IMG/VR virus record: IMGVR_UViG_3300044608_001826 | Span: 23,476-87,475 of that record | Source of the DNA: a virus | Strand: one strand, 5' to 3' | Length of the DNA stretch: 64,000 nt | In this document: positions 1 to 64,000 of the stretch, piece by piece | Position numbering within the stretch: the first letter of the stretch is position 1 | How the letters are laid out: each line of letters opens with the position of its first letter | Made by a program: the position numbers and the translations under genes | The notes under the pieces: model-generated | Database searches by the model: none | The model's input: the letters and a program-made list of their open reading frames with translations, nothing else | Told to the model about the DNA's origin: nothing

Positions 1-798
1 TATTTCTCCCGTTACTCGTTTAGGTAGTTTTTCGCCATCCGGCAGGCGAGCGTTTAGTTCCAGTACGAATTTATGAGTTTTTTCTTCAACTTCTTTTTCT
101 ACTTTAATTTTTAAGTCCTTTAATTTTTGAATGTCAACATTAAATCCTGTGCGACACATCATGGCCACAGGACGTATGCACTGACTTTCTAAAGAGTAAA
201 TCGATAGCAGGTTCTCTTCTTTTAGTTCTTCGAGCTGCTGTCGGGCGATAAGAGGTAGGACTAAAACGTCCTTAGCGGAGTACTTAATCTGTTCTTCGTT
301 AAGTTCGTCTGCGCTCCAGTCAGACACTTGCTGCTCTTTATCTAGTTCGAGGCCCAGCCTTCTTTCAGCCACGGCTTTCAAACTGCAGGAAATATCTGCG
401 AAGTAAGGCTTTTTCGTCTTTGGGGCTATCTTTCTTTCTTTGAAACCTGCTCTCAGTACCTTCTCGGCAATAAACGTACAGAAAACACGGTTTTTATAAT
501 CGCAGTTTATGGAGTAAAGAAACTGCAGATCGAAGTTTGCGTTGTGGATTACTAATGTTTCTCTCGATTCTATGTAGGTTTTAATTGGTTTCGATGAGAT
601 TTTAAACATATCGAACACATAAACGATTTTATCTTCTTCACTTTCTTGCTCAGCAGAGCACATTTGGACTAAGCGAAGCTTGGCCACCCAACTGTCTAAA
701 CCAGTTGTTTCTGTGTCCAACGCTATTTTTTTAGAGTCCTCCAGGTCAAGTAAAGCTTGTTTTGCTTCAACGTCTGATGTGATGTACTTAACTTTCAT
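1..798 (-). CDS. DNA polymerase family A, N-terminal 3'-5' exonuclease domain (runs off the window edge)
   Basis: Not in the ORF track. Manual translation from ATG at 798: MKVKYITSDVEAKQALLDLEDSKKIALDTETTGLD (ExoI) ... IHNANFDLQF (ExoII) ... SDWS ... QIKYSAKDV (ExoIII). Confidence 0.9.
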   Translation of the reverse strand, partial: MKVKYITSDVEAKQALLDLEDSKKIALDTETTGLDSWVAKLRLVQMCSAEQESEEDKIVYVFDMFKISSKPIKTYIESRETLVIHNANFDLQFLYSINCDYKNRVFCTFIAEKVLRAGFKERKIAPKTKKPYFADISCSLKAVAERRLGLELDKEQQVSDWSADELNEEQIKYSAKDVLVLPLIARQQLEELKEENLLSIYSLESQCIRPVAMMCRTGFNVDIQKLKDLKIKVEKEVEEKTHKFVLELNARLPDGEKLPKRVTGEI

Positions 799-814
799 GA
801 GGTTTTTTGGGAAT

Positions 815-840
815 AAAAGAGCCGCCTTTTCAGACGGCTC
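815..840 (-). terminator. Intrinsic terminator
   Basis: Minus strand GAGCCGTC-TGAAAA-GGCGGCTC followed by TTTT, downstream of the 869 stop. Confidence 0.65.
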
Positions 841-868
841 GGGAGGGCGTGTCTTTTCAGGAGCTAGT

Positions 869-1657
869 CTACGATGCTTGGCGCTGCCCGTGGAAGTTCA
901 TACGAATATAGTTATCGATATCCGCCCACGTCTCGTAGAGATCTTTACCTTTTTCTGTCGCTTTGAAGGAGTAGTACACACGCTGCATCTGCTCGGCATT
1001 CGGAGAGGTCTCGCGGTACGGAGAACCAGTAGAAAGCCTCCGCCGTGAGCGGACGAGACCCTCCTCAACGCAGTAAGCAAGCCCCTCCCGTAAACCTAAG
1101 TAGATCGGAGCCACGTGGAAGGTATGCCTGCGCTCAACCCCGTCACGGAGGAGGAGCGGCACCAAGGCACCTTCTTTAAACTCGAATCCTTTGAAGAACT
1201 TAGAGTTCTTTGCAACCGTAGGGTCGTTCCACATAAGGTTCGCAAAGAAGATCGCAGTTTCTCTCAGAGTCGACTCCTCCTTTGTTGACAACATCCTCAT
1301 AATCATCGCAGCTCCTATCATCGGGTAGGAGGAGGACATGTTTATATCACTAATAATATCTTCTACGCTTTTTGTTTCATCTTTATATGGAATGATGTTT
1401 ACTATTGTGTTTTTATTTTCTTTCTTCTTTGGAGCTTTATCCTTTGAAACGGATATCTTAAAAGCGAGAGAAGCAAGCTCTTGATTCTGGGTTTTTACAG
1501 CGAGATCAAAGAGTTTGCTACTGTTGAGTTCATCGACATTTACATAATCAGTAATGTCGATGTTGAGGGGTTTTTTGATCTTTGAGCTGGTCTGGATCAA
1601 AGCTTCCGCCTCTGCGTACAAGAGGGGTGAACCATGCAAAGAGAATTGAATGTCCAT
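869..1657 (-). CDS. Hypothetical protein (possible winged-helix-like C-terminus)
   Basis: Long ORF; ATG at 1657 (MDIQFSLHG) preferred because it avoids overlap with the upstream gene. Confidence 0.65.
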   Translation of the reverse strand: MDIQFSLHGSPLLYAEAEALIQTSSKIKKPLNIDITDYVNVDELNSSKLFDLAVKTQNQELASLAFKISVSKDKAPKKKENKNTIVNIIPYKDETKSVEDIISDINMSSSYPMIGAAMIMRMLSTKEESTLRETAIFFANLMWNDPTVAKNSKFFKGFEFKEGALVPLLLRDGVERRHTFHVAPIYLGLREGLAYCVEEGLVRSRRRLSTGSPYRETSPNAEQMQRVYYSFKATEKGKDLYETWADIDNYIRMNFHGQRQAS

Positions 1658-1725
1658 GTCAAAGGAAGGTCGGACTATGCAATGGTATCGAATAGACCCT
1701 GAAGAGCAGCCCCAATAATATTTAT

Positions 1726-2190
1726 TTAATATTTGGGTTCGAGCGAGGCTTCCCTGAATACGGCTTCGATGTTCTCGCTCCACTGCTTGATCTCGCAGGC
1801 TATGTCCAAGCTGAGGTCGCAAAAATCTTGTGCGTCCAATCGAATGTCCTTAGACAACATTCTTAAATCCTCTACGCCAAAATTTAAGTCTGTGTAAGTA
1901 GATATCGGTAAGGTTACGTCGTAAACAGCCCCCGTGGGGGAAGGAACCCCTTCAGTGTTTATATCTAATTGGGGCTTTAGCAGATTGAATGTCCCTAAGT
2001 TCTTTCTGTACTCAATTAGGCATCCATTGAAACGTTTGCAGCAAACAAACTCTTTCGGTTCATCTATATAATCTATCGCTATCTTTATGCAGGAGTGAAC
2101 CCAATTATATAAAATCTCCAAAGAGTTTTCAGTTAACTCATACTTTTGTAGGACATCCAGAATCGTCGCACTGCAGTCATCTTTTGACAT
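1726..2190 (-). CDS. Hypothetical protein
   Basis: ATG at 2190 overlaps the stop of the upstream ORF (translational coupling). Confidence 0.6.
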   Translation of the reverse strand: MSKDDCSATILDVLQKYELTENSLEILYNWVHSCIKIAIDYIDEPKEFVCCKRFNGCLIEYRKNLGTFNLLKPQLDINTEGVPSPTGAVYDVTLPISTYTDLNFGVEDLRMLSKDIRLDAQDFCDLSLDIACEIKQWSENIEAVFREASLEPKY

Positions 2191-2393
2191 CAGAATTCTT
2201 GCAGCGCTTTCCAAACCATCTTCCCATCTATCCTTCCTACACAGATGAATAATTTATCCTCTGTTGTATTCCACCACAGTGCCCCGAGTCGAGCTTTATG
2301 AGGGAGATCAGGACCATCGTCAACCTTCTGATCATTACCTACGTAACGATCATGTACGGAGCGGATAACGTCTGCTGGGGAGTCAGGAGCCAT
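2190..2393 (-). CDS. Small hypothetical protein with one tail-fibre-like G-x-LW-x-N repeat
   Basis: GALWWNTTEDKLFIC...W resembles the repeat units in 63064..63969. Confidence 0.55.
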   Translation of the reverse strand: MAPDSPADVIRSVHDRYVGNDQKVDDGPDLPHKARLGALWWNTTEDKLFICVGRIDGKMVWKALQEF

Positions 2394-2409
2394 CGTAGGA
2401 TCACCAATT

Positions 2410-3960
2410 TCAGTTTAAACATTTCTGAATAACATCAATGGTTTTATCTGCGTCGTTAATGTCTACACTGTAAACATCATCGCTGAAGGATCTGCACACG
2501 GGAGGTACTGTTGTATTTATACACACAGTGCTCCATTGAACTCCTTTGTTCTTTTTAAGATCATTGAGTTCTTTTATTCTACTCGTGTTGACTTCGCTTT
2601 CGCCGTCCGTAATCAAGAGGATGTCGGATTTTTCTAACAGGGTAGGCGACCTCAGAGCGTGGATAAGAACAGCGTTGAAGGATGTGCCGCCCCCAAGAGT
2701 CCACGTCCCAACAAAGTTTAAAAGCTCTGTATTCTTCTTGTCGTCTCCTTTTAGTTGAACTGATCCGTTTATCTGGGTGTCGAAGAGATGAATCTCAACG
2801 TCTCTCTTGTTTTTAGCTGCTTCCTCCGCAACCATGAACGCGATTGCTTTGCTCCACAGTTCCGGTTGACCGGACATAGAGCCTGATGTATCGATGTAAA
2901 CGATTATCGGACCTTTGCCGATATCCTTTCTATGTGCTGTGTAGTCTTTAGTAAGCAAGCTCTTCTGAGTGTACCTGAGAGCGAACAAAGCTTTACCTTC
3001 CGGACTTGAAGCCAGTGCCATCTCTGCTGGGAATGCTCGAACAATATCGTCACTAAAAGAGACTCCCTTAATCTCTTCGTAAGTTGAAGCTATTTTCTTA
3101 GCTCGCTTACGCTCCTGCCAGATCCTGCGAAGAGCTCCAAGCTTTTCGACTAGCTTGCGAAGCTCGCGATTCGAGCGCAGTTTTTTAGCCAGCTCCAGCT
3201 TCTCCTGAAGGTTTGTCGTGTGCTTCCCTTTTCCCGGAGTGTCACCGTGGAGAGCACTGAGAGCCTCCGAAATATCGTCATTAGCCTGCAGAGCTCGGTC
3301 AACAACCTTCTGCGTTTTACTCTGCATAGTTGGCTGTAGCTCTTGTAAAGCTTCTAAGATTTTCTGTCCCAACTTCTTACCTTGTTGCCTCGCCTTCTCA
3401 GCTTCTTCTTTATCGCCAGCTGCATTAGCTTCTGCGAATTTCTCTCTCAGTTTTTCGAGCTCGTCGCCAGATCCGGTGAGAAGCTTTACGTCAAACTTCG
3501 ACTGCTCTATTGCTTCTTCGATTACTTTCGATAACTCGTTCAGGATGTTGATGGCATTATTACCTGCATTAAATTGATTCCCAACACTGCGCTCAAGCAA
3601 AGCTGGCCATGCTGCTGCCTGAGAGAGGTGAGCCATTATGGAGTACCACAAGGAATTCTCCGGCTTGTACCCTTGCGGGACAGCGCTGGTGTCACCATCA
3701 CAGAAAGCCCTGAAGTAGTCTTCGAATGCACTTTCTGTGACTAACCACGCAACATCATCTGCGTTATAAAGACGTTCAAATAACTCTTTGCCGAAGCGTG
3801 AGAGTTGTTTGATGTTGTATTGCTCTACAAGGTAGGTGATCGAAGGACGCGAATCCCTGATGAAGTCGTCCCATAAGAAGTCCGCAAGGGCGGAGCAAGC
3901 GAGTGTGAGAGGCTGTTCGTTTACAAGGCGGACAAATTCAGTCTGTTTGTCTTGTGTCAT
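2410..3960 (-). CDS. ViaA-like VWA-domain protein
   Basis: C-terminal MIDAS motifs DTSGSM, LGGGTSF, LITDGES; adjacent to a MoxR/RavA AAA+ gene. Confidence 0.88.
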   Translation of the reverse strand: MTQDKQTEFVRLVNEQPLTLACSALADFLWDDFIRDSRPSITYLVEQYNIKQLSRFGKELFERLYNADDVAWLVTESAFEDYFRAFCDGDTSAVPQGYKPENSLWYSIMAHLSQAAAWPALLERSVGNQFNAGNNAINILNELSKVIEEAIEQSKFDVKLLTGSGDELEKLREKFAEANAAGDKEEAEKARQQGKKLGQKILEALQELQPTMQSKTQKVVDRALQANDDISEALSALHGDTPGKGKHTTNLQEKLELAKKLRSNRELRKLVEKLGALRRIWQERKRAKKIASTYEEIKGVSFSDDIVRAFPAEMALASSPEGKALFALRYTQKSLLTKDYTAHRKDIGKGPIIVYIDTSGSMSGQPELWSKAIAFMVAEEAAKNKRDVEIHLFDTQINGSVQLKGDDKKNTELLNFVGTWTLGGGTSFNAVLIHALRSPTLLEKSDILLITDGESEVNTSRIKELNDLKKNKGVQWSTVCINTTVPPVCRSFSDDVYSVDINDADKTIDVIQKCLN

Positions 3961-4120
3961 TTTGTTGCAGGAGTTTAAGTAATTGAACTTTTTTCTCCTC
4001 TACCAAGTGAGCAGAGGATACTGTAGCAGTTAACCCAGATACGTGCTGCACCTTGTAGCAATCGTTGCCGCACGTATCTACGTAGAAGTTTACATCAAAC
4101 TCTGTATCGTCTATGATCAC
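3938..4120 (-). CDS. Small hypothetical protein
   Basis: Fills the gap between the AAA and VWA genes with a coupled start/stop. Confidence 0.55.
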   Translation of the reverse strand: MIIDDTEFDVNFYVDTCGNDCYKVQHVSGLTATVSSAHLVEEKKVQLLKLLQQNDTRQTD

Positions 4121-5304
4121 CCGCTGAGCTCACTAATCTCTTTCGCTAGTGTATCGCAGTTATTCTCTAAAGCTTGAATAAGCTTCATCCCATTGGATCG
4201 TGAGGTTATCGACATCCTGTAACGGCTGCTATCGATAATTTCATTGACTTTCTCTTTAACTGTCACCATATCCTTGTAGTACTTTTTCAAGAGCCCGACA
4301 AACTCATTGAGGTCACCTAAGCCCTTTCCCTGATACCTGTGGGAGTACGTAGTGAACTCCGACATGATCCCTGCAGCAGCTCGCTTAGCGTCGCTGAAAA
4401 TCTTATCTGCTGTCGGGATTTCTTGATCTAAGACTTCCTTAATAACACCTTGATCCTCTTCGTTTTGATAAACAATATGGACAAGGCTGTCGTGCATGTG
4501 CTCTGCATACAGTTCATCGTCGCCTTGAACTACTGCCCACGCTTTGAGGAACTTGAGAATCTGCACTCGCCGCCTGTCAGAAACAGTGATGTTTCTGCTG
4601 GCAAGAAGGTCCCATACTGAGCTGTACTTAGTGAGGAACTCTTCCCCAACCTGAACAGAGGCTACATGTTCTTGAAGTTCCTTTAACTCTGACAGAGTTA
4701 GGCAATCCGTAACGGTAGGGCGCTGCGTGATACCCAAAGCCCATTCGTCTAGCTTTCGCTTTGATACGGGCTTCCTAAGCAGATTCACCGTGGGGCGGAA
4801 CAGGAAACGATCCGCGAAAGCCTGCAAGGATTCCTCCTCCGGCCAGCTATTCGTCGCGGCGATTATTGACTCAATCGGCGTGGTGATTACGTCCTTGCCG
4901 TTATTGAAAGTTCGCTCATTAAGGAGAGTCAAGAGAGAGTTCAGGATTGCCGAGCTACCACGGAACAGCTCGTCTAGAAAAGCAATATGTGCGCTAGGCA
5001 AATAGCCATCCACATCACGAGTGTACTCATCGTTAAGCAGTTTCGTTACTGCTACTGGACCGAAAACCTCTGAGGGATCTGTTGTTGGTGTTAGAAGATA
5101 GCCGAAGTAGTTAGCGTCTACGATACCGTTACACACGCTTCGTACTAAGTCAGACTTACCTGTACCAGGAACCCCCAGAAGAAATGCGTTCTGTTTGCTA
5201 AGGATGCACGCAAGCAGCCCATCGATAACATGTTCCCGTTCTAGGGTCGCTGCGTTTAGATCGCTCCGAAAGTTTTGAAGTTTGGCGAAGAGAGTGTCGT
5301 TCAT
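4117..5304 (-). CDS. MoxR/RavA-family AAA+ ATPase
   Basis: Walker A GVPGTGKS, Walker B AFLDELF, LNSLLTLLNER, AATN sensor, AFADRF arginine finger, SDRR. Confidence 0.92.
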   Translation of the reverse strand: MNDTLFAKLQNFRSDLNAATLEREHVIDGLLACILSKQNAFLLGVPGTGKSDLVRSVCNGIVDANYFGYLLTPTTDPSEVFGPVAVTKLLNDEYTRDVDGYLPSAHIAFLDELFRGSSAILNSLLTLLNERTFNNGKDVITTPIESIIAATNSWPEEESLQAFADRFLFRPTVNLLRKPVSKRKLDEWALGITQRPTVTDCLTLSELKELQEHVASVQVGEEFLTKYSSVWDLLASRNITVSDRRRVQILKFLKAWAVVQGDDELYAEHMHDSLVHIVYQNEEDQGVIKEVLDQEIPTADKIFSDAKRAAAGIMSEFTTYSHRYQGKGLGDLNEFVGLLKKYYKDMVTVKEKVNEIIDSSRYRMSITSRSNGMKLIQALENNCDTLAKEISELSG

Positions 5305-5311
5305 TGGAAGG

Positions 5312-5530
5312 TCAGAAGGAGGATTCAAGAAGGGAATTTTTTCGTGGGAAAGGGACTGTTTCCTCAGTGATCCAGCACTGAGTGTTTAAGTAGCCGCTCA
5401 CAGTTTTAAGTCTGTTAGTTGCGGTATCAAAACTCGCAAACTGAACGGCTTTATCTACGGCGTACGTATACTTTTCTACGTCTTGTAGAAAACCTTTCTC
5501 GGATTTGATGACGAAAACAGTGCGGTCCAT
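5312..5530 (-). CDS. Small hypothetical protein
   Basis: Coupled to the stop of the upstream ORF at 5530. Confidence 0.55.
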   Translation of the reverse strand: MDRTVFVIKSEKGFLQDVEKYTYAVDKAVQFASFDTATNRLKTVSGYLNTQCWITEETVPFPRKNSLLESSF

Positions 5531-6738
5531 TAGAAGTCAGGTTCGTTAATGGGTTTGGTTTCGGTCTCGTCTTTTGTGACGCTTTCGATTAAGCCATCGA
5601 GATTCTCACTCATGGCACCGATTAGTTCCTTGCGTTGATTCATGAGCTTCTTAAGTTGTTTTGATCGTTGTGCGTAAATGTCTAGTTCAAGGTTTACGTC
5701 TTTTGTAAGGAGGTTTAAAGCATTAGCATTCTCAGCTGTCTTAATCCGTTCACACAGAGTCTTGTATGTCGAAGACAGTGCTAAGGATTGTTTAAGAGCT
5801 TCTAGTCCTTTTGTCGAGTCTCTGTTTTCACAGATCTCCTCAAGCTCCTTCCGAATCTCGTCTTGGACTTCGAAGAATCTCTCTGTAGCTTTCTGGCGAA
5901 CGCCTCTGTCGCTTGCTTGGATGTCCACTCCAGTTTGTAGAAGTGAATCCGCGAGTTCTGTCAGCTTCTCAAAGCCAGCAACACTGTTACTGATTAGCTT
6001 CAGTTTCTGCGCAGTGATCTGCCAACTACCTCTTTTCTTATCTCCTCCCGTTTGTTGCTTACCGATCTTTGTGATGTGACGAGAGTCGAGATCATCTAGA
6101 AGTTCTGAACTAAGCATCAAAGCTTTGTCAGCCGCATTATTCTGAGCAGCTTCGAGAACTTGCTGAGTATTGATCTGATTCTCATAAATGAGGAGGCTAT
6201 CCAAGTCCCCTTCAACCGGTTTTTCTACCCGCTCCATCGATACAGGGAGTGGACCGAGAACAGAAACTCGAATCGGAGCTTTGTACTCTTCCTTCGTGGG
6301 GAAGAACTTCATGTAAGCATCGAAAGCGAGTTTGAACTCTTGGTCGTCGCTAAACAAAGGGCGCAGGATACCTTCTGCTGTTTGCTCCCATGCTTGGTAC
6401 TCGTTTTCCCAGAGGTCTTTCAGTTTGTCGTTTGATTCCTTGGCTTTAGCTCGAATGTCTTTGATCAGCGCGTTAGCAGAATAAAAGTAGGTAGCAGTGA
6501 CAAAGTGAGCGTCACCACTATGAATGCAATAGCCGTCATAAAGTTCACGCTGCATAACGCGAAGGTTATCAAGCTCCGCTTTAAGTGCATTTGAGAGATT
6601 TGGGCGAAGGCTGACGGTGTTGTTCTTCTGAAGGGTTTCGATAACCGATTTAGGGAGTTTTAAGTCATCGAACTTAATCTGTACTGACTGACGTACGTCA
6701 GCGGAGATGGAGCAGGAAAGCAAATAATGTGAGGTCAT
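5530..6738 (-). CDS. Helical/coiled-coil protein upstream of the AAA/VWA pair (DUF3150-like position)
   Basis: 402-aa ORF; family call is from gene context only. Confidence 0.6.
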   Translation of the reverse strand: MTSHYLLSCSISADVRQSVQIKFDDLKLPKSVIETLQKNNTVSLRPNLSNALKAELDNLRVMQRELYDGYCIHSGDAHFVTATYFYSANALIKDIRAKAKESNDKLKDLWENEYQAWEQTAEGILRPLFSDDQEFKLAFDAYMKFFPTKEEYKAPIRVSVLGPLPVSMERVEKPVEGDLDSLLIYENQINTQQVLEAAQNNAADKALMLSSELLDDLDSRHITKIGKQQTGGDKKRGSWQITAQKLKLISNSVAGFEKLTELADSLLQTGVDIQASDRGVRQKATERFFEVQDEIRKELEEICENRDSTKGLEALKQSLALSSTYKTLCERIKTAENANALNLLTKDVNLELDIYAQRSKQLKKLMNQRKELIGAMSENLDGLIESVTKDETETKPINEPDF

Positions 6739-7012
6739 TTGGGTTAGTTAAATGGCGAATGTGTTTGCGTGAAGAAAATCGCCTCTTCTTATTCAGAAGA
6801 GGCCCTCCATCACACCGGGTCATCCCCGTGGGAAGCTTAGCGCCCTTTACAAGAAATCGGAAGAGCTTCCGTTTCTTTACAGAGTGGTTTAGTATCGTAC
6901 GATACGGTTGGATCAATCCCTAGTGCTCCGCAGATGGCTACAGTGCACACAAATGAACCAAGAGCAAAACAGATTACTTTCTGTGTGAGTTCGTTCATTT
7001 GCTCGATCCTCC

Positions 7013-7435
7013 TTACTTGATACGAGAGAAAGCGAGAACGATCTTGTCGGTGACTCGATCGCATTCACCTTTAGCTACCAGCTCTTCAACTTCGTGCTTA
7101 AGTTGCATCTTCGCGAGCTTAAGCTCACTCTCTAGTTTATTCACTTTGTCAGCTAGTTTCTCCAGCTTATTGTGTTGGGCAGGTTTCTTATGAATACGAA
7201 CAACGATGTTTGTATTAAATTGCGGAAATTTGAAACGGCTATCTGCTCCGGCGAACACGCTCAGGTCGAGCCCTTCAGTATCTGCGAGGGTAATGTCTCT
7301 CAGCAAATTATCTTTTGTCGCTTGGTAGGGAACGCCAAACGAACTATTGAGTTGTTGGCTTGCTTCGTCAAACTCATCGAAAGCTTCTGCCGCTTTCGTA
7401 GCTAGCGTGACAAGCTGCGTGGTTTTAATGGTCAT
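7013..7435 (-). CDS. Hypothetical coiled-coil protein
   Basis: 140-aa ORF after a CA-rich leader and an extended -10 (TGCTATACT, about 7498-7506, minus strand). Confidence 0.65.
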   Translation of the reverse strand: MTIKTTQLVTLATKAAEAFDEFDEASQQLNSSFGVPYQATKDNLLRDITLADTEGLDLSVFAGADSRFKFPQFNTNIVVRIHKKPAQHNKLEKLADKVNKLESELKLAKMQLKHEVEELVAKGECDRVTDKIVLAFSRIK

Positions 7436-7536
7436 CAGGAGTTTATGTGATGTGTTTGTGCGCCACGTTTGGTCGGGCCGGTGCCGCCCGTATGCTCAGT
7501 ATAGCACGCTGGGAGTTTTAAAGTGCTGTGTGACAG

Positions 7537-7613
7537 TCGGGACCGGAGGAATCAAACCCCGCTCGTACTGGTGAAAACTCCCATAAACACGCAGCAGCCA
7601 TCAGGCGTCCCGA
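7537..7613 (-). ncRNA. Degenerate tRNA-like element
   Basis: Terminal stem TCGGGAC/GTCCCGA and T-arm-like GGGG-TTTGATT-CCTC; no canonical anticodon arm. Confidence 0.35.
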
Positions 7614-8241
7614 TGTATTCGTTTTAGCTAAGTTACCTTTTCGGGTACAGAGCTACTTGATTGCTGGTTAGTTCAGGATGCTCCTTTAAAAGCATCGTTT
7701 TCGCTTCTGTCGTCGATTTTGCTTCGATTGAACCACTGTATGCCCAGTCTCCCCTCCGAATTTTCAGGAAAACGTCAAACTGTTGCTTGATCATCCGACT
7801 TTGAGTGAGCTCTTTGAGGGTAGACGAGTCTGCGTTCAACACAATAGCGAATAACCGCCCCGCGTGGAACAACCCCAACTTAACTTGAGTTTTAGTAACA
7901 CAATCTTCATGTAGTTACATTTTGAAATAGCTTGGCGAACCCTGTTATTTAAAAAACTTTTTATAGTTAGTCTTTACTTAACGCGAATTTCTCCGTTTGT
8001 GTAACTATAAATAGTGTAGAACTAAAACATGAAGGGAAGTAAAAGAGGTGTTTGTGTAACAGGGTGAACTCCGTAGTCGTCTGTTCGTCCATTATTGTAT
8101 AAATGGCTACCGGAGTTCCTATGTCCCCTGTTTACTTGATTTACTTAGCCAATGTGCGTAAGGCTCTCTCGCGCAAGGTGGCGGAAGGCAACTACAGCTT
8201 CAAACAAGACATCCAATCAGATCGGAAAGTGAAGGCTCCTA

Positions 8242-8427
8242 TCATCGCTTAATCTTCGTAATTTCCTTCATCTCGGGGATCGCGTTGCAGGCTTGAGCTA
8301 AGCCTGCTTCGAATCCGCTTGCGAAGATGAACGCTTCCTTGTCACTCTTAAAGTTTCGATCTGTCTCGAACTTTAAGTCCTTACCGTCTGAGTCTCTGAC
8401 AGTTACTTTAACTGTGTAGTAGTTCAT
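8242..8427 (-). CDS. Small early-region hypothetical protein
   Basis: ATG after a CA-rich leader; same strand as neighbours. Confidence 0.6.
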   Translation of the reverse strand: MNYYTVKVTVRDSDGKDLKFETDRNFKSDKEAFIFASGFEAGLAQACNAIPEMKEITKIKR

Positions 8428-8468
8428 GAGGTGTGAATGGTGTGTGATTTGCGCCTCGCGAAGCGAGC

Positions 8469-8684
8469 CTAGTTCGAATCCTTTTCGATGATCGCGACCA
8501 GATCGCGCCCGCGTGGGCTCAATCTAATGGTTTGGCCACAGTCCTTACGGTTACATCTGAGACCATTCCACCCAATCTCCTTCTTTGCTCTTCTCACAAC
8601 TGTATCTTCTTGGGCTTCGATGCAGAACTTCTCTGTCCATGTTTTCGCGGTGTCTGACACTTCGATGAAGTAATAGTTAGTCAT
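8469..8684 (-). CDS. Small early-region hypothetical protein
   Basis: ATGA overlap with the upstream ORF; VRRAKKEIGW phage-like motif. Confidence 0.65.
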   Translation of the reverse strand: MTNYYFIEVSDTAKTWTEKFCIEAQEDTVVRRAKKEIGWNGLRCNRKDCGQTIRLSPRGRDLVAIIEKDSN

Positions 8685-9034
8685 ACGTTGTCGAGATAAA
8701 AAGTGTTTGCTTCACAAAGAACGAAAGAAAGCGAAAAATACGGAGGATCTGAGTCAATCGGTGGGTAATACCTCGCATGAAACCCCCCACTTCCCACAGA
8801 TACTTCCTTTACAGATTCTCTTAATAACACTCTTGCCATACTCTTTAGCTTGGCGATTGATGGGACTTCATAACCATTTCCTGTTGTTGTTTGCCATTGC
8901 CAATCGAGTGCAGTCATAGCAACATGCACACGGGTGAAGTCAAACTCCTCAATGATGTCATCAATTTGGGCCTCAAGATTGTCCATGGTGTTTGCCGGTG
9001 GTAGATTGTTTGTGTTCCCGCTCTGTTTCGGCAT
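8681..9034 (-). CDS. Phage hypothetical protein (true start probably MDNLEAQ)
   Basis: IDDIIEEFDFTRVHVAMTALDWQW motif recalled from phage proteins. Confidence 0.65.
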   Translation of the reverse strand: MPKQSGNTNNLPPANTMDNLEAQIDDIIEEFDFTRVHVAMTALDWQWQTTTGNGYEVPSIAKLKSMARVLLRESVKEVSVGSGGFHARYYPPIDSDPPYFSLSFVLCEANTFYLDNV

Positions 9035-9139
9035 CGGGCTGGGTTAGCTGCCTGCGCCGGGGACCCATTTGGCAAGCGCAAAAAGCTACAGCGCCTAAGC
9101 CTCTGTACGTTCTTGAGACGTTTTACGCTTAGGCCATCT

Positions 9140-9209
9140 GGGGCGGTAGTCTATTGGTAAGGACAAGCGGACAACGCTTCGAAAGTCGGTTCGATTCCGA
9201 CACGCCTCC
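9140..9209 (+). ncRNA. Atypical tRNA-like element
   Basis: GGGGCG/CGCCTC acceptor, D-arm GTCT-ATTGGTAA-GGAC, perfect T-arm GTCGG-TTCGATT-CCGAC; anticodon arm AAGCG-GACAA-CGCTT has a 5-nt loop without U33. Confidence 0.6.
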
Positions 9210-9532
9210 TAACTTTGAAACGCAGGTAGCTCAGGCTGCGTGGAGATCTTTGTAACTTCGCCGGGCTCGAATGAGAGCCACCGAGTGTATTCAGATACAG
9301 TTACATTCACACGGACGCAGTGACGGTTTGTCCAACTAGCGAAGTCTTTGTGCAGTTGGTATAGTCCGCCCCAGTCGCAGCCTTCATCGAAGATTGCAAC
9401 GATGTGCCCATAGTTTCCTAGGCAAACAATAGCCCGCCGTGGGTTACCGTTTGCATCGTTTGATGAGCAAATGTGCAGAACATTGTTAACCCTACGCACG
9501 TTTGTGTCGTTGTAGTGAACAAAGTAAGTCAT
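9209..9532 (-). CDS. Early-region hypothetical protein
   Basis: 107-aa ORF with NDANGNPRR motif. Confidence 0.65.
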   Translation of the reverse strand: MTYFVHYNDTNVRRVNNVLHICSSNDANGNPRRAIVCLGNYGHIVAIFDEGCDWGGLYQLHKDFASWTNRHCVRVNVTVSEYTRWLSFEPGEVTKISTQPELPAFQS

Positions 9533-9537
9533 GGGTT

Positions 9538-9855
9538 TCAGTAAGAGATTGAGACGGTTCTGATGTCGTTTAGTGGGATGCCTAATTTGTAGGCAGCACC
9601 CGCAGACAGATCAATTGAGTTGCATTCGCATCTATCTGTGATTGGTACGGTAACTGCGCGGCCTTTGTAACTTACGCGAACACGTGTGCCGCAAGGTAAC
9701 CACGGATGAGCTGCACTTATGCCCCAGTGTTCGTAAGTCTGGCCGCAATAGGTGATTCGGTTGTGATACCACTCGTGGTAAACAGTAGCAGTCACAGGAC
9801 GACTAGCTACGGGCAGAGTAATCAACAAAGGAAACAGAAACAACAGTCTTTTCAT
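9538..9855 (-). CDS. rlpA: RlpA-like (double-psi beta-barrel) protein with signal peptide
   Basis: Hydrophobic N-terminus; ATVY..WY, SAAHPWLPCGTRVRV, VPITDR, IDLSAGAAYKLG. Confidence 0.85.
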   Translation of the reverse strand: MKRLLFLFPLLITLPVASRPVTATVYHEWYHNRITYCGQTYEHWGISAAHPWLPCGTRVRVSYKGRAVTVPITDRCECNSIDLSAGAAYKLGIPLNDIRTVSISY

Positions 9856-10062
9856 GTGATGTTTGTGTTAGATGGTGATTTGGCCCCGCGAAGCGGAGAG
9901 GTCAGTCTTCTTCCTCCTTTAGGTGCTCAAGAACACGCGCACACAATGTGTCGTCAGCGTGCAGCAAGAAGGCTTTAGTTATGTACGTACATTGTCCGTA
10001 CATCTCCGACAATTCCTTGATTTTGTCGTGCGCTGATTGCCCGTGGACAAGATCATAAATGC

Positions 10063-10434
10063 TCATCGGTTGTACTCCTTGAGGATGTAATCGAATGATG
10101 TTGGGTCTTGAATTTCTTCGTCCATCAGCACCTGTGCGCACCAAGTTTTAACTCTTGGCCATGCTTTTGTGTCCGGTTTAGATCCTTTAAGTTCTTCAAA
10201 GAAGACCGGATCCCATGTCTTAACTAACCTCAGCGCTTCTTTATAAGGTCCCTTATAGATTTCTGCGATCAAACCAGAATCTAAATGTGTTATCGTCCAG
10301 CCTTTACGCTTACCGTTTGTATCTTCCGGTATGGGTTTATGTAACGCGAGGGCGTTACCTACCCACCTTGCTTCAACCTCCCGCGTGGCGGAATCTTTGA
10401 TCGTTACTGTGATCTTTCGTACCATGCTTTGCAC
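10063..10434 (-). CDS. Early-region hypothetical protein
   Basis: 123-aa ORF with WTITHLDSG motif. Confidence 0.6.
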   Translation of the reverse strand: MQSMVRKITVTIKDSATREVEARWVGNALALHKPIPEDTNGKRKGWTITHLDSGLIAEIYKGPYKEALRLVKTWDPVFFEELKGSKPDTKAWPRVKTWCAQVLMDEEIQDPTSFDYILKEYNR

Positions 10435-10588
10435 CCCCGACGAGTTACATAATGTATACCTGTTGGGTCTCTTGTGTTGTACTCTCTCGCTGCTGCGTAC
10501 GCTTCCTTGGAGTCTGTATATTCGTCGATCGTTACTACTGTTCGTGTTTCTGTCTTCTCCCTGCGTTGTATGTAGAAAGGCATTGTTG

Positions 10589-10936
10589 TTAGATTCGGGT
10601 GAATGTGTACTTGGTATTAGGTTCTAGTTCTTGCTCTGGTTGTTCGAACGAGACGCCATACCAACGGCGTTTCTTCTGGTAAATACCAGCTTTGCAGAAC
10701 TCGTGCAAGATAACATTGAGACGTGATTTAGTTGTTGGTGTGTTCCAGCCACAGTCACAAACTTCCACTGTGTTGTTGTCGATTTGTGCGATTGGGTTGC
10801 CGTACAGATAGACGTTAATTCGTTCGATTGGTTTGGCAGCGTGGGCAAAGTAAGTAACTTTGACCTCAGTGTTATCAAGCCGCCAATCTTTCTTGGCATG
10901 GATGGCTTGCAGCATTTGGCGTTCGATTGCTCGCAT
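10589..10936 (-). CDS. Conserved phage early hypothetical protein
   Basis: MRAIERQM...LYGNPIA...GWNTPTTKSRLN motif recalled from cyanophage early genes. Confidence 0.75.
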   Translation of the reverse strand: MRAIERQMLQAIHAKKDWRLDNTEVKVTYFAHAAKPIERINVYLYGNPIAQIDNNTVEVCDCGWNTPTTKSRLNVILHEFCKAGIYQKKRRWYGVSFEQPEQELEPNTKYTFTRI

Positions 10937-10946
10937 GGTGTTTGTG

Positions 10947-13437
10947 TTAGTTAAGTTCTTCGTTGTTGATTTGTTCGCGCAGGTCCGCGATTATGTCCTG
11001 CAATTTATAAGATTGTGAGGCAGTTGTTGCTACATCAAGTGCACACTCAAGGTTGTAAAGTGCGTCTTTAGCATCTTCGATTGTCAGGAAAGTGTCGGTG
11101 CAGTAAGTTACACCGTATTCATCACATTGTGTGAGCGTAATCATCAGAAAACACCTCGTGATTCGATGTGAGCTTGAATGTCAGAGTCCGAAGGTTCCCA
11201 CCCTTCGATGTATTCGAGTGCGGGGATGATGTTCTCTTCTATTTGATCAGCAATGTCGGAGGGAATCATCATGTCTCGCTGCAACAGTTGTTTGAACCGT
11301 GCGAGCGCGTGGTAAGACAAACTATGACAATCAAGGGAGTAGAGATCGTAAGGAAAGCGATTCATTTGATGTAAGTTTGTGAGTGTTTGTGTGTAGCCTG
11401 TAGGCTACTCTTCCGGCCATTCGAATCCTTCAGGAACCTCCCAAAGGTCTCCGTCTTGGTGCAAGTACCAAGTTGTACCAGCTGCATCTGTGAATCTAGC
11501 ATTATCTAGAATGTTAGTCCATGCCTCCCAGTACCATTCGTGATCTGGCCCGGATTGGCAGATTTGCACATCCTCCATAGATACATTTGCCAGTTTGGCC
11601 CAGTCTTCATCCACATCTACGCAGAACATCTGAGGGATGTAGATACCGTTTGTGTCGGACAGAATCAGGTTGGGTCCTATCATCATTCTGAAGGGATTGT
11701 AGGTGTTGTGTGAGGCGGCCCCGCGAAGCGGAGAGGGTATCAATCAGCAGTCAGATTGTTTGTGCATGAATGATTCATGTGTACGTTGGATCTGTTTGTA
11801 CATAAGCGGATACGTATACGCTACGTATTCACACAGTTTGCACATAGCATCGATGTGCCTGCGCTCCCAACAATCAGAACTCTGCACAGAACTCTGATAC
11901 TTAATCGCTTCGATGATTGTGTGCGGTTGGAACAGATCGAGCGTGGACTCAGTTAAGCATTCCATGGTGTTCATTTGATTAAGGTTGGCGCCATGCTTTG
12001 CAGCATCGTGAGCTTATGTAGTACTCTGCCGAATAGTCTGCGATCTGGTATTCGTGCAGCGTAGTGTTAGCCTCCTTGCGAGACTCGAATTCATCCACAG
12101 TCTCTCGGTAGTTGTGGTTGATTGATCGGCGGTTTATGTAGTACATGATCAGTCGAAGTCAGTTAGTGAAACATTCGTAGGTCGTTCGATAACCTTGCTG
12201 CCTGTATCTTCAACCTGTGAAGTAACAACAATGCGACGACATAGTGAGTTGTATGCAGCAGGACATTCACGCATAAGATGTCTGCGCATTTCTGAAGTCA
12301 TGTAGTGATTAACTACCATGAGCAATTGATCTTTGTGATGCTCGCTAAAGTGTGCGTCGTACATGATTAACGATTGGGGTTGCAGGTTGCAGGTGTTATG
12401 TTGACCGATGTTATGTTCCCTTCGATAGATAACAGCACATCGTCGATTGCTTTAATCACAGGGTGAGAGTCTTTGTACACCTGCGGATACTTATTAGCTA
12501 AGCGCATAACTTCTGCGCGGTAATCGACAAGCGCAGTGCGTACAATCGTTGATGAGATCTGCATTGTTATTGTGTGTTGTTAGTTTGTGTTGGTGCCGAA
12601 CATTTGTTCGAACAATGAAGGCTCACACTCATACTTAATCTGTTCGCGAACACGGTTAAGTTCAGCGACCAAAGCATCATGCTTGCGCTTCATCTTGTCT
12701 AATTCATTCCAGCTGTGGAGAATGTCACGCTGTAGGGTGAACTTCTTGTTAATGAGATCATCCAAGAAGTCGAATGTTTCAGGGTTCATGATGTAGTTAA
12801 ATGGTGTTAGTTTCGTGAAGATAAACGTAAACAGCGTGCCAAATCTCCATGGGAGAGTATTGACCTGGAGTAAAATCTATTCCGTCATTATTAATAGTTA
12901 AGCGCCCATAGTTACCGGGGACTAACTGTTCATTGTCTGTCTTCCATCGTGCAGAGAACTTACGATAAACACGACGACGTTGAGATTGTATCTTGTTGCC
13001 ATCTTCTCTCCACAATCTATGGGAACCGTAATCAATGAAGTTACGGCGAGACTGTGAGCGAACGTAAGACTTAAGGTCGGAGATTGTGAGATTCATGATC
13101 AGATTGCGAGTGGATTGTGTATCTAATGTCAGGAGGAATAGCGGCCCACAACTACACGGTCGCAGTCACCTTCCACCAAACGGACAACTGTTCCGCTGAA
13201 GTATGAGTCAGAATTGTATCCTTCCCAGTGCTGAAGTTCGCTGGTGGATTCTACAGGTGTGCTAATGAAGTCGCACAGATGGTAGAACTCACCGCGATAC
13301 TTAAAGAACCCATAGTTATACTCAATGCTATCTGGGTGCATCCAATCGAATTGTTTGCGGATCTTATCTTGATCTGATTGGCTGAAGTCGCACAAGTGCA
13401 TCAGATCACGAGGCTGATTGTTTGTGATGATGTTCAT
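10947..13437 (-). other. Tightly packed cluster of about ten small early ORFs (10947-11144, 11144-11365, 11405-11686, 11744-11974, 11979-12146, 12149-12364, 12367-12564, 12580-12789, 12797-13096, 13129-13437)
   Basis: Same strand, short gaps, CA-rich leaders without SD; 11979-12146 (MYYINRRSIN...) was translated by hand; the last ORF probably starts at ATG 13437 (MNIITNNQPR). Confidence 0.75.
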
Positions 13438-14118
13438 AACATTCACCAGCAATAGAGCTGGCAGCTGACAACAAATGAGGGTGAATCCCTCAGTCTGAGT
13501 GATACTCAGAGGGAGAGAATCTACGATCAAACTAAACTGTAGACCATCCGGATCATGAATGATCTCATTTGGTCCCTTGTTAAACCTGTCGGAAGACAAG
13601 CTATAACTAATCTGCAACCACCCAGAGAAGAACTCTCCGGAAAAAGTTAAAACAAATTGTAGGGCATGTAGTTAGTTACAGTGCACAGAATGATCATCGG
13701 CTGATAACAAGTCCCGCCATCGTACGGATCGGCGCCGACGTGGGGGGCAAGTGTCCAATGGCCAGAGTACCTGCATCAAACACAGGTACGCTGGACAGTA
13801 TCTGTACGCTGTAACTAACTACAACCCGACAAGTTGGATTGTATTAAGGTGCAACCTGACAAGGGTTGCTGACATTTAGTGTCACTAAATTGCCTTAGTT
13901 ACAGACAAGATACCTACTGACAAGTCGCAGTATAGTTGCAGGGTGTGAGCGGACAAGGGTTGCTTGTCTGACCTATGGCCCACAGTTACAACTTGTGGGG
14001 GAACTTCCGCGCCCACTTCATTGCTTAAGTATTAAACAGCTGAACATAACTAAGGCGAGGCAATCGCCACACCAGGGAGTAAGAACTACTTTGCCCTTAG
14101 TTACACACAACTATTCTA

Positions 14119-14130
14119 TTGTCAAGGTTC
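14119..14130 (-). promoter_or_regulatory. boxA-like antitermination motif
   Basis: GAACCTTGACAA versus the cyanobacterial rrn boxA GAACCTTGAAAA; forms the 3' arm of hairpin TCAAGGTT-GACG-AACCTTGA. Confidence 0.55.
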
Positions 14131-14272
14131 GTCAACCTTGAGACTTCTACAGTTCCGGCGCTCACGTTCGGTCACACCATGCCTGCCATTGCCTACACTT
14201 CAGGGGCTCCCTGGTGGGAGCTCCCTACCATCAGCGGCAGAGCGTGGGAGCCGTTCGGCCATCCCGGATCCG

Positions 14273-14291
14273 TATTCAGTTCTCAAGGTTC
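14273..14291 (-). promoter_or_regulatory. boxA-like antitermination motif
   Basis: GAACCTTGAGAACTGAATA, just after the hairpin CTGAAGC-AAAGC-GCTTCGG at the predicted transcript start. Confidence 0.55.
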
Positions 14292-14319
14292 AACCGAAGC
14301 GCTTTGCTTCAGTGACCTA

Positions 14320-14349
14320 AAGGTATCCGGTAACCGGTTCGCCAGTCAA
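14320..14349 (-). promoter_or_regulatory. Sigma70-type early promoter
   Basis: TTGACT-18 nt-TACCTT pointing into the early arm. Confidence 0.55.
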
Positions 14350-14766
14350 CCTCTTCTGACCGGTTCACGGATTGGCACACAGCACACGATGCTCACCACG
14401 TCCGCAGAACCTAGAAGGAAACGCGAGCGCACGCGAATACTATAGGCAGCGCCCAGCCGTCAACTGGTTTCGCAAATTGAAATAATGTTACCTAGCCCGC
14501 ACACTTTGCAGACTTGATGATAGGATCTCCCTCTAATCCTAAAGGTAACTATACAAACTCACTGTGTATTATAAATACATAGGCTTGTTTGATATCTTTA
14601 TACAAACTAGGGGCACCCCACAACCCGGAACTTCCTGCCCGCAATCGCCTTTTTTTTATATATACACATGGGGCGGCGGGGGCCGCTAGAAGGTTAATAT
14701 TATTTTGCTGGGAAATTGAGGTAAAAATTTTTCGGCTGTTATTATGGTGCCAGAATTTTCGGCGCC

Positions 14767-15444
14767 ATGGCGACCTTAGTTGCAAATATCCCTCCCGTAA
14801 AAGTCTGGGTTCGGCGGGAATATCTTCGAGATTTACGTGACGGGCACGGTGAGTACACCCCAGGTTACTGGGTTACTTGCAAATCACTTACCGGACGGGC
14901 TCTTTACTTCGAGACGTACTTAACTGAGTACGGCGCTTTGTACGACAAGCTGCCGATCAGCGCGTTTCTAGCGTGGGAATCTGATTATCCCGATGCGCCT
15001 AGACCTCCCGAACCTGATTTAGAGCTGACAGACCTGCAGTTTTGGAACGGGTTTGATACGGGGCTTACCGTCATCGAGAAGAACTTGATCTACAACATGC
15101 GTTTTGAAGTCATGACACGCACTGCTGGTGTATTGGGGGGCACATACTTGTTCACAATCGACAATTACCATCCGCATAGGAACGAACCTGACCTTTATTT
15201 CGCTGAGGTTCCGGATGAGCACAAGTCGCACAATCTTGTTGTTTTGGACAACGGCCAAATTGGGGCTTATCCTAATAATCGCTGTCGAATGGTTGACCCA
15301 TCTTTAACCAATAACGACCTCAAAACACCCGATTTCAAGGTCTCTACGCGCTATTTCGACGTAGAAAACGCCCCGAAATGGGGTCGTTTGGGTGAATGTG
15401 ATGATTATTTTTGGAAAACACCCCAAGAGCAAAACCCCACCTAG
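14767..15444 (+). CDS. Conserved phage hypothetical protein
   Basis: LVANIPP..VWVRREYL, YGALYDKLPISAF, YLFTID, EHKSHN, YPNNR motifs recalled from aquatic phages. Confidence 0.8.
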   Translation: MATLVANIPPVKVWVRREYLRDLRDGHGEYTPGYWVTCKSLTGRALYFETYLTEYGALYDKLPISAFLAWESDYPDAPRPPEPDLELTDLQFWNGFDTGLTVIEKNLIYNMRFEVMTRTAGVLGGTYLFTIDNYHPHRNEPDLYFAEVPDEHKSHNLVVLDNGQIGAYPNNRCRMVDPSLTNNDLKTPDFKVSTRYFDVENAPKWGRLGECDDYFWKTPQEQNPT

Positions 15445-15468
15445 GCTATACCTATCGGCTCAGGGCTT

Positions 15469-15786
15469 ATGTTGTCCGCAGATGTACGCCTTCGGGTCGA
15501 ATTTATCTGTCAACGTATCTCTAAAGGGCAAGAAGTTCAGCTAAACGACATGCAATGGGTCCAAAAATGGGCCAACTGCAATCACTCCGTGGACGCCATG
15601 CTGCGTAAAGCGCGTCGTACGGCGATCAACGGCGACCAGCCTGCAGACAGTTTGGACGGTTTTATGCAAAGTATGGATTTAGGGGAGCCAAATCCTTCTG
15701 ATCAGCTTCACGGAGCCCAAGATCCAACCACGTTGGCTGAATGGTTTAGTCAAAAACGTAAATGGTTTCGAGGATCTGTTGATTAA
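15469..15786 (+). CDS. Conserved cyanophage/cyanobacterial hypothetical protein
   Basis: MLS..RLRVEFIC.RI..G.EV.L.DM.W..K motif. Confidence 0.75.
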   Translation: MLSADVRLRVEFICQRISKGQEVQLNDMQWVQKWANCNHSVDAMLRKARRTAINGDQPADSLDGFMQSMDLGEPNPSDQLHGAQDPTTLAEWFSQKRKWFRGSVD

Positions 15787-15794
15787 TTTATTTT

Positions 15795-16133
15795 TTACTC
15801 AAATCGGACAAATAATTCGTTTGGGTGTTCTTCAAAAAATTCTAGTGTTGCTGGACATAGCCATCCTTTCATGGAATTTTCATAGGAATACCACGCTCCG
15901 CCGTGCTCCATCTCTATTTTTATAAGTTTTCCGTGTGAAAGAGGGAAGTCACGCGATGAAAAAATAATTCTATGCGACTCTTTTGAAGGGTCACTGAAGT
16001 TTTCAATAAAAAAATCAATGATTTCGGGGATTCCGCAAACAAAAGGTTCGTCCTCAAGTCCTCTGGAGAGATCTGTAAAGGCCCAGGTGTCGCAGTGACG
16101 GTAAATTTTGATTGACATCATGGCGTTTGGCAT
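15795..16133 (-). CDS. Conserved hypothetical protein (DUF6717-like)
   Basis: WAFTD..GL.DEPFV.G, GGAWY, GWLCPA..FF..P..LF. Confidence 0.7.
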   Translation of the reverse strand: MPNAMMSIKIYRHCDTWAFTDLSRGLEDEPFVCGIPEIIDFFIENFSDPSKESHRIIFSSRDFPLSHGKLIKIEMEHGGAWYSYENSMKGWLCPATLEFFEEHPNELFVRFE

Positions 16134-16241
16134 GTGATAAGACGTTTTTGTGATGACATACAGAGTATACAGTATCGCGGGTGCCCTTTACCCGGTCTTT
16201 CTTGTTTTTTGTTTTAAGATGTAGAGAGGGTTTCTAGCTGC

Positions 16242-18527
16242 ATGTACTCGTACGGATATAAAGTACCTGAATTACAAAATCGTGTTGCTCGTCAAAGACA
16301 GCCTATAGAGCCCGACGCCACCGTGGCAGACGCTGTTCCTACAGGAGCTGAGTCTGCTGTTTCTAATACTTCCTCAGAGAGTACCCCTTCTCCAGCTCCG
16401 CAGAGGTCATTAAGTCCTAGAGAGTTTTTTGAGTCTCAGATTCTTCCTCAAGTTAGAGCTGTTATAGGTGATTACGGTGTTCAGGATGCGTATACACAAA
16501 ATATAAGGGAGAATACGCGAATACGCGACTTACGGGATTCAGAAGAAACAGAAAGAAGAAACTTTGAGCGGCTTCGAGGAACTCCAGTCTCGGCACCTGT
16601 TCAACTTCCTCAGCTTATTTCCTTACAAGGGCTTGGTTCTGCACATACTCAACCCGGAATTCCTGGTCTCTTTGCTCAGGTTGAAGCCACTAATAAAGGA
16701 ATAGAAGGTTTACGCAAACAAAGAGTTGCTGATGCCTTTGGTGATTTGCTTACAAAATATCCCGAACTTAACCGAGTTCTGTATGCGGAACCTGCAGGAC
16801 AAGCTAAAGCTTTGCGTGTACGCAAGTCGGGTTTTGAGCCTTATTTAGATTATGTAGATAAAACACAGGTATTTTCTTCTCCTGAATCTCGTGCTGGTGT
16901 TTATAACGAAATTATCAATGATTACGCTTCTTTTGAAGATGATCCAGATAAACGTTCTTTACTCGGGGAAGCGCTTAGGGGCGCTGAACAAGATTATACG
17001 AGCGGTGACCCAGAACGCCAAGACAAAGCTCGACAATTCTTAAAGAGTATATTGAATGACCCTGCAACGCTTGAGCGCATAGAAACACCTTCATTTCGTG
17101 AAAACCGACCTGTTATTGGCGGCGGTGGCTATGAACCTGTAAAAGATAACCCTTTAGTAAAAAGAATAAATCAAAGAGCAAAAGATTTTAACCAGCTTTA
17201 CAGTCAATTAGATCTTCAAGATAGGCTTGATATAGCTAAGGTTTATCCTGGTCTTCAAGCTTCAAGGTATAAGGAAGGAGATCAAGCAGGTTTTTATCTG
17301 GACCCGGATACTAAAGAAGTTTCCATTGTCGATTTTGATGATCCCAATGCTTACGGGGTCGATGTAAGTATGTATGTTCCTGGGAGTGTATCGCTAGAAG
17401 AATTTGATAAAGACAGTATAGGTTCTGAAATATCTAAGAATGCTTTGCGTTTCTTAGCTGACTATCCCGTCGTCGCTCAGACAAACGTCAGCTTCTCCAC
17501 AAGGGAGCCTGGTTACGGTGATGTTGGTTATAGCGCTAAGTTATTACCTCCTGAGCTTGTTAATCCTGTAACGTCATTTGTTTCAGACACAGCCTTCCGT
17601 GGGCTTCGACCAGGAACACTTGTTACGAATAATCCGCTTAGCTCTAGCGATTTATATGATAAAAGGATTGAGGAAGGTAAATCAGAGGCTGAGAGCAACA
17701 CCCTACGCCGCTTACAACCTTTTATTGACTCAAGAAGCCCTCTCCCTAATCTGCGTGGATTAGCTTACACTTCAGCGGGTTTTGGCCCTGTAACCAAGAA
17801 TAATACACAAGTTTCTTATATAGACGATAAAGGTCAAGCTATACCAATTCAACTGGAACGTACTGAAGTTCCATTAAGAGGTATTGTTGCTGTTCCTGAT
17901 GCCGGAAGTGCGTCTGTATATTCCCCCGCGCTTCCTGCTTCTGTTACTCCTCGTTATTACGGGTTTGATCCTATTTCAGGCGCAGCTTTAGGTGGGGCTG
18001 AGGTATTGCGCAATCTTCGTCGCACCCCTTCCGCTCTTCTCCCCGGCGCTGCTGATTTAATCCCAAGTCCTGAAGCCATCCAAACAGGATACCAGCGTGG
18101 GCCAGCTGCTATGGGCAAACAAATGGCGCAGGAATTTGTACAGGGTTTACCCACTGCGGCAGGTGCTGCAATGTTGTTATCCACGCCAGCCGCTGCACCT
18201 TTTGCCCCTGGCATCGGTGCTGGTATGGTCGGAACGGCAGGAGCAAGAGCTCTAAATGAAGTTGTGCGTCAAGAAACCGGTGAAGGGGTCGTACCTAAGG
18301 TTCGTCAGTTCCTAGGTACAGCGCCTCGTACAGGTTTATCTGCAACTCGGCAGACTGCACCTAAACCGTTAGTGGCGCAAGTTAAACCTCTCAGCAACGC
18401 TCAGCGTGCAGAAATTCAGAGGCAACAAAATCGTAACGAGTTACAGCGTCGCATAGATTTATTCAAAGAACGAGTTAATCCTCGTCGCGGTGAATTTGGT
18501 TTAAGCGAGCTCTTATTCGGGCGTTAG
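16242..18527 (+). CDS. Large hypothetical protein, possibly virion-associated
   Basis: 761-aa ORF with Ala/Gly/Pro-rich C-terminus; no recognised domain. Confidence 0.7.
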   Translation: MYSYGYKVPELQNRVARQRQPIEPDATVADAVPTGAESAVSNTSSESTPSPAPQRSLSPREFFESQILPQVRAVIGDYGVQDAYTQNIRENTRIRDLRDSEETERRNFERLRGTPVSAPVQLPQLISLQGLGSAHTQPGIPGLFAQVEATNKGIEGLRKQRVADAFGDLLTKYPELNRVLYAEPAGQAKALRVRKSGFEPYLDYVDKTQVFSSPESRAGVYNEIINDYASFEDDPDKRSLLGEALRGAEQDYTSGDPERQDKARQFLKSILNDPATLERIETPSFRENRPVIGGGGYEPVKDNPLVKRINQRAKDFNQLYSQLDLQDRLDIAKVYPGLQASRYKEGDQAGFYLDPDTKEVSIVDFDDPNAYGVDVSMYVPGSVSLEEFDKDSIGSEISKNALRFLADYPVVAQTNVSFSTREPGYGDVGYSAKLLPPELVNPVTSFVSDTAFRGLRPGTLVTNNPLSSSDLYDKRIEEGKSEAESNTLRRLQPFIDSRSPLPNLRGLAYTSAGFGPVTKNNTQVSYIDDKGQAIPIQLERTEVPLRGIVAVPDAGSASVYSPALPASVTPRYYGFDPISGAALGGAEVLRNLRRTPSALLPGAADLIPSPEAIQTGYQRGPAAMGKQMAQEFVQGLPTAAGAAMLLSTPAAAPFAPGIGAGMVGTAGARALNEVVRQETGEGVVPKVRQFLGTAPRTGLSATRQTAPKPLVAQVKPLSNAQRAEIQRQQNRNELQRRIDLFKERVNPRRGEFGLSELLFGR

Positions 18528-18548
18528 ACTTGTAAAAAAGCATAAACC

Positions 18549-19040
18549 GTGGCGACTTCTACCACTTTTATACCAACCGATTCAAGTTTGGTACGTCAGA
18601 AGGCTTTAGATCTTTTAGACAATTTCATACGTCGAGGGACGCTTCGGGGTTATGGTTTAGGAGATTCGGATCAACAACAGCGATTTGAGGAGTGGGTCGA
18701 GTCGCCTGACACTGAGCCTCGAATTTATGTAGATCCTAATAAGCTTGACCTAAGGGAATTTCGTAATCCCTACGCACCCGTAAGTCCCGATGAGTTTTTG
18801 GAGCGTGATCGCTTTTTACTTACAAATCCCCGTAGTCCTCTGACGCAATCTCGGGGCTCTGACCTTGCGCAAGGAATCCCCGTGGGAGAGGACCCTAACC
18901 TTCCAATGGATCAAGACCAATTTCGCGATTGGGTTAACAGGCAACGAGATCTTAGAGATCGGCCCATGAGAGATGCTCTTGCGCCTTACGGGGGAAGCAT
19001 ACTCGAATTGATACGTCGTAATAACTTACGCGGTGTGTAA
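18549..19040 (+). CDS. Hypothetical protein
   Basis: 163-aa ORF directly downstream. Confidence 0.6.
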   Translation: MATSTTFIPTDSSLVRQKALDLLDNFIRRGTLRGYGLGDSDQQQRFEEWVESPDTEPRIYVDPNKLDLREFRNPYAPVSPDEFLERDRFLLTNPRSPLTQSRGSDLAQGIPVGEDPNLPMDQDQFRDWVNRQRDLRDRPMRDALAPYGGSILELIRRNNLRGV

Positions 19041-19104
19041 TAGAAATATTCTCAATAAATTAAAATTAAAAAGATTCTTAATCTTCGCTGTTACACAGTA
19101 AACA

Positions 19105-19118
19105 GTATAAATAAATAC
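19105..19118 (+). promoter_or_regulatory. NtcA-type binding site
   Basis: GTA-TAAATAAA-TAC (GTA-N8-TAC), 35 nt before the ATG of a DUF4278-like ORF. Confidence 0.55.
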
Positions 19119-19152
19119 ATTTTCTTAGCGTAAGAGTAATCGCTAAGGAACA

Positions 19153-19317
19153 ATGACTGCGATTACTTATCGCGGGGTAACTTACAACCGCGAAGAGCAT
19201 CACGAGAACTTCAAAGCGTGGTGGACCTTAGTCCATCGAGCTACGCTTTGGCTTCGTTACAGAGGGGTGGCGTACCGTCCCGCTGCAAATTGCTCGGACT
19301 ACCCCTCTGTGTTCTGA
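19153..19317 (+). CDS. DUF4278-like small protein (54 aa)
   Basis: Below the ORF-track cutoff. MTAITYRGVTYNREEHHENFKAWWTLVHRATLWLRYRGVAYRP carries two YRGVxY motifs; AAGGA upstream. Confidence 0.75.
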   Translation: MTAITYRGVTYNREEHHENFKAWWTLVHRATLWLRYRGVAYRPAANCSDYPSVF

Positions 19318-19366
19318 TTGAAAGGGCTCATTTAGTGCTATAGTAAGCACAGACTGAACTGAGCAC

Positions 19367-19678
19367 ATGAGCTCTTACTCCAGAACGAACCTCAACTCTG
19401 TCCACTTGATCCCTACCGTCGCCGTTTGGCAGGGTTGGAAGCTGATTTTGGCGTCCTGCGCTGCGGGTGTCGTCGGTATCGGCACGGTTTTGTTCCTGAA
19501 CGGGTTAAATATTGCGTTAGATAACAGTGCTTTGCGGAGTGAGAAGGTTCAGCGCCGGGTTCTCTTCTTTGAAACCTGCCTCGCCACGTGGGAATTGAAG
19601 GGAAAGCCCCGTAACCAGGGTCGTACGCACTGCAACGCTGCTGCTGTTCAGTACGTAAACAGCCTTCCCTTGAACTGA
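19367..19678 (+). CDS. Hypothetical membrane protein
   Basis: One hydrophobic segment; extended -10 TGCTATAGT upstream. Confidence 0.55.
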   Translation: MSSYSRTNLNSVHLIPTVAVWQGWKLILASCAAGVVGIGTVLFLNGLNIALDNSALRSEKVQRRVLFFETCLATWELKGKPRNQGRTHCNAAAVQYVNSLPLN

Positions 19679-20005
19679 GACTCAGATAAAACGCAAAAAA
19701 CGGCTCAGGCCCCTTGTCTCCACTGCGTTTATGTGCTTTATTGGGTCTGGCGTTCACGATTTCCTTTGGCCCGCCAGGTTCTACAGGCCGTTTGTCCGGT
19801 CTGTCACGCTCACTTCACATTAAAAGGCGCTCGCTTGCGAGTTTTTATGCAAACCAAAGCCAAAAAACCCGAACTTAAGGGTCCTTACTGCGGTTACCGC
19901 TGCTCCGCTAAAGCTAATATTTCGATTGCTAACGATCGGAGGCGCCTTCAGGTTGTCTGATCGCCCCGTTTCGAGTAATCTCTAGCTGTCACCGACAGTT
20001 TTACT

Positions 20006-20081
20006 GCGCATCTAGCAATCTGGTGAATGCAGTCGACTCATAATCGACCTTAGGTGAGTTCAATTCTCACGATGCGCACCA
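20006..20081 (+). tRNA. tRNA with CAT anticodon (elongator Met or lysidine Ile2), CCA encoded
   Basis: GCGCATC/GATGCGC acceptor, GTCGA-CTCATAA-TCGAC, GTGAG-TTCAATT-CTCAC, ends ACCA. Confidence 0.93.
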
Positions 20082-20082
20082 A

Positions 20083-20155
20083 GGCCGTGTAGCCCAACGG
20101 CAGAGGCAAGCGACTTAAAATCGCTCAAGTGTGAGTTCGAATCTCACCACGGCTA
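20083..20155 (+). tRNA. trnL: tRNA-Leu(TAA) with short variable loop
   Basis: GGCCGTG/CACGGCT acceptor, AGCGA-CTTAAAA-TCGCT, variable CAAGT, GTGAG-TTCGAAT-CTCAC. Confidence 0.93.
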
Positions 20156-20168
20156 CTCACATCTATTT

Positions 20169-20465
20169 GTGATGACAAAACCAAAAGCAAAACCTTTCGT
20201 TGTAGGGGATCGTGTAGCTGAGCGCCCCAAACAACGCACCCTTTTTTACAAAACGCCTGAGGGTCGCGAAAAAGTCGAGCGTGTACTTACGCAACGCGTG
20301 GGTACTGTTATTGGCCTAACGAACCAGAAAAATCGCAACGGAGCTGTCGTTCCCTACGTGACCGTTAAGTGGGACGACACTGAGTCGGTATCCACACATG
20401 CGAAGGCTCGGATTTGCTTTTTGGCGGATCTCGATAGACTGATTGAAGAGTTTAATCCTGTATGA
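20169..20465 (+). CDS. Hypothetical SH3/KOW-like small protein
   Basis: FVVGDRV...GTV...VKWD pattern. Confidence 0.6.
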   Translation: MMTKPKAKPFVVGDRVAERPKQRTLFYKTPEGREKVERVLTQRVGTVIGLTNQKNRNGAVVPYVTVKWDDTESVSTHAKARICFLADLDRLIEEFNPV

Positions 20466-22487
20466 GCTCTGACAGTCATGTAATCCTTATATGCACTGAG
20501 GACGAGCTTAAGGCTCTGTTTGATTCGGGGGAGATCACGGATGAGACCGTGCCCTTGCCGCTCTCCTGTTTGTTTGATATACTTCTAGAGCATTACGGGT
20601 ACGACCCTCACTGGCCTGCCCCTAATGATGTATATTAATTTAACTTCTCATGAGACAGAAACCCCTTGAGCCCCCACTTGAGCTCGTTCAGCAGTGGGGA
20701 AACTCCAGCCAAGCTTGGTTTGAGGAATCAAATGATCACTGGGACTACGAGCAGCACATCGCAAATCTCGCGGCTAAATGGGGCGCTGATCAAGAACTGA
20801 CAGCGTGTTGCGACTTTGCTCTAACAGCGAAAGTATGTGGGACTCAGTTTCAACGCCAGATGCTGGTTCGTCAGTTAAAGGAGAGGCGTAGGCCAGTTGA
20901 GGAGAGTATTAAGGAGAAAGCTTTTGACGCGCTGTACACCATAGCCGTGGGGGATAAAGAAGCTCGATGGAACTTTAAAGAAATTGAGACTATTCGGCAG
21001 GCGCTAGAGTTACTTCCTAACGATTCGCGGAGAGTGTGATGACACAGCAGCACCCCACCAGCATTCCGCCGGAGCTGGTGCGCCAGTGGCTGTTGGAGTA
21101 TTACGGTGGCGATCTTGGTGAAGTGAGCCTTGAGGAGATGTACCTTGCTAGGTGTGCCGCTCAATGGGGTTACGAGCAGCACGAAAGGGAGCTGCTCGAC
21201 GCTATGCACGCCGTAGTCCCGCAGCCTTACGAACCAAAAGCTGAGTAACCATTACCACTAATCACCCATGACACAAGAACACCCCATCAACCCACCGCCG
21301 GAGCTGGTGAAGCAGTGGCGAGAGCAGGCCCCGCGTTGCCGCGACGGTGGCATTGCCCGCGAAGACTGGCTGATGACCAGCGCCGCCCGATGGGGCGCCG
21401 AGCAAGAGCTGGAGGCGTGCTGTGAGTTTCTTGGTACAAACAAGGAGTGGAACACAGTCGGACTTCTACGTGAACTCCGCGCCGCCCGTCGCCCCAAGCC
21501 GTCGAGCTTGAAAGGACGGATAGCTGCAGAGATCGAAAACGGGACTGCCTGCGACAGGGAGTCAGAGCGAATTACTCATGACGTTATCCGTGAGGTGGCA
21601 GCGTGGATTGATTATTTGGGATACCCCTCGTGCGCTGCTGAACTCAGAAAAGAACTCCCTCAGTCTCGTTGAGAGCCCTCGTAGCGGAACCCACTTCCAT
21701 GTCTGATAAGGAAAAACTAATTTACTTCATCGAGCAGCTACGTGCAGACCCCGATGACCACAAAGATTATGAAAACACTTACGAAGATGGATGGATTGAC
21801 GCCTGCAACGCCATTTTGAACCAGCTTCACCAGCCCTCATAGTCGCTTCCACTAATCACCCATGACATCAACACCAGATCTGACGACTGAAAACGACATC
21901 GCCTATGCCTTGTTTGATTCTGACGGGCAACTCCGGCCTGCTGCACGTCAGGTTTTGACCTCCTGCGGTTTCGTACCACCCGCCCCTGTTCCTATGAGCG
22001 AGCGTTTGCCGGGACCGGAGGATTGCGATGCAGAAGGCCGATGCTTTGTCTGGGACTGGCTAGCTACAGAGTGGAAGTTCCTGGAAAGGAGCGTATTTCA
22101 ACAGGGTTGGGAAAGTGCTTACTGGCTCCCCCACCACGCGTTGCCGGTGCCGCAGCAGGAGGCCGACCGTGGCTGACCTCTCCTCCGCCGCGCAGGCAGT
22201 GGTCTGGGAATTCAACCAAGCAGCCAGCGGCAAGCCTGATGACTGGCACTACCTGCCTGCTATCGCCGCCGCCCTGCGAGCTGCTGCAGATCAAGTGGTG
22301 CCGGATGAGCCGCTTTACGGGGGTGATCAGCGCTGGATGTTTGAGCGCGATGCCCGTCAGGCTTGTCGCAAGAAACTCCTCGCAATCGCTGATGAGCTTG
22401 AAGCCCAGTAGTCACCTTCGCTAAAATGCTTAGCGATAGAACCTGGACCTCTGTTACATCCCCGAGGCGTATTACGTTCAGGTCATC

Positions 22488-22565
22488 CACCCGGTCCGAG
22501 CTAATTGGATAGGACGGTCACCTGCCGCTGCAGGGACGGTGCGGGTTCGAATCCCGTCCGGGTGC
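22488..22565 (+). ncRNA. tRNA-like element with non-canonical D and anticodon arms
   Basis: Perfect 7-bp CACCCGG/CCGGGTG, T-arm GCGGG-TTCGAAT-CCCGT, internal hairpins TCCGA-GCTAA-TTGGA and CCTGC-CGCT-GCAGG. Confidence 0.6.
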
Positions 22566-23390
22566 TCAAATTGTGAAGAAGGTACCACACGGTAGTTTTT
22601 CTGGTACCATGGTGCGGCGGAACAAGCCGCTAAGGCCAATTCACTTAGTTACATGTCCAAATCTACTGAAACCAAAAAGCAAGCCGCCAAAGCTCTGATC
22701 GAGCTCGTGGTAGCTGCATCAAGCACCACCACTTTTGAAGATTGCTTCGATTTTATGGACCGTCGCATCGAGCAAGCCGCTGCCGAAGTGATGGAGGCGA
22801 TTTTCGATGACTGATCTAGAGATCATCGAACTTAACACTAAGGAAACAACTCATGAGGCTCCTTAGTCAAAACGTCGACTGGAAGGATTACCCCGAGTCT
22901 TTCTGGGACCACGGTGCTCAGTATGTAATCAGCCAAGGGTACGATGTTGATCTTGACGTCGACTCCTTAATGATCTTGCTGTGGCGCATGGATCAGCGAA
23001 TAACCCAGTTGGAGACAGCGATTAGCGCGTGTAATTGCGACAAAACCTCTACATCTGCAGACAAATGACGTGTAATTGTGACACCGCCCGCAGCCTGATA
23101 AACCGCCTGGCGGATTCCCTTCAGGAGTTCATCGACTACGAACCCGTGGGGTACGTCGAGTTCGAACAGGATTTGATCGACGAAGCCCGTGAGTTTGTTA
23201 AAGGTACAGAACCTCCTGAGCAAATAAGCGAGGAGGAAAATGAGAGACGATTTAAAGCGTGTATGGAGCAGATACGCAGTCTCACCCGCGAAAATTTTGT
23301 AGAACTGATGGGTGAGGAATTTCTTGAGGAGTTTCGGCGTGTTTCCCATTAATTTATAGATACTCAGTAAGCCTGATTACTCTTTTTCTC

Positions 23391-23624
23391 ATGGAACCCA
23401 GCAAAAAAGTTTTTCTGGTCACTCTCCAATATCGTGCTTATGTTTTGGCCGAGGATGACTACGACGCTGAGGATCTGGCTCACTCTATTGCCAAGGAAGA
23501 GCGCCCCGTGGTTGAAGTCGAAGAAGTTCGATCAAACGTTCTGTCGTGGCCGCTGCACGCTTGCGTCTACCACGCGGAACAACTGGATCGCGACATTACA
23601 GTTCACGATATTTTTCCCGCGTAG
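23391..23624 (+). CDS. Hypothetical protein
   Basis: 77-aa ORF with VLAEDDYDAEDLA phage-like motif. Confidence 0.55.
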   Translation: MEPSKKVFLVTLQYRAYVLAEDDYDAEDLAHSIAKEERPVVEVEEVRSNVLSWPLHACVYHAEQLDRDITVHDIFPA

Positions 23625-26345
23625 TAGTCACGACCACTAATCACCCATGACACAACAACATTCCATCACCCCACCGCCGGAGCTAGTGCAGCAGTGGCTG
23701 GAAGAGCTGTACGGCGGCCCAGTTTCTGTGATTAGCCCATTTGATCAGCGCGTCCTTATAGCTGCCGCCCAATGGGGTGCAGACCGCCAACTTGAAGCAG
23801 ACGCGCAGTGGTTAGACCAAAATTCCTTGGATGCGCCACATTTGACAATCACTCCGACTGGTAAGGGTTTGGTAGAAGCAATGCGCTCCAAGGCGCCGAG
23901 CTTGAAGGAGCAGGCGCTAGATCTTCTGGATAAAGCAGAGGATCCTTCTTGGGACATCAATGATTTTTCCATCATCCGCCGCGCATTGGAGCAACTCGAT
24001 GACTGACTACAAAGCAACCCCCGAGCAGTGGGCACAGTGTGAAGACTGGGTTAGAAGTTCTGTTGTGGGTGCCAGTGATGCTTGTATCCTTGAACTCCGC
24101 GCCAGGGTCGAGACACTGGAAGCTGCAGCTCACAAGCACATCGTCGAAACCAGCGACAACATCTTGAAATTGGCCAGTCGGATCGAATCACTGGAAGCCG
24201 CCGAACGTGAAACATCAAAGGTTTACCAAATTAGTAAACCGTTAAAACTCACTTCAAAACAACAAGATCAGTTAAACGCATTGCTGCGGCCCAACTCCAG
24301 CTCCACCCCTAATTCTTCCCAAATTGGTAGGTCACTGGTGAAGCGTGTGGCACTCGCCATTAGCGGGATTGAGTATGGCTTGGAAACAAATGAAGAAGCT
24401 GTCAACTGGTCACCTGAAGCTCGCGCCGCGATTCGTGAGGTGGCAATGTGGATGCGTGAAAACGAAGTCGGCTATACAGCCGCTTGCTGGCTGGAACAAG
24501 AGGTAAACCTATGACTGACTACAAGTTTGTGCCACTGGACACGCTGGAGAATCGCCTTGGCGATGCTTTGGGCTTGGCAATCAGCATAATCCGCAAGCCT
24601 GAGACTATCGACAACAAAACCATGGCTCAGATCGAAGCACCGTTCAAGGAGTGGTGCGACGGTCTTGTTGATGGAGGACTGCTTGATGACTGACTTCTGA
24701 CTCATTGGTAAAAGCATTAAAAAGCGGCAGGATGTCACCCCCACCGCCCTTGCAACTGGATCTCACCCCAGTCGCTTTGCTGCTTTCTGATCAGCTCCAG
24801 CACTGTAGCACACGGCAGGTATTAGCATGTATTACCTGAAAACAGGAATCAGCTAATACTTGCCCCTCACGACCCGCCTCAACTTTTATGTCTGAACTCT
24901 CCCCCGTCGCGCAGGCGGTGTTGGATGCTCTCTACATGGAAGAGCTGAATGGACCGCAGCAACTTATGGCACGCGCCCATGCCGCCGCCGCCCTGCGAGC
25001 TGCTGCGGATCAGGTGGTGCCGCCCGCCCTTGAAGAAGAATGGCGCGACAGGAATCAAGCATTACCGCTGACAAAGATGGTTGAGATCCGTCTAAAACTC
25101 CTCGCCATCGCCGCCGAGCTGGAAGGTGGGCAATGAAACTCGAACACAAGCGAGCCCTCCGCTGCTTCATCCTTGAGAAACTCGAAGAGGTGACCTGTGT
25201 GGACCTTGCATACGTAGCCTCAGATGCTAACTGCACCCCGTTTGAAATGGCTGAGCAGTTCGACATTGAGTTCGAACGAATCGCGAAACTATTCAACTAC
25301 CCAAACTACTCCGACGACGAATGACTGAGAACCACCCGATCACACCGCCGCCAGACAAAATCCACAACTGGCTCCAGTCAGAAAAGATTGGCTGCACCAT
25401 CGAGCAAATTATTACTGCGGCTGCCCAATGGGGTGCCGACCAGGAGCTTTTGGCTTGTGGCAACTACCTCAAACAGTGCGCTGCATGGGAAGAAGAGGAT
25501 GTAACCGAGTTCTATAACTATCGCCGCCCCAAGCCGCCGAGCTTGAAGGAGCAGGCGTTAAAGGCGTTACAAGCACTGCAACAGCGGACAACAGACCCCA
25601 ACATCGTCGAACCACTTCGCCGCGCACTGGAGCAGCTCGATGACTGAACTCTCTCCCGCCGCGCAGGCTGTACTGACCGCTTTTAGCAAGTACCCCTTGC
25701 ACGGCGATCACATAGCCAACACCCTGATGCACGGGGCTCTTCCCGCTGCTTTGCGAGCTGCTGCAGATCAACTTGATCACCCCACTTCAGCTCACACGCT
25801 CTACGCTTTTGCTGACGAGCTCGAAGCCCAACAGTGAATCCCATAAAAGTCCTTAGTCATCCCACCGATGACGAGTTGCGTCAATTTGCCTCAGAGTATT
25901 TCCACGTTTCACCGTGGATGCGGATCCACCCTGGTATTATTCCTTTTGCCCGCGCTGTCCTTGAGCGCTGGTATCCCACATCAACATCAGACTAATTAAT
26001 GGCGGACATTTCAAAATGCGCTAATTACGCTAACTGTTCTCTACATGAGTCCTGTTACCGCTTTACAGCGGCTGAATCTCGATGGCAAAGTTATATGTGG
26101 CCCCTAGAGACAGGTCCAAAGTGCGATTATTATTGGCCTACTGAGGAGAAAGTGTCAGAAAGTGACAAAAAATAATGATCAACGTATTAAACCGTATCTT
26201 TTTGTATCTTTTCAACGTAAAGACACAAAGCAGTACGGATCGCAGGTTTTTAGCCAGTGGGCTAAAGGATTGGAATTTGCCCGTTGGGTAGCAGACTCAC
26301 CTGAACACGACCTTCTTTCTTTAAGACAGACCTCAAACTCAACCA

Positions 26346-26699
26346 ATGTTTCACAAAAATCCTAGATATTTAAGCGAGTGCCCTAAATGCAAAACAAAAA
26401 CTTGTGAGACAATCGAATCGAGAAAAGAGTCGTTAGGTCAACGACGACGTAAAGAGTGCACAACCTGTGGACACAGACTGACTACTTACGAAGTTAGCGA
26501 GGAGTTTTTTAAAGAATCTCAAAAACTAAAGTCAAATTTGGGGAAAATTAGAAGTTTATTAGAGGTTGATTCAACCCCAATAACTGGTGACACTTGTGAA
26601 CAATGTGAGCATATGGATGATGGTATTTGTTCCTTTAGTTTTCCTGACGCAGGAGGATACTTTGCCTCAGAATGCAACCTCTTTTCTAAAGTGAAGTAA
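26346..26699 (+). CDS. NrdR-like zinc-ribbon protein
   Basis: CPKC...IESR...RRRKECTTCGHRLTTYE matches the NrdR N-terminal ribbon; no ATP-cone; extra C-terminal Cys cluster. Confidence 0.75.
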   Translation: MFHKNPRYLSECPKCKTKTCETIESRKESLGQRRRKECTTCGHRLTTYEVSEEFFKESQKLKSNLGKIRSLLEVDSTPITGDTCEQCEHMDDGICSFSFPDAGGYFASECNLFSKVK

Positions 26700-27030
26700 G
26701 AGCTATTGGGGTTGCCCCTTATGCCCTTGTTAGGTGCGATCCCGATTTCGGAAGATCCCTTAGGCTATTTTGTATTATTTATAATCTTAAGCTCGCCCTT
26801 AATCGGGTTGCTTGTCGTCGTCGCACAAGACTACGAGGAAAACCACCGTGGCAAGTGAACTTCTGCAAAGGTGTGTTCTACACTACGGCACAACCAAGGG
26901 CACCGCGTATCATAAGATGTCTTCGGTTCTCCTCTATCTAGCGGAACAGCTTGAGGAGGATGCCATCTCTTTTAACCGCAATGGCCAGCCTCATAAGATT
27001 TTGGATGGAACGAGTTTTAGGAATCGACTT

Positions 27031-27228
27031 CTAGAAGCAGCTACGTACGCCCACGTCGCACCAGTGACGAATCACGCCAGCGACGATAAACAAGTTTGTG
27101 ACTAAGTAGCTAGCCAAGATTAAAGTTCGAATGTAAGCCACTTTGTCAGCCTCCTTGTCGTGGGGAGAAGCCTTCTCTCCGAGTGCTTTAGCCCACAAGC
27201 GGAAAGCCCTTTGCCTATTTCTGTACAT
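27031..27228 (-). CDS. Conserved small cyanophage membrane protein
   Basis: RLWAKALGEKA...EADKVA.IRT...TN.FIVAGVIRHW motif. Confidence 0.75.
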   Translation of the reverse strand: MYRNRQRAFRLWAKALGEKASPHDKEADKVAYIRTLILASYLVTNLFIVAGVIRHWCDVGVRSCF

Positions 27229-27285
27229 TTAACTTTCTAGAAATCCTTGCAGGTTTCTTTGTGTCACTATAGTATAAGTTTTTCG

Positions 27286-27735
27286 ATGAACATGGTCTGG
27301 GATCACCGCTTTTTAGATCTCGCAAAACACATCTCAAGCTGGAGTAAGGACCCCTCTACGCAAGTAGGTGCTGTCTGTGTGCGGGATCGGCGCATCCTGG
27401 CGACGGGTTACAACGGGTTCCCACGCGGCGTGGCAGATCTACCAGGGCGCCTAACGAACCGCGACGAAAAGCTCCTGCGCACAGTCCATGCTGAGATGAA
27501 TATCGTTGCGCAGGCTGCTCGAAACGGGATCAGCTTGGATAAATCGACTGTTTACGTTTGGCCTTTTATGCCTTGCAGCTCTTGCTGCACGTCGTTAATC
27601 CAAGCGGGCGTCAAGCGCGTCGTGGCTCCAGATTTTCCAATCCCTGACCGATGGCAGGCGAGTTTCACCACGGCTCAGACCATGTTCGTTGAGGCGGGCG
27701 TTGAGCTCACTCTTTTAGATACTTCTCATTCGTAG
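27286..27735 (+). CDS. dCMP deaminase
   Basis: SKDPSTQVGA, TGYNGFPRG, HAEMN, PCSSC zinc motifs. Confidence 0.93.
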   Translation: MNMVWDHRFLDLAKHISSWSKDPSTQVGAVCVRDRRILATGYNGFPRGVADLPGRLTNRDEKLLRTVHAEMNIVAQAARNGISLDKSTVYVWPFMPCSSCCTSLIQAGVKRVVAPDFPIPDRWQASFTTAQTMFVEAGVELTLLDTSHS

Positions 27736-28438
27736 CTACGAACATGTTTGCGAACGGACGGAGCTCCGCGATCTGGTAATTTAAGTTAGTTAAATGTTTG
27801 AAAAGGCGATTCTTTTCTTCTCTGAACCACTCATCTTCGTTTGCTTCGAAAATAATGGGCGGGAAGTTGCTTCGTTCGAGTGTGTTGTGGGCGCCGTGAA
27901 GTGCTTTTAGTTCGTTACCTTCGATATCCATTTTTATGAGTCCTACATTGTTTAAGTGGTAGCGGTCAATCGTTGTTGTTTTGACTTTTTCGTGAGCTAA
28001 AACTTGTTGATCTCTTTGAGGAACTCGTAAAGTCGATCCTCCACCGTCTTCCGAGACCACGTGGAGGGTCATTGTTTGGTTCGCTTCGACCATATTCGTC
28101 ACCGCTTTGTTGTGCGGCACGATATTTTTGATTTCGTTTATAAAAATATTTCCACAAAGCTGGTAAAACGTACGACGCTGGGCTTCAAAAGCATGAATTT
28201 CTTCAAAATAAGGCGCTAACAGCGTGGAGTACGCCCCCATGTGAGCGCCGCAATCGATCATTTTTTTGGTTTTATCGCCAAATCGCTCGATTGCCCATTT
28301 AATAATGGGCTCTTCGGGGATGCCAACCTGGAACATTTGGCACCTTCCGGACGCGTCATCGTGCATCAGGAAGGATTCGGACGGAACAGGAACGATTGTG
28401 CGTGACTGAGGTCCCCAGAGAAACGTTCCCATGTCCAA
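27707..28438 (-). CDS. FkbM-family SAM methyltransferase
   Basis: IDCGAHMG, HAFEAQ, LIKMDIEGNE..LHG, PPIIFE. Confidence 0.9.
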   Translation of the reverse strand: MDMGTFLWGPQSRTIVPVPSESFLMHDDASGRCQMFQVGIPEEPIIKWAIERFGDKTKKMIDCGAHMGAYSTLLAPYFEEIHAFEAQRRTFYQLCGNIFINEIKNIVPHNKAVTNMVEANQTMTLHVVSEDGGGSTLRVPQRDQQVLAHEKVKTTTIDRYHLNNVGLIKMDIEGNELKALHGAHNTLERSNFPPIIFEANEDEWFREEKNRLFKHLTNLNYQIAELRPFANMFVATNEKYLKE

Positions 28439-28475
28439 ATTTTGAGTGCTACTATGCTACCAGCTTTTGTCGGTT

Positions 28476-29243
28476 ATGAGTATTCCCGTTATTGGTACTG
28501 CATGTGTTAACGCTCCTTATTGGGTTTATCGTCTTCTATATAGTATTGACTACCCTGTTGACAACTTTGTAGTTTTTAACAATAACGGTAGGGGTCAAAT
28601 CACAGAAGAACTGGATCTTTTAACTAAGCTTCCGCACAAGCACGTCAAGAAAGTTACGGTTTGTCACCTCCCGGCGAACTTGGGGTGCTCAGGAGCGTGG
28701 AATTTAATCATTAAAAGCTATATGAATTCCCCCTCGTGGTTGATTGTTAATCACGACATCATGTTTACTCCAGGCTTTTTAAGTCAAATGGTTAAGCACG
28801 CCGAGGATGCGGAAACAGGTATTGTCCATGGCGAGAACGGAAGTTGGGATGTTTTTCTGATCAAAGATTGGGTCGTACAACAATTCGGCTTGTTCGATGA
28901 GAATCTCTATCCGGCGTATTGCGAGGACATGGACTACGGGATGCGGTTTAAGCATCGGGAGCTTAAAAGGCATATGTCGGTAGGCGTTCCCTACTACCAC
29001 GGAGAGAAGAGTGGTAATTACGACGACGGAAGCCAGACTTGGCGAAGTGAACCGGAGCTTGCTCATTCGATTCATATTGCTCACGAACTAAACAAACAAT
29101 ACCTGCACGCTAAGTGGAATCCCGCTTGGCAGTCCCACGTGGAGGGAGAAGTTTACAAACATCCGTTTAACAATTCTAATATCCCCCTTAACTACACAAC
29201 GTACGATCTTCACTTTGTGAGGATGAAGAACCTCGGATTTTAA
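28476..29243 (+). CDS. Glycosyltransferase family 2-like
   Basis: NLGCSGAWN, VNHDI, GLFDENLYPAYCEDMDY. Confidence 0.82.
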   Translation: MSIPVIGTACVNAPYWVYRLLYSIDYPVDNFVVFNNNGRGQITEELDLLTKLPHKHVKKVTVCHLPANLGCSGAWNLIIKSYMNSPSWLIVNHDIMFTPGFLSQMVKHAEDAETGIVHGENGSWDVFLIKDWVVQQFGLFDENLYPAYCEDMDYGMRFKHRELKRHMSVGVPYYHGEKSGNYDDGSQTWRSEPELAHSIHIAHELNKQYLHAKWNPAWQSHVEGEVYKHPFNNSNIPLNYTTYDLHFVRMKNLGF

Positions 29244-29326
29244 ATATTTAAATATCTGAGAGTCTATAAGTGTTTCATTTAGCTAAGGCTAAACTGTAAA
29301 AATTACCGGTGTGCTCAGACAGGTCT

Positions 29327-29611
29327 ATGCCCTTCTACTCTTCTTACACTTCCTGTCGTCGGCTTGTTAATAAGCTGAAGCACATTCTGGACGCACGTGG
29401 GATGTCCTCTTTCATGCTTAGTCGTGTGACTGAGTTGTCCCCCACGACAACACGGAAGATTTACTACGACTCAGAATATATACCTTCTCCTGATGTTCTT
29501 GAGCGTATCTGTATTTCGCTAGATATCCAACCGGGCGATATTCTGCAAATTACGCCTAAACTAGAGACATCAGTAGCGGTGTGTTCCGGTGTTTTCTCCC
29601 CAGGATTATGA
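29327..29611 (+). CDS. Cro/C1-type (XRE) HTH regulator
   Basis: LKHILDARGMS..LSRVTELSPTT...LERICISLDIQPGDIL. Confidence 0.85.
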   Translation: MPFYSSYTSCRRLVNKLKHILDARGMSSFMLSRVTELSPTTTRKIYYDSEYIPSPDVLERICISLDIQPGDILQITPKLETSVAVCSGVFSPGL

Positions 29612-30092
29612 ATTTGCAGCCCGCGTTCTGGGGTTACCTGTTCCTGTAACTTCTGCAGAGAAAGCTGTTGCTGCTCCTATGGTTGCTTCCGTTCTGCGGA
29701 ACTTCCACCGGGCTGCTCCTCCCATGCCGGGGCATGAAGCTGATGGCATGTATACAAATGCTACACGTTCGCTTAACGCTCAACCTAAGGTTAGCCAACC
29801 GGAAGCACGCAATCAGTTAGAGCATCGTTTACGCGCTGGCGTGGTATCCGCTGATGATGGTGCTGAGCTTGAGGATCTGCTCGCACTTGTTATTGGTGAC
29901 GACTATTTAATGAGTGCTTTTATTCAGTTCTTACAGAATATGGGTATTCAGAGCTTGGAATCCGGTGAGTTCCTTAGTCAACAGCGTCCTCTTGAGTACG
30001 ATCTTCCTAACTACGGCGGTCAGTATTCTGTTCTGAACGCTCCTTCGAACTCTCAAGTTCCTGCCTCTGTTCAGTATCAGGAGCTCGGTTGA
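29589..30092 (+). CDS. Hypothetical protein, late region
   Basis: 167-aa ORF with TAAACT 32 nt upstream. Confidence 0.6.
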   Translation: MFSPQDYEFAARVLGLPVPVTSAEKAVAAPMVASVLRNFHRAAPPMPGHEADGMYTNATRSLNAQPKVSQPEARNQLEHRLRAGVVSADDGAELEDLLALVIGDDYLMSAFIQFLQNMGIQSLESGEFLSQQRPLEYDLPNYGGQYSVLNAPSNSQVPASVQYQELG

Positions 30093-30328
30093 TCCATGAT
30101 GGAGCGCGAACGCCAACTCCGCGAACGTGATGTTCGTAAGGACGCACCGGAGATAGATCCGACGACATTCTTGTCGATGTATCTGGAATCTAATTTTCCT
30201 CAGACCGCTACGCATCCTTCCAAGGATCAAGCCGAGCGTGGGATAATTCCTAAGGATGAATTAGATGATGTAAGATACAACAAGAAGCCGTTATCCGGCA
30301 CTTCTTTTGACAACCCGGCTAGAAGCTA

Positions 30329-32848
30329 ATGGCGATTAGAGGTGTTGCTGGGGTTAGTAATTTAAGTAAGGTCTACTCTGACCTGTTAAATGCCTTTGGC
30401 GGAGACACCGCAAAGGTTAGTGCCGTTTTAAATAATCCTCAGGTTTTTCAGGGTTTAGTTGACGCGGGCGTTATTACTACGACGGGGCTCGGTGCTGCTG
30501 CTACTGCCGCTACCGTTGCTGCTCCTGTCGCTGCTGCCGCCGCTGCTCCTGCCGTTGCTGCAACTGCTGCTGGTGGAGGGGGGTTACTCGGATCTGCCCT
30601 CGGCGGTGGAGCTAAGTTAGCTGGTGCACTTGGACTTGAGGTTGCTGCAGAGAAGATCGCGGGTGGCCTGCTCGGCGGTACTCAGCCCACCCAGTATCCT
30701 ACGGGTGTTCCTTCCGGAGCTAGTAAGTACTTCTTTAGCCCCGAGTTAGGTCTGTCCTACCAGCAGTACTACGAGAGTGTTATTCCACGGGTTCGGGCGT
30801 TAAACGCAATCTCTGAACGGTTCGGTCTTGGACCTATTGCTGAGGAGCCGGTTGACCCCCAATCCTTTGCAACGTTCCAAGCACAACTGAGCGAGAAGCA
30901 AGCTGAAAGTCTCTCCAATCGTCGGATTCGGGAGATCATGGCTGAGAAGCAATTCGATTATCTGTCGAATGCTCTTCAGGCTCAATCCGCTGTTCGTCAA
31001 CAGCAGGTTAAATCCCTTGGTGATATTCAGCGCCAACGTGTTGAGTCTGGCTACACTGCAGCTCAGGGGATTATGGAATCTGCTCTCCAGAACGTTCTTG
31101 CCCGAGAACGTTTTGAGAACAACTCAGCCATTTCTGAGTTAGCTAAACCAGTCTGAGGAGAAACAAACATGGCTAACCCTTTATACGAAGCTGGTCGAGC
31201 TCTTTATTCCGTTCCGGTTCTTGGGCAGGTAGCTGCGGCGATTAATCCGCTCGGTGCTATCGCTCACACTGCTGCCACTAACCTTATTCCCGGTTATGCC
31301 CCCATCGTGGGCGAAGAGGAAGAGGTCGGCGGACAGAAAAAATACTACGCTGGAGAGCGTTATGGATATCAAAGCCCTGAGTCTTACAGGAAAATCTTTG
31401 GTGCGTTCCCTAAGTCCGTCCGGACGCAGCTCGAAGATCAGCAACGCGCTCGGGCTGCTGCAGGCGGGGAGTCAAGGAGCAGCCGTGGTGACACAGATTG
31501 GGAGCAAACTCCAACTTCTCCTCAAGACTCTACGCCGCCTCCTCCCCCTGTCTTGCCTGAACCAGCAGGCACCGAAAAAATCCCGCAGAAAGAAGATCAG
31601 ACGCCGCAGGATATCCTGAGTCGTTTAGATAAGTACCTGAGCCCTGAGTTTCAGCAACAGCTTCGGGAGCAGGAAACTGAGCAGTTTATTCGGCGGTCTC
31701 TGCTGACAAGCGCTCTTGCTTATCGGCAGACTCTTGCAAACACTCGTCGGCAAGAGGCTTTGGAGAAAATGCGTGTCTGGCGGGATGTCCAAGCCGCTCA
31801 GATTGAAGCTAACTCTCGCGCTATGGGTGCTCTCGCTTCCACAGCGTGGGCAGCTGTAACTCCTAATGCAAATACAATGACCGCATTAGGTCAGCAGTAC
31901 CAAGCCACTATGGCTCCTTTTCAGACTTTTAACCCGAAATAAGTCATGGCATTCCCCATTTTAGGAGCTATTGGTGCTGCGGGAACTCTTGCTGGCGGAG
32001 TTGGCTCTTTAATCGGCGCAACCCGTGATCCCAGTGCGCCGCAACAGATGGGGTTGGATCCTGGCATGGCCGCCCTATACACTGCCCAACTCGCTCCTGG
32101 TAATACTCGACTCACTGCCGCTGCTCAGGAGCTTGCTGCCGCAACAGGTTTATACGGTGGCACTGAAACGATTCTCAGTAAAATCCTCGGTCAGTCCGCT
32201 TACGATCGATTCAAAATAGCTGCCCAAAAAGATCAGCTTTCTGCGAATCTTGCTGCTGCAATTCCTGCTCAGTATGCTTCGGAGACCATTGCAAATTTAG
32301 GACTTCAACAGAAGTCAAACCTCGCGATGCAGCTCTTAGGAGCGCAGACCGCAGCTGATCTTACGAAGGCTTACGCGGCCACGCAGAGTCAGATCCAAGA
32401 TCGCGTTCTACAGGGTGAGACATCTCTGTTGACTCCCGCTGTAGAGATGTCCGCAAAGATGAACCAAGATGCTGCAGCCAACCGTAACCTATTGGCTCAG
32501 AGTATCGCAAGTTCAAACTTAGATATTCGTAAAGCGCAACAAAATACGTTTAACGAGTTGGCGTTGCAACGCAGCAAAATCGGCGGAGAAAGTAAGCTTC
32601 AGCGAGAGCAATTCGGCGGACAACTTGCCGCTGATGAACAGCTTACTCGCGGTAAACTTGCATTGACTCAGCAAGAAACAGAAGGCAGACGAGTTCTCCA
32701 GCGTGAAAAAGTTGGCGGGGAACTTGCTCTGTCACAACAAAGCTACGAAAGTCAGTCTGCTCTGGCTCGTCAGCGTTTTGCCCAGGAGATGGCAGCACGT
32801 CAGTATGGTGCTGGAATGGCTATGGCCGGGGTTGGAGCTTTTGCGTGA
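30329..32848 (+). other. Three Ala/Gly/Gln-rich ORFs (30329-31156, 31169-31942, 31946-32848), putative internal/ejection virion proteins
   Basis: Glycine-zipper-like N-termini and Gln-rich helical C-termini; function inferred from composition and position. Confidence 0.55.
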
Positions 32849-33375
32849 TCAAGTCTCAAATTGGGGATTCAACTACAGTCGCTAGTTGGCTGGGTTCTTT
32901 AGATAAGTCACAAAAGGACGCTTTTGTCCATTACGCAAAGAACTCCACGAGTGATATCGAAGCTTACTTGTATGCTCGGTTTTTAACTCCGGGTTACCAA
33001 GGAAGCATCTCTGATCTCACCGCGTGGATCCAAGAGAAGTATCCCAAGAACGATCTTCGTCGTCTTCTTTTAATTGAGATCGACGGGCTTCATGACGATA
33101 TTAAAAACGTTAGGGATATGACCCAGACGGGTATGCTAGATCATGCCACGGCGGCGACAAAAATTTCCGCCTTGCAGAAAGAGTTACGCTCTCACATCCA
33201 GGCAGTTCGATCCATTACCGATGGTCTAGATCGGCGCGGGTTGCTCTTGGCGGGGGCTGACCGTTGTATCCGTGAGTTAATTCAAACTCTGGACGGTCAG
33301 CCTACGCTTCAAAACTTCATTGAAGAAGCTTCGATTCTGGTGTGGAGCACCATCGAGCGCGAAGAGAAAGCCTGA
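32845..33375 (+). CDS. Helical hypothetical protein, possible terminase small subunit
   Basis: 176 aa; last plus-strand gene before TerL. Function from position only. Confidence 0.4.
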   Translation: MIKSQIGDSTTVASWLGSLDKSQKDAFVHYAKNSTSDIEAYLYARFLTPGYQGSISDLTAWIQEKYPKNDLRRLLLIEIDGLHDDIKNVRDMTQTGMLDHATAATKISALQKELRSHIQAVRSITDGLDRRGLLLAGADRCIRELIQTLDGQPTLQNFIEEASILVWSTIEREEKA

Positions 33376-34458
33376 TCAGGCGCTCATCGGTTCAAGCAAG
33401 CGCATGATCGATTCGAGCGGGCAGCGGAAGATACCCATAAACGCATCGTTAACACCCAAACTCATAACCAACTCAGTGTTTTCTATGTAAGCCCCGAAGG
33501 GGAGAAGCACTGCAGGCTGGTTAGATACGGGATTACCGGCGTAATCTGTCCAGTGAATAAGGCGATCGTTCAGGGACCCTGAGAACAAGGGCCTCTTGAT
33601 CACGTGGGTTACCTTCGTAAACTTCTTATCAATCATGTAAGCACTAAGGTGATACTGCAGGTACGTAAAGCCCTGCGGTGTAGACACCATATGCTTCCAA
33701 TGGTAGAAGATTAGGTAGGCATACCCCAGATCAATAGGTGCTAGTGAGTTAAACGTTGGGGTGCCAAATGTTACTTCATCTAAAGCACTCGTATCGATTG
33801 TGATCTTTTCGCTCTTCTCGCATTCAAAGACCAGGGGCCTTGTCGAATACAGACAGCGAAGTTCGTCTTTGTGCGTAAAGAAGCACCAGTTTTTCTCAGC
33901 TTCTTTCTTCTCTAGGTTTTTGCCGATGGGCGGGATAGCAGCGCTTACTGCATCACCCTTCTCATCGACGTGGCAAACAACAATCTTAGGAACGTCGAAG
34001 AGTTTTGCGCCCCCTTTGTTGTACTGACTTGCGTACGTAGAGCCAACAAACTGAACGTAGAGTTCGCTGTCCGGACCTACGAATAAGCGAGGATCTTCGT
34101 AGCTCAATCGATGTTTGTTTGGCCTAAGTGGCTTAGTCCCCAAGATCGTTTTGTCGTCATGAAGAAGACCGATCTGGATATTTGTCGGTGTGTTATTTAG
34201 ATAAAAGTAATTGTTGTCGTATCGAAAGCCGAATGGCTCTGGCTGTGATCGCCACGCGATGTAGGTTTTGTCTTTGTGCTTGACGATAGAAGGACTGAAG
34301 TTAGCTACAGATCCTGTAGGAAGTCCATGCAAAATCCGAGTGAATTTGCCGCCAAGTTTTTCAGCTTGTGTATATACGTCTGGTATATCCTCCTGAGGAG
34401 TTTTTACAGGGAACACCACGTCAGAGTACGCGTGGTAAAAGCGGTTAGTTACTTGCAT
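33376..34458 (-). CDS. Five-bladed beta-propeller glycosidase/phosphorylase-like protein (GH130-like)
   Basis: NFSPSI, SYEDPRLF, EKNWCFF, MSLGVND motifs. Confidence 0.7.
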   Translation of the reverse strand: MQVTNRFYHAYSDVVFPVKTPQEDIPDVYTQAEKLGGKFTRILHGLPTGSVANFSPSIVKHKDKTYIAWRSQPEPFGFRYDNNYFYLNNTPTNIQIGLLHDDKTILGTKPLRPNKHRLSYEDPRLFVGPDSELYVQFVGSTYASQYNKGGAKLFDVPKIVVCHVDEKGDAVSAAIPPIGKNLEKKEAEKNWCFFTHKDELRCLYSTRPLVFECEKSEKITIDTSALDEVTFGTPTFNSLAPIDLGYAYLIFYHWKHMVSTPQGFTYLQYHLSAYMIDKKFTKVTHVIKRPLFSGSLNDRLIHWTDYAGNPVSNQPAVLLPFGAYIENTELVMSLGVNDAFMGIFRCPLESIMRLLEPMSA

Positions 34459-34462
34459 CGGA

Positions 34463-35635
34463 TCACTTCAGGAGGTCTTTGACAGCTTGACTAAAACCGG
34501 CGGACACATTTTCCCAGCGGTACTCGGGTCGTTGGGTCACGGCATAGCAGCACCCTGCAATCTCTTCGTAGAGATCCTTGTCGTTGTACAAGTCGTTGAG
34601 GTTTTTGACTGTGTTATCGATGTCAACCAAACCGCGTACGACGCCCAGGTCTTTGTCGGTCACCCAGGCAGCGATATCAGTTAGAAGTGCGGCTTCGTTC
34701 CAAATGTCTGCGCACGCCGTGTGGTCAGGAACAACCTGCGGTTTACGGCAGCTCGCGTGTTCAAAAGAAACGAGACCCCAGCCTTCACCATCTGCCGTGT
34801 TAATACCCACGTCGCAAGCGTTGTAGACCAGATTTAGTAGTTCGTCTGGAGGGGCATCTGTGTAGTTAATGTTATTAGATGTCAGTGCTAAACGTTGAGT
34901 GTCGTCGAGACCATGCCGTTGCATCTCGCGTTTGAAGAGCGGCAGGACATCCCAGCCCATATCTTTAACCCCCATGTGGAGGTACAACATGGTGTCGGGT
35001 TTATCGACAGCAAATTTCGCAAAAGCTTGGATCGTCAAATCGATCCGTTTGCGAGGTTGATTACGGTTGGCGTTTAGAACGATGAACTTATCTTTAGGAA
35101 GTCCGAGTTTTTCGCGAGCTTCATCACGAGGCATCGGCGCAAACTTAGACGTATCCACGCCGTGCGGAAGGACGCCCAACCGTGTGGCTTGAATCCCGTG
35201 CTCAAGGATTCGGTTTGCGCAGTTGACGGTGAAAGTGATTGCCATATCCCAGTGAGGGATATTCCGAAGCATGTCGGGGTAGTACCCTTCGCTGTCGATT
35301 GGGAAGTACGCAATAAATTTAAATTTGTGCGTTGCCTTTAGGAACTGGCAGCGCTCCCAGACTTGGTTGCAGATCCAAATGTCCTGCAGACAGATAAAAA
35401 CGTCGGGTTTTACTTTCTCGATAATCTCGGGGATTCGGGGGATACCGAACCGATCTCCGCAGTGGATCGTGGAGGCAGGGTAGACCTTAAATGGGTAATC
35501 GTGCGGATCTCCTGTAGCGTTGATACCAATAACGGTAACTTCGTGCTCTTTGGAGAGATGGTCTAAGATACTATGTGTAACTCTAGCGAATCCTGTGTTA
35601 CAGCAGGCATCTCCATACCAGAGAATTTTTGCCAT
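34463..35635 (-). CDS. Glycosyltransferase family 4 (GT-B)
   Basis: TGFARVT, PHGVD, NRNQPRKRID, EGWGLVSFE (EX7E). Confidence 0.92.
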   Translation of the reverse strand: MAKILWYGDACCNTGFARVTHSILDHLSKEHEVTVIGINATGDPHDYPFKVYPASTIHCGDRFGIPRIPEIIEKVKPDVFICLQDIWICNQVWERCQFLKATHKFKFIAYFPIDSEGYYPDMLRNIPHWDMAITFTVNCANRILEHGIQATRLGVLPHGVDTSKFAPMPRDEAREKLGLPKDKFIVLNANRNQPRKRIDLTIQAFAKFAVDKPDTMLYLHMGVKDMGWDVLPLFKREMQRHGLDDTQRLALTSNNINYTDAPPDELLNLVYNACDVGINTADGEGWGLVSFEHASCRKPQVVPDHTACADIWNEAALLTDIAAWVTDKDLGVVRGLVDIDNTVKNLNDLYNDKDLYEEIAGCCYAVTQRPEYRWENVSAGFSQAVKDLLK

Positions 35636-35689
35636 CCGTGCGATTAGAGTTGATTGCTAGTAATATAACTGCACTGTCAACTTACTGAC

Positions 35690-37210
35690 ATGCCGAGTCG
35701 GGAAACATTTGCGTATAGGCGTGCTGCTCAATTGCGTGCACTTAAGGCGTCTGAGGAGAACGATACCAACGTTAATACTATATACAGCAAGGCAGCGGAC
35801 GATTTCCACACGTTTTGTACACTGCTAGATAAGCCTCCAGCGAAGCACATGCTGGAGTGGCATCGGCACTTGATCACAGGGGAGTCAAATAAATACCTAT
35901 TAGATATCGCTGGGCCAAACCTTGATATTCTGGCTCCTCGGGGTAGCGCTAAGTCCACGGCGCTCAACATGTTTACCGCGTGGATTATTGGGCGCCACAC
36001 GACGGCTAGGTTACCCCTACAAATTATTTACGTTTCGTACAACATCGCGACCGCTATACCTAAGAGTCGCATTATCCGTCAGATCATCGATTCGTCGGAA
36101 TTCCGCAAGGTGTTCCCACGGGTGCGGTTGCGGGCGGGTATGCAGTCTGATATTGGTTGGTCTATCGACTTCGATTTTGCGGGCATTCCCCGCGTGGGCG
36201 ATGAGGAATTCACCCTACGTGCTGCAGGTCTGCGAGGTTCGATTACGTCGAAACGTGCGCACCTCGTGATTGTGGATGACCCTATTAAGTCGAGTGCGGA
36301 TATTCGAAATCCCGCTATTAGGGATGAGATGAACAATAACTGGTCCTCGGTTATCGCGCCGATTATCTTCGAAGGTGGTCGATCCATCTGTCTGGGTACT
36401 CGATTCCACCCGCTGGACATTCATAAGACGATGTTCGTGCCGGAAAAGGGGTGGAAGCAAGTAACGCAAGAAGCTATTACGTACGACTCTCACGGCAATC
36501 CGGTCAGCTATTGGCCAGAGCAGTGGTCGACAGAGTATTTGCTTCAACAGAAAGAGCTGGATCCGGTTGCGTTCGCGTTCCAGTACCAGCAGCAACCTGT
36601 TATGACATCTGATCTGGTTGTGTCGCCAGATCTCCTTATTAAGGGTGAAGTCGTTACTGAGTTCGATACGCTCGCCGTGGGCATCGACTTATCGGCTAGT
36701 AAGAACGAAACGAGCGACTACACCGCGTTCGTTTTGGGTGGGCGCTTAAAGGACAAGTACTACATCATCGATTCACATCAGTGCCGCTCGATTGGCAACT
36801 TGGAGAAGATCGATATGTTGTGCGATATGTTGCTGGAATGGGGGATTCTGACGCAGCACGATAATCAGTTCCTGCCGACGTATTCGACTGTGACCCTCGT
36901 GGTGGAATCTGTTGCGTACCAAGCATCGCTAGCGGCAGATCTTCGACGGGTCTTGGTGAATGAGCGTGAACTCGGGAACCTCCATATCCACGAGGTCAAG
37001 GGTTTCAGGGGGGATAAGGTTGCTCGTTTTAGGGGGACGTTGGGTTTGTTGGAAAACAAGAAGATTATCTTTAATAAGTACCGGAAGTTTGACGCATTAT
37101 TTGAGCAGCTGATCAACGTTGGCTCTACAGCGCACGATGATTTGTTAGACGCATATACTTGGCTTATTCAGTTCCTACAGCGACGCGGGGAGTTTACTAT
37201 CGAATATTGA
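35690..37210 (+). CDS. terL: Terminase large subunit
   Basis: LAPRGSAKST Walker A, VIVDDP Walker B, LGTRFH, YQQQP, GIDLSAS..SDYTA, HDDLLDA nuclease motifs. Confidence 0.95.
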   Translation: MPSRETFAYRRAAQLRALKASEENDTNVNTIYSKAADDFHTFCTLLDKPPAKHMLEWHRHLITGESNKYLLDIAGPNLDILAPRGSAKSTALNMFTAWIIGRHTTARLPLQIIYVSYNIATAIPKSRIIRQIIDSSEFRKVFPRVRLRAGMQSDIGWSIDFDFAGIPRVGDEEFTLRAAGLRGSITSKRAHLVIVDDPIKSSADIRNPAIRDEMNNNWSSVIAPIIFEGGRSICLGTRFHPLDIHKTMFVPEKGWKQVTQEAITYDSHGNPVSYWPEQWSTEYLLQQKELDPVAFAFQYQQQPVMTSDLVVSPDLLIKGEVVTEFDTLAVGIDLSASKNETSDYTAFVLGGRLKDKYYIIDSHQCRSIGNLEKIDMLCDMLLEWGILTQHDNQFLPTYSTVTLVVESVAYQASLAADLRRVLVNERELGNLHIHEVKGFRGDKVARFRGTLGLLENKKIIFNKYRKFDALFEQLINVGSTAHDDLLDAYTWLIQFLQRRGEFTIEY

Positions 37211-37278
37211 GAAGAGTATTTCTGCCACTGTGGCGGCACTAGAGTGCAAAAAGTCTCTCGGCTCGTCCGAGCTTTATC

Positions 37279-38151
37279 ATGTCTAAAAAGATTTGGGTTG
37301 CCATAACCGCGCATGATCCGCTGCGACGGATTGATCCTCTTATTAATGTCTTAACCGAATATTCTCGATTTTTTCACGAAGTCTCTGTTAATATTTATGT
37401 TAACTACGAAGCTCAAGAGGACGTTTCCACGCTGGAATCGCTCTTCGAGCAGTTCGATACGTTAGAAATAAACGTAAAAGTCGCGTCTCCGGAGTACAAA
37501 AATTGGTATCTAACTTGGGCACATAAGCACGATTTGATGGCGGCGGTTCTTAACCGCGCCGCAGATTTTTATATTTACCAGGAAAATGATATCTATATAA
37601 CTAGCGAAAACTTTAATTATTATCGTAAGTGGAAACCAGTTTTAAGTAAGTATGGATTAGAGCCAGGTTTTGGGCTTTATGAAGAGTATGACAATAAGCG
37701 TGTTTTAATCGGTAATTACAATCAATGGTCTCTAACGAAGGAAACCCCGAACGTTTGGCATCACTATGGATTTAAAGTCCCCAAAATCCTCGTGGTGGAT
37801 CATGAGATTGACTTCTTCGTCCAACTCGGAAGTCCTTATTACTGCGGGATGATTCTGGATCAAGTGGATGCTGAGATCTATATTCGATCAGACAGCTGCC
37901 ATCCAGAACGGAGCTATCCGAAAACGGGAATTCGTAACTGGCCTATTGCAGATAGAAGCTCAATGGGACTCGCTTTTGAGCGACTCCCTAGTGGTTATGA
38001 ACATCGTCGTTGTGTTCCTGTCCATAGGAAAAACGGAGTTTATGAGATTCTTCCTTATGGTTTGATTAAACATGATGACAATAAATACTCCAAGAATTTA
38101 AAGAAACAACATGGAAATCTTTTAGACTTAAAGGAGATGCTCATCCTTTAA
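37279..38151 (+). CDS. Putative glycosyltransferase-like protein
   Basis: DFYIYQENDI resembles the GT-A xED.D motif; LTWAHK. Weak call. Confidence 0.45.
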   Translation: MSKKIWVAITAHDPLRRIDPLINVLTEYSRFFHEVSVNIYVNYEAQEDVSTLESLFEQFDTLEINVKVASPEYKNWYLTWAHKHDLMAAVLNRAADFYIYQENDIYITSENFNYYRKWKPVLSKYGLEPGFGLYEEYDNKRVLIGNYNQWSLTKETPNVWHHYGFKVPKILVVDHEIDFFVQLGSPYYCGMILDQVDAEIYIRSDSCHPERSYPKTGIRNWPIADRSSMGLAFERLPSGYEHRRCVPVHRKNGVYEILPYGLIKHDDNKYSKNLKKQHGNLLDLKEMLIL

Positions 38152-38272
38152 TCCGTCATGGCCGCACGTGGTGCTGAATATGTGCACGTGTGCTATATTC
38201 TGTCCGGAAAAAATTATTGTCAGACTCTTCACCGATCTGACGCGTATCGACTGAGGAATTTCTTAGTACAGC

Positions 38273-38515
38273 ATGGCGGAACAATCTACTGGTTTAACCC
38301 TGGGTGAGCCTGATCCCATTCGACCTAATTATTACGAAAAGAATGGTTTACAGTGCTATGATGCGCAGTTAGCTTCCGTAGGCAAATCAAAATTTCAAGG
38401 TTATCTTGAGTGTTGCATCTATAAGTATTTGTGGCGGTGGGAAGACAAAAACGGAAAGCAAGATCTCGAAAAAGCTGCCGAATATCTGAGTAAACTAATA
38501 GAAACCCTCGATTGA
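38273..38515 (+). CDS. DUF3310-family protein
   Basis: PNYY....C.DA, KYLWRWEDKNGKQDLEKAAEYL. Confidence 0.85.
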   Translation: MAEQSTGLTLGEPDPIRPNYYEKNGLQCYDAQLASVGKSKFQGYLECCIYKYLWRWEDKNGKQDLEKAAEYLSKLIETLD

Positions 38516-38516
38516 T

Positions 38517-38804
38517 ATGGACGTTAGAGCGTTTGGTTCCGTTTACGCGCAAACTGGCGCACTTCCCTACACCAGTGGGTATTTTATTAACCCCGCAAGT
38601 GGTACTAAAAACTTCCCCGCTTGCCGGGCAATTTATATTCCAGCTAAACCAAACAAAGATCCTGGGATCGTTGTAGGGGAGTTAGCAGATATGAGGGGGC
38701 AGGTAATCGTTGTCGAAAACATAGCAGGAGATCAGATTTATCCGGTCTCTATGACAATGGTTAGCGGGTCATCCACCGTCGCAGGCATTATTGCTCTCTA
38801 CTGA
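38517..38804 (+). CDS. Small putative structural protein
   Basis: CRAIYI...G...IIALY pattern; late region. Confidence 0.55.
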   Translation: MDVRAFGSVYAQTGALPYTSGYFINPASGTKNFPACRAIYIPAKPNKDPGIVVGELADMRGQVIVVENIAGDQIYPVSMTMVSGSSTVAGIIALY

Positions 38805-39031
38805 TGTCTGAAATCGCTAAAAAAAGAGACCCCGAGAAGTGGGCACGGGCAAAAGCTAAAGCCCGCGCAAAACTCGGTGGTCACAGTGCCCGAGCGATGC
38901 AGCTCGCGACTAAGTACTATAAAGATATGGGAGGAACTTACGCGGGTAAGAAATCTTCCTCTAACCGTCTCTCACGTTGGGGCAAGGAAGACTGGCAAAC
39001 GCGTGAAGAGTACGAAAAAAACAAGGACTAA
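38804..39031 (+). CDS. Small basic protein (N-terminal half of a DUF5872-like protein)
   Basis: HSARAMQL...Y...GGTY.G, LSRWGKEDWQT. Confidence 0.65.
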   Translation: MSEIAKKRDPEKWARAKAKARAKLGGHSARAMQLATKYYKDMGGTYAGKKSSSNRLSRWGKEDWQTREEYEKNKD

Positions 39032-39247
39032 AACCCATGAACGCTGAAGATCTTATCTCCGGGTTAACGGGGTACCTTTCATCCAAGTCTGGCTTCGGGT
39101 CTAATCTGCCTGAATACAAAGATATTTATAGTGAGTTAGGTAAGTCCCGTCAGTATGACATCCTGACGGCTCTCGCTGACCCTATGAAGAGCAACCTTCT
39201 GCGTCAGGCCGCAATCTTACGCGGTATTACTCCCGAAGATATCACCA

Positions 39248-39469
39248 TTGGCTGACCTCGCTCGCGAAAAAGGACGTACCGAAAGGTATTTACCACGTCG
39301 AGCGTGGGCGTCCTTATCCCCTGAAGAACGGAAAGCGACTGATGATGCTAAGAAAGAGGCAACTAAAGGGGACAAACCTGTAAATACTCGCGTTCCCAAT
39401 ACGGAAAAAGCTCAACGTGCTCGCCGTAAGGCTTCTGAATACCTAAAAAGGAGCAAAAATAATGGCTAG
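39248..39469 (+). CDS. Small basic protein (C-terminal half of a DUF5872-like protein)
   Basis: ERYLPRRAWASLSPEERKAT...K...VPNT. Confidence 0.6.
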   Translation: MADLAREKGRTERYLPRRAWASLSPEERKATDDAKKEATKGDKPVNTRVPNTEKAQRARRKASEYLKRSKNNG

Positions 39470-39811
39470 TTTCGATCCTTCATCTAGTCTTGCTCGCTCT
39501 TTAGCTCGTCGTTTTAACACGGAAGAGGGTGAAGCGCTCTCGGAAACGGAAAAGGATCAATCTGGGATTGGAAAAATCTCGGATTTCTCCCGGATGGATG
39601 AAAGCACATTCCGTGGAGTGGTCCCACCTACGCTCAACACTGCTTCTGAGCCCTCATTTACTCCTTATGATGTAGAGAGCACAAAAGAAGATTTACTGGA
39701 GGAAGCTCGTGCTCGCAAAACAGCTACGGAAACCCCTCTGATTATTCGTGCGGGAGGGGGTAGAAACCCTGCAGTAAAGGCTTAGTATGCTGACAGCCTT
39801 TTTATCACCAC

Positions 39812-40651
39812 ATGCTTTTTGACTGCTTTTTATACTTTGATGAAAAAGAGCTTCTAGAGCTTCGAATCAACATTTTAAAAGATATTGTAGATGGTTTTAT
39901 TATTACAGATGGTAACAGAACGTTTAAAGGTGATCCTAAACCCTTTACGTGCGTTGAAACGCTGAAGGAATTAGGGATTTCCGACGAGAATATCCAGGTT
40001 CTCCACGTAGAACTTCCTTCTAAGGAGGAGATCGCGAATCCTTGGGCTCGTGAATATGCTCAGCGAGATGCTCTAGGCGTCGGGATGCGCATGTGTCCCC
40101 CAGATTCCGTCTTTTTCTTTAGTGATGTAGACGAAATCCCTCGTCCGGAGTCTCTTCTGCAGGCCGTGGACCTCGCAAAAGCGGATTCCAAGCGTTGCGT
40201 TCGTTTGTCGATGCCCATGTTCTATGGGCGAGGTGATCTACGTGTTCGTGATCCGAAAGGAGATGGTACAAAAGCCCCAGATAACTGGACTTGTGGCACC
40301 ATCGTGCTTCATGAGCATCTAGAAATGACTCCTTCCCAGATTCGAATGAACCCCAACGATCTTGTCGTTGGTGATTGCGACGCTGGTTGGCATTTTTCTT
40401 GGATGGGCGACTCTGAGCGCATGAAGCGTAAGGTAACTTCCTTCTCCCATTGCTTTGACGATGTTCCTAATGCCGTAGCACCTTGCGATAGTGCAGATAT
40501 GCTTCAGCATTTAGATAACTACAAGGCACAAGCCGGTGGAACTGACCCATTGGGGCGGACTGATCACATTTTGGAGCCCTATCCGCATGAACTTTTACCG
40601 CCGGAACTGTTTAAACTGGATAGAGTAAGGAACTACCTGTTGCCTGCTTAA
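39812..40651 (+). CDS. Glycosyltransferase family 17-like (beta-1,4-GlcNAc transferase-like)
   Basis: FDCFLYFDEKELLELR, TFKGDPK, REYAQRD, SDVDEIP, AGWHFSW. Confidence 0.85.
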   Translation: MLFDCFLYFDEKELLELRINILKDIVDGFIITDGNRTFKGDPKPFTCVETLKELGISDENIQVLHVELPSKEEIANPWAREYAQRDALGVGMRMCPPDSVFFFSDVDEIPRPESLLQAVDLAKADSKRCVRLSMPMFYGRGDLRVRDPKGDGTKAPDNWTCGTIVLHEHLEMTPSQIRMNPNDLVVGDCDAGWHFSWMGDSERMKRKVTSFSHCFDDVPNAVAPCDSADMLQHLDNYKAQAGGTDPLGRTDHILEPYPHELLPPELFKLDRVRNYLLPA

Positions 40652-40753
40652 AATTCGTCGTTTTTCCAGCTATATCTTTTTTGATTTGCTGGAAATTCGC
40701 GTTAAGTGATTGCCCAGCAGGATTTTTTTACCAGACAACGGGGAAACGGCCAC

Positions 40754-42979
40754 ATGGCGGACAATCTGAGCCTTCGACAGCGGTTCACCGAGATTCTTGA
40801 AGCCTCGCGGACTCAGGATCGGAGCAGGCAGTCCGCCACGATGGTGGTTTTAAGTCATCTGCAGCAAATGACGCTGTTGATGATTAAGAAAGGTTTATTT
40901 TTCTACTGTGAGCAAGATACTTTTCAGGGTCGTACCAAGTTTTTAGATAATTTAATTTCTTTAAATAAGTTAGATATTCGTTTTCCCTCGATTATTCGTA
41001 ATTTCTTAATCGACGGGTGTGGGCTCTTCTATTTTCGACCAGACCCGAAGTTAAAGTACCAAATTTATTTCTTTCCTAAGAGCCAGTACCGTGTTTATCA
41101 CGATGTAAACGGAGATATCGAAGAAGTCGTAATTCTCTACAGTTATAAGGTTAGAAATTCGACTTTAGGTTTGCCTGCTGAGACCTACGGGCAAAACAAA
41201 CGTTATGTTCGTATCTCTATAACTGCGGATCTTATTAAAGAGTTCGAATCTAATAGTGAACTCAGTTTTGAGCTCGATCCTGGGCAGGTTCTAACTCCTC
41301 AAAATAGTCGGCCTAACGATCTAGGTTTTATTCCGGCTGTTGAGGTTCTCAACAAACCCAATTCCAGTGGGACAGAGGGTGAGGGAGAGTTTGACTCCTT
41401 TATGGAGCAAATCGTTCTCCACGACAGCCTCGTTAAGAACATCGCTAAGAACATTGAATTTTTTGGTAACCCCACTCTGATTAGTTCGCGTCCTCGTAGC
41501 GATCTGGTCGAAGCTTCGGACGCGGATCGTACTTTCCGTCCGACAATCAGCAGTCAAAGCGGATTCGCCGGACGCGATACTCCTTCGACTCGGGTTTCGG
41601 AGCCTTTCGGTTCCTCGGCAATGATTGGTGGTTTACGCGTACCACGCGTTATCGCCAATATCGAACCCTCGGACCGTGTGGGCTATATGACGCCCGACCC
41701 GGTGAACGGGGACATGAATCGTTACGCTTTGTTACTGCGTGAAGAGATTCGAACTGCTTTAGGGGGTGTTGACGAAATTTCTATCTCGGCTGGCGCTACA
41801 GCTACTGAGATTAAAGGCTTGATGGGTCGTGCTCAGGCCACGGCTTTACGTAAGAACAAGAGTTTCCTTACGTATGGTTTCTGCCGACTCTTGGAGATGA
41901 TTATTTATCACCAAGAACAAGTCTTCCGCGAGAGCTTTATCGCTGTCACGGGCATGACTGCCCCTAATCCCCCTAAGGAGCAAACAGAGGAAGCCCTTAC
42001 TCGATATCAGAAGCGAGTAGCTAAGTATGAATCTGACATTGATGCAGCTATTAATAAAGCACTAACTGAGAACAAGGTTCCTTCGGGTGTCTACGGTCTA
42101 CCTCCTGATGGAGATCGCGATGTTTCTTATCGCTTCCAAGGGGATGTTTATGAGGATACCGCTTACGACATCAACCAAAAGTCGATCGTCGTCAGGAACC
42201 TTCAAGAACTAGGTGTGGACAGCGTTGAGGCGCTCAAATACCTGTTCCCTGATAAGACAGATTCTGAACGAGCGGAAATGCTCAAAGGTTTTCCGTTCAG
42301 AATGATCCAACAAACTCAGGGCGCATTTCAACAATTTCTATTATTATTTAATCAGATGTTGCAAGTGCCACATCCTCTCATGCCGAATCAACCGCTTGCG
42401 GCTGATCCTCGGCTAAACATCACGCCCCTGTTATACAGGACGTTTGATCACCTCGCGCAAGAACTGACTTACTCGGGCAGCTATGAGCCAGCAGATCCCA
42501 GCTTCGATCCCGAGCCCGGTATCCCCGGCGGTAGCGGCCCCGCAGGCGGCGCCCTCGGCGGATTCGGGTTCAACAACCTACCCGCAATGGGTAGCAACTA
42601 CCCAGGGGGCGCCTTCGGCAACTATGCCCCAAGCGCCGTCGCAGGTAACACAGGCTACGGTCCCTTCTACCAACAGCCAGTACAACCAGTTTCAGTCGGC
42701 ATCCTCCCCGTCGAATCCGTGGGAGGCGGCTATGGGCAGCCTGGAGCGGGTAGTCTCCCGGCTCTCCCCGTCCCCCAGCCAGACAGCATCGTATCCGCAG
42801 TACCAAACGTCGGTACCGGATACTCAACTGTACAGTCAGAGTTCACAGGCCCAACCGTATCTTTACCAGGCACCCCAGGCTCAGCCGACCTCGTACAGCA
42901 ACGGGTCTACGACCCAAACTTCTTATCCGACTTCTACGGAAGCACCGGAACTAAGCGCCGAAACAGCCGCCGTCGTTAA
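40754..42979 (+). CDS. Portal protein with long low-complexity C-terminal extension
   Basis: Size and position between TerL and scaffold/MCP; LGFIPAV, FFGNPTL motifs. Confidence 0.78.
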   Translation: MADNLSLRQRFTEILEASRTQDRSRQSATMVVLSHLQQMTLLMIKKGLFFYCEQDTFQGRTKFLDNLISLNKLDIRFPSIIRNFLIDGCGLFYFRPDPKLKYQIYFFPKSQYRVYHDVNGDIEEVVILYSYKVRNSTLGLPAETYGQNKRYVRISITADLIKEFESNSELSFELDPGQVLTPQNSRPNDLGFIPAVEVLNKPNSSGTEGEGEFDSFMEQIVLHDSLVKNIAKNIEFFGNPTLISSRPRSDLVEASDADRTFRPTISSQSGFAGRDTPSTRVSEPFGSSAMIGGLRVPRVIANIEPSDRVGYMTPDPVNGDMNRYALLLREEIRTALGGVDEISISAGATATEIKGLMGRAQATALRKNKSFLTYGFCRLLEMIIYHQEQVFRESFIAVTGMTAPNPPKEQTEEALTRYQKRVAKYESDIDAAINKALTENKVPSGVYGLPPDGDRDVSYRFQGDVYEDTAYDINQKSIVVRNLQELGVDSVEALKYLFPDKTDSERAEMLKGFPFRMIQQTQGAFQQFLLLFNQMLQVPHPLMPNQPLAADPRLNITPLLYRTFDHLAQELTYSGSYEPADPSFDPEPGIPGGSGPAGGALGGFGFNNLPAMGSNYPGGAFGNYAPSAVAGNTGYGPFYQQPVQPVSVGILPVESVGGGYGQPGAGSLPALPVPQPDSIVSAVPNVGTGYSTVQSEFTGPTVSLPGTPGSADLVQQRVYDPNFLSDFYGSTGTKRRNSRRR

Positions 42980-43412
42980 TCACTTCGGCCTGGAAGCTCC
43001 TGGCATCCTCAATCAGTACGCAGTTACTCTTGAGGATGCTCTGATGTCTCAGCAGCAAACTCTCGATTCCGTTGCGAATCGTGCCGCTGTGATGGAGCAT
43101 ATTCTGACGGATCCCGAGCAACTGGCTGATTACACGGACCGTTTCTTCACTGAGGTCTACCCCGTGGAAACCGTGTACGATCAAGCCGCTTCTTCCTACC
43201 CGGAGGATAACGGTTACGGCTACGAGCCTCGTTACGATCAAATGCCTGCTGTACCTGCTGGCGCTATTCAGAATGCCCCCACGAACACTGAGCTTCAGTG
43301 GGAGGGTTTCTCTGAGACCATGAACCGTAGTCCCGAGCAAGCTTGGCGCTACCTGTCTCAGATGAATCCTGAAGCTTTCCGCAGCAAGCTCCTGTTTATG
43401 GATGCAAGCTGA
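42483..43412 (+). CDS. Putative capsid scaffolding protein
   Basis: P/Q/S-rich N-terminus, helical C-terminus, followed by a terminator; lies between portal and MCP. Confidence 0.62.
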   Translation: MSQQIPASIPSPVSPAVAAPQAAPSADSGSTTYPQWVATTQGAPSATMPQAPSQVTQATVPSTNSQYNQFQSASSPSNPWEAAMGSLERVVSRLSPSPSQTASYPQYQTSVPDTQLYSQSSQAQPYLYQAPQAQPTSYSNGSTTQTSYPTSTEAPELSAETAAVVNHFGLEAPGILNQYAVTLEDALMSQQQTLDSVANRAAVMEHILTDPEQLADYTDRFFTEVYPVETVYDQAASSYPEDNGYGYEPRYDQMPAVPAGAIQNAPTNTELQWEGFSETMNRSPEQAWRYLSQMNPEAFRSKLLFMDAS

Positions 43413-43440
43413 GGTATCCTTTAGTAGTAGGTGATGGGGA

Positions 43441-43470
43441 CTCCGCTCATAACGGGCGGAGTTTTTCTTT
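43441..43470 (+). terminator. Intrinsic terminator
   Basis: CTCCGCTC-ATAAC-GGGCGGAG followed by TTTTTCTTT. Confidence 0.8.
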
Positions 43471-44139
43471 ATGAATGCGCGTCACATTATTTCTGGTTTT
43501 TTCTGTTCGGTAGACGACGATCCGGCAGCACAGGCTTTTTCCGACTACTCCACGGTTATCGACGCCTTGAAGTATGCGGCTTTTAACGAGATACACCCGG
43601 ATTTTGAGTTTGCTAACGCTTTTCCGGGAGATCACTACCGACTCTTATCTGGTTTAATCTCGACTATCAATCCCGAGATTATGCTTGATATCGGGACGTA
43701 CAGAGGCTGCTCGTCCCGAGTGATGGTGGACAACAGTTCAGAAAATTCTTGTGTTTACACTTTTGACATCACAGGATGGCAGGAGTTTGATTGGACGGTC
43801 TTAACTGAGGACGATTTTGAGTCAAAGCGTTTAACACAGTTACTTGAGGATCTCTCTGATTTTTCTATCTTTACAAAGTATCTTAATTTGTTTGAGTGCG
43901 CGGATTTTATTATGTTGGACGGACCTAAGGATGGTCCGTTTGAAGAAACGCTTCTGGGTTATCTAAGTGCTAAAGAGTTACCAAATAAAACCCGTTGGCT
44001 TTTTATAGACGATATACGTTTTGAAAATATGTATAAATTATGGCGCTCGATAGCTTCCCCTAAAATTGATTTAAGTTCCTTTGGGCATTTTTCTGGGAGT
44101 GGACTTGTTAATATTCAAGAAGGGTTGAAGTTAATCTAG
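43471..44139 (+). CDS. Class I SAM methyltransferase (Methyltransf_24-like)
   Basis: LDIGTYRGCSS, YTFDI, DFIMLDGPK, FIDDI. Confidence 0.85.
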   Translation: MNARHIISGFFCSVDDDPAAQAFSDYSTVIDALKYAAFNEIHPDFEFANAFPGDHYRLLSGLISTINPEIMLDIGTYRGCSSRVMVDNSSENSCVYTFDITGWQEFDWTVLTEDDFESKRLTQLLEDLSDFSIFTKYLNLFECADFIMLDGPKDGPFEETLLGYLSAKELPNKTRWLFIDDIRFENMYKLWRSIASPKIDLSSFGHFSGSGLVNIQEGLKLI

Positions 44140-44306
44140 TGCCTTTCAAATCCGAAGCTCAACGACGTAAGTTTTATGCGATGGCTGAGCGTGGCGAGAT
44201 CTCAAAAGGCAAAGTAAAGGAGTACGAAGAAAAAACCAAAGGCGATCTCCCTGAGCGTATCCACCGAGCTAAGGCTAAGGCTCAAAAATTTTCAAAGAGC
44301 AAGTAA
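44139..44306 (+). CDS. Small basic phage protein
   Basis: Manual translation MPFKSEAQRRKFYAMAERGEISK...LPERI. Confidence 0.65.
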   Translation: MPFKSEAQRRKFYAMAERGEISKGKVKEYEEKTKGDLPERIHRAKAKAQKFSKSK

Positions 44307-44576
44307 ACTGACAACATCAACTTAATCAGTCCTCATCATGCCTAATTCTCTCGGTCGTCGATACGCTTCTAACGGCGGTGGCTCTGGGTCTAATAACGCA
44401 GAGATCGAACGTCTTAAGAAAGAGCTCGAAGAACTTAAAGCCGCTTACGTTCAGGACATGACGAGTATTAGCAACGATATGCAGACCCTAAACGCCAAGG
44501 TTGAGCCCTCTGGGACTGTAGAAGCGAGCTGATTTTTAATAAAACTTATACTGAGGGTATCTATTAAGGTGCCCTC

Positions 44577-45326
44577 GTGGTTTACGCGCCTCTAAGTAAT
44601 TATAAATATGATGATGGATATCACCGCATTCAAAGTGGTCCTGTTCACCCTACTTATATTGTTGTAAGTTCAGGGATACAGGATACCGGTGCCGATTACG
44701 GCATTATCACTCCTGGCCCCCCTAACAGCGGGTTGTACACGACAACCGCGTGGAGACAGGTACCCCAAGCCGTATCAGGATATTGGGTTGACTACGAAAA
44801 CAACGACTATCTCCCTAGCGGTTCTTTAAGCGCATACACCGGATATAGAAGTTTATATACAACCACAATTGCTAACGCAAAGGTCGTTACTTCCACGGGG
44901 CCTGAGTTTGGCATACGTAATGCCGGTACTTATAGGTACTACAACGGCATCGCTCCTTCAAACCAGGCGTACACGCCTTACGACACACCAGCAAGTAATA
45001 CTTCTGCGGAAGGAAGAACTGGAGGAGGGGTAACTCATAGAAGTTACGAAGGGAGCTTATTAATTAATGTTCTCGGTTCTCAGGGGACAGCGGATCGATC
45101 CCAGTGGAGGTACCAACCTCCTGTCTACTGTCAGACATTTACCGAGACCGTTCGTAGCGAAACTCCCGGCCTGATGTCTACAGCATTACGTTTTGTTTAC
45201 CGGGGGAAATCGACTCGATACGCTTATAACTATGGCAGCGTTTACTACCAAGCTCCTGAAGGAGTACGGAGTATGGTTAGGGTCTTTAGTCCTACTGTCA
45301 ACTCAAGCAACCAAAAATCTATTTAA
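44577..45326 (+). CDS. Putative structural protein
   Basis: 249 aa, Y/S/T/G-rich, directly upstream of MCP. Confidence 0.55.
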   Translation: MVYAPLSNYKYDDGYHRIQSGPVHPTYIVVSSGIQDTGADYGIITPGPPNSGLYTTTAWRQVPQAVSGYWVDYENNDYLPSGSLSAYTGYRSLYTTTIANAKVVTSTGPEFGIRNAGTYRYYNGIAPSNQAYTPYDTPASNTSAEGRTGGGVTHRSYEGSLLINVLGSQGTADRSQWRYQPPVYCQTFTETVRSETPGLMSTALRFVYRGKSTRYAYNYGSVYYQAPEGVRSMVRVFSPTVNSSNQKSI

Positions 45327-45407
45327 CGCTATAAATGCGACAACCTCTAGCTTCTATCGTAGTTTTTATAGGTAAACTACGTATGTAGTTCTTCGGAGGT
45401 TGGCGCT

Positions 45408-47518
45408 TTGTTCGTCGACAATGATTTTCCGAAGCTGCTCGGTGCAGAGCTCTACCGTCCGCATCCCGCGTACGTTGTAGAGATGGCTGCAGAGCCGGTT
45501 GTAGTGCACGACTTGGACTCATGAGTCTAGAGTCCCTTTAGGTGAAAGCCTTTAGGTTAAACTCCGTGAATTGCTGGAACGCCGGACCCGAAAGGGAGGC
45601 CAATCAGCAGCCAAGCCAATCAGAAATGGTTGGAAGGTTCAACGACTAACACTGCTCAAATGCTCTCTCGTAGCGATCGCTCCTTTTTAAAAGGAGTTTG
45701 TTTGGGTGATGGCCATTTACGGCAGGTGACTACTTACCCTAGTCTCCACATCGCTCACTCAAGAAAACAGTTTGAGTTCCTTCGCTGGAAAGTGGGGCGC
45801 TTAAACCGAATTCTGGGTATTAAACAACCCATAAAGGATCGCGAGTCTGATTGCCAGACCGGAACTTTTCCTTCCTGTCAATGGTGGTCCAATCAGAACG
45901 AGCTGTTACTACCTATTTATAGGGAACTGTATCCTCAGGGGAAAAAAGTTTTTACAGCTACTTTCCTCAGGGATATCGGTTTAGAAGGACTCGCCGTTCT
46001 CTACATGGACGACGGAAGCCTACACCTGAGAAAGCGTGGTGAATCCACGCAGACAGGAGAACCCTATATTAGGGAACGCATTGTAGAGCTGGCTTTATAC
46101 GTCCCTTATGATACTGCTTTAACGGTATCAGATTGGATAGAAAGTCTTACAGGAGCTTCTTTAACTCCTCGCGTGCCCTCTGCTAAAAAGAGTCCAAATT
46201 TATGGAATCTTCGCGCTAATGGGACAAACGCTAGGCATTTTGTAGAAGCACTTAAGCCTTACGGGTGTAAAGCTATGCAATACAAATTTGACCTTCGTTA
46301 TGACACTCGAACTAACCGAGGAAAGTCAAAATGGAGCGAGGCTGAACGCAACAATTTTGTTGTAGAAGCCGATAAGGTGACACGAGTGCGGAGCACCCAA
46401 ACAGGGGAAAACCCCGCTGTGGGTGATGATATAGTCTACTCATCAACGCCCTTAAGTTGATGTTACGTGAGGATAAAGAGCCTCTCGGTGCTTATTAAAG
46501 CATTACAGGTAGCAAACAACCCGGCCAGACCGTCCAGCTTGATCGTTATCGCTTCTGGGGTAACCCCGGCAGCAAGGAATCCCGTGAGCGTACTGCTGAG
46601 CAGACCATTGGTACTGCCAACAGCCGCAACATTGTGAAGGACAAAGTGCTCGTGACCCTTCGCGAGTACACCGGTCCTGCAGACCCGACTGATCCCACTC
46701 AGCCCAGCACCTTCAAGATTGCTCGCGAGACTCTGATCACCGCGCAGCGTCTTCTGCTGGATACCGGCAACCTGACTGCCTTCCACCAGTCGATTGGTTC
46801 GCTGACTCTGCTCGACGACTATCGTCGTTGGCGTGACCGGGTGTTCATCAATGAACTCCTGAAAGCTGTTTCTAAGGGTCAGGCTTCTGACTCCCAAGGT
46901 GGTTACTACTACCCTGGCGACCTTGCTGTTGGTGCTCTGACCTACAGCAACGCCGAGCAAGCTAAGTTCGACGTTAAGGACGACCTGCTGCGCGTGGTGA
47001 AGAGCCTGCGTAAGCGTAACGTTCCTACCTACCAGGACGGTTTCTATCGCTGCGTTTGCGATCCTACCTTCCTGATGCACCTGCGCCAGAACAGCGACTT
47101 CCGTGAAGTTGCTCGTTATCCCGGCAACGGTCAAATCAACCCCCTCATGTCCTCGATGCAGCCCAACGCTGCTCTGTACATGGGTCAGGGCTTCGGTCAA
47201 GCCACCTTCGTGGCTGGTGAGCCGATCATGCCCACCGGTTTCGTTTTTGAGGGCGTGCGATTCTTCGAATCCACCAACATGCCTTCGCAAAGCGCTACCG
47301 CTACCATTGGCGGCACCTCGTCTTCGTACGAAACCGCTATCGGTATGTTCTTCGGTCCCCAGAGCGTAGGCGTCGGTATCGGCGGCAACAACGCTCAGGT
47401 GCTGCTGAACAACAATGACGACTTCAGCCGTTTCATCATGATGATTTGGAGCCTGTACGCAGGTTTCGAACTTCTGAACGCTGATTTCGCCACCATCGCT
47501 TACTCCTTTAACGCCTGA
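45408..47518 (+). CDS. Major capsid protein, spliced: join(45408..45514,46510..47518), 371 aa
   Basis: GGAGG SD then TTG. Exon 1 MFVDNDFPKLLGAELYRPHPAYVVEMAAEPVVVHD joins through TT|T (Phe) in frame to SKQPGQTVQLDRYRFWG... and into the 46634 ORF. Strong codon bias; GVRFFES and DDFSRF motifs as in N4-gp56-like capsids. Confidence 0.88.
45515..46509 (+). mobile_element. Group I self-splicing intron
   Basis: Exon ends in U and intron ends in G; P1 GACTT/GAGTC with U-G wobble; core elements AATTGCTGGAA, AATCAGCAG, GTTCAACGACTA, GATATAGTCT. Confidence 0.9.
45660..46460 (+). CDS. Intron-encoded double-motif LAGLIDADG homing endonuclease
   Basis: LKGVCLGDG and LAVLYMDDG motifs, HSRKQFEFL.WK, LYPQGKK. 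Confidence 0.9.
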   Translation: MLSRSDRSFLKGVCLGDGHLRQVTTYPSLHIAHSRKQFEFLRWKVGRLNRILGIKQPIKDRESDCQTGTFPSCQWWSNQNELLLPIYRELYPQGKKVFTATFLRDIGLEGLAVLYMDDGSLHLRKRGESTQTGEPYIRERIVELALYVPYDTALTVSDWIESLTGASLTPRVPSAKKSPNLWNLRANGTNARHFVEALKPYGCKAMQYKFDLRYDTRTNRGKSKWSEAERNNFVVEADKVTRVRSTQTGENPAVGDDIVYSSTPLS

Positions 47519-47535
47519 TAAGGAGGTAACTAACG

Positions 47536-48399
47536 ATGGCAATTAATCCTCAGCAGATTGCAGTTTCCAAGATCTACCCTGGAAACTACACCAACGTTCT
47601 GCGCTACTGGCATTCCACCAGCAGCTTTAGCTTCCTGAACGAGAACGGTACTTCCGAGACCTACAGCAACCAGCCTATTGGCGGTCCTGTCGGCGTGGTG
47701 TTCCGTCCCGGCTGGATTGCTCAGCAAGCTGTTGGTTACGTTGACCTGTCTTACCAGGGCAGCTCCAGCACCAACCAGCTGGATTACTACACCCAACCTT
47801 GGGCTTCTGGCCAGAATGGCACCAACCAGCCCTTCAAGGCTGGCGACGTGATCATTCCGTCCCCCGACGCTTACAAGGATGTTCGCGCCGATATCACCGA
47901 TGGCATCACCGTGCCTTCTGGTGCATATGTGTATCGCGTGTCCGTCCGTCTTGACGGCGGCGACGTGATTTCCAGCGGTATCGCTGGTGCACAGACCGCT
48001 CCCGCTCTCGGCGTGGGTCCCGCCCTGTCTTCGGGTCTGACCACCGCTCCCAGCCCCAGCGGTTTCTTCGCCAACCTCGTCGGTTCGAGCAGCCGCATCG
48101 AGAACGGCACGTTCGCTTCCAGCAATGCCTGGAATGCTGCGAACATGCACGTGGTGACTGCAGACACCAAGTACCGTCTGTACAGCACCGCTACCGTCCC
48201 TGGTTCCGGCCTGGGTCTCGGTTCTGGTGTGTACGATCCCCGCGCTCAAGCCAACAAACTGTCTGGCAAGAACAAAGCGCTGGGTATCTGTGAGGTCTGC
48301 TGGCTTGTGCCCGACGAAGCGCCCAAGCGCGACGATCTGGCTCTTCAGCCCGCCGGTCTTGTGGAGTCGAGCGTGTATACCTCGACTGTTCCTCAGTGA
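47536..48399 (+). CDS. Putative minor capsid/decoration protein
   Basis: AGGAGG SD, same codon bias as MCP, ends at a terminator. Confidence 0.65.
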   Translation: MAINPQQIAVSKIYPGNYTNVLRYWHSTSSFSFLNENGTSETYSNQPIGGPVGVVFRPGWIAQQAVGYVDLSYQGSSSTNQLDYYTQPWASGQNGTNQPFKAGDVIIPSPDAYKDVRADITDGITVPSGAYVYRVSVRLDGGDVISSGIAGAQTAPALGVGPALSSGLTTAPSPSGFFANLVGSSSRIENGTFASSNAWNAANMHVVTADTKYRLYSTATVPGSGLGLGSGVYDPRAQANKLSGKNKALGICEVCWLVPDEAPKRDDLALQPAGLVESSVYTSTVPQ

Positions 48400-48423
48400 T
48401 GACCTTCTTATAGGTCTTTTAAG

Positions 48424-48447
48424 AGCCCCCTTAAAGGGGGCTTTTTT
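48424..48447 (+). terminator. Intrinsic terminator (possibly bidirectional)
   Basis: AGCCCCCT-TAA-AGGGGGCT followed by TTTTT, between convergent genes. Confidence 0.85.
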
Positions 48448-48940
48448 ATTGGGGTTTTTGTGCGGCTTTTCTAAGCATCTCCTCTTTTATTTCCTGCGCT
48501 CTTTGCTCGGGATCCATACTGTAAGAACCTTGTAAATCTGGGTTTAATTTGTCAACTACTTCCAGCGCCCATGCCTCTGGGTTTAGGTAATCCAGAAACC
48601 CAGCTAAGCGAGCTGCTGACTGGGGGGAGCCTAAGACTGAACTTTTTATGAGAGGATTTGGATGAGACACCACCATCGCTCGCTGCGTGGGAGTCTTCGC
48701 TCCTTCTACTCGTTGTTTCTGGACTGCACCTACGGTTCTTGTTGCCCACGGTGCAATCGTTAGTAAGTCTGCTGGTTGAGCTACTGATGCAGCTAATCCC
48801 GCACTCGCTTTTGCTGCCGCTCGTCTTGCGGAGGACATAGGGTCTAACCCTGCACCTCTCCCAGCACCGTATTCGCTGGCGAAGTTTACAACATCTCCAA
48901 CAAACGGTACCGCTTTTAACCAGCTTGGTAACGGTGCCAT
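48446..48940 (-). CDS. Hypothetical protein
   Basis: 164-aa ORF filling the gap, convergent on the terminator. Confidence 0.55.
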   Translation of the reverse strand: MAPLPSWLKAVPFVGDVVNFASEYGAGRGAGLDPMSSARRAAAKASAGLAASVAQPADLLTIAPWATRTVGAVQKQRVEGAKTPTQRAMVVSHPNPLIKSSVLGSPQSAARLAGFLDYLNPEAWALEVVDKLNPDLQGSYSMDPEQRAQEIKEEMLRKAAQKPQ

Positions 48941-49005
48941 TTTTCTGGATTACTACCACCCTTTTCGTATCTTAGACTAAGATACCGCCAGACACTGTTT
49001 ACATA

Positions 49006-49440
49006 ATGACTGTCGCCTCTATGAAGGAGTACACCTACACCCCTAATGGCGTAAAGATTGAAGTTCTCAGCACTCACGATGAGGGCGAGTACTTTATGGT
49101 TCGTTCTTTAACAACAGGTAAGGTCTTCTTCGCACACAAGAATCAAGTAGCAGAAGAGGTTAAAGAGCCTGAAGCCGACCCTAAGAACGTGAAACAACGG
49201 CGTGGGCGACAGTTAGTTAAGCCTGAGGTTGAGGCTTTCGCTCGTATCAACATTAATTCTGCAACTCCCCAGCTTCTGACTCAAGTTCTTAAAGGCGTTG
49301 GCCTTAAGACAGCTACTGAGATAAAAGAATTACAACAAGGAATGCCCGGAGAACGCTTCACCAAGCTGGATCAATTAAGGGCTATTACCCGTGTCAATTG
49401 GGATGAAGTCTTAGCTGATGATAAAGTTTACGTAGAGTAA
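49006..49440 (+). CDS. Helix-hairpin-helix (ComEA-like) protein
   Basis: ININSAT...L...LKGVGLKTA..I...F..LDQL. Confidence 0.8.
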   Translation: MTVASMKEYTYTPNGVKIEVLSTHDEGEYFMVRSLTTGKVFFAHKNQVAEEVKEPEADPKNVKQRRGRQLVKPEVEAFARININSATPQLLTQVLKGVGLKTATEIKELQQGMPGERFTKLDQLRAITRVNWDEVLADDKVYVE

Positions 49441-49441
49441 T

Positions 49442-49990
49442 TTAAATCCAATCCCAAGTTTCACCGTTTTTTATGGCGTAGATATTTCGTCTGTCTACGC
49501 CATATTTTTTAGCTAGTCTCGTAATTAAACCTCTACACGGTGTGCTTAAGGCTATTTTTATATTTTTTACATCTTCTTCACTTAATTTATTGTTTGGGTG
49601 TTTTTCTCCTCTAATACCTTTATTTTTATACTTATTTCTATTTAATTGTTGTTCTTTTTTTGTGGCCCATCGGCAATTTTCTGGAGAATACCCTTTGTTA
49701 TTATCTATTCGATCTAGTGAGTGAGCTTTGGACGGTTTAGGACCCATATCCGCAATAAAGTTTTGAAACCCTTCGGAAGTCTTACCTCCATTTCTGCGAT
49801 TAATTAACCATCTATCGCATACGGTTATTCCTCTGTTTCCGTATTTTGCGTAAGCCCTGTGAGACTTGCAATAACAACGCGTAAGCATAGATCTGTATGT
49901 ATTTTGAAGAGGATGCTCTGCCCATAATCGCGGTTGAGTCATGTCTCGTTTTTCAGGGATTAGACTATAGCATAAAGGCCCCTTAATCAT
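49442..49990 (-). CDS. Free-standing HNH-type homing endonuclease (start probably MTQPRL)
   Basis: SMLTRC, YGNRGITVCDRW, FIADMG, SLDRIDNNKGYSPENCRWAT, C-terminal HTH. Confidence 0.88.
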   Translation of the reverse strand: MIKGPLCYSLIPEKRDMTQPRLWAEHPLQNTYRSMLTRCYCKSHRAYAKYGNRGITVCDRWLINRRNGGKTSEGFQNFIADMGPKPSKAHSLDRIDNNKGYSPENCRWATKKEQQLNRNKYKNKGIRGEKHPNNKLSEEDVKNIKIALSTPCRGLITRLAKKYGVDRRNIYAIKNGETWDWI

Positions 49991-50609
49991 GGCTCAGCTT
50001 ACAACGCAAGAGTTAGAACAAATACAAAGTTACCTAGCTCAACAAGGTGTTGTATTTCAACCTGATGTTACTGATGCCACTAAAAGAGAAATAATTTATG
50101 CGACTATTAATCAACTAACGCGTAACCCAGCGCAAACGTTTGGTTACCGTCTTGATGATTTTAACTTTAGTCGCGTAGCATATCACTTAGGTTACAATAT
50201 TGCCACGGTTCCTGCGGGTGATTATGCCCGCTTGATGGAAGCGTGCAATAGCGTTCCTAGCGAGTACTACTACGACAAAATCGTTCAACAGATCGAACGT
50301 TGCGAAGATGCTGAGCGTTTAACTGAGCTTGCTACGGGTCGAGCAACCAGTCGTCAAGAGACGATCTTGGGTGACGTTAGCCGCTCGATCAACATTCAAG
50401 ATAAACGGGAGACCGCCCGAATCTGGCGGGAGAACTACCTGTATGAGTGTGATCGATTAGCTCACATGCTGTATGTTCCTAACTACCGAGACCCCGTGGC
50501 AGCACGTTATCGGTTCGAACGTAGTGGCGGTGAGTTTATCCAAGCTCTGCCTGGACCGCCTGATGTTTCCCGGTCTGACCGTCTTTATTTCTACGCGAAT
50601 TGGCGATAA
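49989..50609 (+). CDS. Putative head-completion/structural protein
   Basis: 206 aa, RVAYHLGY and LAHMLYVPNY motifs; position after the capsid genes. Confidence 0.55.
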   Translation: MAQLTTQELEQIQSYLAQQGVVFQPDVTDATKREIIYATINQLTRNPAQTFGYRLDDFNFSRVAYHLGYNIATVPAGDYARLMEACNSVPSEYYYDKIVQQIERCEDAERLTELATGRATSRQETILGDVSRSINIQDKRETARIWRENYLYECDRLAHMLYVPNYRDPVAARYRFERSGGEFIQALPGPPDVSRSDRLYFYANWR

Positions 50610-50644
50610 CGGCTATAGTTGTATAAGAAATACATACAGTACCG

Positions 50645-52396
50645 GTGCCAAATCCCCTTCAGGCCCTGAGTAATCTGGGGCGTAGCACTCAAGATATCGG
50701 TGAAGCTGCTAAGTTTTTTTACGGTGCAGCTAAATCCGGTCTTTTAGGTGACGATTTAGCCCGTTACATCAATTTAGGTCTGCGGAAAGCCCCTCAAGCG
50801 GGTCCGATCCCGACTAAGCCTGAGACAGCTGAGCAGCTTTTATTGACGACGCGTCGGGCTAAGGGTACGCCGGGTGCAGGTCAGATTCAAGGTCGTATTC
50901 CCAGCACTGTTAAAACTACAACTCCTCGGGAAGTTGTTCGTGCTTCCGTCTCCCCCCGTATTGAAGACGTTCGGCGGACTGAGCAAGCGCTCCGTCAAGT
51001 TCGCCCCGTTGAAGTAGCTCCCGGCCAACTCAATATCTTTGAAAGTGCTCGCGTTCCCGAGCGTTTCTCTACCGCTACGGCTCCTGGCTCGGCAGAAGAC
51101 TTACTTAAGAACGAGAATTTACTACGGGTTAAAGACCCTGGGACTTATCAAGCCCTCTCTGGTCTTGCTGAACGTGCCTCCCGGACTTTAGGTCAGCCTG
51201 TTTCTGTTGAGGATCTTATGGCTCCTGATTGGAGCCAACGAATCGCTCGGTTAGAACCCGGCGCCATGGTTCGCTCCCCCGGCGGTGCTGCCACTCCCCC
51301 GCGTGGGCCTGGCGGTGAACTTGCTATCCCTAGTCCCGGCGGCGCCGTTCAGCAAAGTCCTGGCGGTCGTATTGCGCAAGAGCCTGAGATTATCGCGGCA
51401 GACATCCGGGAGATCCGTACCTCCCCACGGTCCATGCCGGGCGGGAGTTTTTCACAAGAGGACGCTGCTCGGGCAGCTGCCGGATTACCGTCACGTTCCA
51501 TTTCGATTGATACTGTCCCCGAAGAGCTGAGCCGCGCTAACCCTCTTATTGAGGCTTTACGTAACGCAAAAGGCGGTCTTCAGACGATGGATCTGAAGCG
51601 GGCTTTGGCTATCGGCGGCCTCGCTGGTTTAGGTATTGGCGCTGCAGCCTCCCGTTTTGGTGGTGATCAGGGCAGCGATCAGATCTCCGGTGCTCCTACT
51701 GGTTCCCCCACGGCGGCTGCCGACGCAACTTCTGTGGCCGCTCCTCCTGCGTCCCCTGGCGGTCAGACACCTGGCACATTGAGTGTTCCCGGCGGTAGCT
51801 TTGTTCAAGCCGGTGGTGGAGCAACTCCTCCCGCAGGGCCTGTCCCCGGCATGGCTGGTGCTGGGCAAGTTGTTATCCGCACGGATGATTCCGCTAGCGA
51901 ACTGCGTCAAGCCGTTCAGCGAGTCAAGGCTCAGAGCCCGATGGCGTTTACTCCTGACTCTCCTCAGAACTACAAGAAAATTGCTGAGTATTACGGTGCG
52001 CGTCAAAAGTATGCGGGTCAACCGGAAGTTGCAGCCTCCGTTCAGCGGCAGCTGGTCGAGCGTGGTTCTTTAGGAACTCCCGGTCTGAAAGAATGGGCGG
52101 CTAAAAATCCCGTCCTCGCTTACGAACTGATGCAGAAGGAAATGGGTTCTCGCCCGGTTCCCAGTATGCAGATGGCTCCTATGAACCAAGGCGTTTCTCT
52201 GGGTAGCGAGCTTGGAACCAACAACGCTAATAACGCTGTTGGTTACGCCGATAATGCTTCTGCTAGTGCTGTTTACGGCAGTCAGGGGGCATCGGATTTA
52301 GCAGATGCTGCTAAACCAATCGCAAAACCTCAGCTTCTTTCTCCGCAAGAGTATGAAGCTGTACGTTTAGGTTACCTTGCCGGTTTTATCCGATAA
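50645..52396 (+). CDS. Pro/Gly/Ala-rich putative internal virion protein
   Basis: 583 aa, SPGG repeats, central glycine-zipper segment. Confidence 0.55.
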   Translation: MPNPLQALSNLGRSTQDIGEAAKFFYGAAKSGLLGDDLARYINLGLRKAPQAGPIPTKPETAEQLLLTTRRAKGTPGAGQIQGRIPSTVKTTTPREVVRASVSPRIEDVRRTEQALRQVRPVEVAPGQLNIFESARVPERFSTATAPGSAEDLLKNENLLRVKDPGTYQALSGLAERASRTLGQPVSVEDLMAPDWSQRIARLEPGAMVRSPGGAATPPRGPGGELAIPSPGGAVQQSPGGRIAQEPEIIAADIREIRTSPRSMPGGSFSQEDAARAAAGLPSRSISIDTVPEELSRANPLIEALRNAKGGLQTMDLKRALAIGGLAGLGIGAAASRFGGDQGSDQISGAPTGSPTAAADATSVAAPPASPGGQTPGTLSVPGGSFVQAGGGATPPAGPVPGMAGAGQVVIRTDDSASELRQAVQRVKAQSPMAFTPDSPQNYKKIAEYYGARQKYAGQPEVAASVQRQLVERGSLGTPGLKEWAAKNPVLAYELMQKEMGSRPVPSMQMAPMNQGVSLGSELGTNNANNAVGYADNASASAVYGSQGASDLADAAKPIAKPQLLSPQEYEAVRLGYLAGFIR

Positions 52397-52419
52397 ACTA
52401 TAACTATTAGGGGTTTCCG

Positions 52420-52809
52420 ATGTCTGATTACTGGCAGCCTACTGGTATGGACTGGAATCAAACTATGACTCCAGCCGTCGACTATAGCAATATTCCTTCG
52501 GTTAATTTAGGAGGAATTAACGCTCTGAGTGCTGCTACCCAACCTCCACAATCGTCATCGTTTGATTGGATTAGTGGAATTAAAGCGATTGGGGGCTTAG
52601 CTCAGGATATCGGAAAGGGTATTTATCTCGCTAAAGGGTATCAGCCTGGACCTTTTATGGATTCCAGCGGATTTTCAGGTGAAACGGACCGACAAACGCA
52701 AGAGTCGGATATCGAAGACTTCATTGCAGATCTCCTAAATAAAGCTAAGGAGAAACGCGATCAAAGCTTTGAGATCACCCCTTTACGGGGTTCCCAGTCT
52801 GTAGTGTAA
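52420..52809 (+). CDS. Hypothetical protein
   Basis: 129-aa ORF with TAAACT upstream. Confidence 0.55.
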   Translation: MSDYWQPTGMDWNQTMTPAVDYSNIPSVNLGGINALSAATQPPQSSSFDWISGIKAIGGLAQDIGKGIYLAKGYQPGPFMDSSGFSGETDRQTQESDIEDFIADLLNKAKEKRDQSFEITPLRGSQSVV

Positions 52810-52822
52810 TCAGGTATCTGCC

Positions 52823-53377
52823 ATGGCTTCGACTTCTACAAACAAGCAACCTTGCTTAATTGATCGCCCTTTTCTCCGTGGGGCTCGAATCACAAGTGCG
52901 ACTCAAACTTGCGACCCAACTAACCCGAACTTAACTGATCTTATTCAGTTAGTTCGCGTTGGTGACCTTCCGTCTGAAGACGCAGCTTTAGTCGAAGACA
53001 TCACCATCATCAGTAATGAGGACTACCCCAACAATGGGGGTAATCGAACAGCTGATATCGGTCTCTATGTTTATGCTCCGAATCAGTCGGCGCCTTCTAC
53101 TTCTTCGGCCTTGATGGTGGGTCGTTTTGAAGTCGGTTTAAGCGGAGATACCTTTGGTTACCCTCTGCCCGTCCAGTTGTTTGCCGTTAACGCCCCTGTT
53201 CCTCAGGTTGGCGATACCGCGATTATCGCTCCGATTCAGATCGGTAAGGGTGAGGGTCTCTACTTAGAGAAAGGTTACATCCTTTGTGCTGGGTACATTG
53301 GTAATGGCCCCACGTCTGTTTCTGGTGGCTTGAGTCCTTCCGGTATTACTATCTGGGCGCAAGGCGGTTTCTACTAA
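52823..53377 (+). CDS. Putative structural protein
   Basis: STSTNKQP.LIDRP N-terminus, AQGGFY C-terminus. Confidence 0.6.
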   Translation: MASTSTNKQPCLIDRPFLRGARITSATQTCDPTNPNLTDLIQLVRVGDLPSEDAALVEDITIISNEDYPNNGGNRTADIGLYVYAPNQSAPSTSSALMVGRFEVGLSGDTFGYPLPVQLFAVNAPVPQVGDTAIIAPIQIGKGEGLYLEKGYILCAGYIGNGPTSVSGGLSPSGITIWAQGGFY

Positions 53378-53386
53378 ATCCGTATA

Positions 53387-54919
53387 ATGTCCCGCCGAAA
53401 AGGGTCGGATAACTTTAACTTCAAGTCTTTTAAGGGCTCTGAACCGGTTAAAGACTTTAGTAAAGTTTTTGGGACGGACAATAAGGCTCAGCTTTTACAG
53501 CCCCTGCCGTTTAAACGTAGGTTTAGACCTGCTACAGGGACTAAGGATTTCAGTGTCCAGAGTGACTACGATTACGCGTCTCTCTGGGTTAGATGGAGAC
53601 GTGGTTATGAGCTTGCGATGTACTCGCAGCAAGCTTACGACGGTCTCGTTTATAGCTTTAAATATTACTTAACGGGGTCTCCTCCCTTTGGGGTCTTTCT
53701 GCCTGGGATTGCTTTCATGTATCCCAGTACTCGCGCAGATATGCGCATGTGGATGGTCGGTATAAGACCTCGTGACTCTTTTAAGTTTATCGACTTTGGT
53801 TACGCTGTAGAGTCTGTTACAGATTATAACGCTACTACGTACGCCGTAAAATTAAATACTCGTTTTGGCGCCCCTGTTTCTTTCTTTAAGGGAGAAGTTT
53901 TATCTAATAGGTATAACCCTGACGGTACTGAGAAGGCTTATGGGTTTAATAACTACACTGTTACAGGCGTGGGTATTAATGGAGTTCCTGTAAACCCTAG
54001 TTATCTACCTATATTTAATACGCTATTTCTGTCACATTCAGATGCTAATAGTTGGGCGGTAGTTGATGCAAATACAATGGCTGTTCCTGCAACAGGACCC
54101 CCTGCTGTAGGTGAATATTTAGCTACTGAGATGCGATCTCAGTGTACCTGTCCTGATTTCTTAGCTCGTGAAGGTTTTAATCTGTACGACGCTACTATTC
54201 GTCGCAAATATCCTTTTACACGCGTTCAAAATTTAGACCCCGGCTTTTACGACGCTGGACCTGACTTAGCGGATCGCTTAATTCCTGCTTCGGATGCTCC
54301 CGGTTTCGCGAGAAGTTTTGGTTTTATTTATCTAAATGAGATCTACAACATACCTAAAGTTAGTGAAAGTTCTTACTCAGATCCTAACGTTTACTATTAT
54401 CAACCTCGCTGGTGCAAGCACATATACGCTGCTATGTGGGACTTGCAGCTTAGATATAACCAAACAGAAACAACATCTCCTTGGCTTCCGCAGCCTACGG
54501 ATGAACCTTTAAACGAGTATTACCGTGAAAAATTCGAAATTGATTTAAGTAAACAAACGGATTTTTATAGACGAGAGCGAAATCTCGTGTGGTGGCAACG
54601 GTACAGCCCGACGAAAGACGACATGCCCACGCACATGATGTACCCAGATATGTACAACATGATGTCGAAGAGCTTGAACGCAGGGGGTTTGGATTCGGCG
54701 TCTACGCTGCAGGCGTCTAACTTCGAGATGTATACGATTTCCGAATTTAATCCTTTTGCACCCATAACACCCTCCCAGCAACAGGTCTACGACGGCGGCA
54801 CATATGCAAATGGTGTCCTAGTATCTCAACCAACGAACACTTTTATTGGCGGTACTTACGCTAATGGTGTTCTCACTGCTCCTGACGGTTTTCCCATCAA
54901 TGGTGGGACCTACACATGA
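53387..54919 (+). CDS. SWIM zinc-finger-containing protein
   Basis: CTCPDF ... WCKHIYA; C-terminal GGTY(ANGV) repeats. Confidence 0.7.
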   Translation: MSRRKGSDNFNFKSFKGSEPVKDFSKVFGTDNKAQLLQPLPFKRRFRPATGTKDFSVQSDYDYASLWVRWRRGYELAMYSQQAYDGLVYSFKYYLTGSPPFGVFLPGIAFMYPSTRADMRMWMVGIRPRDSFKFIDFGYAVESVTDYNATTYAVKLNTRFGAPVSFFKGEVLSNRYNPDGTEKAYGFNNYTVTGVGINGVPVNPSYLPIFNTLFLSHSDANSWAVVDANTMAVPATGPPAVGEYLATEMRSQCTCPDFLAREGFNLYDATIRRKYPFTRVQNLDPGFYDAGPDLADRLIPASDAPGFARSFGFIYLNEIYNIPKVSESSYSDPNVYYYQPRWCKHIYAAMWDLQLRYNQTETTSPWLPQPTDEPLNEYYREKFEIDLSKQTDFYRRERNLVWWQRYSPTKDDMPTHMMYPDMYNMMSKSLNAGGLDSASTLQASNFEMYTISEFNPFAPITPSQQQVYDGGTYANGVLVSQPTNTFIGGTYANGVLTAPDGFPINGGTYT

Positions 54920-55566
54920 CTTCTACACCTGTTGTTCTACTACTCAAAAGGTCTGGTATTTCTTCGGACCGTCCTAGCGGTATCGTCGTTCAAAATGGCG
55001 AGCTCGCGATCAGCACTGGTGCTGCGGATCCTGGCTTGTATTTCGAAGACACAGCAGGCAGCATTCGTAAGATTGGCCCTTCCGCTTACGGAACTAGCGC
55101 ACCGAACTCTGTCCCTGCGGGTTCTACTGGTAACTCCGTTGGAGAACTGTGGACCGATAGTAGTGCTGGAAGCTACTACCTAAAAGTCTGGACTGGCGGC
55201 GCTTGGCAGAAGGTATATTCTGGTTTCGCTGATTCAGCTACTACGGCTAACTCAGCCGCTACTGCAGGTAGCTCTATTTTTGCTGTTTTAGCTTCGGGGT
55301 CCGTACTTGCGTCTGGGTCTCTTATATCGTCTGGATCTCTTATATCGTCGGGATCTCTTATATCGTCTGGCTCGTTAATCTCGTCTGGTTCTTTAATTGC
55401 ATCTGGAGCTATAGCGGCTTCTGGGGCTATCGAAGTCAGCCGGATTTCTCTCAGTGGTCTCCCAGTAGCTGGTGTTTCAGGTTCGCTCTATTACCAGATT
55501 CAGTCTTCGGGGATCTACCCAGCAGGGCTTTATATCTGGGTTCAAGACACGTGGACTTCCGTTTAA
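54916..55566 (+). CDS. Tail-fibre-like protein
   Basis: LLLKRS...RP...GELAI...LYF.D..G.IRKIG N-terminus; GELWTD..YLKVWTGGAW. Confidence 0.7.
   Translation: MTSTPVVLLLKRSGISSDRPSGIVVQNGELAISTGAADPGLYFEDTAGSIRKIGPSAYGTSAPNSVPAGSTGNSVGELWTDSSAGSYYLKVWTGGAWQKVYSGFADSATTANSAATAGSSIFAVLASGSVLASGSLISSGSLISSGSLISSGSLISSGSLIASGAIAASGAIEVSRISLSGLPVAGVSGSLYYQIQSSGIYPAGLYIWVQDTWTSV
55285..55425 (+). repeat. 18-nt tandem repeat encoding about eight (S/A)SGSLI-type hexapeptides
   Basis: TCTGGATCTCTTATATCG-like units. Confidence 0.85.
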
Positions 55567-56099
55567 CCCCTAAGAGTTGCCTTAATGAACCACGCTGCTT
55601 TAAACATCTGACCCACAAAATCCGCTAAGTAGTTTTCGATGTCGAGAGCTTTTACTTCCTTAGCCGTGGCGGCTACATCCTTAGCCATGAATGCCGCCGT
55701 TTCTAGGTTTTTTAAATAAGTCGTTAACATATCTTTCCCTTCATAAGATTTAACGTTATCGAACTTTTTACATGCGCTTTCTAATCCTTTAGCGCACATT
55801 GGTAGTAAGTAGTCCATTGATCGAACAAATTCCCCGATTGCATCGAATTGTTCGATGTGGTTTTCGTATTGATCTTTTAAAAAATTATGTATGGCTAAGA
55901 ATGTAGGACCTTCAAAGTTTAGATGGATTAGATGTGACTGTACATAAAGCTGATTAACATAAGAGCCCAAGGTAACGAGCTGCATGATTAACTCATCAGC
56001 TGTTGCCTCAGGCTCTTTGTCCTCTCGTTCTTCAATTACCATGATCCCTTTTGCTTCGGGGATCATTTCGGCTGTTTCGAAGAACTGAGAGTAAGTCAT
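55563..56099 (-). CDS. dps: Dps/ferritin-like protein
   Basis: HLIHLNFEGPTFLAIHNFLKDQYE....FDAIGE ferroxidase pattern; KAAWFI. Confidence 0.85.
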   Translation of the reverse strand: MTYSQFFETAEMIPEAKGIMVIEEREDKEPEATADELIMQLVTLGSYVNQLYVQSHLIHLNFEGPTFLAIHNFLKDQYENHIEQFDAIGEFVRSMDYLLPMCAKGLESACKKFDNVKSYEGKDMLTTYLKNLETAAFMAKDVAATAKEVKALDIENYLADFVGQMFKAAWFIKATLRG

Positions 56100-56100
56100 T

Positions 56101-56370
56101 TTAGAAGTCGCAAGCCGTGGCTACTGCGGCACTTTCGTCTTTAGTTACTTTAGCTGCAGAGGAGCTTTGAAGATACTCTTCGAGTGCGCTTTTGTTGACG
56201 CGATACAGAGATTTTGCGCCGTTCGGTTGAAGATTCACGTAAACGGTTTTGGGCCAGCCGCCAGGTTGGTTAGCTTCAGATAACGCAATGCGCTTACGAA
56301 CAAAACCAGAGCTGCAGTTAAGAAGTTCTGCAGTCTCGGCAATAGTGAGGAGGGTTTTACCGTCCGACAT
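56101..56370 (-). CDS. Excisionase-like HTH protein
   Basis: LLTIAETAELLNCS..FVRKRI...YRVNKSALEEYL. Confidence 0.75.
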   Translation of the reverse strand: MSDGKTLLTIAETAELLNCSSGFVRKRIALSEANQPGGWPKTVYVNLQPNGAKSLYRVNKSALEEYLQSSSAAKVTKDESAAVATACDF

Positions 56371-56498
56371 TACGTATGCGGAGAAAAAGTAACGGACGTA
56401 TGTTAGCTCTATTTGCTCCGTGTGCAGTGAGACTCTTCTAAGAAAAGGTTTTCTTAAGATTTGTATGACCTATTATGTAGACAGCATTTTTTAGTTTT

Positions 56499-56747
56499 AT
56501 GACCATCCGCATTGCCGGGGAAGCCTTCAGTGCATATAACAAGCCAAAACGTGACGTACAGAGTGGTAAGGAGTATTCTGTAGCCGCTAAAGAAAACGGT
56601 AAGGTTAAGTTGGTTCGTTTTGGGGATCCTAATATGGCGAATCGTAGCGATGAGCCAGATCGTAAAGCAGCCTTCAGATCACGTCATAGCTGTGATGAAC
56701 CTAAGAGCAAATTGACTCCTGGGTATTGGAGCTGCCGAGCATGGTAG
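56499..56747 (+). CDS. Conserved small basic phage protein
   Basis: KLVRFGDPNM, FRSRHSCD, GYWSCRAW. Confidence 0.75.
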   Translation: MTIRIAGEAFSAYNKPKRDVQSGKEYSVAAKENGKVKLVRFGDPNMANRSDEPDRKAAFRSRHSCDEPKSKLTPGYWSCRAW

Positions 56748-56810
56748 TACATAAACATTAAAGTAATCTGTGATTCCACCTTTTCCTCTTTTCTTCAAGT
56801 AGAGCTACAC

Positions 56811-57086
56811 TTGAAGAAAGGGGATCTCGTCATGGCCTCGCGCAAATCTGATGACTACCAGGGAATCATCTGCGGTCTAACCATGGAGGATGAGTTTACC
56901 CTCACCCGAATTCGCACTAAGGCCCATTCACTTAAAAGTAAAGAGCGAGACCAGTATCTCTGGACGACTGTCTTCAAGCTTATATGCCGTGAGAGAGCTT
57001 ATAAAACAGTTATGGCTGATGTAGGGATTTCAGTTGACACTAACATGAAATTATTTGATGACGAAGACTTGACCGCTGTGGAGTGA
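56811..57086 (+). CDS. Hypothetical protein
   Basis: 91-aa ORF. Confidence 0.55.
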   Translation: MKKGDLVMASRKSDDYQGIICGLTMEDEFTLTRIRTKAHSLKSKERDQYLWTTVFKLICRERAYKTVMADVGISVDTNMKLFDDEDLTAVE

Positions 57087-57134
57087 ATCTTATCTTAAAC
57101 TTAGTCAATATAGTCCCAGCACTAAGGTAATACA

Positions 57135-58460
57135 TTGGACTACCGGGAGATAGCTCGACAAAAAGCCCTCAAATATGGCTTACTCCCGGAAGTTTTTGAG
57201 CGTCAGATTGGTGCTGAGTCCGGTTTCAATCCAAAAGCTGTCTCTAGCGCGGGTGCTTTAGGTATTGCGCAAATAATGCCTTCCACGGCGAAGGGCTGGG
57301 GTGTCGATCCGAGAGATCCTGTTGCAGCGTTGGATGCTGCGGCAAAAAATATGTCCTCTTACATTAGGACTTATGGAGGGTTCTCTACGAATGATCCTTA
57401 TAAAGTTCGATCTGCTTACGAGAAGGCTCTACAGGCTTATAACGCTGGTCCCGGTTCTGTAGGCAAGTACTTACCCGCAGAGACTAAAAACTACATTAGT
57501 AAAATCGTAGGCCCAGATAAATTTAGCTTCACTCAAGCACTGCAAAATGCTGCTTTTACTGAGCCTACATCTTCCTCTTTACCAGCGAGTTCGACTGTAG
57601 AACCTGTTTCTTTGCCTAGATACGATATTAAGAAAGCAGTAGAGGGTATTGTAGGTAACTTTATCTCTAAGGGTCTACAACCAGATAATCAAAGCCAGGA
57701 TCTTTCATCTCAGTACTTAGCGAAAGCTTCTGAATTAGACGAGCTTGGTACCCCTGAGGCGATGGAGTTGGCCGAAGCTTACCGCTTGAAGGCTATTGAG
57801 TCCACAGCCACCGTGGGGGGCTCGACTCCCGATGTCGCTTCTTTATACTCAGGAATACTGGGAGAAAAACTAAAACAGATCGCTTACGATCAAGATGCTG
57901 CTAACCAAGAAGAAGCTTTAAATAAAGTATTACAAGCTTCGGCGCAGTCTCCTACCGCTCAGAGTCCTACGGGGAATGTTCCAACAGCAGGTGGAGGTTT
58001 TGCTTTAAAGGGCGCAACTATAACATCTCCAGTAGATACATCAGGTGAACCCGGTTTTGACTTTGTTATCCCAGGAGGGAGGGGCGCCGCTTTTGCTTTA
58101 CCTTTTACTGGGCAAGTAGTTGGTGTTGAAAAAAATCAGAACTGGGAAACTCACTTGGAAAAAGGCGCAGGCAAGCGTGGGTACGGAAATTGGGTAGACG
58201 TTAGAGCTATCGATCCAGTTACGAAGAAAGCTTTTGATGTTCGGTTTGCTCACTTTGATAAAGTAAACCCTAACCTCAAAGTAGGACAAACGATTACTGC
58301 TGGAACTCCGATAGGTCTACAAGGACGTACGGGTTCGACCACGGGGCATCATGTTTCCGCAGACTTTTATAATGCCGGTTCTACAACTGCAAGTAAGGAA
58401 ATACTTGGAATACGTGATCGAATTCGAGATAGACTGGCTAAAGGGTTACCAGTGTTTTAA
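57135..58460 (+). CDS. Virion peptidoglycan hydrolase: SLT lytic transglycosylase plus M23-like peptidase
   Basis: AESGFNPKAVSSAGALGIAQIMP, AYNAGPG, ETKNY; C-terminal GYGNWV, FAHF, GRTGSTTGHH. Confidence 0.9.
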   Translation: MDYREIARQKALKYGLLPEVFERQIGAESGFNPKAVSSAGALGIAQIMPSTAKGWGVDPRDPVAALDAAAKNMSSYIRTYGGFSTNDPYKVRSAYEKALQAYNAGPGSVGKYLPAETKNYISKIVGPDKFSFTQALQNAAFTEPTSSSLPASSTVEPVSLPRYDIKKAVEGIVGNFISKGLQPDNQSQDLSSQYLAKASELDELGTPEAMELAEAYRLKAIESTATVGGSTPDVASLYSGILGEKLKQIAYDQDAANQEEALNKVLQASAQSPTAQSPTGNVPTAGGGFALKGATITSPVDTSGEPGFDFVIPGGRGAAFALPFTGQVVGVEKNQNWETHLEKGAGKRGYGNWVDVRAIDPVTKKAFDVRFAHFDKVNPNLKVGQTITAGTPIGLQGRTGSTTGHHVSADFYNAGSTTASKEILGIRDRIRDRLAKGLPVF

Positions 58461-58462
58461 TT

Positions 58463-59113
58463 ATGGGCGGTGGATCTGCTAGTGCTCCCAGCACACCAAA
58501 TTACGCTGGCCAGGCTCGGGATATCGTAAATAAAGTTCGTCAGGATCAAAAACAAATTAATAATTACTTTAAAAATAGAACGGATAAGTATTTGAATATG
58601 ATGGCCGATGCTCAAGGCCGTGTGGATCGAGCGTTCGGTACTACTGGTGCGGATTATGTATCTTCAATAAATAAGTCCTATTACGGTAATATGGAAGACG
58701 TTTCAGATAAGTATAAAAATATGCTAACGCAGGAACCTACTTTATTAAATACTCAAGCATTTGGTGATTTCTCTAACGTACTTAGACAAGGTTCTCAAGA
58801 GTACGGACAGGCCGTAACTTCCGCAAGTCGGCTTGCTGGGGATCGTTTATACGGCACTCTCGGAGCTCCCGCTGCAATTGCCGAAAACTTAGCGACCAGT
58901 CCTTCTGCAAATAATCTTATAGATCAAACTTTTATGGATTACGCTAAACAGCCTCCCACCGTGGGGAACGTTATGCAGGAGATGTCGCCTTATTACACGT
59001 TTAATCCCGATATGACTCCCTACGACATAGCTTCCTTTAATGTCAAAAAGTACAAAGCTGACACTACCCCTTACGACGTAAAGAGCTACCGAATAGCTTC
59101 TATTAATGTCTGA
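58463..59113 (+). CDS. Putative internal virion protein
   Basis: MGGGS...P..PNY N-terminus typical of ejection proteins. Confidence 0.5.
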   Translation: MGGGSASAPSTPNYAGQARDIVNKVRQDQKQINNYFKNRTDKYLNMMADAQGRVDRAFGTTGADYVSSINKSYYGNMEDVSDKYKNMLTQEPTLLNTQAFGDFSNVLRQGSQEYGQAVTSASRLAGDRLYGTLGAPAAIAENLATSPSANNLIDQTFMDYAKQPPTVGNVMQEMSPYYTFNPDMTPYDIASFNVKKYKADTTPYDVKSYRIASINV

Positions 59114-59399
59114 TAACCTAAAGCCATCTTTCCATGAGCGTAAGGTGAGTTTCCACGGTGAAGCTCCCTTCGCTAAACATGACTACCGATATCGGAGCCG
59201 AGATGTCATTCGTCTCGCGGGTAAGATTTGGGGAGAGAGCCCCAACGAAAGAACAAGGCGTTTGAGCCGAGAACACTTGTTCCGCAAAATGAGGGAAACT
59301 CCCATAGGTCCCGGTTTTGGTTTACGTGATAATTTCGGACCTGATGATAATTATGCAACCGTGGAGTTTATTGATAGTACACCCTACCAACAGTATTAA
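59106..59399 (+). CDS. Hypothetical protein
   Basis: 97-aa coupled ORF. Confidence 0.5.
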   Translation: MSDNLKPSFHERKVSFHGEAPFAKHDYRYRSRDVIRLAGKIWGESPNERTRRLSREHLFRKMRETPIGPGFGLRDNFGPDDNYATVEFIDSTPYQQY

Positions 59400-59949
59400 A
59401 TAAATCCATAAAGTCTGCTATTCGCTTTTCAGTATTAAGTGGATGGGGGATGTAAAAAACAAACCCTAAACATCGACTGTTTTTTAGAACTGACTGTCCT
59501 TCTTGGTCTAAATACAACTTTGGGTGATCTTTAAGAACACACAAGGGAAAGTCAATATTTAATTTTTGAGTTGTTAGTAAGGCAACTTCTGATGATGTTA
59601 AAAATATAATTCCTTCGTCAAATTCTCCGTTTCTATATTTACGTACAGCCTCCTCTAACCAAACTCTTTGAGCCGATTTTTTGAAGTACTTAGGTTGAGA
59701 GAATAAAATCGGGGACTTAGGTTGTTCAACTGCATTAAGAAAATTTCTTGGAGGGTATAAATAAACGTTTGGAGCTTTCCACTTTTGTTTTAACCCGTTG
59801 TGTTCAGGAGTGAAGTATTTATAAGCTCCAACAACTTCATTTGCTAAATCGCTGGAGGCGGGATCTAACGCAATTTCCCCGTTGAAAAACCCCGCCACCG
59901 TGGCGATTAAGTCAGGCGGAGATATGAAGTCATAGGTACTTAGCGGCAT
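59368..59949 (-). CDS. Phage DNA N6-adenine methyltransferase-like protein with altered catalytic motif
   Basis: IALDPASS, NGLKQKW, VYLYPP in place of NPPY. Confidence 0.72.
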   Translation of the reverse strand: MPLSTYDFISPPDLIATVAGFFNGEIALDPASSDLANEVVGAYKYFTPEHNGLKQKWKAPNVYLYPPRNFLNAVEQPKSPILFSQPKYFKKSAQRVWLEEAVRKYRNGEFDEGIIFLTSSEVALLTTQKLNIDFPLCVLKDHPKLYLDQEGQSVLKNSRCLGFVFYIPHPLNTEKRIADFMDLFNTVGRVYYQ

Positions 59950-60349
59950 CGAGAGCTTCTTTTAATCTTTCTTCAGTTTGATTTATATCAATGACGTGTA
60001 CACTCATAGACTCTTCTGTAACCATAATCACGATGGGTTTTTCTGTTCCGGATTCTTTAACGACAATGCTTTGAACTTTCTCAAAAAACTTCTTAAGGTC
60101 ATTATCCATCGCTTCTTCCGCGAGAATTAGATCTCGCTGTATCTCCCTTAGGGGCATATATAAACTTTTCTCGGGGGAATGGGGATTAAAAACAAGAGCC
60201 CCTGCCCCTTCCGCAGTTTTAAACTCATTATACAATGTTACGATATCACCTATAATCATTTTCACTGTACTTAAGGCAACCCTGTTTTTTACTTCATCCC
60301 GTCCAAAAAGAACGTTAGACAGCTTTTGAACGGCTTCACTGTGACTCAT
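59930..60349 (-). CDS. Hypothetical protein
   Basis: 139-aa ORF in a minus-strand operon. Confidence 0.6.
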   Translation of the reverse strand: MSHSEAVQKLSNVLFGRDEVKNRVALSTVKMIIGDIVTLYNEFKTAEGAGALVFNPHSPEKSLYMPLREIQRDLILAEEAMDNDLKKFFEKVQSIVVKESGTEKPIVIMVTEESMSVHVIDINQTEERLKEALDAAKYL

Positions 60350-60653
60350 TTTGATACCCGTTGAAAGAATTCCAGGCGTCCCGTAGCACTTTAGCTAAAT
60401 CGAACAGAAATGCACTGGTATTGTTTTCCGTAGGGTCGAGTCGGCAGTAGTGGCGTCCTTCAACTAAACCAGAGCTGCCTTTGGAGACAATCCCTTGGTG
60501 GATAAGTTTATCTACCGTAACTAAAGGTACTCCTAGGCGGGCTGCAACCACTTTTTTGCTTACGAACGCCGTGGTGATGTCGCTAGAACTAGCGTTAGCT
60601 AGGATCTGCAAACTTGCGTCGATGCTTCTTAAAGTGTCAACAATGTCTTTCAT
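60336..60653 (-). CDS. Putative DNA-binding protein
   Basis: VAARLGVP HTH-like segment, LVEGRHY; ATG at 60653. Confidence 0.55.
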   Translation of the reverse strand: MKDIVDTLRSIDASLQILANASSSDITTAFVSKKVVAARLGVPLVTVDKLIHQGIVSKGSSGLVEGRHYCRLDPTENNTSAFLFDLAKVLRDAWNSFNGYQNESQ

Positions 60654-60810
60654 GATGAAGATTTGGGGAGGCCGCCCCGGCACTCAGTACTAAGCACAGG
60701 GGTTCGTTTACAGTCCGTAGGAAATGGTGAAAACTACGGACACCTCCCAAAATACCGGGCAAAGACCATTCTTACAATGCCCGGTAGCCATAGTTTACAC
60801 AGGACTTTTA

Positions 60811-61242
60811 CTAAGCAGCGATAAGTTTTAACATTTGAGTCACAAAGTCCTCAGGTTCGTCGACGAGAATCTCAATGACTCGATTGAGTCTTGCGTTGAC
60901 GCTTTGCTCTTTACTGTTTTCCTCTTTTTCGTTAAGAAGAAGCCAATAGGTATAAGCGTTTAACAAGTAAGTGTGAGTTTGTTTTGCTCTAAGGGCTTGA
61001 GTTTTCCAACGATCAAACTCAAAACTCGTGGAGTGACGGCTACTACCTGTTTTTAATTCCAGCTCTCTGACTTGAATTTGAAGATCGATATCTTTTAAGG
61101 TGTACTCAATAGCTGAGATTTTGGCTTTACACTCTGGAATTGAGTTTGGTTCGGGATTATCTGAGTAGATCCAAGAAGGAAGGTTTTCAATAATGTAATC
61201 CTTAGACCACAGGGGGAGTTTTTGTTCCTGCTGATCAGTCAT
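60811..61242 (-). CDS. Hypothetical coiled-coil protein
   Basis: 143-aa ORF. Confidence 0.6.
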   Translation of the reverse strand: MTDQQEQKLPLWSKDYIIENLPSWIYSDNPEPNSIPECKAKISAIEYTLKDIDLQIQVRELELKTGSSRHSTSFEFDRWKTQALRAKQTHTYLLNAYTYWLLLNEKEENSKEQSVNARLNRVIEILVDEPEDFVTQMLKLIAA

Positions 61243-61571
61243 AAATCTAAAAGGGATCGGATAAGGGTGTTTATGTCGCCGTTTATGACGTAAAGAACGT
61301 GAGATTCGAAAGAGATCTTTTTTACAACGTTATATTTTTGTAATTGTTTTAGATCTCTTAAAAGTTTCTGTTTTGAGAAACCAATTTCACTTAAAAGTTC
61401 TTTAGTCGATAACGGCTGCCGAAAGTTTAGCAGATGAAGCAGTTCCGCGTGAAACCTTATGCAGGCAGAGATTTTTTTAGATTCGTGATCGTTTTTAACG
61501 ATACTGAATGGTTGTATTTTATTTTTAGCATTTCCTGCACTACCCGTGGGCTCACATTCTTGGAAAACCAT
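61239..61571 (-). CDS. Winged-helix DNA-binding protein
   Basis: PLSTKELLSEIGFSKQKLLRDLKQLQKYNVVKK. Confidence 0.65.
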   Translation of the reverse strand: MVFQECEPTGSAGNAKNKIQPFSIVKNDHESKKISACIRFHAELLHLLNFRQPLSTKELLSEIGFSKQKLLRDLKQLQKYNVVKKISFESHVLYVINGDINTLIRSLLDL

Positions 61572-62119
61572 AGTTGAACGTCCTTTTTCATGTCAGGTGT
61601 CACTTTTGCAGCTGCGCTCGCGGCTACCATCATATGGTACGGGTTGATGCAGCTCTCGTCGCCGCAAGCACACAATATCTTCTGATGTTTACCTAGTGTT
61701 ACATCAAAGAATTTAGTGTACACAAATCTTCTAGGTCTCATAATTTTTTTATCCTCTTTATCTAGTAAACGTTGATTTAGCCCCGGAAAGTGCAGATGGC
61801 TCTCCTTTGAAATATTTTTCTTGTTCTGGTTGAACCAAACACTAATCTTATCTGAGGTTGACGTAGCGTTCTTATTTTCGTCTACGCAAATCTCACACGC
61901 AAAAGAACCCGAAGCTGGGTGAATCTTGGTAAAATCGTGTTTATCTAAAACGTATGGTTTAGATCTACCGCAATTACAGGTTAATTCCACCGCGTGGTGA
62001 CCTGACCTTACGTAAAAAGACCCTAAATGGGTAACTTCAAGCTCTTCATCATTAAATTCTGTAAGAATCTTGGGTTCTAGGAGCCCGAAGAGGGCGATGA
62101 GAGGCGTTACGGAGCTCAT
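61457..62119 (-). CDS. Zn-finger protein with HNH-like zinc loop
   Basis: CNCG, CEIC, CGDESCINPYHM. Confidence 0.6.
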   Translation of the reverse strand: MSSVTPLIALFGLLEPKILTEFNDEELEVTHLGSFYVRSGHHAVELTCNCGRSKPYVLDKHDFTKIHPASGSFACEICVDENKNATSTSDKISVWFNQNKKNISKESHLHFPGLNQRLLDKEDKKIMRPRRFVYTKFFDVTLGKHQKILCACGDESCINPYHMMVAASAAAKVTPDMKKDVQLWFSKNVSPRVVQEMLKIKYNHSVSLKTITNLKKSLPA

Positions 62120-62686
62120 CTAACGCATCTAGTGCTCTGGTGCTCACACAAGGATAGCATGGTCGACCCGGTTCTAAGAAAAATTTTTTCTTCAGACCAA
62201 TTTACTTAACGCCATTTTCCTTAGAACTCAGTTTTTTACGGGGTTAATGGTCGCATATCTGTAAATAGTGCTAAATCGCAGCTTAATTGCGTGCTCATTG
62301 TATTTATAAATTAATTTTAAATTAGCTAACTAGATGCGATCAAGGAAATTCGTGTTAAGCAAACGGTTTAGAGCGACAGTTTTGGAGAACGGCGCGCACG
62401 AACTTGAGCGTGGTACCACATACTTCAATAAACCTTAAGGTTTTGTGTTATTCTGAGACCAACTACGGACTCCTAGGCCCCCAATGACTTCTGTAGCCAC
62501 TAACACCGAGAATTTCGTCGAAAGCCCTGAGACCAGTTTCTGGCAACAATGCCGTAAACGCGCTGAGGAGCTTGGAATCCCTGCATGGCGGCTAGCAGAA
62601 GAGGGATTCCAACATGCGGAGGTTGACAGGCGGTCTCCTTCAAGCTAGGTTTACGAGACACCTTTATTTGAAATCTTTAAAAGAAC

Positions 62687-63022
62687 ATGAAAGCTGTAAC
62701 AGAGGCGGATCGGGCTCGCTTTTGTGAAATTTACGATCTCTATCTAGATGGTTTGAGTTTGAGAGAAATTTCTCAGAAGGTCGGTATATCTCATGAGGGT
62801 GTTCGGCAGCTTCTTCGTAGGGCGTCTACAGCGGAAGAATATAAAGTTATCAAAGCGGCCTCGGATCGGCGCCGGATGCGGACTTGGCAGACTACAGAGG
62901 CAATGGCGTTACTCGATGCAGGTAATAGCTGCGCCAAAGTCGCTGGTATTTTAAAAATTTCGGTCAGCGCCGTTAAACGTTTATCGACGCAGTACAATAA
63001 AATTAAGCGGTCTAGAACTTAA
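62687..63022 (+). CDS. Double-HTH (sigma region 4-like) regulator
   Basis: GLSLREISQKVGISHEGVRQLL and GNSCAKVAGILKISVSAVKRL. Confidence 0.75.
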   Translation: MKAVTEADRARFCEIYDLYLDGLSLREISQKVGISHEGVRQLLRRASTAEEYKVIKAASDRRRMRTWQTTEAMALLDAGNSCAKVAGILKISVSAVKRLSTQYNKIKRSRT

Positions 63023-63063
63023 ATCCAGCTAAACTTAATAATACGGGGGAGATTGCGTTCTAA

Positions 63064-63969
63064 ATGGCCGAAATAAACGTACCTCCTTGCCCAACACACG
63101 GAGCACTGCCAAAACCCCTTCATACAGAGAACTTTAGGGGTGCAGTCGACGCTATTATACAGATTATAGATACCGTCAGCGGCGTGGGAACTGTAAGTTA
63201 CTCTAAGTGCCCCTACGGTTATGAAGCTAATTTTAATGGTTTAGTTCGCGCTTTAGAGGATTTAAATACCTCTATTAGCGGTATCGCTGGCGGCGGCGCA
63301 GATATTCAAGCTGGATCAGGTATTTACTTTACTGCGAGCGGTGACGCTACTGTAATTAATGCGTCTGTAACTTCTGCATCCGGTATTGTTTATACTGCAG
63401 GTTCTGGTATTTATTTAAATGGTTCCGAGTTTAATATAAACTTCAATCAGGTTTTCCAAGGTTCAGTTTCTGGGCATATTCTTGGCGCTGGAGATAATAC
63501 TGTTTATTACAGCGGAAATACTGTAACTGTAAGCGGCAGTGGCGTTGGGGCTGTTGACACTGGCCTGACCGTTACGGTTTCCGGAGCACCCGCAGAGCCT
63601 TACAACGCTGGCTCGCTTTGGTTCGACACGAATCAGGGTCGCCTGTTTGTCTACGCAAGCGGGAACGGGGTCTCATCGCCCGCGTGGTATCAAACGAACG
63701 CTGAAGCGATTGTTCTTAAAGGGGATATACCTCCATCTGGCGCTGGGGTTGATGCACCTCCTCGTGACGGTTCCATTTGGTTCAGCACTCTGGTTGGGAA
63801 CCTTTTTGTTTACGATGCTGTCACAAGCGGCTGGTACGAAACCGGTAGCTCACGTAGTGTCGCTTATAGCCCTGTAGCCCCCGCACCGACTACACAGGGC
63901 GCTGGCTGGTATGACTCAACTAATCAGCATCTGCGTATTTGGGACGGCACGGCCTGGGTTCAGGTCTAA
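63064..63969 (+). CDS. Tail-fibre-like structural protein
   Basis: Three G-x-W-(F/Y) repeats (GSLWFDT, GSIWFST, GAGWYDS), AGSGIY repeats. Confidence 0.7.
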   Translation: MAEINVPPCPTHGALPKPLHTENFRGAVDAIIQIIDTVSGVGTVSYSKCPYGYEANFNGLVRALEDLNTSISGIAGGGADIQAGSGIYFTASGDATVINASVTSASGIVYTAGSGIYLNGSEFNINFNQVFQGSVSGHILGAGDNTVYYSGNTVTVSGSGVGAVDTGLTVTVSGAPAEPYNAGSLWFDTNQGRLFVYASGNGVSSPAWYQTNAEAIVLKGDIPPSGAGVDAPPRDGSIWFSTLVGNLFVYDAVTSGWYETGSSRSVAYSPVAPAPTTQGAGWYDSTNQHLRIWDGTAWVQV

Positions 63970-64000
63970 TATCTGAAAGCCCAACCAAATCAACATGGCC

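Follow-up and report, generated by a model that had tools for sequence, protein, structure and literature searches.

Large structured RNAs linked to phages or prophages include GOLLD and ROOL. In phage lambda, the nut sites (boxA and boxB) act with N and the Nus factors to make RNA polymerase termination-resistant, and so does the put RNA of HK022, as outlined in PMC10250234 and PMC2800207. In the rRNA (rrn) control region described in PMC10250234, the order boxB-boxA-boxC is found directly after P2, and in the model presented there NusB bound to boxA keeps hold of the leader strand up to the emergence of the trailer strand. Sites of this type also occur in the mRNA leaders of suhB and other gamma-proteobacterial genes, where boxA is regulated by Nus factors; in the short suhB-type leaders dealt with in PMC5725501, boxA lies less than 50 nt from the start codon and represses. 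In cyanobacterial rrn operons, boxA (GAACCTTGAAAA) is present in the leader and in the 16S-23S spacer, the ITS form being that given in PMC8461337.

The element described here is located in a 64-kb stretch of viral DNA (64,000 nt of IMG/VR record IMGVR_UViG_3300044608_001826, hereafter the window, to which all positions refer). It resembles an rrn operon in having a leader with two promoter-like blocks, a hairpin, boxA, a long structured RNA and long-range helices that close domains. In contrast to an rrn operon, it yields something other than rRNA and is followed by protein genes, it has two boxA sites approximately 160 nt apart, and the boxA itself rather than a separate boxC supplies the 5' strand of a helix that closes a domain. 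Like nut and put, as portrayed in the sources above, it would be a phage RNA signal heading an early operon and has a boxA in common with the host rrn operons; unlike them, it is ten times larger, and neither an N-like protein nor a boxB of conserved sequence was found. Like GOLLD and ROOL it is located in a phage genome and has covarying structure extending over hundreds of nucleotides, but it is fixed as the 5' leader of an early operon and combines boxA with a swappable middle module. As in the suhB-type leaders of PMC5725501, boxA lies outside rRNA in the 5' UTR of protein-coding genes, but here 680-850 nt upstream.

The putative control region and its relatives

A non-coding leader at 13438-14315, downstream of a minus-strand promoter-like block at 14349-14320 (P2 in Table 1), had been predicted from the sequence of the window. 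Both its non-coding nature and its place after P2 were confirmed, whereas its extent had to be revised: the conserved, gene-free divergent gap runs on to 14766 (1.33 kb in all) and contains a second promoter-like block (P1) at 14463-14437. The longest ORF in the gap measures 108 aa (TTG start, plus strand). Across 28 homologues the longest stop-free frames vary in frame and place, and the alignment indels (e.g. 8, 10 and 17 nt) are not multiples of three; a coding gene was ruled out on these two grounds. The best reading of the gap is that it is the control region of a leftward (minus-strand) early operon in an uncultured freshwater cyanophage related to S-EIV1.

The leader region is present in 30 of 36 metagenome loci as well as in viral loci. 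After removal of 10 near-identical sequences (at least 98.5% identity), 28 non-redundant viral and metagenome sequences were retained, with pairwise identities of 63-100% in aligned blocks. The nearest cultured relative is S-EIV1, which infects Synechococcus and whose TerL is 52.6% identical; the host of the phage is likely to be of the picocyanobacterium type. In S-EIV1 the corresponding place in the genome is occupied by a gap of about 990 nt. Since a profile search of its genome with nhmmer returned nothing for the leader at E values up to 10, and no strict boxA was present, the element is not general to this lineage. Megablast and blastn searches of 50,697 phage records for cultured relatives gave no match either. 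Some contigs end inside the region, namely L084 and L085 at ~13471, L096 at 13665 and G001 at ~13620.

As the original prediction had supposed, the leader fits no described RNA family among the 4227 models of Rfam 15. At gathering scores, only two tRNAs (at 20006 and 20083) were found in the window, and with E values up to 10 the interval 13200-15000 gave three chance-level matches, none of them within 13438-14315; at this same threshold, the known antitermination RNAs in Rfam did not match the leader. Literature searches found no paper on the leader RNA, nothing relevant for the boxA variants used as search strings, and no cyanophage paper among those listed for cyanophage combined with boxA, antitermination or NusB.

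P1 and P2 are candidate sigma-70-type promoters, with start sites and RNA ends that are consensus guesses. At the aligned place, the pattern TTGAC-N16-21-T[AG][GT]TA is matched at P1 by 19 of the 28 sequences, and TTGAC-N19-nAnnnT at P2 by 22 of the 28; the -10 element of P2 is weak (TACCTT, GATCTT or GATGCT). The GC-rich hairpin that follows P1 is terminator-like on the minus strand and is present in relatives. The hairpin at the boxB-like place, judged by eye, differs among relatives in both sequence and length. Farther upstream in the gap, a T8-ATATAT block is conserved at 14650-14665.

Table 1. Features of the putative control region and leader, listed in the direction of minus-strand transcription.
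Feature	Position	Strand	Remarks
P1 promoter-like block	14437..14463	minus	TTGACG (14463-14458), TAGTAT; TGn-type extension in relatives
(CG)n GC-rich hairpin, then UUUCC	14412..14434	minus	Directly after P1
P2 promoter-like block	14320..14349	minus	TTGACT, 18 nt, TACCTT
boxB-like hairpin GAAGC-AAAGC-GCUUC	14296..14310	minus	Between P2 and boxA site 2
boxA site 2, GAACCUUGAGAA	14280..14291	minus	GAACCTTGAGAA; also 5' strand of the helix closing domain R
Domain R, multi-helix, ~150 nt	14134..14290	minus	Closed by boxA site 2 and anti-boxA (14134-14143)
boxA site 1, GAACCUUGACAA	14119..14130	minus	GAACCTTGACAA
Variable module V	13925..14118	minus	At least two alternative folded inserts
Conserved segment CUUGUCAG-YRGGUAUCUUGUCUKUAACUAAGG	13892..13924	minus	Two CUUGUC and TAACTAA copy 4
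H-type pseudoknot	13851..13884	minus	Stem 1 13851-56/13864-69; stem 2 13857-61/13880-84
Hairpin H1, conserved loop ACUUGUCNG	13820..13843	minus	93.8% paired, 1 pair compensatory
Domain D1	13655..13835	minus	Stem 13667-13689/13801-13823 (TAACTAA copies 2 and 3)
3' hairpin GAUUCUCUCC...GGAGGGAUUC	13477..13521	minus	15 pairs (A6), 6 apical compensatory
CCAGC/GCUGG hairpin	13435..13461	minus	Overlaps GGUGA Shine-Dalgarno-like site, then AUG; conserved in A6
First early gene	ORF 13129-13437	minus	AUG 13437-13435

A conserved and folded minus-strand RNA

Comparative sequence analysis establishes the leader as a real, conserved and heavily folded minus-strand RNA with at least four covariation-supported domains, in agreement with the prediction of a structured RNA on this strand. 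Its homologues were collected and tested for covariation, and compensatory changes were found in four alignment blocks. With structures predicted on the same alignments as those used for counting, and with the cells that remain paired after sliding the partners as control, domain D1 (A4, 25 sequences) has 49 pairs, 14 of them compensatory, and is 96.2% paired against 26-44% when slid. The corresponding values are 45 pairs, 16 compensatory and 95.1% against 23-45% for domain R (A5, 20 sequences), 18 pairs, 8 compensatory and 95.2% against 25-46% for the pseudoknot (A3, 23 sequences), and 40 pairs, 17 compensatory and 96.1% against 29-45% for type 2 of module V (A8). In addition, 6 of the 19 pairs at the 3' end (A6) show changes on both sides. 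In each case counted, the covariation score of the real alignment was attained by 0 of 500 shuffles. It should be noted that this signal depends on domain-wise realignment, which was needed after a first run of RNAalifold on crude MAFFT blocks had given energies near zero; on the global MAFFT alignment, antiparallel runs did not exceed parallel ones in a crude helix scan (947 vs 965) or in strict scans (16 vs 17 and 10 vs 18).

The strand follows from the wobble pairs: G.U cells greatly outnumber A.C cells (236 vs 30), an excess that is partly built in by the minus-strand folding, and the RNA strand is therefore the minus strand. Consensus energies on the same alignments are likewise lower for the minus than for the plus strand (-41.4/-22.7, -45.4/-35.8 and -23.2/-14.4), and on the basis of these energies and of the wobble counts a plus-strand RNA was ruled out. 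For the window sequence, the minimum free energy is -343 kcal/mol on the minus strand (z -10.3, 20 shuffles) and -310.8 kcal/mol on the plus strand (z -7.3, 20 shuffles).

In the pseudoknot, compensatory pairs make up 3 of 6 in stem 1 and 4 of 5 in stem 2 (23 sequences). Stem 2 is 97.4% paired and occurs as TGACA/TGTCA, TGACG/CGTCA, GGGCG/CGCCC, CGGCG/CGCCG and CCGCG/CGCGG; in 8 of the 23 sequences the pseudoknot has a terminal U.G, which counts as paired only when the plus strand is read. The D1 stem (I1) consists of 23 nt that are 91% complementary, including a perfect core of 15 bp, and encloses three branches with a hairpin at 13764-13796. Its arms are retained in L123, L144 and L159, although the interior has been replaced. 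In L138 it is the entire stem of H1 that has been swapped and the loop retained. Because the 3' arm of H1 includes nucleotides from the top of the long stem, the two may be alternatives.

No common fold for 13890-14135 was found across all relatives (A7), as the region splits into alternative modules. Type 2 of module V is found in 14 relatives, the window not being among them. The type carried by the window, which includes the TAACUAAGG/CCUUAGUUA hairpin at 14044-14103, is shared with 8 relatives and has 30 pairs, 5 of which have changes on both sides.

The leader had originally been depicted as built from two interlocking repeats, TAACTAA and GACAAG. The coordinates given for the motifs and stems are all correct, and the copies are strongly clustered. 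TAACTAA is matched 18 times in the window, against 9.0 expected (a count reached in none of 100 shuffles), and the orientation of its leader copies strictly alternates (13604+, 13672-, 13812+, 13895-, 14047+, 14097-). GACAAG, with 29 matches against 35.5 expected, shows no window-wide enrichment; 7 of the 29 copies fall within 13595-13968, six of them on the plus strand and the one at 13963 on the minus strand. Stem I18 (13892-13901/14047-14056) has 10 of 10 positions paired. Nevertheless, the repeats are not what the RNA is built from: most covarying pairs sit in other helices, and only three of the six TAACTAA copies and three to four of the seven GACAAG copies are conserved. The conserved TAACTAA copies are those at 13672 (21/27), 13812 (20/27) and 13895 (22/27), the other three (13604, 14047 and 14097) being kept in at most 2 relatives. 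For GACAAG they are those at 13595 (19/24), 13828 (23/27) and 13904 (20/27); 13919 is kept in 8 of 26 relatives, 13858 in 3 of 26, 13952 in 0 of 25, and 13963 is not conserved.

The display of CUUGUC in hairpin loops, also part of the original prediction, fared unevenly. A multivalent protein sponge of the CsrB kind, one of the functions put forward with that prediction, would be expected to show many loop copies of a single short motif that relatives retain. Covariation supports two of the three hairpins invoked (13851-69 and 13820-43), whereas that at ~13912-13933 is not conserved. The only copy of GACAAG/CUUGUC that is both looped and conserved is that of H1 (13828, 23/27). The copies at 13904 and 13919 sit in the conserved linear segment, and that in the 13851-69 loop (13858) is no displayed motif: it is a pseudoknot strand, and reads CUCGUC or otherwise in most relatives.

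Candidate boxA sites and possible rrn-type antitermination

Both boxA sites of the leader differ from GAACCTTGAAAA by one mismatch each. Among 120 genome loci, the motif directly before CTGCATA (D4) was GAACCTTGAAAA in 45, GAACCTTGACAA in 32 and GAACCTTGAGAA in 21. Site 1 has exactly the ITS boxA sequence carried by Synechococcus sp. CS-1330, Synechococcus sp. UW140 and Vulcanococcus limneticus, and site 2 that of the natural ITS variant of the 21 loci. The leader sites are thus natural picocyanobacterial rrn variants on the transcribed strand, in a phage whose own host is a probable assignment. Antitermination had been one of several functions proposed for the leader, and it gains support from these two host-type rrn boxA sites, which the proposal had missed. 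Two further boxA-like matches in the window, at 48525 and 63453, are inside long ORFs and were taken as chance.

Site 1 is present as strict GAACCTNGANAA in 23 of the 28 sequences; its positions 7 and 10 (C or A; T) vary more in the relatives than in the host sites. For site 2 the strict motif is found in 10 of 28, with near variants (GCACCTAGACAA and similar) in 13 more. The pairing of site 2 with the anti-boxA is supported by covariation (AU:11/UA:6 and AU:14/CG:6), and site 2 would therefore not have, in the mature fold, the single-stranded state that a NusB-NusE site requires; NusB-NusE binding could precede boxA pairing, during transcription. Site 1 shows no covariation with an anti-boxA and is unpaired in the A5 consensus. 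In A8 and A9 it is predicted to pair with CUUGUCAG..GGU, both sides being nearly invariant, and the first CUUGUC copy and the RGGU of the conserved segment are complementary to it (RNAalifold pairs them).

We favour, with moderate confidence, the reading that the region is an early leader laid out like that of an rrn operon and serves to recruit the Nus antitermination machinery of the host. Host RNA polymerase would start at one or both of the tandem sigma-70-type promoters (-35 at 14463 and 14349) and transcribe some 0.9-1.0 kb of untranslated leader ahead of the first gene (AUG 13437). The boxA sites would bind host NusB-NusE(S10), and the bound Nus factors would convert the polymerase into an rrn-type complex, termination-resistant and fast-elongating, for the long early operon. 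The Nus complex may also aid the formation of the long-range helices, as proposed for boxC and the rrn leader-trailer helix; each boxA would be the 5' strand of a helix closing a domain of 150-200 nt, a role shown by covariation for site 2 and only predicted for site 1. Cyanobacteria are not known to have Rho, which, if it is indeed absent, would count against a role in antitermination.

The leader would represent a large RNA family, backed by covariation, that Rfam lacks, and would tie a phage early operon to host rRNA antitermination in cyanobacteria, a group in which the latter has received little attention. It provides a natural test case of whether boxA-bound Nus factors help long-range helices to form, in the sense of the model presented in PMC10250234, and suggests how non-T7-like cyanophages may secure processive early transcription.

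Alternative readings

The leader might instead serve chiefly as a precursor from which one or several separate non-coding RNAs of the phage are released by cleavage in the long stems (RNase III at 13667-89/13801-23 being one possibility) to act in host takeover; boxA would then, as in rRNA operons, mainly assist synthesis and folding. The products could be decoys for NusB-S10, or could act through CUUGUC loops complementary to the UGACAA of the host rrn boxA. Such a precursor would account for some 650 nt of covarying structure, which far exceeds the needs of a boxA leader, for the rrn-like layout (tandem promoter-like blocks, hairpin, boxA and long-range closing helices), for the retention of CUUGUC at 13595, 13828 and 13904, one of them in a hairpin loop, and for the swapping of modules among relatives with retention of the closing stems. 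However, there is no terminator-grade hairpin ahead of the first gene, which means that transcription of the RNA at least continues into the genes; just two boxA copies make a weak sponge, and the complementarity between CUUGUC and boxA covers only 5-6 nt that are invariant on both sides. We therefore regard this explanation as unlikely, albeit with an appreciable chance of being correct. A related reading, which appears rather doubtful, is that of an rRNA-operon mimic in which Nus both drives early transcription and chaperones the folding of a modular RNA of ~0.9 kb, each boxA being passed on to an anti-boxA strand farther downstream so that a domain is closed, with the RNA acting in trans during takeover: possibly after processing, its CUUGUC (anti-boxA) loops and pseudoknot would mask the boxA of host pre-rRNA or titrate NusB-S10.

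A function as a switch or attenuator in cis, with alternative pairings that respond to a signal and so set how far transcription or translation extends to the early genes, is improbable. Mutually exclusive helices are indeed present in the sequence. TAACTAA copy 3 can pair with copy 2 or copy 4, and H1 competes with the top of the long stem. The 3' hairpin (13477-13521) shares the invariant GAGGGAUUC with a terminator-like alternative formed by its 3' arm, GAGGG-AUUCA-CCCUC with a U-rich tail (13476-13492), and the CCAGC/GCUGG hairpin overlaps the GGUGA ahead of the AUG. However, the pairing of 13812 with 13895 (copies 3 and 4) is disturbed in 10 of 23 relatives by a C-to-A change with no compensation, which leaves the two-state switch once proposed for the alternating TAACTAA copies a weak candidate. 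In addition, the terminator-like stem is limited to 5-6 bp and is not followed by a clean run of U in relatives, no ligand-pocket-like family was matched in Rfam at E values up to 10, and covariation favours one member of each alternative pair much more than the other.

Finally, it is very improbable that the repeats are DNA-level sites (an origin, operators for phage proteins, or mobile cassettes flanked by inverted repeats) with an incidental RNA fold: while conservation of the TAACTAA and GACAAG cores extends to the sequence itself and not only to pairing, interiors between inverted arms are replaced in the three relatives mentioned above, the four contigs end within the region and the T8-ATATAT block is conserved, the more than 50 compensatory pairs, the pseudoknot and the G.U excess would be unexpected for double-stranded DNA, and there is no skew inflection at the locus. 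A replication origin was discarded for want of skew support, and an origin or operator array on account of the same compensatory pairs, as its conservation would be strand-symmetric and without compensatory changes.

The upstream boundary of the gap is formed by a gene of 225 aa (14767-15444) belonging to phrog_3704. The leader was absent from all 80 loci gathered by means of this gene, in which 10 of 12 tested neighbouring proteins of the window had no match. The phrog_3704 gene and the gene next to it represent an insertion relative to the related locus L087.

The leader as an undescribed RNA

No Rfam family matches the leader, in keeping with the original prediction of a new large RNA, and searches of the literature by sequence strings and by topic returned no description of it. 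We rate it as a probable antitermination leader of the phage or rrn boxA kind, combined with a large, so far undescribed RNA fold; the binding of Nus factors is putative, and the promoters, starts and RNA ends are predicted.

The window comprises bases 23476-87475 of the 87,475-nt IMG/VR record, which CheckV rates as complete. Synechococcus phage S-EIV1, a phage of a high-arctic lake, has a large terminase 52.6% identical to the one encoded here; no other cultured phage is close. Because S-EIV1 does not carry the element, the leader is without a cultured system. It lies within a 1.33-kb gap (13438-14766) in which no ORF exceeds 108 aa, in line with the original remark that no credible ORF separates the promoter from the first early gene.

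No homologue of the leader was found in public phage records. The highly conserved 225-aa gene to the right of the gap was tried as a route to homologues and rejected, since the leader and the genes around it are both missing from its 80 loci; compared with nearer relatives, this gene is inserted. The first homologues were reached via a 761-aa gene further right, and searches with two DNA patterns derived from these alignments gave 20 viral and 36 metagenome loci, with the leader region present in 30 of the latter. Removal of 10 sequences at least 98.5% identical to a kept one left 28, some ending early at contig ends. These share no common open frame; conservation spans the entire gap, with a variable middle.

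Features of the leader region and its domain-wise alignments (window positions)
Feature	Position	Strand	Details
Right flank of gap	from 14767	+	plus-strand genes
Upstream promoter-like block, TTGAC-based (predicted)	14463-14437	-	kept in 19/28
Promoter-like block, TTGAC-based (predicted)	14349-14320	-	kept in 22/28
boxA site 2	14291-14280	-	GAACCTTGAGAA; <=1 mismatch to GAACCTTGAAAA
boxA site 1	14130-14119	-	GAACCTTGACAA; <=1 mismatch to GAACCTTGAAAA
Left flank of gap	first AUG 13437	-	long minus-strand gene block
Alignment A5	14325-14105		20 sequences; 45 pairs, 16 changed on both sides; 95.1% of cells paired vs 23-45% slid
Alignment A8	variable module, commoner version		14 sequences, window excluded; 40 pairs, 17 changed on both sides; 96.1% paired vs 29-45% slid
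Alignment A9	variable module, window's version		9 sequences; 30 pairs, 5 changed on both sides
Alignment A4	13835-13655		25 sequences; 49 pairs, 14 changed on both sides; 96.2% of cells paired vs 26-44% slid
Alignment A6	13670-13438		24 sequences; 19 pairs, 6 changed on both sides

Strand, covariation and repeats

By its folds, the RNA is encoded on the minus strand. Consensus folds of the same alignments gave -41.4, -45.4 and -23.2 kcal/mol on the minus strand versus -22.7, -35.8 and -14.4 on the plus strand, and the minus-strand structures contain 236 G.U versus 30 A.C cells; the window's own sequence gave -343 kcal/mol (z -10.3) on the minus and -310.8 (z -7.3) on the plus strand. One terminal pseudoknot pair is a U.G readable on the plus strand only, in 8 of 23 sequences. 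A plus-strand assignment based on two pairs of the long helix fails when 25 relatives are compared.

A clear structure was obtained after domain-wise realignment, cruder approaches having given no result; the alignments used to predict the structures also served for counting the pairs. The covariation proposed as a check by the original prediction was found, with compensatory changes in every domain-wise alignment and an observed score reached by 0 of 500 shuffles for each alignment counted. In addition, an H-type pseudoknot (spotted by eye, then counted) is made by hairpin 13851-69 with a strand downstream of it; its five loop-to-tail pairs co-vary (TGACA/TGTCA, TGACG/CGTCA, GGGCG/CGCCC, CGGCG/CGCCG, CCGCG/CGCGG), four of the five being changed on both sides, with 97.4% of cells paired.

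The leader had been described as built from interlocking TAACTAA and GACAAG repeats, and all the items listed were located in the sequence. TAACTAA occurs 18 times in 64 kb (9.0 expected), six of them within 13604-14103 in alternating orientation, and 7 of the 29 GACAAG matches fall within 13595-13968, although GACAAG is not enriched over the window as a whole (35.5 expected). The long stem 13667-89/13801-23 (23 nt) is 91% complementary, and the 10-bp pair 13892-13901/14047-14056 is perfect. However, TAACTAA is conserved only at 13672, 13812 and 13895. Copies 2 and 3 make the long stem of domain D1 (13655-13835); this stem has three covarying pairs, and its arms are retained in three relatives (L123, L144 and L159) despite a replaced interior. 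Copy 4 could alternatively pair with copy 3, but that helix carries an uncompensated change in 10 of 23 relatives. The hairpin closed by copies 5 and 6 belongs to the form of the variable module that the window carries. On this pattern of conservation and pairing, the interlocking repeats are genuine, yet they do not make up the RNA's scaffold. The conserved copies of GACAAG/CUUGUC are those at 13595, 13828 (in the loop of hairpin H1, 13820-13843) and 13904, and less so 13919.

boxA sites and their pairing

Cyanobacterial spacer boxA is given as GAACCTTGAAAA in PMC8461337. Four sites in the 64 kb match it with at most one mismatch, two of them being sites 1 and 2. A genome scan (one genome per species, positions 7 and 10 free, D4 motif required) gave at least 120 loci, with a few non-cyanobacterial records also matching. 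Among the matches listed, GAACCTTGAAAA directly precedes D4 in at least 45 loci, GAACCTTGACAA in at least 32, GAACCTTGAGAA in at least 21 and other forms in at least 6; GAACCTTGACAA is carried by the freshwater picocyanobacteria Synechococcus CS-1330, Synechococcus UW140 and Vulcanococcus limneticus. Judged by sequence, each phage site matches a natural picocyanobacterial form exactly, because the same strings precede D4 in genomes. Of the 28 sequences, 23 retain GAACCTNGANAA at site 1 and 10 retain it at site 2, where 13 more have a near variant; the canonical GAACCTTGAAAA occurs in some relatives (L154 at site 1, L142 at site 2).

Downstream of the promoter-like block at 14349-14320, which had been noticed originally and is largely kept, come first a hairpin whose sequence varies and then boxA. 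For rrn operons, PMC10250234 gives the order P1, P2, boxB, boxA; the head of the leader has a matching order of predicted promoter-like blocks, hairpin and boxA.

Site 2 supplies the 5' strand of the helix closing domain R (14134-14290), its partner being UCNAGGUU at 14141-14134, with two covarying positions (AU:11/UA:6 and AU:14/CG:6). Site 1 lies directly 3' of this helix; its predicted partner is CUUGUCAG..RGGU (13924-13912), some 200 nt further downstream, and this pairing would close the variable module (13925-14118). Both strands are nearly invariant. Since the boxA sites pair with downstream strands in the model, CUUGUC would be, at least in part, an anti-boxA. In a proposal for E. coli rrn operons (PMC10250234), NusB on boxA tethers the leader strand close to the RNA exit channel; once the trailer strand has emerged, the long helix is able to form. 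The phage layout would fit such an anchoring of the leader strand.

Additional observations

The rrn contig of Synechococcus sp. UW140 (L196) has another boxA-like site besides the spacer boxA: GAACCTGGACAA, at 215-226, about 200 nt in and upstream of the spacer copy, with a short hairpin before it. It exemplifies, in a host, a position-7 variant in the presumed rrn leader. Prochlorococcus loci (L169, L183, L185, L192 and others) contain two boxA-D4 copies on opposite strands, separated by about 3 kb, one being GAACCTTGACAA and the other GAACCTTGAGAA.

Four independent contigs (L084, L085, L096 and L123, also G001) terminate within the leader, at about 13471, 13471, 13665 and 13620; these ends may be assembly breaks at inverted repeats or swappable modules. 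A palindromic hairpin of 30-40 nt (13759-13798, CCAG.GTACCTG...CAGGTAC.CTGG) recurs in either orientation, 85-100% identical, in the related contigs L089 and L095 and at a second site in L097, with otherwise unalignable flanks.

To the right, the 225-aa gene (14767-15786 including the next gene) is phrog_3704, annotated 'ferredoxin', with no Pfam match. It is 76-90% identical across 204 viral contigs with unrelated flanks, and both genes are missing from the closest relatives of the phage; they look like a mobile, moron-like insertion beside the control region. A strongly conserved block at 14640-14760 (C-T8-ATATAT, then GACGGCG..GGCGAGAAGG, then TTTTGCNGG.AAAT) is common even to distant relatives that otherwise lack the leader (20 viral loci matched by pattern), and probably represents a promoter region for rightward transcription or some other signal at the DNA level. 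Finally, ARAGORN predicted a tRNA-Cys-like gene at 9140-9209, on the plus strand and antisense to its neighbours, which scored below the gathering score of the Rfam tRNA model.
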